The position numbers and the translations under genes are program-made. DNA of 47,722 nt, counting the filler, from Catajapyx aquilonaris (lineage: Eukaryota), in assembly GCA_000934665.2 (NCBI GenBank). It is 2 parts of 2 records of this genome, joined end to end, with 100 filler letters (N's around TTAATTAATTAA, not from the genome) between each part and the next. Parts side by side here need not be neighbours in the genome. Positions count along the whole stretch, not along the records: positions 1 to 23,823 come from KZ539386.1; 1 more part is not named here. One strand, 5' to 3'. This document shows positions 1 to 47,722 of this stretch, in pieces (the first letter of the stretch is position 1; each line of letters begins with the position of its first letter). A model generated the notes under the pieces. It did no database searches. It was given only the letters and a program-made list of their open reading frames with translations, and was not told the DNA's origin.

Positions 1-140
1 ACCTCGCGACTACCTTGGCTGGCGAGGTGGGTACCTCGCGACTACCTTGGCTGGCGAGGTGGGTACCTCGCGACTACCTCGCCACCGCCACCTTGCGGCG
101 ACCACCTCGCCACCGCCACCTCGCCGCGACTTCGCCCGCG
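1..140. repeat. 32-bp tandem repeat (ACCTCGCGACTACCTTGGCTGGCGAGGTGGGT x2) decaying into ACCTCGCC-type subrepeats; probably part of a repeat element cut by the window edge
   Basis: Exact 32-mer at 1-32 and 33-64, then shorter degenerate units. Confidence 0.8.
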
Positions 141-231
141 ACATAGCGAAATGAAACAACCGCTAGTATGCGGTTGGGTGGCCATAAGCTCGTCTGACGA
201 CCTCGCCGCGAGGTAGAGAAAATTTCGGTAA

Positions 232-380
232 GGGTAGGTTGCCAGACACCTACAAGGTGCACTGGTGCAGGTCAGAGACCCTCCTGACGCAGGTGAAAGG
301 GAACTCCCAGGCGGGGATCGAACTTGGGACCTTTCACTCAGCAAGCCGAGGCGTTACCATCTCGGCCACCACACCTCCCC
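232..380 (-). mobile_element. tRNA-derived SINE, family A (3'-truncated copy)
   Basis: Reverse complement has A-box TGGCCGAGATGG and B-box GTTCGATCC; colinear with copies at 11103 and 30961. Confidence 0.85.
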
Positions 381-467
381 ACAAAATCTAATTCTAAGTC
401 GTGCAAAACCCTTTCGTTGTCCTGCCAGTCAAGGTCCGATGTCCGTAGGTGGTCTAATAAGTGAGTA

Positions 468-725
468 GGAGCAGGGTGGTGCCGTGACTCACGTCACAGG
501 CTCCCTAGGCCATCACTTATAGGTCCCACGTTCGATAACCGGATCGGAGGGAGGACACTTTCTCACGTAGAAATAGTTTCGATGGTTTCTCTCCGTGTCT
601 GCATGGGTTTTCTCGGAGGTTCTGTCGTTTTCTCCCGCAATCAAAATTCATCAGCAGCGCGGTCAATGATTAAAGTTGGGTGTTGAAAAGGCCCCTAGAT
701 CCCCAGTAGGCCTATTAAGGGGTAG
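468..725 (+). mobile_element. SINE family B (V-SINE-like core), degenerate copy
   Basis: B-box GTTCGATAACC; core CTCCGTGTCTGCATGGGTTTTCTC resembles the V-domain; aligns with 23316-23620. Confidence 0.7.
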
Positions 726-1029
726 CGGTGGGGGCACATTACTGAAGATGCCTTCTTCGAGGCGCTTATTAGCTTCAAGATAATAAAACAAAGTGACTCG
801 AGGTGGGGCTAATGTAAGAATGCACAACAATGACGCGGTTTAGAGATTCTTAGTGGATCCCGTAAACATAATTATACTTCATGAGGCAAGTTTCGCATTT
901 GTGGATACAGGGGCCCTTGTCGTGCAGAATACGGTAAACTTGTCTCACAGGGTGTTCCTAGAGGTGCGAATATCCTTTCGGGCTAAGATTCTATGCGATA
1001 TTATATTTCAATACTCAAACATCCTAGGT

Positions 1030-1265
1030 CAGTGCTTCCCAATTTCTTTCGTTGGCGACTCCAAAAAATCGTATTGGAAAATTTGCACCTCCCCTATATG
1101 TGCACATTTCGATCCGACAACATGAAAAGACAGATAAACAGTGAAATGACCTTACCTTATGGTCATGATTTTCAAGAAAGATAGAATTATTTTGTGAAAA
1201 TAATTTGTTACCCTCCCTCGCGACCCCATATATTATTTTCGCGACCCACAATTTCGGAAGCACTG
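1030..1265. mobile_element. hAT-type MITE
   Basis: TIR CAGTGCTTCC...GGAAGCACTG; perfect 8-bp TSD TCCTAGGT (1022-1029, 1266-1273); homologous to 8048-8288 in the opposite orientation. Confidence 0.9.
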
Positions 1266-1887
1266 TCCTAGGTGATTTTGGCCCTTTAGTTGAGACAAAG
1301 GCGTTACAGCTTTGAATCGAGCTACTGTAATTTAGTAATAAAACGTCAAGTATAAGCTCATGCCATCTACCTTAGGCTCAGAATGATATTGGCTACCCCA
1401 CGTAAAGTGGTAAAATACAAAACTTGACTATCATGAAAGTATGGAGGTTGTAAAGCAAATTGCACTATTACACTTTTGGTTACTGGCCCTGAATGGTGTG
1501 TTCCTTGAATTTAAAATAAGAAGAGAGATCACAAGTACTTATTTTTCGCCATTCGTAATATAGCGAACACTTTACAAGGCAATATGTATGATAGAGTAAG
1601 CCATTTTTTTTGTTTCGAAAATAATAACTGCAGTCATTTTGGCGGTCAAGTTTGTAGTTTCAGTAAGCGAAATAACTTGTTTGACTGATCTACTGTCTGC
1701 AAGGTGCTACCACAGTGATCACGTCGAATAAATTCTACAGGCTAGAATAAGGAATGAAAGCTCTAAGCTGCTGGTTGTGGGAATTCAATTTGATGATGAG
1801 AGTCAATAATGATTTGTAGCTGTCTCCCTGGATAAAGCACATTTAATGAATGGTTTACAATTTCAGGCGTGTGCCAATCCAGGCAGG

Positions 1888-2646
1888 ATGCAGGCAGTAG
1901 GCCTCCACTCTGCTCTGGCCATCCGGAGGGAGAGGAAGAGGCGGAGGGCGGCACAACAACAACGTGAGAGGCGTTACAGCAGCCAATCCGTCGGTCCCGG
2001 TGGATCTTTAACTCCTCGAGGCAGCATCACCAGCACAGATGGCCGCACTAGGCTGGACGGAAAAAAGGGCAAAAGCATCCTGGGCACCAAAGTCATGGGC
2101 AACATCACCATGCTGCACATTGGGGTCGTCTTCATCGTCCTCGGTCTATTCTTTATTGTATCAAGCACGATCCCAGGATACGTCAATCCTAACGACTGGG
2201 AAGATCTGCTGGGGATTGGCGTCTTCTTCTTTCTGTGCGGATTCTTCCTGGTCGTCATCAACCGGATGATCACCAAAAAAGAGGACGAACTGTTGTTCCA
2301 GGATGTGCAGAACAAGCTTTCCCGGTCGCGGTCGGGGCACAGAATCATGCCCCGGGATATAGAAACGGGCAAGCTGAGTCCTGCCAAGGAGACACCGACG
2401 CCCACGAAGAAGGTGACAGAGGACACCTTATCTCCTGAAACTAACTACTATGATGCGATCAACAGCCCCGTTCCCAACGGAGATGCACACCTGGATAAAA
2501 TTGTTGAGGAATGCGAGCCGGAGCCAACCGAAAATGGGAAGGTCCATGGCCCTGCCTACGATAGTCAAGAATCCACTAGTCTAAGTCCCAGCAGCCCTTC
2601 GGAGACAAAGGGCCTGTTGCATTCCAAGAATACCAGCAGGGTTTGA
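1888..2646 (+). CDS. Uncharacterised two-transmembrane protein, 252 aa (paralog 1), single coding exon
   Basis: Long GC-richer ORF; TTTCAG acceptor at 1861-1866 just before ATG 1888; basic N-terminal helix, two hydrophobic segments (MLHIGVVFIVLGLFFIVSS; LLGIGVFFFLCGFFLVVI), Ser/Pro/Glu-rich tail ending -SRV. Confidence 0.9.
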   Translation: MQAVGLHSALAIRRERKRRRAAQQQRERRYSSQSVGPGGSLTPRGSITSTDGRTRLDGKKGKSILGTKVMGNITMLHIGVVFIVLGLFFIVSSTIPGYVNPNDWEDLLGIGVFFFLCGFFLVVINRMITKKEDELLFQDVQNKLSRSRSGHRIMPRDIETGKLSPAKETPTPTKKVTEDTLSPETNYYDAINSPVPNGDAHLDKIVEECEPEPTENGKVHGPAYDSQESTSLSPSSPSETKGLLHSKNTSRV

Positions 2647-5600
2647 ACCCCCGTCTGTCGAGCACATACTTGGTATCGTACACCAACTAAAGAATTTTCT
2701 CCCAAATGATTGGTGCTGGAGACTCGTAACAGACTGAACAAGAGATTTCAGAAAATGAAAGCAAAAAACCAAACGAAAATTAACGAGTTTTACTCTTGTA
2801 TTTTTCAATGTTACACTCTGTACTGGTTGTACCAGGCTACAGGATCATCCAAGCTGCTGGTGATTATTTGATTTCAAACACAGTGGTACAGAATGCCAAA
2901 GTACCAACCAGTGACGCAGACTTGAATGAATCAAGCATGTTGGCTTGGGCCTTAACGGCACACCAACAAGTGCGCTGTCACATAGAGGCAGGCAGGGTCT
3001 AGTGGGCTCTAATGATATACGCCCAATTTGTGTTGAGCCAGTTGCATGTTCTGGAAAAGGTACTGCGATAATGTTTCTCCATTTTGAATGCTTGTCAACT
3101 TGTAGGATGATTAGTGTCATTCGTACGTGATTTTGTGCCTCTGCCCCTTGTTATTATTTTGCCATTATAATACGCCTTTGACTCAGAGTGTTTTTTCCAA
3201 TAAGGCGCATGATTACATTTCAATTGACGCCACATCCTCGGGGCTGCATTTAGAATGGCTCTGCCTCACCTGTTTGCACTTGCACATGTCAACTGCTTGT
3301 GTGTTAAGGAATCACCTTCAGCCCGAGTGACCCTTTAGTTTGCTACACACCGTCTTATTGCTTCATTTTTCAGGGTAATTTTAAAACCTGGGATGTTGTT
3401 AACGTAAATTTGCTTCATTATTCAGCCGTGCTTTTAATATAAGTACTCATGTTGTTTTATTACTCTGTTTGTTGTTGACAAGTGACTCGCGCTGATAATG
3501 ACTCTTGCGAACCCATACCGCACATCAAAAAAGGCCTTCTATCGTTTTTGGAGACTTGTTTGTCCCTTTTAAAGCAACCATAATGATAACTATTTTTGAT
3601 TGCCGTTTTAGAAATAAATCTATTGAAACTCACTTCTATTGCCATTTACCACAGTTCAAATAGAAGTAATTAATTAATATTTGGAAGGTATTGCTTAATT
3701 GTGGATGTACATTATGTCGTAATTCGTTGCACTGTGTTCCATTGTATTTTCTCACTTTTCTAACTGAAGGTCAAAATAGACCGGCAGAGTTTAGCACGGT
3801 ATAGAGATTAATTTACTTTGTTACTATTTGGGACCGATATTACAATGGACGAGTCGTGGCCATACGAACAAAATTAGTATCGTTATCTACAGTATAATTA
3901 TTATAATGTACTTTGCATGGTTCGTCAGATAACAATTTGATGCATATTCTGACCAGGTAAGCTTACTGAATTCATATATAAGTATTTATAGAAGGCCTAC
4001 GTGGAGCTACCAAACTGGAAGCTTAAGAGTAACTTGAGGAACTTAAGAATATGCTTGTGGATTTAATTCATTACGGACGTTACCGGTATGTCAAATACAA
4101 TCTGTATAGCCACTCCACAAAATACTAGAATCATCTAAATCCTGGAATATTTATTTCGAGTACCGGTACTTGAAAATTACGAAAACCAATTATTATTGCA
4201 AAGTTAATGAGAAAAGGTCGGCCTCATTTTTTTACTTTTATATTTTGTAGAGCTGTCAATACATTAGCTTGCAAAAGGCATGTCAATTTCCGGCAGAATA
4301 TTCTGATGTTGAACTAGAACTAATTTACAACTGCACCCTGCGGCATATATTCTAAAATAAAGACTGGCCAATTAACATATACGACAGCATAACGTACTGT
4401 GTGACAATGTCCTCTGTAGTTAGTATACTCAATTGAAAGGTCATCAAAGCCGGTTAATTTCATGAATGCGTGTGAAATATTTCCAGGAAAATGAAAGAAG
4501 TTACTCTCTCAATGAAGCGTCTGGGTTGACGGCAGATTTTATTGCGCAATCTCAGTAAAGCAATGGCTTATTTTCACTCAAGACAGGTCAATATTATTGC
4601 ACCTTTCTCATGTCGGTGGTTATTTCAAAAGAAGTATTGCGTCTTCACATGTAACACAGTAGTAGTCATGCATTTTGACATGGCGAATTGGCATCTGGCA
4701 ATTCTAAGGTAACTGCGTGTAACTGATTATTATACAGTATAATAACATTCAGGCACATAATACATCATACGTAAACAGATATTGAACAACTTATATTATT
4801 GTCGCGAGAATTTGTACTCAATATCCCGCTTAAATGTCTTGAATGCACACACACAGTCAGTATATACAGTATACTGTAAACCTATATGGAGAGAACTGAA
4901 TCATGATGATTGGAGCCCCTTAATTCAGCCTCAACTTTTGTAACGTGAGACTTTTTCTTGCCTCCCGTTAGTTTAAAAATGCTGTTGTAGACCTACTGAA
5001 TGAAAGAAAAAGTAGTTTTTACGAACATCAGCATTTCTGAGTAAAGAGGAGAGCTTCTCTCAGGTGAAAAAATCAGGTGTCCGAAAAAATAGAGGGTATC
5101 TTTTGACAGATGCTTGATGGCAGCGCAGTAGGCTGTGATAAAATAATGACGGAGAGGGAAGGTGCTAAACTTCTGCCTGAAGCTTGTTCACTGTGAACTC
5201 AAGTGTGTGAAAATTATTGTACGTGTTGCACTAACGAGAAGTGAAAAACAGCACCACAATTGCTGAAGCTCACACGCTAGTACCTTAACATATAAAACTA
5301 TAGACTGACGCAAAATCTGCTGTGTGCATAGGAGAAAAAATAGAAAAAATATTGAAAACAATACATTGGAAGAAAGCTGTAATGTGGCAAGGAGTAGGCA
5401 ACATTCCCATTTTCTCTTACGTATAATATATTCTGCTTGGAAGGATTCTTGTTTCATGAGTCTATCGCAAGTGCATATTATTGTGACGGTTCTCGCTGCT
5501 CCTTTAGAAGGCAAAAGAGTCAACTATATAGCCGTGAAACCTTATCATGTAGATGTGGAATAATTTTTAGGCGCGTTTAATGTTTCATATTATGTGGTTA

Positions 5601-7026
5601 ATTCCACCGATACAAAATATCTCATAATATTAATTGATTCACTTTGCCCACAATATAAAGAGGACCTTTGTATGCCATATAAAAATCTCATGCCAATGTG
5701 TATAGGCAACTCATAGATGAACACAGAATATTGATGATCTTTTTACATTACACATCATATCTCTCGCACCTTAAGTTTGGCACAATATATGAAGAAGAAA
5801 CCGGAATCGACGAGACGAAAACTTGAGAAACGACGCGCGGAACTCAGTGATTCCGTCGCATTGCAATTTATACACAGTACTATGTCTTTTACTTTAATGA
5901 AATTGGTTGTTTAAATGTAGAGCATAAATCAACCCATAGAACCGATAGCGAAGGACCTTTTCAAAGAGTTTTTCACTTTTGTCACGACGCGACGATGTAA
6001 TTTCAGTTGTTGTGCCACATGTGAAAATGTATGTTGTTTTGTATTGCCGGTTTTTTCAACATATGGACAGATGTCCTGTTGTACTATTATAACATGCTGA
6101 CCAATGTAGCTTTTACTGACTAGATATATTTTATGTCGTTCAGAGAATGTTTCGTTCAAGTTCATGGGAGGTCACCTGCAACCTATGATCTATATGTCGC
6201 AGTGGCTCTCAGAAAGACGGTGGAAAGTGAAGTGGAACAAAAAAATCAACGTTTCCATCATGTATAACTCAACATGTATAAATATAGCCTACTACTTCGC
6301 ATGTTATTTCTAGTGTAATAGCAAAACGTATATAGTACTATACGAGTATCATAATTATTATGTCCTTTGGTGATATTATTTCATATTAAAATGTCAGTGC
6401 TTATTGATTTGTTTGCATAATTTGTACTGAATATATATTGATATATCCAAAGAACTACATACTGTTTATGTGCAGTACACTGACTTGCGAGTATACCGGG
6501 AGGGAAGCAGGACCGGAAGAGGTGAAGATGGTTTTCAAAGTGGGAATATTGAAACAATATTCACATTTCAATAATGCCATTTGCAAACACTTTCACCGTG
6601 CTGGACCAGATGTTGCATCACATCCTGTGCAAGCAAGTGCACGTGTACATTATGGTGCTTGAAAAGTAATATATTCATTCATATTTTTGCTCCCTTCCTT
6701 TCCTCACTTGCATCCAAATCACTTGTCGGAACCATAGCCATTCTCCTAGCTTGACTGCCTTCGGATGCTAGCAGAATATTTCACCTTACTCTCATTATGC
6801 TTATCAATGGCCTTTCATTTACACATTTCTCCTCGTATTCAACTCGACAGTAATGTTACAACGATGAGGGTTACTTTTCAAGACGTACTGTTTCACCATT
6901 TCATCGATTCCGCAAAGTTCCAAAGCGTTCACATTGTTAACATACATGTACACATTGCTTGGATAGCATTATAATACAGTATTATGAACATGTCACTTGC
7001 AACAAGTGGAATGAAATGGTTGGGGT

Positions 7027-7100
7027 GGTCCCATGGTGTAACGGTAGCACACTGGACTCGTCCAAGTCCAGTGGTCCGAGTTCGAATCTCGGTGGGACCT
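7027..7100 (+). tRNA. tRNA-Gln-derived tRNA-like RNA with a non-canonical anticodon arm and no readable anticodon
   Basis: Acceptor GGTCCCA/TGGGACC plus T discriminator, D stem GTGT/GCAC, T stem CCGAG/CTCGG with TTCGAAT loop; anticodon arm ACTGGACT-CGTCCA-AGTCCAGT. Confidence 0.8.
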
Positions 7101-7771
7101 TCGACCTCTCTGTGTCTTTCAATCTTCATGCTCTAATATCGAGATACGTATTTCGTGTGAAGCAAACGTTCTATATAAAGGAAAAGTTGCGTCGCTTCTC
7201 TTCAGTACTTCCATTTTTGTAGGCAAAAGTGATATTAGATTATTTAAATGGTGTTACACTACAGTCGACAATGTTTATTGTACATAAACATGTTGTGTTC
7301 CATTGTTATCCCGTCACCGTCCATAAACATTCACATCAAAACAGAACATCCCTCCCCCATTCTTATTCATTAATATTCATTAATTCATTATTTTCAGAAT
7401 CGTGTTCATATTTTGATTTTAATGATTTATACATCATGCTCCATTGCGACACACTTTTTAGCAGGGAATTCTACGAGGAGAAATTTGTATATGAATCAGC
7501 TGCTGTACACTTCTGTGGCGTAGTTTTGTTGACTGTATATAATGTATAAATGCCTACCTGTCGACATTCCTTTTCTTACTTTTGTATCTTCAACTGTCGT
7601 CCAATAAATATTCTGTCTTATCTAACCTCAAGCACTGTTTATGTTGTTACAACCGAGGTGAGGGCCACTCACTGAAAAAATGTACACATGGATTACTGGT
7701 AAACATTCATTACTCACATATGCCAGGTAATAATACCTTTGTGTTCCTGATTACCTTCTGCTACTCTTCAC

Positions 7772-7927
7772 TGGTGTACTATGGAGCTCAAATTGTTCTG
7801 GCCACTTTATCCTGGTCTTGAAGCAACCCTTCGCACAGGCCCCATGGTGAGCAAGTGTGTCTGTGTGAAGGGTTGCTTCAAGACCTGGATAAAGTGGCCA
7901 AAACGATTTGAGCCCCATAGTACATCA
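7772..7927. repeat. Long hairpin / palindromic MITE-like element
   Basis: About 70-bp arms (GGCCACTTTATCCTGGTCTTGAAGCAACCCTTC and its near-exact reverse complement) around a short spacer. Confidence 0.8.
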
Positions 7928-8047
7928 CGGTGTAGTGGATGTACATTACAGTATATTATCGGATTTACTACCCCGCCCCATTCTAGATGACCTTTAGACG
8001 CCAAACATTGCTTTTCAGATAGTTTTCCTGCAATACACCGTCTATGA

Positions 8048-8288
8048 CAGGGCTTCCAAACTGAGGGAGGGTAACAAAGTATTTTTACAAAATTATTCTA
8101 TCTCTCTGGAAACATACGGTATGCCCGTAAATGACAAGATGAGTTAATTTATAGTTATACTATTGTCATTGACTACCCCTGAGGGGGGGGGGGGGGGGGN
8201 GGGGGGTAGGGTTGAATCGAAAATTAGGGGTCGCGAATTTTACGAGACGATTTTCTGGGGTCGCCAACGAAAAAAAGGGCAAGCATTG
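8048..8288. mobile_element. hAT-type MITE (same family as 1030-1265)
   Basis: CAGGGCTTCC...GCAAGCATTG ends; 8-bp TSD GTCTATGA on both sides. Confidence 0.85.
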
Positions 8289-9004
8289 GTCTATGATGTC
8301 ACGACATGCAGGTCGATCAGGGTCACACAGGAATAATTTAGAGATATGAAAGTATGAAGTTTGAAAATAACATTAATTATAATTATATACTGCATATAAT
8401 TATCGCTGCTTACGTCGGATATATATTTACAAACATTTCTTTGAGTGACTGTAATGTCTCTAGTAGGATATGCTTCAATTATATTGTAGGAAATAATGTT
8501 TAACTCAATTTCGGCACAAATGTGATCATGATCATTCTGCATTTCAGGTCTTCATAATATTATGTTCACTCATTGATACACGACTACACGAGCAATAGCA
8601 CAGGCATCTTTCTTATAGGGATTTACTGTAGCTTGAAAGTGAGTGAAATATTCAAACCCGAAATATTAAAGGTCAAAGTACATTATTACACTCATAAATT
8701 AAACTAATGTGACCTAAGCAAGTCTTGATATCCCAATCAAATATAATATAGTAAGTTCTTTGATCACGACAGAAAATTCATAGTTCATATTAGTCCCTAT
8801 CCTTAAAACACTATGTTTTACTATACAGTACTTCGTCCATCACCTCCTTACCTGCCATGTGTCACTAACTTGATTAGTCGTAGAATTCAAAAGGTAACAA
8901 TACAGGTACATTTTTTAAATGGTTTCATTTGGTGGACTATGCCAATCTTGAATCTAAATGATTTTTTAAGAAATACATTTGTACCCAATAAGACTTAAAA
9001 AGTC

Positions 9005-9107
9005 GGGTGAAATGTTCGTCGCACTGCTAGTTACTGCTAACTTAGCATTGGCACTGGCTGGTAATGCCAAGTTAGCAGTAACTAGAAATAGGACGAAAAT
9101 TCCACCC
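9005..9107. repeat. Hairpin with a near-perfect 24-bp inner stem (9027-9085)
   Basis: CTAGTTACTGCTAACTTAGCATT pairs with AATGCCAAGTTAGCAGTAACTAG; outer GGGTGAAATGTTCGTC pairs imperfectly with GACGAAAATTCCACCC. Confidence 0.8.
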
Positions 9108-9698
9108 ATTTTCCTTATTTTCTCGACTACACTACGATGTGACTTTTTTTTCTTTCAATTTTATAGTAGCCTAATGTTAGCTTCCATATTGACTCCCATT
9201 GTACCATGTAACTTTGGTCCCGCTAAAAAATCGGAATGTCACATCACTCATCCCGTCAGGGTGTCTCACTTATATGAGCTTACAAGTTAGTGCAAATGAA
9301 GTTATCCTTGAAAAAGGCGGTAACTGCCAAAGTGGTGTTGTGAGAAAATTCAAGTTGCTGTTTGAATTTGACTTACTCATTAAGGCATGAATTTTCAGTG
9401 GAGTTAATTAGTAAATAATTCTACTAATTATTGTTTGTTGTCATAATTATGTAATCTAAATCTTAAAGCGCACATCGTCCGAATTAGCTACTCAAGCTAC
9501 ATATTATGCACTTATGAAAACAATGATGGAGACGGTCCTTGGATGTGCCATGTGGGAGTAGTGGCCGTCATTTTTGCTGCATGTCAAGGTTTCAATTGCA
9601 AGATGGGCCACACTATTAAGGTTCAGCATGATACTAAATCATCACCTTGCACAAATCAACTTCAATTCTCAGAGACAACTGTTGCAGCCATAGTCAAG

Positions 9699-9956
9699 AT
9701 GATCGGAGCGATGCAAGCAGTAGCTCTTCGCCATGAGCGCAAGAAGCAAGAGTCAAAGACGCGACCTCTTAACCAGCGCCCCAGCCATCTTCACCTCCCC
9801 ATCGGTGGTATAAAGGGCAACAATAATTCTGCTTCAACAATGGGATTGCCCGGAAGCAGCCCTCGTTCGCCTGGGAGTCCTGGGAGCCGAGGGCCCAGTA
9901 GGCCTGGCAGCCCTGGTAGCTTGACTGGCCATCACAGCCCCACGCACACTCCACAG
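9699..9956 (+). CDS. Two-transmembrane protein paralog 2, coding exon 1 (MIGAMQAVALRHERKK...HTPQ)
   Basis: TTCTCAG acceptor ending 9672, ATG 9699, CAG|GTCAGA phase-0 donor; N-terminal motif shared with paralog 1; GSPGS repeats. Confidence 0.85.
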
Positions 9957-10154
9957 GTCAGAACCTTACCCCTCATCTACATGAAAAAAATGATGATTCG
10001 TTATAGCCTAGTTAGTTTTATTCTTACTGCTTCAAGGCCGGAAGACAATGTCTCTATGTTTCTCAGTGAACATCATTTTCTCGCGATTGATAATGATATA
10101 CTATGCTGTAGAACTGCGTACATGTACTGCATCTTACTTATAAGTCAGTATAAT

Positions 10155-10502
10155 CCAGGCCCTGGTCACTCGTACGGTATACCTTACACATTGTTCCCCC
10201 CATGAGATTAGCTAATCTCCCCCACCTAGGGGGTTTTTCCAAGGGGCGGCGCTAGAGTCATGCACCGAGATGGTGGCGCCTTACCTAGCGGGCAATTTTG
10301 AACCATTTCGGTCGACTCCGATTGGCTGGAGTAGTAAAGGTATATACTACCCAAACAATCGGAGTGGACCGAAATGGCTCGGAGTTTCCCTTTAGGTAAG
10401 GCGCCACATGACTCTAGCGCCGTCCGTGGCAATCCTCCCTGGGTGGGGGAGATCATCAGCTAAGCTCACGCGAAAAGAGGGAGATTGACCGGGGCCTGGT
10501 TG
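10155..10502. mobile_element. Palindromic MITE, probably P superfamily, in the intron of paralog 2
   Basis: Almost fully self-complementary (CCAGGCCCTGGTCA...TGACCGGGGCCTGG); GTATAAT on both flanks (7-bp TSD). Confidence 0.7.
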
Positions 10503-11102
10503 GTATAATCAGTGATGGAGAGTGGGGGGCTCCGGCATGGCCTGCACCTGTATCATACCAGTAAAAGTCCGGTCAGAGCCATCAAAGAGTTCTCTTCCAT
10601 CTCTGACGTGAGTTGCAGAGTGCCAGGCTACCTTTAAGTTCAGGTGAGAAAATCTCAAAACATGCGCCATTATGTACAACGTCTATTTTTCACCTAATTG
10701 AAAATTGGAACATAAGCATATCCTACTAAGATAAATTATAATGTATAGGCCTACTTTCTTGACTGGAGAAGTCAATAGATCGATGAAAGTACACACAGGG
10801 GGAAAACGCTAAACTCCGCCAAAAGCCGAGAGCAAAATTCCGGTATATGATAATTCATTATTCATGTCTCAGACGTCATGAATCGCCTTTCATCGTCGCG
10901 TCGTCGGGAATATCATTCTGTCGAGTGCAAGGTTTACTTCATTATTGCAAATGAAACCTTTACGCTACATTTTTGGTGATGCCAGATCCGTAACCTTTTA
11001 TAACATTACTTCAATGCCGTATTTTTTTAATAATGCGAAAAATTAATATTACACCTTTGGTCCATTTCTAACGCGTCTAAAATACGTATTTAAAGATGAG
11101 AT

Positions 11103-11915
11103 GGGAGGCGTGGTGGCCTAGTTGGTAACGACTCGGCTTGCTGAGCGGAAGGTCCGGGGTTTGATCCCCGCCCGGGGGTTCCCTTTCGCCTGCGTCAGGA
11201 GGGTCTCTCACCCGCACCTTGGAGGCGTCTGGCAACCTAACCTACAGGGAGATTGCACATGACCCATTTTAAAGGGACACTCCACTCAAAATACAAGTTG
11301 GGTTCTAAAAATCGGGCAAAAAATCCTGATTCCGAGGGTATAAGCAGTTTTTCTTAGAGACGAACGGTAAGGCCAGTGTGAAAGCTGGAAGTGTGTCGTT
11401 CGAAAACCGCGCGCGGGGCAGGTGGGCGCAGGTGGCGACGCCACCAGAGTGGAACCGGGCGGAACTAGACCAGGCACTCCATGGGCACGCCTGGCGCGGC
11501 AGGTGTTTACTGTGCGCGTTATACTTCTCCGGTTTGCCGCGGGATGGTGTTGAATCGCCCTTCTTAGCAGACGACGCTGGAAGACGTGTGTAGATATATA
11601 TGATTTTCCGTGTTACCGTTGGGCGTAGAAAAAAACCGATTGCACATTCGGAATCAGGATTTTTTGCCCGATTTTTGGGGGCCAACTTGTATTTTGAGTG
11701 GAGGGTCCCTTTAAGACATTTCACCAGAACCCGTGTCTCCTTCCCCCAAAAAATCCCCATCCCTACCCCATGTCCTTTCTTCCCTGCACGGAGTTGAAGA
11801 AAATTACAATAAAAATGGAAAATATGGTGGTGTTCCACCCACCCCCCCCCCTCTCCTAAAAGAGCGCCGACCTCTCAATGGGGCAAATAAAATACAATAC
11901 AATAAAATAAAATAA
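11103..11915 (+). mobile_element. SINE family A, full length, interrupted by a Kolobok/T2-type MITE
   Basis: tRNA-like head at 11103; body resumes after 11714; A-rich tail; colinear with 30957-31836. Confidence 0.85.
11273..11710. mobile_element. Kolobok/T2-type MITE
   Basis: TTAA TSD on both sides; AGGGACAC...GGGTCCCT termini; TIR about 60-80 bp. Confidence 0.85.
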
Positions 11916-12453
11916 AGAGATTACTCTTAGTTCTTTATAAAACCATTTAGAACAATAAGTTTGTAACTCGATTTTAATGCAAAGGGAGAGGGTACAATTT
12001 TTCACTGACGTCAAAGTCTCTAATTCCAAATAAGTTATTTATAAATTAATACAAAATAATATACAGTTACACCCTGAACCAATAATAAATTTGAAAATAA
12101 ATCATTTTGCACCGGTATGTACAGGTCATAATACAATAAGACAAGTGTAGGCCTACCTCATCTCGTAGCCTACAAGAACATATCATGATTGACAGGTTAG
12201 GGTTAGCATTTAGGGGGCTATCCATGGTAGGCTTCTTCTGATAGGCCTACTCATGAGATGCAAAGATAATACCAATATGGTGACGTAACACGCGAGAAAT
12301 TAGGCCTACAATTATGTATGTTAGTAAAAACTATATAGTACCATATAGTTGCCAAACTGATGTGGAGACTTGATCGACGGAGTAAAAGTAGTGTTGTAAG
12401 ACTATCCGCTACTGTTTCTTTACTGATAGTAGGACTACAATCTTGCCTTTCAG

Positions 12454-13023
12454 AATGCAAACAAAGGAAGCCTGAGCAGCAACCGAGGAAGAGGTCGCAA
12501 GAAGCGCGGGGTGTTCATCTTAGGAAAGAACGCCATCTTGTATTTGATCGTGATCTTGATGCTTCTGGGAATAATCATCCTGATCGTAGGTCTGGTACAA
12601 CTGAAGCCGGGCGCTGACGCAAATGGACACAAATTCTACATCATCTCGGCCGGATGCTTCTTAATCGGAATTGGAGTCATAATGACTGGGGCTAGATGTT
12701 GCTGCTATCCGGATATCCGAATCCGGAAAACGAGGTCCGGTCAGCATCACATGAAACGAGAACCCGACTCCAGCCTCTCTATGGCTGCTGCTCATCAGCA
12801 TGACGAGAAATTGGCTGCCCAAAATGGTGGCTCTCTGAATAAAAGACAGGATGAGGTGGTGCATGAGCCATCTGGGCCAGATTCCCCTACCCACCAGCCA
12901 AAGGTAGACTCCAACAATGGAGCCTTGCCGCTAACTGGAGGGCTCACACCTCTCAAGTCACCGTCCGAACATGACGCTCTCATCCAGGCTCCGACATCTC
13001 CCGTTGACAATAATCACAGTTAG
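12454..13023 (+). CDS. Two-transmembrane protein paralog 2, coding exon 2 (spliced product 275 aa)
   Basis: Polypyrimidine TCTTGCCTTTCAG acceptor; phase 0, in frame with exon 1; two TM segments (AILYLIVILMLLGIIILIVGLV; FYIISAGCFLIGIGVIMTGA) followed by CCC. Confidence 0.9.
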   Translation, partial: NANKGSLSSNRGRGRKKRGVFILGKNAILYLIVILMLLGIIILIVGLVQLKPGADANGHKFYIISAGCFLIGIGVIMTGARCCCYPDIRIRKTRSGQHHMKREPDSSLSMAAAHQHDEKLAAQNGGSLNKRQDEVVHEPSGPDSPTHQPKVDSNNGALPLTGGLTPLKSPSEHDALIQAPTSPVDNNHS

Positions 13024-13787
13024 GATCGTTCCTATATTGTCCTGGGAAATTCCAAAGAAGTAGCTGGAGAGGGGAAGATAAAAAGAGAAAGAAAGAAAAA
13101 GGGAATGCTGATCCTTCTCTACAAACAAAGGCTGTTTTGACTTCCAAACTCTGCTGGTTAGATTAGGCTCATATTTGCATCTTCTCAAGATGTTCAGGTA
13201 TACTGATAAGCTATTTGTTTTCAAATAATTATGGTACTACATCCAAAATGACTGATGCACAGTATGTTCCACAAAATAATATTTTGTGCTTGATGCTCTC
13301 GTATATTGTTCTCTGAATACGCAGATAATTTGCACATTGATTTGGGGATATAATATGACAAAATGTAAACGATGCTGGAAGCGTGTCCCTTTATAAAATT
13401 AATTTTCATTGAGCCATATCAGAGGTTTGTGGCGTGGCCTTTGTAAATAATTTCCACTGATAAAGATCCACCGTTGGTCTACTTTTCATATGAAACGCAC
13501 AAATGCATACACCTATACAACTGGAGTTAGTATTCGCAACACCATTGTATATGTAGATGGAATCATATGAAGGGTACTTACAGTAATTCTGTAGCATACC
13601 AATAGTACGAAAAAGACACACAAAGAATATATATTTTTTGCGTCTTCTACAGGACAACCGAAGGGCATGAAAATTAACTCATGTCCATCACATTTGCCAC
13701 TGACTTTTTATAGTTTCTATACTGTCACTATATCAAATACTGATTTTGTTTACGGCCATCCAGTTTTATCTTGCATGAAGTGTCTTA

Positions 13788-13896
13788 GGGCCGGTTGCAT
13801 GATAGATGGTAAGGCCGGAACAAATGGTTTATCCCATGTTATTTAGATAGGATTCATTACTTGTGGTGAGATTACCCTCAGCCATGCAACTGAGCC
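13788..13896. mobile_element. Small PIF/Harbinger-type MITE
   Basis: TIR GGGCCGGTTGCATG / CATGCAACTGAGCC; TTA TSD on both sides. Confidence 0.65.
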
Positions 13897-14370
13897 TTAA
13901 TAGGGCATTATATACAGTACATCAGGTACAAAACATAAGAACGAGCTATATATAGCGACAGTTTTTCAGGCCGAATATTTTCAACAATGCGTATTTGCGT
14001 TACTTACATAAATTTATTAAGCTCATTTTCTCACAACATGGGGGTTATTACATAACTTATAATTATTAGCTACATGAAAATAATGTAATAATTACCTCCA
14101 AAATGCCTGAAGCTTGTGGGCCCAATATAACTGGACGAGAGGCAATCAGAAAAAAAATGAACGGATCTGACATACTTATAGAGTTCCATTGTAGACATAA
14201 TATTGTTTGCTTGTATTTTGATGAAAATGTGACCCCAAGTTTTGATATCCATTAATAACAACACTTCTCTCGCAAAGATTTCTCTCAGAGCAGTGGTGGG
14301 AGGGACATTGGTTCATGTATTATTCAGAAAATGTGAGAAAAAGATGTGTACTCTACCTATATACATTAAG

Positions 14371-14606
14371 ACCCGAAATGCAGGACGATTAAAGTCACAT
14401 TTGCCTGATATCTAGATATTAGGGTTTGAAGATTATATTTTCCCTTATAGGAAAAAATTTTCCTTTGGGGAGCTGTATTTTCTATACGGTATCAGAAATG
14501 TCAAATGTGACTTGACCATCATAAAGCACCCATGCAGTGTTATTGAACTAATGCCTGACTCAATTTTGGCAAAAATGTGACTCGGACCGTTCAGCATTTC
14601 AGGTAT
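14371..14606. mobile_element. Degenerate MITE (TTAA-flanked, possibly Kolobok-type)
   Basis: ACCCGAAATGC...GTCACATTT is inverted relative to AAATGTGAC...GCATTTCAGGT. Confidence 0.5.
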
Positions 14607-16199
14607 TCACATGCTTTATGACCTGTTTTGTCGTTTATGTGGAGTGTTCAAAGTGCAGGGCTTTATTATAATGTACAGTACAACCACCATTATTGAGAGA
14701 AGTGAGAAACAGTAGGTAGGTACATAATGATGAGTATGTTATTAATGGATATAGACAAGGCTGTCACATAATGTGGATTGTTATAATATGTATTATTACT
14801 GACTTGATTGTGCTTTATGTATATTCAGAGGTACAAAGCCAGGTCACTGCAGATTATCTTCTTGAAGTGGTGCATAATCGATGCGGGTAATTTACTTTGA
14901 ACTCTCTGATAGATGAGTACGAGCAAGATGTGATTTGTACTTCTTGAGTCTCCCGCGCCAGTCGGCTATTTCACTAACGACTACACTGAAGTTTTGATGT
15001 TTTCCTACCCACAATCGAACAATATATACTCAAACTGAAGTTTATAGCTTATAGCACGTAGCTACAATCCAAAGTCGCAGATATGTTATACTCATTCCTA
15101 AGAATATAGGGCTACATTTTGATCTGAAAAATCTGCACAGTCATATTTGTTTACACCATTGTTACCAGCAGTACCTACTTCTCTCATTTTTAACAAGGAT
15201 ACGATTTTGGCAATTCACTGACCAGTGGCGCGCGTAATATATTCTATAGTGTAATTTTATACGGAAACACGTTCCTGCCCTAATTGTGACTCAAAAAACC
15301 TGTAATCATTGACTACACCAGAAAACATGTCATAATATACAGCATCATAGTTACAAAGTACTGTATTTGTGACAAGTAGACTTCTATTTAACTTATAGGG
15401 GCCTACAGTATATAGTCCGATACAAATGTGCATTTTCGTTATTGTTTATTAACCCGCCATCATTTGCATGGAGGTCATATATTCGTCACTCACTTTTCTG
15501 CCACGACTACGGCTAAATGTTATTCCGCCCTTTCTCTCTTTTTTTACAAAAATGTATCGGGTATAAATGTGTATGGTGTTTCAATATATAGCATGCAATT
15601 GTTTAAATAGGTGCTAAAGGCTTGTGCAAAGTTACTTGTGTTACGTGCGTGTAGCATTACTTTAAGAATGTTTCTTATAAAGATTCTAAAGTGATGATAA
15701 TCCTCGTGAACTCATCCCTTTCGCATTGTTTGAACCCTGTATCGTGCAGCCTATATGTGGGGATACTGACCGAGAAAGTTTGTTAAATGGAACTTTTCAT
15801 CATTATGAAATATTTTGCTTCGATGTTATAATTTGCTGCAATACGCTACTGTCAGAAATGATTTTGAATAATGATTTTTACACTGGTAGCATTCAATCAT
15901 GATACGTTCGGAATGTCACTCCCTGGTCACAGATGTTCAGCGGGAGCTGATCAGCTTTTTACATAAAAACCCTTCTTGAAGCGGCATTTTAAAAGGTTCT
16001 CTCTTGCCTACTAATTTTCCCAGCAATTTGTGACCTTTGCTTTCAAGAATTTAAAGCAAAATCTATCTAACCATGGTGATCTCTCACTATATGCAGAATC
16101 GATAATCACAATCCAACCATGCCAAGTGGAATCATTCCAGGTGACCATCATTCCGAGAGATGACTGACTTGTGAGTGCACCTTATCGCGCGTCCGGAAA

Positions 16200-16650
16200 G
16201 TTTCTTGAGTGAGTAGGCTACTGTATAACCATATACTATCTGGAATGTCTCAAGCCTTTTCTGCAAGTGCTTCCGCGGTATTCTGGAATGCTTGGGGAGA
16301 AGGCCTGTCTATCATGATTCATAGGAGGAAATTTCAGAACATCTTGAGAATATTCCCTTTTTTGTGCGAAAACTCTTTATACTCCCGCTTTTTTACGGAC
16401 ACTACTGTGCATACACTGGACGAGTCCGTGAATCCCTTCAAAGGGTTGTTACATTTCAACAGTAAATTACAGTCTACTTATCAGTGGCGCCGGTATGGTT
16501 ACATCGAGCCAGAAAATAGGCTGTGGATGTCTTACCAAAGAAATAGCCATGTGGAAACAATAAGATGTAAAGTTCTACAGAATCCACAATGTGATTCTTG
16601 TTTTCGAATGGTTCGTCGCCTCTTATCTGACGAGACCGGCTGAAATAGGG
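16200..16650 (+). pseudogene. Highly decayed piggyBac transposase fragment
   Basis: IHRRKFQNILRIFPF resembles MSRxRFxxILRFLHF; TLDESVNPFKGLLHF resembles the first catalytic motif SIDESMVPFKGRLSF. Confidence 0.5.
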
Positions 16651-19600
16651 TAAGAAGCACAAAATTAATGATGGGAGGGCTGACAAGTCATCAACACAGC
16701 TTGAAGAATGTCTCAGACTTTCATTTGACATACGTCCCAAGTTGTGAGTAGAATACAACTTAGTCTGAAAAACCGAAGAACAAATCATTCATGTGGATAG
16801 ACTGCAGGTGGGATCCAGGTGAGATGCGTCATAGCATGACGTCATGATACAATAAATGGGGTGTGCCACATGCTGCGCGAATAACAACAATGTTGGAGAA
16901 CAGGTGAGGGAGGGATCCCCTTCTCGCTTACCATACACGATACAATGGTTTAGAGTAGTCAGTGCTGTGCGAGGCAGTCAGTTAATCGGCCACATCGACA
17001 TCTGTCACTTTCTAAGGGCTCCAAGTGAGTACCATACAGCCTCAAACAGACCTCCATGATGCAGTCACTTTTGTCTCAAAGTACGCCCACATACAGTAGG
17101 TATGAAAGGGTAGGGAAAGGGTGTAATATTGAGCGAATTTCCTAGGCTTCGGACCTGCCGCTGACTTTGCAACAGCTAAATTAATCACATTCTGAAAACT
17201 GGGCTTGTAAATTGTTATGGCGAAAGGTCCCCTGTCACATAATTCTATTATGACCTAGTCGCAGCACTTTTCCCTGCCTATACCATTTACGACTGAATCA
17301 TTCACTCGATAACTTCATGAGTTGTGTCAAGTATAAAATCATTTTTGAAGGGATTTACTGATTCGCTGTGTATGTGTAGGCCTATCTGTTATGCGTTTGC
17401 GTATACTGTATGTAGCCATTAATTTGCAACTGCACTAGACAGACAATTATATTATCTACTTGGTATACGTAGACTATAATACATATGCAACATTACTGTC
17501 TGTCAGGGGTCGAATCAGCTGTTTGGTGTAATCGGCTAATACTGTATTTCAATGCTGTAACTCCTCCACATTTGCATTCATTGCCATTTTGTGATCCCGC
17601 ATTAATGCATTAAATGTCAGAATGTTCATATGTTTGTGGCAATTGGTTCGTCCAAGTCGCACTGGATATGTAGCCCCGATGAGTTCAAAGTTAGCTGACT
17701 GTGAGATGTTGGGTAGAAGGGATTGAAAATGTGCGCTATAATGGTTACAGGTAGCTCTAGGTACCTGCGATACAGTTATTTTTTGTGCAATTTTTGTGTC
17801 ATTAGTAGACAACTTATTTTTAGTCACATATTGTTCATTAAAACTGAACGTAATGATTACGCAATACTTTTTGCACATCGTGGTATTACTCCAAATGGAG
17901 CATTAAAATGGGATACCTCATCGAGTTCATTAATATCAGTTTTAGCGCCTGCTATTAAAAGAAAGTTAGGGAAACTATCCGATAATGTAGAGGATTCACA
18001 TTACATAATCGGACATCATGGGTGATTTTCTTCCTAATTTGAGTTTATTCAAACTGCCCTTAGTGACCAATATATTAGTGTCTCAAAAATAAGTTTTAAT
18101 TTGTTGATGCCACCAAAATTGAAATGAAAATTATTGCAAGTACTGAGCGATCTACTACCATTTCACACTCTTGAAAATTTTTTCAAAATTTGAAGAACAC
18201 TTTCACCGCAGTATCTCAGATCTGTATTCATGATGGGAAATCTCTCTTTCACTTTGCCAGTGCACACTATCAAGCACCATTTTTACCAAAATTCGTAGTT
18301 AACAGAGCAGAATAGGTTGTCCTACTTTCTAACTTGCTAGCATTATTATTTTAACCCTAACTTCTTCTAGCACGATTCTGTCAATAGCCTGTTTTCTCCT
18401 AAACCAGGGGCAGGCAAAGGTTTCCGAGCCGAAATTTTATTTCGAATGTCTCGGAATTGTACAGAGGTTCACATTTAAGATCGTTTCTTGGGGCAGTTCT
18501 ACGCGTCAATTTTTGCTATTACCAAGTTTAAAGAAAATGGTTTTATAGTTACATCAGTGGCATGTGAAATGACGGAAAGAAGACAATTAGGTTGAATTAC
18601 TGCTTTTGTGACCAAATTCTTAGAGTAGTTTTCATATACCAGGTGAGACCACCTGAGCTCAAGCAGTGTAGGAGGTAGGATTAGGACACCTAATCCCCAT
18701 TCCTTGAAGATGGAGCTGAATATCGGAAATGTGGCGTGCTGCATGCCAGGGTCGAGAGTATACGGCAGGCTAAATTAAGCGAGAAATGCTATAAATGAGG
18801 AACAGTTATTATAATAACAGTGTGTTTTATATGCAGCATGTTCCATGTTTTAAAAATATGTGGCGTAAATAAGTATGTGGGCTCTGAGGCACGCGTTCAA
18901 AATCCCTGTCATATTCACTCCTGAAGGATATGATCACGTTTAGTGCACCAGTCCACACTGCATATTGGTTGAATTGCTTATAAACATGGACCACTGACAG
19001 AGTTGGACAATATGCACAACAAAATTAATATGTTGAAGCAAAATGAATGCACAAACCATCATAATATAAATTATAGTATTGTGGTGCATAATTATAATAA
19101 CTTGATTATGCCGCTGGAGTATGAGTACAAGAACAAGGATGGCTGTCCAATATGGACAGTAGCAGAAGCACTTGCTCCTGGATTATACTTACCAACACCT
19201 AATACAGTACCGTATCTCATCCACTGACATGCTGGTATTACTCCTGAAACTTCACCGTGGCGCTTATTATATTGTCACAAAAATGAACAAAACTGTCTTA
19301 TAATTATTGTTAGAAATAATAAGAATACGAGAAACTTCACCAAAGGCTTTGAAAATGATATTACTCTTAAGTGAAATTTTTATATGTGGCAAAGCATTCA
19401 CTGAGGCCGTAACTCTAGAAAACTATGATCTCTATGTGAAGGGGTTTTCCTCCTTCAGTGCAACATACATGGCTCAGATTTTGCAGTATAACTTACTTCC
19501 AAGTAGCCTATACTAAGCTTACACTTTGCCAATATTAATTCTTCCACATCAATAGCATCAGTAGTTGAATAGCTCCTGTCTGTAAAAACTATTTTATCAC

Positions 19601-21168
19601 TCCCCTTAGCTTATGGAATAATGTTATATTCAACGCAACCATTTAGATATTCGGACATCATGTCAAAAAATGCACCAAATTACAGTGATCTGGTGCATTC
19701 GGAAAAATATCATTACGTTGAAGACTTCAGAGAAGCAACTATTTGTTGTATAATTACACAGAAGACTTTCATCTTCCGAGGCCGAGCGTGTTCTAAAAAA
19801 TTATAAGCGCTTGATTTTAATGACATGATTCTTACCCTACCAGGTTCCACCCTCTCCTTGCCTTTTCAAATAGGTCTGCAGTTTACACAGTAAAGTTTTC
19901 CCTCGTGGGCTTCTTATTGACCTTAACCACATGCCGCAGGCCTCTGCCAAAACAGTGTTTTTTTTATTTTTGCTGATATTTTCACATAATTTTGTCATCA
20001 CTGATTTGGTGTATGAATGAAGTCATTTCCTGAGTTTCTACCATTTTGGGCCAGGTGAACAACGTTATTTTCTACCACATTTTTTACTATAGTTATAATT
20101 ATGGCAAGGAAACTACCTTGTTATGTTGTTGCCATTGCATTGATTGCATTGATTTCCGTGACAATGTTTATTACGAAACTGTTTTGGTAGAAAATGTAAT
20201 TTGCCGAAAATTGTTAGGGTACTTGAAATGTAAATTGTCGCTGAAAGGTACGTGCCTAACTTTCTGAGCAATGTTTTAATGCAAAAAATAATATTATGTA
20301 AAATTTTATGTAACAAATATAATTTGGAAGCTATATTCATTCAAAATTCTTATTTCACATCAGGGAACCGTTTGGCGCCACCAGCACTGCCAATAAACAT
20401 TGCCGCATGCAATTTTGTTTCCTTTGTGATAGTCCCAAGAGCTCCTAAAGCACAGTCAATTGGCATTTAAAAAATTTGTACTTTTTGCACACACATTAGC
20501 ACATTCTCTTAATAGTGTAATAGTTTAGATGATTTTTAAATTTTAACAGCCTTTGGTGATGTTACAGTTGAATTTTCCAATATAGGGTTCAGTAAAGAGG
20601 CCCAAGACGCCTTCCACAACCCTCTAACCTCTTTACCACACACTATATGCTGTCTCTCTCTTTAACTGTCTCTAATATTACTGATTAGATTGTGTAGTAT
20701 ATGCAGCAGCATTTTCATGAAATTTTTCAATGCCGTTTTAAAAACTAAGCTCTGAAGGAAAAGTGGATTATAATATATTATTGCATTTTGTGTTGTTCCG
20801 TGTTGTCTTTCCATGTTATATAGCATGCCAAGGGAAGGGGGGAGGGGGGAGTCGCATATGGCCTTATATTGTAAAATGTGTACCACGACACAACATGGCC
20901 AACTTTTGAATTCGAGCCTTCAGTGTTTTATTTTGTGCTGTCTGTTGTGCTTGATTGTTGAAACAACCTAATGTTTTGTGTGTATGTTTGGAGACACAAA
21001 ACAACTGTTTGAAAAATGCCTTGTAATTTCGTATATACTGTACCCTGTATATCGCTGTCTCTTGCAGAGTGATAAGATGCAGTATTTATGTGATGTTTTG
21101 TAAGTCTACTGGTGAGAAAGATAATTGGTAACCATGAACTTTAGACTAGACTTGTGGGGAAAATAGTA

Positions 21169-21170
<2 letters not shown>

Positions 21171-21243
<73 letters not shown>
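21171..21243. repeat. (TTA)n microsatellite
   Basis: Direct. Confidence 0.95.
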
Positions 21244-21379
21244 CGTAAGGTGTGAACTTCTCTTTGTCTTCATCAATCAATGGAACTGCTGATTTGTGTA
21301 TGGCGATTACTGGAACACGTTTCCGGATTTGATCCAGATGGAAACCTTCCTTAAATAAAGATCTTACAATGTTGGATAT

Positions 21380-21670
21380 CTGCTGCTTTTATTGTAATAT
21401 GAAGGTTGGAAAACACCGGGAGTGGAAACACCGTTCGATGTATGGGTGATGTCTGCAGGTGAGAATAGCTGTGCTTCAGTGCAGGAAATACCCCAAGCAG
21501 TACTTTCAGAGTCTACCGAAGTACTGTATGCATGAATTTTATTTTCTAACCTCTTTTCTCGACATGGACAGATAGTGTCACACTGCTTTCTGTCAAAAAA
21601 TACTCCCTTCCCATTGGCAGCCAACAGCCATGATTCTCCTTCCAGGAGTGCGTAGAAGTGCTCTGCGGAA
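21380..21670 (-). pseudogene. Possible decayed Harbinger (HARBI1-like) transposase fragment
   Basis: Minus-strand frame EGESWLLAANG...EKRLENKIHA...ESTAWGI...QLFSP loosely follows the order WLLGDSGY...ExRYNxAH...ERxFG...LQYSP; weak. Confidence 0.25.
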
Positions 21671-21795
21671 TATAGCCTACATAATTATATCGTTGGTGCA
21701 CAATATCAGAAGTTCTTTCGTCCAGTCGTATACTGAGGGAATAACAACATACTATACATTATGTAGTACAAAAAAGTAATGTAGAGGCCTATGGC

Positions 21796-22003
21796 AGTGG
21801 TTCCCAACCTGGGGGTCGCGAAGGATTTTCTGTGTGGTCGCAGGGTGTTTTTACATTAACACTCAGCCGCGAATTGTGCATTTGTTTGCCTGATTCAAGT
21901 GCAACCCTCTCAGTAAATGTTGGGTTGTTTAAATAATAGGTTATACGTATTTTATATTTTTAAACCCTTTTTACGCCTTTTTTACGCAAATGGGGGGGGG
22001 GGG
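21796..22003. mobile_element. hAT (Charlie-like) MITE left end, truncated by an N gap
   Basis: CAGTGGTTCCCAACCTGGGGG is identical to the start of 33892-34307. Confidence 0.65.
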
Positions 22004-22028
22004 NNNNNNNNNNNNNNNNNNNNNNNNN

Positions 22029-22450
22029 CAGGGTGTATCTGAACTCAGTGCCCCGACGTATATGACTGCCTTCCTAGCCACCAGAGGATCGATTTAAGTA
22101 TAGGAATCATTATGTTTGGCCGCCGCATTACGGAGATAATTGGCCGCAAACATGTACAAAATATCCTGTCGGTTAGGCCACCCATCGAACCCTCCCCCAG
22201 TCAGAAGGCTCTGGAAGGTCTGGGGACGTGACTTTGTTGGTTTGTTGCCCACAGGTGGTAAGGCCTCTTTGGCTAGTTACACCAGAAAAATCTATTTAAA
22301 AGTCAGAAGGAGCGATTAGGCAAAAATCGCTAAAGAGTGTATCTCAGTAATGAGGCTGCCCAGACATAATGACTCCTCTACATAAGTTGATCCTCTGGTG
22401 GCTAGGAAGGCAGTCATATACGTCGGGGCACTGAGTTCAGATACACCCTG
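22029..22450. mobile_element. Tc1/mariner-type MITE
   Basis: Near-perfect TIR of about 60 bp starting CAGGGTGTATCTGAACTC; TA on the right flank (left flank lies in the gap). Confidence 0.9.
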
Positions 22451-22830
22451 TATATATGGTCATAATGATTTATGATATTTTCACAGGGATTTATGACCAA
22501 GTGAATATTAGATTCCAGTAGTTCGTCTCGAGTCGAACCCATCATCATGAGTAGAGTCCGTGTTTTTAGGCAAGTGCCTATTTAGTTCCTTAACAGTTGG
22601 GATCGTTTTGTGAAGAGATCTATCCGTTTCATAAGTGCAGGATGTGGAAAATGTAGGTTTTATAGTGCCTAAAATTGCCTATTTCGTGGTTTTGGGAACA
22701 ATTTTGCCTATTCTGGCTTTCTGCAACTTTTCATGCCTATTTCACCTTTATTGGGATAGTTGAACTTTTTGAAGCAATTTCGGGATTTTTGAGCCTATTA
22801 CGGACCAATTTTTTCATAGGCTGCATGTTT

Positions 22831-23098
22831 TTTTAAAAAATACCCCGTTATCAGCCGGCGGCTCTTTAGGGGGGGAGGGAGTTCATCCCAATTTTGTTTT
22901 GACTGGAACTCTTTGCTTTTTGGGATAGGATAGGGATGGATGGAAGCGGCTGTGGCCTATTATTTAGGAAGCAATCCCGGAATTCTCCTGGATCGACAGC
23001 AGAAAACCACGGTTAGGCTTTCCGGCCCCGGGACTCGAACCCAGGACCTCCCGATTAGCAACCGAACACCTTATCCACTCCACCAAACTGCTTCGGTA
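22831..23098 (-). mobile_element. tRNA-derived SINE family D, full length
   Basis: A-box TGGTGGAGTGG and B-box GTTCGAGTCC on the minus strand; 15-bp TSD ATAGGCTGCATGTTT (22816-22830, 23099-23113). Confidence 0.9.
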
Positions 23099-23315
23099 AT
23101 AGGCTGCATGTTTGGTTTTTTTGCGGAGTATTTTTTGTGCTCCTGAAAGGTCCCAAATCGTTCAGAAGTAATACGAATCATATTTCCGTGACGCGTATGC
23201 CAAATACATTTCCAAATTTTCCTCTGATTGTTCCAAACAGGAAAATTTAGAAAAATATTTGGCAACATATTGTGCAAGTGGAAACTGGCTGTGAGCGGTA
23301 ATATAGAGCCCAGAG

Positions 23316-23571
23316 AGGGCGACACGGTGGCGGAGTGGTTAGCGCCGCAGCCTTCCACCTCTAAGGTCCCGAGTTCGATCCCCTGGTCGCGCAGAGGATA
23401 TGCCTACTTATGTGGATAGAGTTTCGATGGGTTCTCTCCGTGTTCGCGTGGGTTTTCTTGGGGTTCTCCAGCTTCCTCTCGCAGTCAAAATTCATCACAC
23501 GCAGGCACCGATTAAAGTCGGTTCACGAAAAGATGATCCCCTAAGAGGCCCAAGGCCTATCACGGGATATC

Positions 23572-23620
<49 letters not shown>
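23316..23620 (+). mobile_element. SINE family B (V-SINE-like), full length, with (TTA)n tail
   Basis: A-box TGGCGGAGTGG, B-box GTTCGATCC, V-like core; TSD GAG(C/T)CCAGAG. Confidence 0.9.
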
Positions 23621-24154
23621 GAGTCCAGAGCAAGTAATACTTGCTTGCACTTTGTGTCTTTTGCCCAAGTTCAGTGATTTCCTGTCAGTTTATCGTTGTT
23701 ATACGCCATATACGGTTTTTGCTATGTAGTCCGGCGGCTTAATGCCGATATGTGGCTGAATTATGCACTTCGAGCCAAAAGCGATTTTAATTTTTTTTCG
23801 TGATGTACGCACCATAAGGAGCANNNNNNNNNNNNNNNNNNNNNNNNNNNNNNNNNNNNNNNNNNNNTTAATTAATTAANNNNNNNNNNNNNNNNNNNNN
23901 NNNNNNNNNNNNNNNNNNNNNNNCCGTCGCTGGGTCGTCCGCGTCACTCACTCGATTTGTAAACAGTGGCAACAATGGAAGCGCTCTCCATGGGCTGATG
24001 TTTGAATTGGCCCGCCGGACAGGGTTGCCAGGTAACCCCGCCGCCGCCGCTGCCGGAAAAAAACATTCAGCGACGGCTATTATGTCCAGCACTGTATCTC
24101 ATCAAATAAAGGTCCTTGCGATATGCCCCAGGCGGGGGCGAAAGCACATTAACC

Positions 24155-24155
<1 letters not shown>

Positions 24156-24225
<70 letters not shown>
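24156..24225. repeat. (TTA)n microsatellite, probably the tail of a retroposon starting in the gap
   Basis: Direct; preceded by CCA like the family B tail. Confidence 0.85.
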
Positions 24226-24559
24226 GTTATAGCGGTTATGTTACGCACGGCCTAGACTATAGGAGATGCTCAGTAGATCTGGCGGGTGCGGCGTTTCAAT
24301 GCGGGTCGAATTGTATACTGTATAGGCGGCATGGGCTATAAACACTTCGCGCTGGTGAGATATGGATATTTTATCTACGATTACGTCATGTTTGAGTCAT
24401 TGATGAGTCATGCGGAGGGAGTTGCGGCGGAAACTTTTGTTACACCCTGTATCTCTATTAATTACAGGAATAAGTGTTCCAAAGGTTATGGACAACAAGA
24501 CAGACAGTCAGGCAATGTACTGTAATAACACTCACAAGGGAACGACCAAGGTCGGTCGC

Positions 24560-25040
24560 CTCCGATTTGGTTGAAACTCGCTTGAGGGGTCACTTATGTA
24601 CCTGGTGTCCAACAAGAATTGTCGCAAGCGGCAGCGCACGATCTACAGTCTTTCGTATACCTGTGCTCGTAGATTGTAGTTCGTGCTCTGCCGCTGTGAC
24701 AATTCTTGTTGGACTGATAGAGTGATAGTACGATAGACACAGTGGTGAAAGTCCTAGATGCCACTGTCCAGCCGTTTCCGAGATATGAGCACAAAAATAT
24801 CCGAATTTTGGCCGCGCGTACCGGCGCGACGCGGCGCTTACAGGTGTCGGGCGGGAAGGGACAAGTGCAAGGCGCGGCATCGGCAAGGCCCCTATTCCCC
24901 TATACGCGTGGACAAAATTCAGATGTTTCTGTCGCTCATATCTCGGAAACGGCTGGACAGTGTCATTTAGGACTTTCACCACAGTGTCTATCCCACATGA
25001 GTGACACCTCAAGCGAGTTTCAACACAATCAGAAGGGTAT
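24560..25040. mobile_element. Foldback element with a second small hairpin element (about 24607-24714) inserted in its left arm
   Basis: TTGAAACTCGCTTGAGG/CCTCAAGCGAGTTTCAA and 24732-24820 vs 24902-24992 are inverted; inner GTCCAACAAGAATTGTC/GACAATTCTTGTTGGAC. Confidence 0.8.
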
Positions 25041-25339
25041 TGATCAGCGTTGAAAGGTGTAGGCTACTGGCGAATTTAGTTTCGTTAGATTATGCCACCG
25101 TTTCATATTAACTATTTTGAATGTGCTTTACGGGAGCGAGTATTTATAACTAGTATCCAAAATTGAGTTGGGGATTTGGGTGATAATAATTTATTGGTTT
25201 CTTAGTGTTTCTGAATAATAGTATTTTTTTGGCAGCGAGCAAGTTTCTGTAAGATCGTTTCAAATTTAGATAATGCTGTTTGTCCAAAAAGGCTTGCGTT
25301 TGAATTCCTTTTTTAGCGCAGTACTCTACATAGGATAGT

Positions 25340-25985
25340 ATGTTTATGGAAAGGTCTGTATAGGTGACAGAGTAGAAAACGGTGTGAATGTATCGGAAGA
25401 GCTTGTGCACATAACATACTGACTAAACTCAGCTGTTGCCGCAGTGAAGGCAAACAATATATTAGGTTGCCAGGTGAAGTTGCAGGGATTGTTAACCGTT
25501 ATCGATTGAGGCGAGTAGTAGCTATCTTGAACGGGTTAATCTAAAGGCAGAAGAAACGTTGTTAATCTCACCAGAAGTCGGCCAAAAGGTGAGCTCAGCA
25601 TTCATGACAGCCACTGATTACTCCGCTGAGTCTAGCAATGTACTCACTGAGTAAGTTGCTAAACCCAGCGGCGTATTAGCTACGAAATATGTCAACAACA
25701 ATGACAACAAAATATATTAGCAACTAAAATAATTCATTCTAGAGGCGAGAGACATGAAGGGACCGAAACGATTGGGAGAAGCTAAGCCTAAGCTAGCAGT
25801 CTTTGGCTTTGGTAAGTAGTGCGAATCTTTATATAGGATGCCTCTCAAATCTGCACGCATAGGTAATATTGCATTACAATATTGTTGGTTACCAGGTTTC
25901 TTGTGTTGTCAACCAACAATTTTTTAAAAATTTCCTCTGTGTCCAGGCGTTAGGGTCTGGATGTATAATTTCATAAAATACTGGC
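25340..25985 (+). repeat. Duplicated block (upstream region, exon 1 and start of intron 1 of the MDP-1-like genes), copy 1
   Basis: Colinear and highly similar to 40520-41150. Confidence 0.9.
25754..25811 (+). CDS. MDP1: MDP-1-like gene A, coding exon 1 (MKGPKRLGEAKPKLAVFGF+G)
   Basis: PKLAVF matches the MDP-1 N-terminus (PKLAVFDLD); G|GTAAGT phase-1 donor; in-frame stop upstream. Confidence 0.85.
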
Positions 25986-26014
25986 TGCTGCAGACTAGAT
26001 TCAGGGCACAATAA

Positions 26015-26170
26015 GGGAGGCGAATTGGCGCTTCGGTAACGCACGCTCCCACGGATGTCAAGGTCCCGGGGACACCCTTTTCATATCGTACAGAGTTTGG
26101 GCCATCTCTGGCTTCGTCTCGGGTGGGACTCCTTAGACTAACCACCCGGGGGAGTTGACAAAATGACCTC
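26015..26170 (+). mobile_element. SINE family C, partial copy
   Basis: Shares GCCATCTCTGGCTTCGTCTCGGGTGG...CACCCGGGGGAGTT with 28656-28983. Confidence 0.75.
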
Positions 26171-26586
26171 ACCCACCATCATTCATATCCCGTTGAGGTA
26201 GCAATAAACCCCCAAAAAAACATCTAGTTCTCCTGAAGAACGAAAGACACATCAGAATTGCGGTCACAGGGGATGTCCATCCCAACAATAGAATCGTCAT
26301 ACTGCAAGGTAATATGAGTACAAGTATTCATACAAGAACGTAATAATACACTTTTGAGAAATACTCCTTCACTCCAAAACCATACAAGAGAAATAATACT
26401 GAATAACAGTACAATAATTCACTTCAAAGTCACACAAAAAAACAAAAACAAAAAACGCATTCCCCCCCTAAACTGCAGGACTAATTCATGTAAGGACAGT
26501 AAGGTGTACATGTACAGTATTTTTAAGACGTGCCTGTGTGGTTAATATCACTGTTTCTTATTCATATTTCTTCTATGACACCGGTA

Positions 26587-26679
26587 CAGTTTTTTTTCCG
26601 TAAATGATCGGTTATCTGAACAATCAGTTATCCGAACACCCCCTTGGCAGACTCTGTTCGGATAATCGATGCTACACTG
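26587..26679. mobile_element. Small pogo/Tc1-type MITE remnant
   Basis: TA-CAGT...ACTG-TA ends; internal TTATCCGAAC/GTTCGGATAA repeats. Confidence 0.5.
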
Positions 26680-26993
26680 TACGTCATAATGTGCAAAGGG
26701 GTAAGTCAACAGGAACATGTTAACACGTAGCAATACCTGCCTGTATTTGGTTTAAGGTATGGGTCAATTTGGTGCATTTCTTCTCAAGTGTTGGTTAGGC
26801 TAGGTTAATGTGCATTAAAAATAACTGCGTTATAATGAATCCATTAGGTTTGGGAGGTAAGGTCAGGTCAGGGTAAAGTGGATTAAAATAACCACATATA
26901 CTGGTGTATCCATTAGCTTTGGGCGGTTAGGTCAGGCATAAGGGTAAAATACCTGTCGGTACGTTGTTATACGCGCATTAGTAGCAGGAGAAC

Positions 26994-27091
26994 CACTCGA
27001 ACCAAAATAATTACGCCCTGCTGTTTAAACCTGCTCATATCTAAACATGAGCAGGTTTAAATAGCTGGGCGTAATTATTTTGGTTCGAGTG
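26994..27091. mobile_element. 98-bp hairpin element with CACT...AGTG ends and a 3-bp TSD (CACTA/EnSpm-like)
   Basis: Near-perfect arms of about 45 bp; AAC on both flanks. Confidence 0.7.
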
Positions 27092-28157
27092 AACAAAGTC
27101 TGTTATTCGAAGGTGTTACTGCTGCTGAAGCTTTTTAGCCGCGACAACGCATCTCAATTCCGAACCCTTCCTTCCAGGCCTCTTTCGCACACTTTGTCCT
27201 TTATATAAGTCACCTTTTTGCAACTCGTAGGGGTCCGCATTGGAGGAAAAGCACTGCCTTTAAAAAAATTGCGTTTTTAAGTATTGTATATTTAAGAAGG
27301 CGTTATATTTCCACATTATATGTTACTTCTACTCTATTATTTTCTAGTAGTCAGTGGTGAAAAACCAACTCTTCCCAATGCCAAAGTCAAGCTATGCCCA
27401 GCAGAAGAAAGGCTGCAACAATTGCACAAATCGCTAATTTGGTCATTACAAGTCAGTTCGGCACGATATTAGCCCTTGGTATCTCGAATTTCGTTCAGAC
27501 TTTCTTAAATGGAAGTACTCCACCCCATTTTCACGCTGCGCGGTATCTGAAAAGTGACGATATCTCCCTTAACATCGATCGTAGAGACATGTATTGTACA
27601 TATGGACTTATATTAATTGGAGATGTGCACGGAAGAGACGTAGGCCACCAAATATATTTTATGCAATATCTTTAAAAAATATACCGTAAATTTTAAACTT
27701 TAAATTTACTCCTCCGAAAACGGTATTTTTATTTATTTTTACTTTTTCCTTTACATAAATATACAGTATAGTCCTTTGTGTTCATTATCCCGTTAAAACG
27801 TCGATGGACCATTCATAATTGGTCGAGATAAAAATGATCCAAATTGAAGGTAAGTTACACAGTTCCTGCATTTCTCGCTTGTATAGTGTCTTGAACGAAC
27901 ATTCATTGGGCTTTTTTGGCGAAGTAAACAGGTTTAACTCATGATGTAAGTCTGGTTACTAATTTTTTAAACATTACAAATTCTGAACCAATTAGTACGT
28001 TAGTCATTCAATAATTTTCCAATGATTTTGTCAATTATTATGATTACCATTACTGAGCTTTCCTCTTTGTTCCTCTACTGCGCAGTCCAGGGGTGGATGG
28101 GGCGGAAATGCCTCGGTGTGAAGATCTACAAGAAGAGTGGCGTTTTCATAGAAAATA

Positions 28158-28573
28158 GGCGTATTCGGCAATTCATATTATTCTGAGACGCGTCACGTGA
28201 TATCTGAGTTGTTAGTCCCGCCCCTCAGAAGATTATTGCCGAACGGCCGAACTGAGAGACCCCCCTACCCGCCATTTGTGCTGCACCCAGTGATGCCAAT
28301 GTTCGGGTATTTCGGTGCCGTATTTCGGACACTTGCGGGCGCTTGCGGGTATTGGTGCGGGTAAAATGAAAATGCGGGTAAAATCGGGTATTTTCAGGTC
28401 CTCTCGCGGGGTTTTCGGGCATTTTGCATTGGCAACACTGCTGCATCAATAACATGAATTTGTTGTCCGCCATGTTTCTCAGCAAGTAAGTGAGGTCAGG
28501 AGTACACTAAGTTCCTGAGTTCCGAACATCCAAACAGCCCAGGAAGTCAGATTCCTGAATTGCCGAATACGCC
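28158..28573. mobile_element. MITE with TIR GGCGTATTCGGCAATTCA (Harbinger-like termini)
   Basis: Perfect 18-bp TIR; absent from the opposite foldback arm. Confidence 0.8.
28288..28440. mobile_element. P-superfamily-like MITE nested in 28158-28573
   Basis: CAGTGATGCCAATG...CATTGGCAACACTG; 7-bp TSD CTGCACC/CTGCATC; internal CGGGTA repeats. Confidence 0.7.
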
Positions 28574-28655
28574 TTATATTAAGCGCAAATTACTGTATTA
28601 ATGTTTCATTTTATTAACGTCTTACATACTGTAACGTAATGTAATGATAACACTA

Positions 28656-28983
28656 GGGAGGCGGAGTAGTGGCGCTGCTGCGGTTACGTATACGCCCACG
28701 AATGTTGCGGTCCCTGGTTCGAACCCAACTCGGGGTTCCCCCTTCATCTCGTTATGCCATCTCTGGCTTCGTCTCGGGTGGAATTTCCATAGACTAATCC
28801 ACCCGGGGGAGTTCACAAAATGACATTAGCAACGACATTGCACTGCACTCTGCACATTCCCTCCTGTAATCCTGCCCGTGGGTCCGGGCGATACGCTCAA
28901 TGTTCCAGCATTGTACTGCATTGTACTTCAAGTATAATAAAGGTCCGTGCTCCATACCTGATGCGGTCTAGCACTACCCGGAT
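28656..28983 (+). mobile_element. SINE family C, full length
   Basis: B-box GGTTCGAACCC; 14-bp TSD TAATGATAACACTA (28642-28655, 28984-28997); empty site in the opposite arm. Confidence 0.9.
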
Positions 28984-29075
28984 TAATGATAACACTATGC
29001 AGCAAAATTTGACTTTTTTTTGTCCATGGAAATTCATCGTCAAATTCATGTTCCTTATAGGTCACAAGTAGGCTA

Positions 29076-29785
29076 CAGGGTGGTTGTAAAGTAACTGCCT
29101 ATTGGAAATGTGTAATAAAATTGTCAAATGTTGTTCGATTTTCATGAAACAAGTTTTATTCTGTACCTTACAATGGGAGAATTTAAACTTCCAACAGTAT
29201 GCAACTCCACGGCCCCAGGTGGCAGCAGCAGTCCCGATACCAGTAAAAATGGCGCAGAAACTTAGTGCTCGTGAGAGAGCTCAGCTGGCGTTCCGTTTTG
29301 AAGTCGGGGGTCGGTGTGGTTAAAGTGCAGAGATGGTGGCGATCCATACACAGACCTCGTGCCACAGTTCACCCCAGGACCATAAAGCCACTATGGGCGA
29401 ACCATCGCGGTGCCACGTTTTCCTCTGTCCTCGATGTCGACGGACGACCACTCCTATGGCTGTCCATCACGGATCCCGTGCTCATCAGCTTCGAATGGCA
29501 GTTCTTTATGGTCCTCGGGTGAACTGTGGCACGAGGTCCGTTTATGTATCGCCACCATCTCTGCACTTTAACCACCGACCCCGACTTCAAAACGGGATGC
29601 CAGCTGCGCCATTTTTACTGGTATCGGGACTGCTGCTGCCACCTGGGGCTGTGGAGTTGCATACTGTTGGGAGTTTAAATTCTCCCATTGTAAGGTACAG
29701 AACAAAACTTGTTTCATGAAAATCGAGCAATATTTGACAATTTTATTACACATTTCCAATAGGCAGTTACTTCACAACCACCCTG
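29076..29785. mobile_element. Tc1/mariner-derived palindromic element built from two inverted left ends
   Basis: TA-CAGGGTG...CACCCTG-TA; both arms encode the transposase N-terminal HTH region (SVVKVQRWWR...HPRTIK), and the right arm continues to TGSVMDSHRSGRPSTSRTEENV. Confidence 0.9.
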
Positions 29786-30956
29786 TACGTAACTCATAAT
29801 GGGCATTCATTTTGACTTTGATTTGTTTTTGACCTCGGGGCAGGCAAAAAATCATAATTCTCAAATGTAGCAGTTTTTTCCCAATCAAGCGGCCCTAAAT
29901 GTTGCTAAACCATCTCGGGTTTTTCTGAAAATAATCACAGCTGTACACACCTATGCCTAACACTGCATATAAAGTATCAGCCAAATTGCGAAATACCGTG
30001 GGAGGGAAAAAATCGCGAAATGTTGAAAATGGGGCTTTTTTGGATAATGTTTTGAGGTGATTGGAAGTGGTCAAAACCCAATCAACATATTAACTTATAT
30101 CAAATGAAAGGGAAATGCGAGTAGGATGCGACTATGGAATTTGTTTTTCCCGAAAATGCACTCAGAAAAACATGTGTGGCATTTCATCAGTCACATGTCC
30201 AAGAATTTGGCTCCATTAAAACTTAAAAGTAATGGTACTGTAACTCGGCAAACATATCTATTATTTTCTCGCGAGCCATGCATGACCCAGGATTGAAACT
30301 GAACATATTGAATCTTGTATGGGTCACAACTTCTGTCATCAAATATGGCTGTTCTTACGCAAACACATCACTAATATTTGGGATCTAAACACTTGGACAT
30401 GTTACTGAGCATGTTACCGATGGAATGCCATACATGTTTTTCTGAGTAGCATTTTCCAGAACATCAAATTCCAAAGGCGCATTCTACTTGCGTTTCTCTT
30501 TCATTTGACGTACATGTTGATTGGGTTTGACCACTTCCAATAACAAAAAAAAAGTTATCCAAAAAAGGCCTCATTTTCAAAATTTCGCGATTTTTCCCTC
30601 CCCACGGTATTTCGCAATTTGCCTCAAGCTTGACATGCAGTGTTACGGCATAGGTTTGTACAGCTGTGATTCTTTTCAGAAAAATCCGAGATGGTTTAGC
30701 AACATTTAGGCCCGCTTGACTGAGAAAAAACTGCTACGTACATTTGAGGATTTTGATTTTTTGATTGACCCAATGTCAAAAACAAATCAAAGACAAAATG
30801 AATGCCCATAAGCAACACGAATATAACGACGAATTTTCATGGACAAAAAAAGTGAAATTTTGTTGCATAATATCATCATTACATTACGTTACAGTATGTA
30901 AGACGTTAATAAAATGAAACATTAATACAGTAATTTGCGATTAATATTTTCTATGA

Positions 30957-31836
30957 TCAAGGGGAGGTGTAGATGCCGAGATGGTAACGTCTCGGCTTGC
31001 TGAGTGAAAGGCCCCAGGTTCGATCCCCGCCTGGGGAACTTTCCTTTCACCTGCGTCAGGAGGGTCTCTGACCTGCACCTTGGAGGTGTCTGGCAACCTA
31101 ACCTCCTGGGGAACAGCACATGACCCCTTTACAGACCTTGCACTTGCACCTATGTTCCCTCCCCAAAAATCCCTACCCCTGTAATATTATATACCCTACA
31201 TCAGGGGTATTCAACTAGTTTCTGACAAGGTCCAGTATTTACCTTGCCTGGGCCATTGAAGGTCCGGACCGGACCGGATATAGATTTTACTAGGTATATG
31301 GTACCACAGGGTTCATATTCGAAAATATAAACATGTGCAGCAAGGGTAGAAGGGCCTGTCAAGACAGGGCATATTAAGACATTTTCGCCCTTGATGATGT
31401 CCTGTACATGGGCGTAGGCAGAAGAATTTCGGAGGGGGGCCCATTGCGTAAGCACGAGGTGAACAAGCCGTAAAGGGCGGGGAACGAGCCCGCCGCAGGC
31501 GAAATTTTTTGGGGGTTCAAGGTCACACGAGCTTAGGTGAGATGTGGGAGATTTGAATGGGTGTGTATTTGATGAAATTGGTAGCCCTTTTTCCAAAAAA
31601 AATCATGAATTAGTAATTTATCATGATATTTCAAACTGTCCTGTATATTGTCGCGGTCCGGACAAAATTGCGTCGCGGTCCGGATCCGGACCACGGTCCG
31701 CCAGTTGAATATCCCTGCCCTACATCCTTGACTCCTTGCACCGGTGAATGAAGAAAAGTATATTATACAGAGAAAACTGATGGTGGTGTGCCACCCCCCT
31801 AAAAAGGCCCCGCCTTATCACGGGGTAACGTAAAAA
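30957..31836 (+). mobile_element. SINE family A, full length, interrupted by a hAT MITE
   Basis: 14-bp TSD AATATTTTCTATGA (30943-30956, 31837-31850); tRNA-like head at 30961. Confidence 0.9.
31202..31717. mobile_element. hAT-type MITE
   Basis: TIR CAGGGGTATTCAACT/AGTTGAATATCCCTG; perfect 8-bp TSD CCCTACAT. Confidence 0.9.
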
Positions 31837-32940
31837 AATATTTTCTATGAAAACGCCACTATTCTTGTAGATCATCACACCATGGGATTTCCGCTCCATC
31901 CACCCCTGGACTGCGCAGTAGAGGAACAAAGAGGAAAGCTCAGTAATGGTAATCATAATAATTGACAAAATCATTGGAAAATTATTGAATGACTAACGTA
32001 CTAATTGGTTCAGAATTTGTAATGTTTAAAAAATTAGTAACCAGACTTACATCATGAGTTAAACCTGTTTACTTGGCCAAAAAAGCCCAATGAATGTTCG
32101 TTCAAGACACTATATACTAGCGAGAAATGCAGGAACTGACGAAATGTGTAGGCCTACCTTCAATTTGGATAATTTTTATCTCGACCAATTATGAATCTCC
32201 CATCGACATTTTAACGAGATAATTAACACAAAGGACCCTATATTTATGTAATGGAAAAAGTAAAATTAAATAAAAATACTGTTTTTGGAAAAGTAAATTT
32301 AAAGTTTAAAATTTACGGTATATTTTTTAAAGATATTGCATAAAATATATTTGGTGGCCTACGTCTATTCCGTGCACATCTCCAATTAATTTAAGTCCCT
32401 ATGTACATCTCTCTACGATCGATATTAAAGGATATATCGTCACTTTTCGGATACCGCGCAGCGTGAAAATCCATAGAATCGAAAAAATTTCGTCGCCCGT
32501 AGTTCCGCTGTTAAATTTGTTTCGGGTGAATGGCCTGGGCCGCATTTGTTTGGGGTGGAGTACTTCCATTTAAGAAAGTCTGAACGAAATTCGAGATACC
32601 AAGGGCTAATATCGGCCGTACTGACGTGGAATGACCCAATTTAGAAATCAGCCCACCACTCATTACTGAACAATGCTAACTACGTAATTTCGATTCCATT
32701 ACTTCACGCCGCGCCGTCTTTGTGAACCTTTTGGCCGTCTCGCTTTTAGTCTGCATCACCTAGTTGGCAAAACAGGCCAGGGGTACGCATTAAGCGCCTG
32801 GTTCGCGTTTGGTCACTTTCCTCCTACTTCGCACTAATTTATTCAATATTGATGTATTCATCACTTGCGTATTGTTGAATTATAATCTTCAACCCGGCAT
32901 ATATGTTCGAAGTGAATGACCATTCGTTTAATTATTTCAG

Positions 32941-32998
32941 AGGAAACGCTGTTAGATTTTCTTACTGTTGATGTCTACCCACCTCTCACCTATATCAG
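32941..32998 (+). CDS. MDP1: MDP-1-like gene A, exon 2 ((E)ETLLDFLTVDVYPPLTYI)
   Basis: TTTCAG acceptor and AG|GTAAGG donor; phases fit exons 1 and 3; aligns with MDP-1 DYTLWPFWVDTHVDPPF. Confidence 0.85.
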
Positions 32999-33059
32999 GT
33001 AAGGCAATAAATACATATGTATGAAAACTCAGCAACTTACCTCCCTATACCTTCATCAG

Positions 33060-33299
33060 GCCAAATGTGTTCCAAGACGATTGTGATGTCACATTTGAAG
33101 CATACCCAGAAGCAACAGAGGTACTAGAATACCTCCATGACACCGGAATAGAAGTCGCCATAATCCAAGACACCTTGGTCAATCATTTTATAAATGATGA
33201 GTTACACGCCATTGAATGGCTTACCCACATATTGAAGTGGGATCAGTACATAAAGTATGGGGCTATGTACCCAGAAAGCATATCTCATTTGCTGCAAAG
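33060..33299 (+). CDS. MDP1: MDP-1-like gene A, exon 3
   Basis: CATCAG acceptor and AG|GTAGGG donor; YPEATEVLEYLHDTGIEVA...MYPES aligns with MDP-1 YPEVPEVLKRLQSLGVP...IYPGS. Confidence 0.9.
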
Positions 33300-33716
33300 G
33301 TAGGGTAGATTGTCTCGTATGGTTTTTGGACACGAAATGACACTAAATTAGAAGACAATATTTTTGGGTATGAAACAAAATAATATGAGGGGTCTCGTGC
33401 GGCTACCTGACTCGTAAAAATTATCCTCCTCCTGCTTCTGCTCCTCCTCCTCCTCTCACCCCGCAACCGCCGACATCCCCCTCAAGTAGAAACAAGATTG
33501 GCAAATCACGTAAGCGTGATTAGAATAGACTTTATCTCATTCTTTCAAGTATGAAACATTTAAGGGTAATAATTTTTCCCCAAAGAAAGTAACATTGACG
33601 ATCAAGTAAGTCAAGTTTAATCGTACTAAATTTACAAATTGTTACAAAATATTATTACAGTAAAACCCCTGTTATCCGTCACGGGGCTGGGACATTGGTC
33701 AGGAACTCTGAAATAG

Positions 33717-34541
33717 GGGTGTGGGTCATTTCACCGACACCCAGCCGGCCGACAGACATTTCACCGACATACCCACTCCACCGACAAGCCATTTCACCGA
33801 CAAGGAGGTTCCCCGCCACGACGTCTCACCGACATGGCGTTACAACGACAGAACATAACACCTGTATAGGTGACGACCTGATTCGCTAAAACAGTGGTTC
33901 CCAACCTGGGGGGCGTGAGAGGATTTCAGGGGGGGCGTGAGGCCATGAGAAATATTTAAAATAACGTAAGTACGTAACATGTTTCCGCTTGGCGCTGCTG
34001 GAAATATGAAGGGACCGACTTTTCTCCTCGCTAGTATCCGATGTGCTTACAGTGTAGGAAGATTCCACTGTACTTTGTCAGCTACATTCACCTAAACTTT
34101 GCGACCTTGAACCCCCAAAAAATTTCGCCTGCGGCGGGCTTGTTGGCACTTCGGTTGTTGCCCCTATTTCAACAGGTTTTCATTCCTCAGTTATAAAATT
34201 TTCTTTCAAGAAACTCTTGCTGAAATTTATTGGGGGGGGGGGGGGGGGGNGAGTGTTTGGTGAAAACGAAAAGGAGAGCGTCATGACGAAAAGGTTGGGA
34301 ACCCCTGCGCTAAAAGATATTCTCGTGGGAAACGTGAAAATGAGGTGTGATCTGGGCCCCGTCTCTCCAGTGACTGGATGGTTTTCACATCGGAATTGTG
34401 TGGGTAAAGTCGATCAAATGACTGTCGGTGAAATGCCCTGTCGGGGAACCTCCTTGTCGGTGAAATGGCTTGTCGGTGGAATGGGTATGTCGGTGAAATG
34501 GCCAGTCGGGCGGGTGGGTGTCGGTGAAATGACCCGCTTCG
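33717..34541. mobile_element. MULE-like foldback element with tandem CATTTCACCGACA subrepeats
   Basis: Inverted subrepeat arrays at about 33723-33833 and 34422-34535; 9-bp TSD CTGAAATAG/CTAAAATAG. Confidence 0.75.
33892..34307. mobile_element. hAT (Charlie-like) MITE nested in the MULE-like element
   Basis: CAGTGGTTCCCAACCT...AGGTTGGGAACCCCTG; perfect 8-bp TSD CGCTAAAA. Confidence 0.9.
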
Positions 34542-35070
34542 CTAAAATAGGCCTGTGCGTATAGAGTGAACCCGGGATTAAACCGGATTGGCGGTCCACT
34601 GAAAGTTGACCATGACACTTATTTTGGTCACTCCCCGACACACTTGGTCAGGAGTGTACGGAAACTAATTTTGAAATCCAACGATAACCCGCCCGTAAAG
34701 TAAACTTATGCGGATAGAGTGAACCCGGAAAACCGGAAGTGGCCGTGAGGTAACAGGAAGTCTACATAGGTCACTCAGTGGTTCACTCATTCGCTGTAGA
34801 ATAACCGTCCGATATTTGAATGCAAAACAACTCCTAGAATACGGCTCAGCTGAAGAGAATCCATCTAAACTTCTAAAATATGGAGAATATTCGAACAAGG
34901 GACCTCTCGGAAGTGGAATGGGTATATGGGTATACCTTATTATCAATGGCTTTTCAACCCAACCACAGTTAATCAAAAACATTTACTTGGTCTCATATCG
35001 TGTCATTTCGAATCCTCTTCTAATTAGGAACTTATTCCATAGTATCCTAAATGTTTTCCCTGTGCTACAG

Positions 35071-35245
35071 GGTCATGGATGTCGCCAAGCACCCAGCCCA
35101 AGACATGATCTATTTCGACAACACGCAGGACAGCATCTATCGCGCCGAATCTTTGGGAATCATGTCCTTCGTGGTAGAAGGAGGGATGTCGATGTCGGCC
35201 CTAGACTTTGGCCTAGATGAATTCGCCGCGAAGAGGGCTGCCTAA
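35071..35245 (+). CDS. MDP1: MDP-1-like gene A, terminal exon 4 (spliced product 176 aa)
   Basis: TTTTCCCTGTGCTACAG acceptor, phase 2; DMIYFDN...SLGI...GMSMSALDFGLDEFA aligns with MDP-1 QMIFFDD...KLGV...GMNLQTLSQGLETFA. Confidence 0.9.
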
Positions 35246-36185
35246 CCAGCTTTGACCTACCACTTGTTCTTTTTTGTTTTGTATTTCCAGCGCCGTTTTT
35301 CTGTTTTGTCGCGCTTAATTGTGGTCTGGTACAGTGGTACCTACGTTCCACATCTGCTGGTCAGCGAACACAATCCGTAGGCGACAAAGCCTCAAGTGCA
35401 TCTATAGCCTGTACCGTAGAGGGAAGCGTCAGCCGACCCTGTGGTTGACCGAGCAGGATCATAATTATAGCGCAGACAAGAATTCAGTTTAAGGATGTCT
35501 TTTACGTTACGGAAACTGATGTTGACATGTTGTTATGTTAGTCCTTGATGTGTGGCATGTCAAGGATCGCAGGTACTCCTGGCAGGACCGGGAGGCCAAA
35601 TCCTGGTTTCGGCAGAGACTTTGACGTAATGAAGCAGGACCAGTTGAGGACGGACATGGTAATCTTCACCCAAGACATTCGCATCCAGGTTCACATGTTC
35701 GTGACGACTGCCAGGAGCCCCATCTTTACAACCAAGTGCCAGCTCGGCATTATGGAAGGCTACTCCGGAGAACCGAGGTATAATATTGTGTCTACATTGA
35801 TTTCAGAGAAAGTGGCAGTGTGTGCCGGTTGACACGTCCGTTTTTGTAATGTATTTTTTCGAAGTAAGATTACGTAATTTGTTTAGTATCACTCACCTTG
35901 CGCTGATGCAGCGGTTCTAACCTCCCGTCAATCCGCAGGTGCTCATCACAGACTACGCTTTCAAGCTCACGAGCGCAGCGCAGCGTATCCACGGAACCTC
36001 TGATGGCGCCCAAGAGTTAGGCCTGCCTTGGCTGAAGGCCCTGTGGGATCATAAAGAAAGATCCGTGGGAATTACGGGGGGGGGAGAGTTAATAAAATTA
36101 CAAAAATGATCACTACGCGTGTTCTCTCAGGCAGCTGTTATTAGTATTTTAAATATAAGCCTAATGGGACTTACAACCAAAGTAA

Positions 36186-36790
36186 CTCTTCTTACCCTCC
36201 TGAATTTTGAATATTTTTGGATTTTCTAATTCTGCTTGGCCTATAGTGTTGAGAAAACATCACCTGCGCTGCTAATTTCCACGTTAGCAGGGTGAAAATA
36301 CAGCCAAAAGGCGATGTTCCGAAGCATCCTGTCGCGAGTCGCCGGCCAGAGTCAATGAGGGATAAGGTACAGGCAGGCCGTAAAGGTCCGCCATCTTTGA
36401 TAGTTTTGCCATGGCACTCACGGCAAGAACACGCGCGAAATTGAATATTTTTGCCGTATGAGCTCCTTTAATGCACTTTTCTACGTATTAATTCCGTAAG
36501 TACGGCAAAAATATTCAAATTCGCGCGTGTTCTTGCCGTGAAGTGCCATGGCAAAACTATCAAAGATGGCGGACCATTACGGCCTGCCTGTACCCTATTT
36601 ATCGCTCGTTGGCTCTGGCTGGCGACTCGAGACAGGATGCAAGTGTTGTGGCTTCGGAACATCGCATTTTGGCTGTATTTTCACCCTGCTAACGTGGAAA
36701 TTAGCAGCGGAGGTGATGTTTTCTCAACAATGTAGGACAAGCAGAATTAGAAATTCCAAAAAATCTCAAAATTCAGGAGGGTAAGAAAAG
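36186..36790. mobile_element. Palindromic MITE with piggyBac-like termini
   Basis: Arms of about 270-290 bp with high identity; (G)TAA-CTCTT...AAAAG-TTA(G) ends. Confidence 0.8.
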
Positions 36791-37849
36791 TTAGGCCTAT
36801 AAGCGGATGGTGTAGAATTTTCATGCTACATATCCATGTACGCTATGGGCCACCTTATTGTAGCCTATAATGCAGGGTGTCCCACTAGTTACTTTGCGCA
36901 GTGTTTCTGTAATAACTTTAACCCGAATTAAGATATCGCAACGAAATATGAACTGAACTAACCTTATAGCCCAGGAGTTTAGGTTTTTACCCGGACATAA
37001 GTAATGTAAAGCTAAAAATTTGCACACAGGCTCTGTTTGGCATGCTGAACAACATATCAAAAGTCCCCGACTATCCCCTGTCCGCGTCATGCTTTTTTGG
37101 CTTAAGAAGTACATAAGTGACACTTGCCTTGGAATTGGCTACAAAATCGAAACTACTTGTCCGATTTTGCTCGGATTCCTCTTAAAATGTTTAAAGTTGG
37201 ATGCACAACGTGACTATCAGGTCATCATATCACCTGCAGGTCAAGGTCACCGTGAAAACGCCCGCCAAGTTTGAATTTTCTCCTTGCACTTTTGAAAACA
37301 TGAAAATAATCCGTTCCGCATAGCAGATTCGACAAAATGTGTAGGACGGAAAAGGTTTCCTCGCATTCGCACCTTTACAACGATATCACTGGCATATTTG
37401 TGTGATCATCTGTTTAAAAACTGTCAAAGTATTTGATATTGTTCTGAGCGCGGTGCCATCGTGCTAGTCTGAGCGGTATATACACTTGGAAAAACAGTAT
37501 AAAATACTGCAAATTCTTACAGAAAGCAAGCCACCTTGCACATACGTTCCATAGACTAAGCCGATGAATGTGACCCGCAGCACCCTGACCCTTGACCTTG
37601 TTGCGTCAAAATGGCGACCGTTTTGGAAAAAAGATCATACATTTTTTGAAAATTCCAAATTGCCTCTCCATGGCAATGTTGGTGTCATTTCCACATAATT
37701 CGAGGTCGCTAAGACGATTGGTAACATGCAGGAGGTCATAAGGTCACTAGTTTGGGACCTATGTCTCTTTCAAGTTCCCAGGGATTAGTTTGCTGCGTCC
37801 TGGGGTCAGTAGCTTGCTGACTGAATTTCAAAGGTACCCACGGCGAAAA

Positions 37850-38960
37850 GAGTAAGGGAACACGTCGTAATGAACTATACCACTTTTGTTTACCAGTTCC
37901 ATACAATACCCACAGTTTCCTTAGATCAAGAACGTTGAGTCTGTGATTATAAAAAAATGCACCCGCCAACACCAGCACATCAGTATATCGGAGCATCGAA
38001 TAACAGAACTCTTAGCTCAATAATTCTGCACTGCATACTTCAATGCAGTATAATTGAGTGATCTGACTGTGAGATCAAAAACTGTCAAGACCACTCTTAA
38101 ATGAGCAAAAACTGATGATTACTTAACTGTCACTCGTACTGTACAATCTTGAAACTTTTTACATCAATATGTTGCCGGAGTTCAGCTACAAACACAGTCA
38201 TGTGCAATTAAGACCACATGAGACATGACATTAAAATTTGTAATTGCTGCCTTGCTGTACGTATTTGTTACATCCCCTAACAGTGGACTTGGTCGTTTTT
38301 TATCTCAGACCTCCCAACTTTTCCATCAGCTACTTCTTCCATCTCGACAGACGAAGCATAGATAAGAGAGGCTTCTTTCCTTGATGAATGAACTACGCCT
38401 CCCACATTTTGTAACAATATTCAGCACGTAAGACTTGATTTGGGCACTCCACTGCTCGAAAGATTTAAGTTCGTGCTTTGGCTTCACCATGTGGACCAAA
38501 GCAGCACCATCGTATCCCACTATATCACATCTCTCTGGCTGTTGGGATAACAGTCATAACACACATAAGCTCTCCAAAATGGGTACTATAGAGGAGGCTG
38601 CTTCCTTCTGTCCCTATCCTATCCCAAAGAGCACAGTAAAATGAAAGGAAAGAGCTCCAGGCAAAACAAACTTCCCCCCTAAAGAGCCGATGGCTCATAA
38701 CGGGGTATGAATTATTATTAATATTATTATTACTAGAGGAGTCTTCGATCCTGGATGGTGATGATCTCCACAATTCAGATAGAAAAATATGATTCTCATG
38801 TTTTAAAAAAAAGAATCCACGTCTAGCTGTCAATGTGGGCTGACAATGAAGAGGCGCCAGAATAATATTGCAAGAGTGCTTTCAGCTGCTTGGCTTGTGT
38901 CTTTTGATTTTTGAACAAACCTCGTCTTCATAGAGAAGATTTTGACATTCTATTTACTGA
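37850..38960 (-). pseudogene. Decayed Academ(X)-like transposon ORF remnant (XPG/PIN-like nuclease region)
   Basis: Ordered minus-strand motifs FFLKHEN, DGAALVHMVKP, QSDHSIILH (resembling EADTRIILH), YTDVLVL and LWVLYGTGK; stops and frameshifts. Confidence 0.55.
38596..38730 (+). mobile_element. SINE family D, 5'-truncated copy
   Basis: GCTTCC..TCCCTATCCTATCCCAAA...CCCCCTAAAGAGCC..ATAACGGGGTA matches the reverse complement of 22831-22950; TACTA(TA)GAGGAG on both flanks. Confidence 0.75.
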
Positions 38961-39619
38961 TTGGCGAATACATCTAGATCTACGAGCAGCCTTGCGTGCA
39001 GAAGCCTCCTAGCAGTCGCAGCCATACCAGAATACGTGGGAGAATTCAACCCACGTTATACCAGACCAATCTGAGCAAACCTTACCCTACCTCCCCCCTC
39101 TGCGGTTGGAGATTGTACAATTTAATGGAAATATATGGCTATGGAACAAAATTTTCTGTCTGACAATTACTTCCCTCCTTACGACATCTTACAGTTGACC
39201 AGGAATTAGAAACTGTCACACGAGCTGTACATTCAAACTTGTGGACAGTTTGGGAAGAGGTGTAGCTCAGTCTTTGAAAAGAAAAATTGTATGCATACTG
39301 AATATATTAACACACCTTACATCCTTCCATGTCTGAATACATGTTGAACTCATATGTATATACACCTTATGCTAATTAAAAAGTTAATTATTAACGCTCT
39401 GCCCAACGTGTCCGTGATTTACGGACACTCACTTTGAGGATTTGTTTGCAAATCATCTATAAATCGGAAATGAATGAAGTTTTCGGCATATTCACAAGGA
39501 AAACAAGCAGAATTCAGCACAAAAATCACATGCTCAAATGCTTTGTCGGACTTTTTCGTATCACCTATCTTCCGGCGGCTATATTGGAAAAGGTGCTATG
39601 CGCAATGATAGAGATTGTA

Positions 39620-40360
39620 CGAGGCGAATCAGAAAGTAATTGATAACCTTTTTAATTCAGAGGTTTCACTACAGAAATTGAAGCTGAGATATACATATGA
39701 AAGTGCAAGTCTTTCTCTAATTTTCGACATAGTCGCCATACAATTTGGTGCATTTTTCCCATCAGGACACGAGTTTTTCCATACCCCTGCAGAAAAAAGA
39801 GTCCGGCTGCTGGGTGGGAAGCTAGTGGGGAATGGCCTCTTTCACTTCTTCGATGTCGCTGAAGTTCTGACCTGGCAGGTGCTTCTTCATTGGTCCAAAG
39901 AGATGGTAGACCATGGGTAAAACCACCTCTTTGGAAGAAAAAAGAAGCACTAGCTTCTCAAGAACTCAGTGACATCGAGGAAGCGGTGAAAGAATCCATC
40001 CCACACTGGCTTCCCACTTGGCTGAAGTTCTGACCTGCCACCTGCTTCTTTTTTGGTCCAAAAATATGGTTGTAACCATACCCATCTCTTTGGACCAATG
40101 AAGAAGCACATGGCAGATCATAACTTCAGCGACATCGAGGAAGTGAAAGAGGCTATCCCCCACTGTCTTTACACCCAGCCGGAAGCTTTTTTCTGCAGAG
40201 TATGGAAAAACTCGTCCTGATGGGACAAATGCACCAAATTGCATGGTTACTATGTCTCAAATAAGAGGGAGACTTGCACTTTCATATGTATATCTCAGCT
40301 TCAATTTCTGTAGTGAAACCTCTGAATTAATGTTATCAATTACTTTCTGATTCGCCCTCG
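39620..40360. mobile_element. mariner-derived palindromic element built from inverted right ends
   Basis: TA-CGAGG...CCTCG-TA; arms encode the mariner C-terminus HLFGPMKKHL..FSDIEEVKEAI...GMEKL..WEKC...GDYVE. Confidence 0.9.
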
Positions 40361-40519
40361 TATTATGAAGCTTAGATCAATTCTGGGAATTTAGAAATTA
40401 ATTAGATCGGTTTGTAAGAAATATTTTGCATTGAATCGTTCTTTGAACCCATAAACTTCACCGCTACGATTTTTCTGATCCCTGAGTAGCCGTATAGAAA
40501 TTAGTTAGAGCTGTTATTC

Positions 40520-41150
40520 TACGCAAGTTCTGGATAGGTGAAAGAGTAGGAAACTGTGTGACTGTATCGGAAGAACTTGTGCACATGACAGTCATACTGA
40601 CTAAACACAGCGGTTGCCGCAGTAAAGACAAACAATATTAGGTTGCCAGGCGAAGTTGCAGGGATTGTTAACCGTTATCGATTGAGGCGAGTAGTAGCTA
40701 TCTTGAACGGGATAATCTATAGGCAGAAGAAGCGTTGTTAACCTCACCAGAATTCGACTAGAAGGTGAGCTCAGCATTCATGACAGCCACTGATTACGCC
40801 GCTGAGTCTAGCAATGTACTCACTGAGTAAGTTGCTAAACCCAGCGGCGTATTACCTCTGAAATAAGTCAACAACAATGACAACAAAAAATGGCAACTAA
40901 AATAATTCATTCTAGAGGCGAGAGACATGAAGGGACCGAAACGATTGGGAGAAGCTAAGCCTAGGCTAGCAATCTTTGACTTGGGTAAGTAGTGCGAATC
41001 ATTCTCTATATAGGATGGCTCTCAAGTTTGCAAGCATAGGTAATTTCATTACAATTGTTGGTTGCCAAGTTGCCAGTGTTGTCAACCAACAATTTTTTAA
41101 AATTGCCTATGTGTTTAGGCTTTTGGACGTATAATTTCATGAAATACTGG
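40520..41150 (+). repeat. Duplicated block, copy 2 (MDP-1-like gene B upstream region and exon 1)
   Basis: Colinear with 25340-25985. Confidence 0.9.
40927..40984 (+). CDS. MDP1: MDP-1-like gene B, coding exon 1 (MKGPKRLGEAKPRLAIFDL+G); remaining exons not found in the window
   Basis: Retains HAD motif I FDL(D); G|GTAAGT donor at the same position as in gene A. Confidence 0.8.
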
Positions 41151-41595
41151 TGGCACACAATATATTATTCAGGCCACAAAGACAGGTCATGTGACACATG
41201 CTAAATCCCATCACTCTGTAAAATACCGTTTTTTGGGGGGTGGGCGACTAGCCGTATCTCCAGAGCAAACCCGTGCAAATGGTATTCTTGTGGGACGTAA
41301 TTAAAGCGATGCTCCGAATTTCGTCATGATATTTTGACAACCCAAGGGATGCCCAAGGGTCAATTTTCCTTGAAAGCTCGGTGAACTGACATGCAATGAC
41401 CCATTGCATTGATATGTTCATATTGTTGGGGCCTGGGGGGAGCAAGGAGAGGAGACGAGAGTAAAGTTGTCAGTGCGTATTGTGGGAATTAGGCTCATTT
41501 TCGGAAGCTGAAACCTGCGGCAAGTAACCATATAGGTAAATCAACGAGGTGCAGCAGCATCCCCCTGGATTTCTATAGCGAATCCACAAACTTCC

Positions 41596-43500
41596 TCAAA
41601 TAGTATAGGATATAGAAGATAACAATTTTTTAAAGAAAAACAATTGAATTTCATTTATAACCTGGCATTTATTTGGGCCCAACATTTGTACTCTGTAAGT
41701 TATAATGGGAAGAATGTGCAGGTAAAAATGTGTGATGGCGACTTGTCGGCCTATGTCTCGAATTTTTAATTTTGTGAGAGTGTGCCAAAAGAGATTTATC
41801 GCGGCGTTTGCTTTGTTCTTGAAATAGTGTGAGGCAATTTGAAACTCTCCTGACATACTGTACAGAGAATGGAATACCTAGCTAGGTAAGTACAGTATAT
41901 GAATATCCGAATATACTTGCCCATGCCCAACCTCAGTGTAGTTCGCCCACCCCCAAAAAGTGGAGTGGTGAGGGTAATAAACAAAATGTGATACAAAATC
42001 TTCATTATGATAATCTGGACTTTAGAATGGATAATTATGAATTGTAACATTGGAGTTAGGAGGACACGAAAGTTTAAGTTGATTTGACAGTTAACAACTG
42101 AAATAAGTATGATTACACCTTGGACAGAGAATTTCGGTGGGGTCTGGTAAATATTGATGCCATTACGTTTGTATGTTACTTAGCAGGACATTAATTTTAA
42201 AAATGAACCTGAGGGGCCACACAAATCCTAAAACAGCATTAAAATTAATTACAAAAAAATCTACCACGGAATTTTAAAATGTTCATCGCGGCTTGCAGAT
42301 GTCGAATTTTCTGTCCATTTTTAATGCAAGGATTTTAAAAACCATTTCATGTTAATTGAATTGGATTTTTTATCGTAGCACATTGGACTGAGTTCTAAAT
42401 AGACAATGTTGTCACATTTTTATTTATTTATAAATAACACCGTTAATGTTGTACACCAGCGTGTAGCAAATTCAGAAAAAGTCCGCGAGCCATAATATTT
42501 TTAAAATTCTGTGTTAGTTTTTTGTAATTAATTTTAATAAACTATCGTCGGTTTTGTGTGTCCCCTTTGGTTAACTGTTAAAATTAACGTCCTGCTAAGT
42601 AACATATATACGTAGTGGCAGCAATTTTTACCATGCCCCACAGGAATTCACAGTTCAAGGTGTAATCATATTTATTTCAGTTGGGTAACTGTCAAATCAA
42701 CTTAAACTTTGGTGTCCGCCTAACTCCATTGTTACGCTTCATTATTATATCTTCTAAAGTCCAGATAATCTTAACTGTGATTTTTTATCACATTTTGTTT
42801 ATTACCCCACCACTCCATTTTTTGGAGGTGGGCGAACTACACTGGGGATGGGCAAGTAGTCTATTAGATGCGGTTATGCGTGCTTTATCCCACCAAAACG
42901 AATGACTTGGATGCTTACCACCACGTCGAAAACACAGTACGTATGTTTTGCTTATAGTTACTCTCCGATTCACATATGTCGTCTAAACCTTTTTGGATAT
43001 CCATAAGCCCGGAAGTAGTGCCCACCATGCCGGACCATACCACTCAACATCAAAATGTGCAGTTTGTGTAGCGCTGCAGATACCGCATGGGCTGCCCATG
43101 ATAATTCGGCATTCGAATTACATGTACCATCACTGTTTCTTCGAGAAAACCAGCGATACCGGGGCCTAAGTTTGCGGCGGCTTACCCCCTATGGCGTATG
43201 TATATCCGAAAAGGTTCGGATGCGAATCGGAGAGTATCAGGAGGTTATTTTTATCGAAATAATCACACGGAGGGTATTTATGTTACGTTGTAAATAAAGA
43301 AGGTTGTCAGTTAGGACAACTGAGTCATCGGCGTAAACTAAAACTATAATATCTTCCAAACCAGGGCCTAGGTTTGCATCGTGTTCGATTAGGAAATCTT
43401 CCAGTTCTGATAACAAAAGGTTAAACAAAGCAGGGCTCATTGATTCCCCTTGTGGAAGACCATTCACAATTTAAATATTACTTCGGCCCCCAATTTCACT
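41596..43500 (-). pseudogene. Decayed non-LTR retrotransposon ORF2 (reverse transcriptase, CR1/L2-group-like), split by a foldback insertion
   Basis: GLPQGESMSPALFNL...YADD (43237-43467), then VTISKTYVLCFRRGG, and after the insertion YLGIPFS...KANAAI...EIQLFFFKKLL. Confidence 0.8.
41914..42858. mobile_element. Foldback element with imperfect arms of about 400 bp
   Basis: TACTTGCCCAT..CAGTGTAGTTCGCCCACC vs GGTGGGCGAACTACACTG..ATGGGCAAGTA; complementarity continues to about 42320/42465. Confidence 0.8.
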
Positions 43501-44547
43501 GGTTATCTCCATTTCACTGTATTTTAATTTATTGCATTAATGTGAGCATATTGTGGATTACGCCAATTTTACTTGATTTCTAAAATAATAATCAGTGATT
43601 TATTGAATCAAACCGGACTTTGGTTAGGTCTGCATCTGTGTCAGAGTTACGGCGACCCGACCATAAAGGCCCCGCGCCAATGTATCTCATCATCCACAAT
43701 TATACAAAAGCTAATCAAAACAAGAATTTACATTACTGTCCTCACAAAAGGAACTCCAATCAAAATAGCACGATTTAATAGAATTTACGTTAGAGAAATT
43801 GCATTTATATTTTAAAATGAAACGATAACTGAGCCAAATAAGATCTGAAAAGCTGATAGTTCTCAACTGTTAAATTTTAATGTACATTTAATGCAAGTTT
43901 TCCGGTAAATTTATGCAAATTTTAAGATTTCTAAAAGCAAAAACAAGTATGGAAGGAAAAATAGGGGGGGGGGGGAGGGGGAGGGGGAAGCAATGCCCTG
44001 AATGCTCAAAGTCCCAACCCTACTCCAGCACTCCCATACGCATCCCACAGGCCCCAGCCCAGTGTCCCGCCCCGAAACTAAGCATTTATGTCCGACAGCA
44101 CTGCGTCCGCCCGTAGACAAAAGGTGTTGAACACCTACCAGACCTGAGTCACCAGGGCAGTCCGTGAGCAGGGCCAGCCTAGTCCTCTGGACACTGCAGC
44201 GATCCTGAGCAGTTTTCGGGTCATTTCTGGGAGGGAGCAGGTCCAGACGGGAATATATACCTTTAGGTTTACTTATGTTACCTTTGGATCAGGGTGTTTA
44301 GCGTGAAGAGAACATCTAAATTCTAAACACATTTACCTTGACAAAGGGCTGCTCGCCAGTCAGGAATTTATACGGTATTTAGTTGGTGGGTGTCTGCCCA
44401 TTTACGCAATCTATTGGATATGATAAGCAGTAAAAATCTTAAAGGAGTACACTACACACAGGCTCATCCCCATTATACTGGCGAGGATTATCCGTGTATC
44501 TCCAAAAAGTAAAATTTTAAATTAAAGTCCGGACGATTGTGTCAAAT

Positions 44548-44936
44548 TTTCGTCACACACGAGGCCACCATGGCAGCGCTGCCGCATAAATTAGGCAGCG
44601 CTTCTCCGGCAGCGCTGCAGATTTGATCGCCACCACACACGGACGCGCTGCAAGCGGAGCACGGTCTCAAAATGCACGTCTGGCGGTACGAAAAGTCGTG
44701 CGTCTCGTGTGAAAGGCTTCAAATGATTCAATGCAAACACGTGGCAGCGAATTCTGTTGGCGGCGCCAAAAATCGCCATGTCTGCCACCAGTATTTCTGG
44801 TAGCGCTGCCAAGGACGCGGCCACCACCACGTGTGAAAGGCTCCATTTGCAGCAATGCAAAGACGTGGCGGTGCCGCCAGGGTGCCGCCTTGGCAGCGCG
44901 TCCATGCTGCTGGTGGTCTCGTGTGAAAATAACCTA
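44548..44936. mobile_element. GC-rich MITE, Harbinger-like
   Basis: CACACGAGGCCACCA vs TGGTGGTCTCGTGTG; internal GGCAGCG and GTGTGAAA repeats; TAA on the right flank. Confidence 0.55.
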
Positions 44937-45316
44937 AGTAGTATAGCCTACATGAAAAACCTTGAAAGTCTCATTTTTTTACGGTGTCTATGACCATTTT
45001 TCGATTACCCGTGTTTTCCGATTATCCAGCAACACCTATGCAGTCTTTAGCTCGGATAATCGGGAGTACAGTATAGGTGAATAAAGCAATCGGTCTGTAA
45101 TTTTCCGGATTGTTTTTATCTCCGGATTTGAAAATTTGCATTATTATACTGTAGCTTGGGCCCAGTTGTTGGGATAGATTTCATTTTCTTACATATTGCA
45201 TAATTCGCAGATTTTGTGTAAGACTTTCCTAAGGTTCATAGAACGAGAAGCAAGCAAAGCGTTGGGAATATAATATGGATATGGGCCAGGAGAGATTTTA
45301 ACACACAATTTTTTAA

Positions 45317-46660
45317 CCCTTTAATTGATAATGTCCCTCCTGAGGGACATTCAATTTCAAAAATTTTTAACGGGCCCGCCAGAAAGAAAGTGCGCGAAAA
45401 TGGATGCCCATCATCTGACACCGAACCTCGACTAACTCACATGTGTACTTCGCCATCTGTTGGGAAAAGCTTGCACCAGAAAAACACAAGAGAAATCCAA
45501 CATGGCGGCCGCTTCAGAAGCGGTTGCCTCGCAGCCGGTAAGAAACTCTTTTTTTAAAATTGCCGTAACATGGTTTTGAGAGACATGAAATTAGCTCCAG
45601 TGAGTGCATGAAGCATGTGATCAGACCAGCCTCTCAGTTCTCTCATAAAACTAATATTACGATCGTAATAGTTGGCTATTAACCTATGTACCCCAGGAGG
45701 GACATTGCCAATTCAAGGGTGATTTATGATTTCAGTTTGTGCACTGGAAGTTCTACCTTTGAAGGAGTAGATTTCTCAGAAGAGGAAGAGCAGATGGGTG
45801 TTGGAGGAAAGGTTGTGGTGCAGCAATGTAAAACGATTGATGATAGGAAGGAGACTGTGGTGTATTTTGATAATTTCTTTTGCAGTCTAGAACTGATCAT
45901 GTACCTCAAAGACAATTTGGACTTGCACAGCCTGGGAACACTGAGAGAGAATCGTCTGAGGGGGTGTGAGCTAATGTCTCTAAAGGATATGAAAAAAGAA
46001 GGGAGGGGAGCGATTTGATTACAAAGTTGATAATGCTGCAGGAATTGCCGTAGTAAAATGGCTGTACAGCAAGGCTGTTCTCCTAGTAAGTTCATGCTCA
46101 TCAGTTGAGCCCTGGGATATTGCAAAAAGGTGAAAAAAGGGTTCCAAGTTAACTGCCCAAATGTGGTAAGGGAGTATAAGTGTATATAACACATGGGTGG
46201 CGTAGATTCGGCCGACATGTTGGTGGCACTCTACAGAACTCGACTTAAAACACGAAGGTGGTACTTGACCATTTTTGCGCAGATGATAGATGTGGCAGTC
46301 ATTAACGGGCGGTTGTTGTACCGCAGAGACATGGCACTTCTAGGTAGGAGGAAAGCAGTAAGCCTGAAGGAATTCCGCATGGATGTTGGTAATGCTTTGA
46401 TTCAGTCAGGGAAGCCTAAAAGAGGTAGACCATCCCCTCAGCATACTCAGCCATCAAAAAAATAAAGACACCCACTTTTCCAAGACCAGGCTGTGACATC
46501 TGATATGATGGGATTGGCCATTTCCCTATTGTTGGGGTGAAGGGAAGATGCAGGCTGTGCAGTTCGGGAAAAACAAAAGTAATGTGCCAAAAGTGTGACT
46601 TGCGATTGTGTTTACTGGAAAACGGGAACTGTTTTTTTTTCATTTCCATAACAAGCAGTG
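45317..46660 (+). mobile_element. Internally deleted, decayed piggyBac transposon (PGBD2/3-like transposase remnant at about 45720-46660)
   Basis: TTAA-CCCTTT left end; YFDNFF, LGTLRENRLRGC, HMGGVDSAD, RWY and a C-terminal Cys-rich domain (CRLC...CQKC.L.LC...CF..FH); frameshifts and stops. Confidence 0.9.
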
Positions 46661-46973
46661 ATCTGTAGGTAACTTCTTCTTACGGAAGTGAAAAAAAAAA
46701 GTTATTGTGAATACTTGTTATGGGAGTGAAATTGTGAAAGGTCTGTTTGTAATACATAATATGTGGTGGTTTATGTGATACCTGTGTCACCTACATCAAA
46801 CCATATGTTTTTATCAAGGGAATATGTTGTTTTTACTAACTTATTCTTATACTGAATAAACTATATCATTCCATGTGTCATTGTCTTCCTTGTGATATCC
46901 CTAATTTGTTAATGCATCTCTGGAGATAAGTACCGTACAGTTCGTATTTTCGGAGCTACAGCGACTTGAAAAG

Positions 46974-47440
46974 GACTTTTCACTCGCTGAAGGGTGGCCA
47001 ATCCGCAATTACGGGCCTCCGGGGCCAAAACGGGAGTGGCGCCATATCAGCATTTGAAGAGTATGGTCTCAAGGACATTCGTACCAAATTTCATGCTTTT
47101 ATCACCAAGTGCACTGATGACCCTTATTGTTTCGTCCCTTAACTCCATGACAATGTATGTGTCGCGGTAGCTTCGAAAATATGGACTGTACGAGGAAAAG
47201 GTACTGTAAACTTTTTGTAGCATACATGTTTCTCTACAACTTTCGTTTGGAACATATCAGCCCGAGAAGCATAGTTCGCTCATAAAAAGACTTTTCACTC
47301 GCTGCAGGGTAGCCAACCCGCAAAGACGGGGCCTCCTGGTCGAAAACGGGCGTGGCACCATATCTGGATTTGAAGAGTAGGGTCGCAAGGACATTTGTAC
47401 CAAATTTCATACTTTCATCACCAGACGCACGGTTGACCCA
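46974..47440 (+). repeat. Two diverged direct copies of an approximately 145-bp element fragment (46974-47120, 47289-47440)
   Basis: Shared GACTTTTCACTCGCTG...ATTTGAAGAGTA...GTACCAAATTTCAT. Confidence 0.8.
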
Positions 47441-47722
47441 GGGTATATAGAAGGAAGGGTAGAGCCATAACGGATCGGGCCAATTATAGCGCAGCGGTAG
47501 TGACGTCACCGGGATGACAATATTTCCCGCCAATTATGAAAGACAGGCTCTGGGCATGGGGAAACGGGCTTGTGCCCGCTTGTGCCTGCGATTAGAGACT
47601 GAAACTCAGGTGATGTGCCATGTACTGTACGATGTATTCTGATTGAAGGGAATGTGCTCAGTACTCACCTCTCACTGTCGCCCACCACCTGGGCGCAAAT
47701 GAAGGCCGGATTGGACCCACTT

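Follow-up and report, generated by a model that had tools for sequence, protein, structure and literature searches.

The genome of the arthropod Catajapyx aquilonaris contains at least 32 dispersed copies of an element with the body of a tRNA-Gln, and covariation among the copies indicates that this body is under selection for RNA structure. The copies are mostly intronic and lie sense to every host gene recognised. We propose, at a probability of roughly 0.45, that they act in cis as substrates of RNase P and RNase Z within Pol II transcripts, cleavage being a putative step. One copy lies on the plus strand at 7027-7100 of the window, a stretch of 47,722 nucleotides made of two joined parts of the genome. 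Its anticodon loop is non-decoding, and no Pol III terminator is close by. The element and its flanks comprise the following features.

7027..7100, + strand: non-decoding cloverleaf derived from tRNA-Gln, family member (sequence, ARAGORN and Rfam; family model 89.3 bits, the copy being a training sequence)
7051..7072, + strand: anticodon arm (7051-7058/7065-7072), stretched to 8 bp with a 6-nt loop at 7059-7064, copy-specific (sequence and loop survey)
7007..7026, + strand: 5' leader, predicted 5' strand of a stalk in which 7022-7026 pairs with 7104-7108 (predicted folds and a family-level permutation test)
7101..7121, + strand: 3' trailer, predicted to form the 3' strand of the stalk and to leave 7100-7103 unpaired at the junction (predicted folds)
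7214..7218, + strand: first run of four or more T (T4), at an offset of 113 nt from the element (sequence; family distances of such runs equal background)

An earlier note on this DNA had described the acceptor, D and T stems as fully paired and the A and B boxes as intact. This holds: the acceptor (7027-7033/7093-7099) has 7/7 pairs, the D stem 4/4, including the U13-G22 pair of tRNA-Gln, and the T stem 5/5. The 8-bp anticodon arm with its 6-nt loop and the distant T run, placed by the note about 114 nt downstream, were found where it had put them; counted on a standard 5-bp stem, the loop is 10 nt. The proposed check of score and type against covariance models returned RF00005 (59.4 bits, E 2e-10), and ARAGORN labels the copy tRNA-???, its anticodon being unassignable. 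The folding z-score is -3.39, with 0 of 200 shuffles equally stable, and the minimum-energy fold differs from the full cloverleaf. The note's claim that all changes fall in unpaired positions stands when the copy is compared with the genome's own decoding tRNA-Gln genes (L009 type): they differ in the D loop, the anticodon loop and at positions 26, 44, 46 and 57, and in no stem. An extra pair between 26 and 44 recurs, A26 being present in all four family-alignment copies with T44 (the window copy, L056, L064 and L067). In a second sample, from another study, the element is found on a contig with 0 differences, which excludes an assembly error. A decoding tRNA-Gln would combine an intact cloverleaf and A and B boxes, all present here, with a 7-nt loop bearing a Gln anticodon and a Pol III terminator within about 20 nt. 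The window copy has a 10-nt loop and its first T run at 113 nt, and none of the 29 family loops is that of a tRNA-Gln. The window element is real and selected, and its function is a candidate reading.

The family set consists of 29 fully parsed copies (tRNA-Gln body, non-Gln loop) and three irregular ones (L050, L052 and L055), counts that are lower bounds from one DNA search of the species' own genome and three patterns. Four rows with an intact anticodon (L057-L060) were removed from the family and kept as controls. Across the 29 aligned copies, 98.4% of 609 stem cells are paired, against 33-47% in slid controls. Two-sided changes occur in nine of the 21 stem pairs. These values were reached by 0 of 500 column shuffles, with the caveat that related copies may outscore such shuffles without any structure. 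The acceptor is the most variable helix, with two-sided change in six of its seven pairs, and single copies, L074 and L079, each have a fully compensated acceptor stem. Pairing in the 5-bp anticodon stem is 99.3%. The search patterns require a good T arm and so inflate its conservation, but they barely touch the acceptor stem, which holds most of the covariation. T54, T55, C56 and A58 are invariant, U73 is present in 21 of the 29 copies, and the body differs from nuclear tRNA-Gln at a mean of 7.6 of 57 core positions.

The loops behave differently. Stem substitutions relative to decoding tRNA-Gln amount to 6.4% per site, whereas the nine 7-nt loops diverge by 57%, about nine times as much. Among the 29 loops 28 are distinct, lengths range from 6 to 15 nt and are altered in 20, and only two of the nine 7-nt loops keep both U33 and a purine at 37. 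The selected, non-decoding body suggested by the earlier note is backed by this covariation, the test that the note itself had named. The 8-bp, 6-nt hairpin is ruled out as a conserved feature, 28 of the 29 loops being different; that of the window copy appears incidental, and the rest of the L shape is what seems to stay. In L052 (4968-5070) a pyrimidine run has enlarged the anticodon loop to about 38 nt with the body still paired; a guide-RNA role for the loops was judged unlikely, given that one of them is such an expansion.

Host genes were identified with a symmetric test, in which the 150 longest ORFs per strand within 2.5 kb of 31 copies were matched to Pfam (E<=1e-4, transposases left out). 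It took over from noisy self-trained coding scores and a set of 90 hand-picked ORFs, the choice of which could favour the sense strand. A sense match was found at 13 of the 31 loci and an antisense match at none (binomial p=2.4e-4); the other 18 loci had no qualifying match, and two weaker antisense matches fell under the cut-offs. Among the hosts are genes for a ubiquitin hydrolase, a Polycomb protein, an LRR protein, a rhomboid, an Ig-domain protein, STT3, a receptor guanylyl cyclase, a MIF4G protein, an ion channel, a chitinase, HR3 and a PHD protein; myosin, a PRDM gene and a weak Ig match came from the hand-picked scan. At 18 control loci with an intact anticodon, three neighbours were sense and two antisense; against this small control the family's 13 to 0 is not significant alone (Fisher p=0.065). 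Parts of one domain flank the element on both sides at L062, L066, L071, L072 and L074, which places it in an intron at these five loci. With splice sites read by eye, the distance is 62-223 nt to a 5' splice site (11 loci) or 119-178 nt to a 3' splice site (six loci), a nearness biased by our having found hosts through exons close by.

Several loci deserve separate mention. An HR3 exon shares 72-74% identity with mayfly, silverfish and termite proteins and 70-71% with those of Daphnia. One 65-kb contig (G000:C910) holds three members on both strands (L074, L053 and L066), each sense to its own gene (chitinase, LRR protein and guanylyl cyclase). Possible 3' UTR copies are L053:4966-5038 and L054:4970-5040, with sense coding exons upstream and two AATAAA motifs within 320 nt downstream. 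In 30 of the 31 ten-kb copy loci, L080 being the exception, no other Rfam family reached gathering level, and no snoRNA or miRNA partner was found there.

A second family of tRNA mimics, built on another body, is represented by 22 genomic matches (L104-L125). Its acceptor and T stems are paired, its anticodon arms are variable, and its median distance to a T4 run is 148 nt. Pfam matches were obtained at 10 of the 22 loci, all of them sense, in nine host genes (one match weak): POP1, CP2, Smad MH2, SV2, HMG box, RUN, acyl transferase, PAN and a claudin-like gene. The orientation result is repeated here on separate data. The POP1 contig (G000:C1694, L082-L084) has seven tRNA-like matches in 40 kb, all on the minus strand, which is that of POP1_N.

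Both families appear to stand on a stalk. In the 29 tRNA-Gln-bodied copies, the 22 nt of a copy's own leader hybridise with the 22 nt of its own trailer at -11.3 kcal/mol, compared with -7.9 across loci (0 of 10,000 permutations, p<1e-4). The corresponding values for the second family are -10.3 and -7.7 (0 of 10,000, p<1e-4), in a set of which four of the 22 loci come from the POP1 contig, two of these being near duplicates. In the tRNA-Gln-bodied family the signal is not significant past the first 22 nt (p=0.82 and 0.51). It is also uneven there: the own trailers of several copies come low in the ranking of the 29, and that of the window copy comes ninth. A weak flank consensus common to the family copies suggests an ancestral stalk that may have diverged later, copy by copy. 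In predicted folds the longest junction run is continuous in five of 29 copies, offset in 13 and absent (no run of three pairs) in 11; the window copy has five pairs beyond four unpaired 3' bases. Where a bulge is predicted, it is in most cases 3' or an internal loop, in contrast to the 5' A of MALAT1; A-1 is able to pair with U73 in many copies.

The window copy probably belongs to a long 3' UTR, the evidence for which comes from one study (run X5) of unrecorded kind that we take to be RNA.

1867..2646, + strand: coding exon for an uncharacterised protein in which two membrane stretches are predicted; its gene is the likely host (homology; X5 contig)
2647..7626, + strand: inferred 3' UTR of about 5 kb, with the element about 0.5 kb before its end (separate X5 contigs over much of the range)
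7603..7608, + strand: AATAAA, likely distal poly(A) signal (X5 contig end at 7626; one study, inferred)

Identity of the upstream protein to insect proteins is about 35-47%, one 83% match apart. The X5 contig fits from the AG at 1865-1866, a splice acceptor, its first 72 letters lying off the window. Further X5 pieces cover 3062 to 6926. They are followed by one contig, from 6932 to 7626, that runs through the uncut element, extends 95 nt upstream and 526 nt downstream of it, and ends 18 nt past the AATAAA. The 3' UTR position is likely; in this one study the coding sequence and the element are on separate contigs. With X5 taken as RNA, at least some molecules stay uncut; contigs cannot show ends or levels. 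No X5 cover was found over a second membrane-protein ORF (12433-13023) or over 9118-10019, which carries no weight. The two flanking membrane-protein ORFs, called paralogs in the earlier note, remain unproven as such, as pairwise BLASTP is not significant (E=0.24). An Rfam scan of 2600-8200 at E<=1 returned RF00005 alone, besides weak hairpin matches at 7801-7898.

Among the options that the earlier note had offered, a processing signal within a longer plus-strand transcript fits best with the sense bias and the contig cover. The element would be read as a cis signal within a Pol II host RNA. The nascent RNA would fold into a cloverleaf on a short stalk, recognised through its elbow and the 12-bp acceptor/T helix, and RNase P and then RNase Z would cut a share of the transcripts. 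At the window copy, some of the mRNAs would lose their distal 3' UTR and poly(A) tail to the cut; at intronic copies, host output would fall or change in timing, and a small tRNA-like RNA would be freed. We rank RNase P and RNase Z first because the features kept in the family are those that these enzymes measure, because the anticodon loop, to which both enzymes are indifferent, is free, because the stalk has a precedent, and because copies crowd at POP1, the gene for an RNase P subunit. Other data argue against them. The sole RNA-like data (X5) show the element uncut. The invariant D- and T-loop bases double as A and B boxes and are thus not specific evidence for RNase P. The anticodon stem is kept beyond what RNase P needs, which is less than a full 5-bp stem, and there is no ENE or A-rich tract to shield a cut 3' end. 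Human nimtRNAs that retain a cloverleaf are, in the available text of PMC7722341, reported as unprocessed.

In a wider and more tentative form, which we consider less likely to hold than to fail, two or more families of stalked, anticodon-free cloverleafs in introns and 3' UTRs of dozens of coding genes would be cut by RNase P and RNase Z to attenuate their hosts, and the cluster at POP1 would be a feedback loop setting RNase P activity. HR3, myosin heavy chain, Polycomb, an ion channel, chitinase, STT3 and Smad- and CP2-type factors would, equally tentatively, be among the genes of such a genome-wide regulatory layer in this arthropod lineage. POP1 would be its built-in candidate for autoregulation, on the model of Drosha, which cuts DGCR8 mRNA.

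The main rival, which our analysis makes somewhat improbable, is an uncut cis platform, in which the stalked tRNA shape would bind a protein (a splicing factor, tRNA-modifying enzyme or transport factor) and tune host splicing, stability or localisation. The sense placement, covariation and stalk fit it equally well, and it would agree with the uncut X5 contig, with the possible A-1/U73 pairing and with the nearness to splice sites, although the way hosts were found biases the last of these. A copy in a 3' UTR is unfit for a pure splicing role, the hosts here are all sense whereas nimtRNAs are reported active in both orientations (PMC7722341, available text), and the crowding at POP1 points to RNase P. 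A product acting in trans, with introns and UTRs as Pol II carriers as for snoRNAs and with the freed RNAs serving, for example, as binders or decoys of glutaminyl-tRNA synthetase, is doubtful. It has a tRNA-Gln body with U73 in most copies on its side, and precedents in GUT15, where a Pol II intron gives rise to a tRNA-like RNA with a CCA tail (PMC6152437), and in mascRNA, which according to a review binds glutaminyl-tRNA synthetase (PMC10424219). The second family has the same layout on another body, and the hosts are mixed, unlike typical highly expressed carriers. The acceptor stem and the anticodon, in which Gln identity resides, are the most variable helix and the part that was lost.

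There are two further explanations. In one, the copies would be Pol III units in their own right or DNA sites for TFIIIC (non-decoding tRNA genes or insulators), in genes by chance; this would explain the intact A and B boxes, and co-directional placement could avert polymerase collisions. We judge it unlikely. The median distance to a T4 run is 80 nt in the family, close to the 90 nt from random flank positions, versus 8 nt for 17 intact-anticodon tRNA-Gln copies (p=4e-6). Such a run within about 20 nt is found at six of the 29 family copies, equal to the 17% background, versus 16 of the 17 intact-anticodon copies. The stand-alone Pol III gene considered in the earlier note is not backed by these distances, and a DNA element needs neither compensatory acceptor pairs nor a copy-specific stalk. 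Least probable of all are neutral tRNA pseudogenes or simple-SINE relics, with the loop of the window copy arising from a single slippage event. Slippage is able to explain that loop, the copies are dispersed with a weak shared flank consensus, the patterns inflate T-arm conservation, and a decayed tRNA-Gln-like copy with a broken T arm (35 bits) does occur at L078:5250-5323, some 210 nt after an intact member that shares its intron. Against this stand the excess of loop over stem divergence, the full acceptor compensation in single copies and the all-sense hosts of two families. The many dispersed copies that the earlier note took as the mark of a SINE head do exist, but without the marks: the flanks of the 29 copies share no alignable sequence, with neither a common SINE body nor a common tail, flanking direct repeats are at chance (5.14 versus 5.04 nt), and an A-run is present in one of 29. 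Old copies may have lost a shared tail, poly(A) or target-site duplication; dispersed copies without SINE marks strengthen the case for the element.

Among known systems, the family is in its working most like mascRNA or GUT15, and it is a member of neither, nor is it a nimtRNA, a decoding tRNA or a recognisable SINE. mascRNA and menRNA (from MALAT1 and NEAT1) resemble the window copy in having a non-decoding tRNA-like fold in a Pol II transcript, with a leader-trailer helix beneath the acceptor stem, about 0.4-0.5 kb before a poly(A) signal; in MALAT1 RNase P releases mascRNA more readily when this helix has a bulge, and less well when the stem is continuous (PMC8457004). Leader-trailer complementarity is significant in our family, with a predicted junction geometry that is varied, unlike that of MALAT1. 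The hosts here are protein-coding, the copies number in the tens, are mostly intronic and have a full tRNA-Gln body, and cleavage is putative. At the window copy the Rfam model of mascRNA/menRNA gave no match, RF00005 alone reaching gathering level; there is no ENE or A-rich tract before 7027, and the upstream gene is protein-coding rather than a lncRNA. The mascRNA-like nature suggested by the earlier note survives as a processing signal, the best fit, and fails as a true mascRNA.

GUT15 of Arabidopsis shares with the family a tRNA-like sequence in an intron of a Pol II host; its tRNA-like RNA depends on host Pol II transcription and reportedly gains CCA and inhibits splicing of its own intron (PMC6152437). 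Sense position in a Pol II transcript is likewise seen in our copies with domain parts on both sides and, through its inferred 3' UTR, in the window copy. In the available text of that source GUT15 corresponds to one or two plant lncRNA loci, compared with two dispersed families in animal coding genes here, with putative processing. Human nimtRNAs also have many intronic copies with changes that are in loops or compensatory, but are of mitochondrial origin in NUMTs, in both orientations and reported as unprocessed (PMC7722341, available text). The family has a nuclear tRNA origin, sense placement in all hosts found and its own stalk, and the flanks are unrelated between copies, with no sign of a NUMT. 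Decoding tRNA-Gln genes (RF00005), tRNA pseudogenes and simple SINEs share its body sequence, A and B boxes and dispersal; it differs from them in that its loop is not constrained to 7 nt, it has no terminator, tail or target-site duplication, and its stems appear selected while its loops drift.

Two metagenome scans for relatives gave 0 matches and four matches, the latter all ordinary tRNA-Gln, and one viral scan gave 0; these collections are poor in arthropod DNA, so the zeros are no sign of absence. No description of such families in arthropods was found in the literature searched, which covered few subscription papers. Known tRNA-like signals of Pol II transcripts are those of a few lncRNAs (MALAT1, NEAT1 and GUT15) and of mitochondrial inserts. 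If our reading is true, and ordinary genes of an animal contain more than 50 selected, sense mimics of nuclear tRNAs, then the enzymes of tRNA processing, or another reader of the tRNA shape, would be general regulators of mRNAs. The family also bears on whether the "undetermined" tRNA pseudogenes of animal genomes can be functional cis elements.

Three minor observations complete the survey. Another unusual tRNA-like gene lies at L077:702-771; its body is unrelated (Rfam 53 bits), and the next T4 run is 114 nt away. In the window, positions 7772-7927 hold an inverted repeat of 67 nt with 91% complementarity; its DNA depth in run X1 is very high, it gives weak miRNA-model matches, and it is likely a MITE. 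Transposase fragments (Pfam DDE_Tnp_1_7) in two frames are found at 45683-46465.
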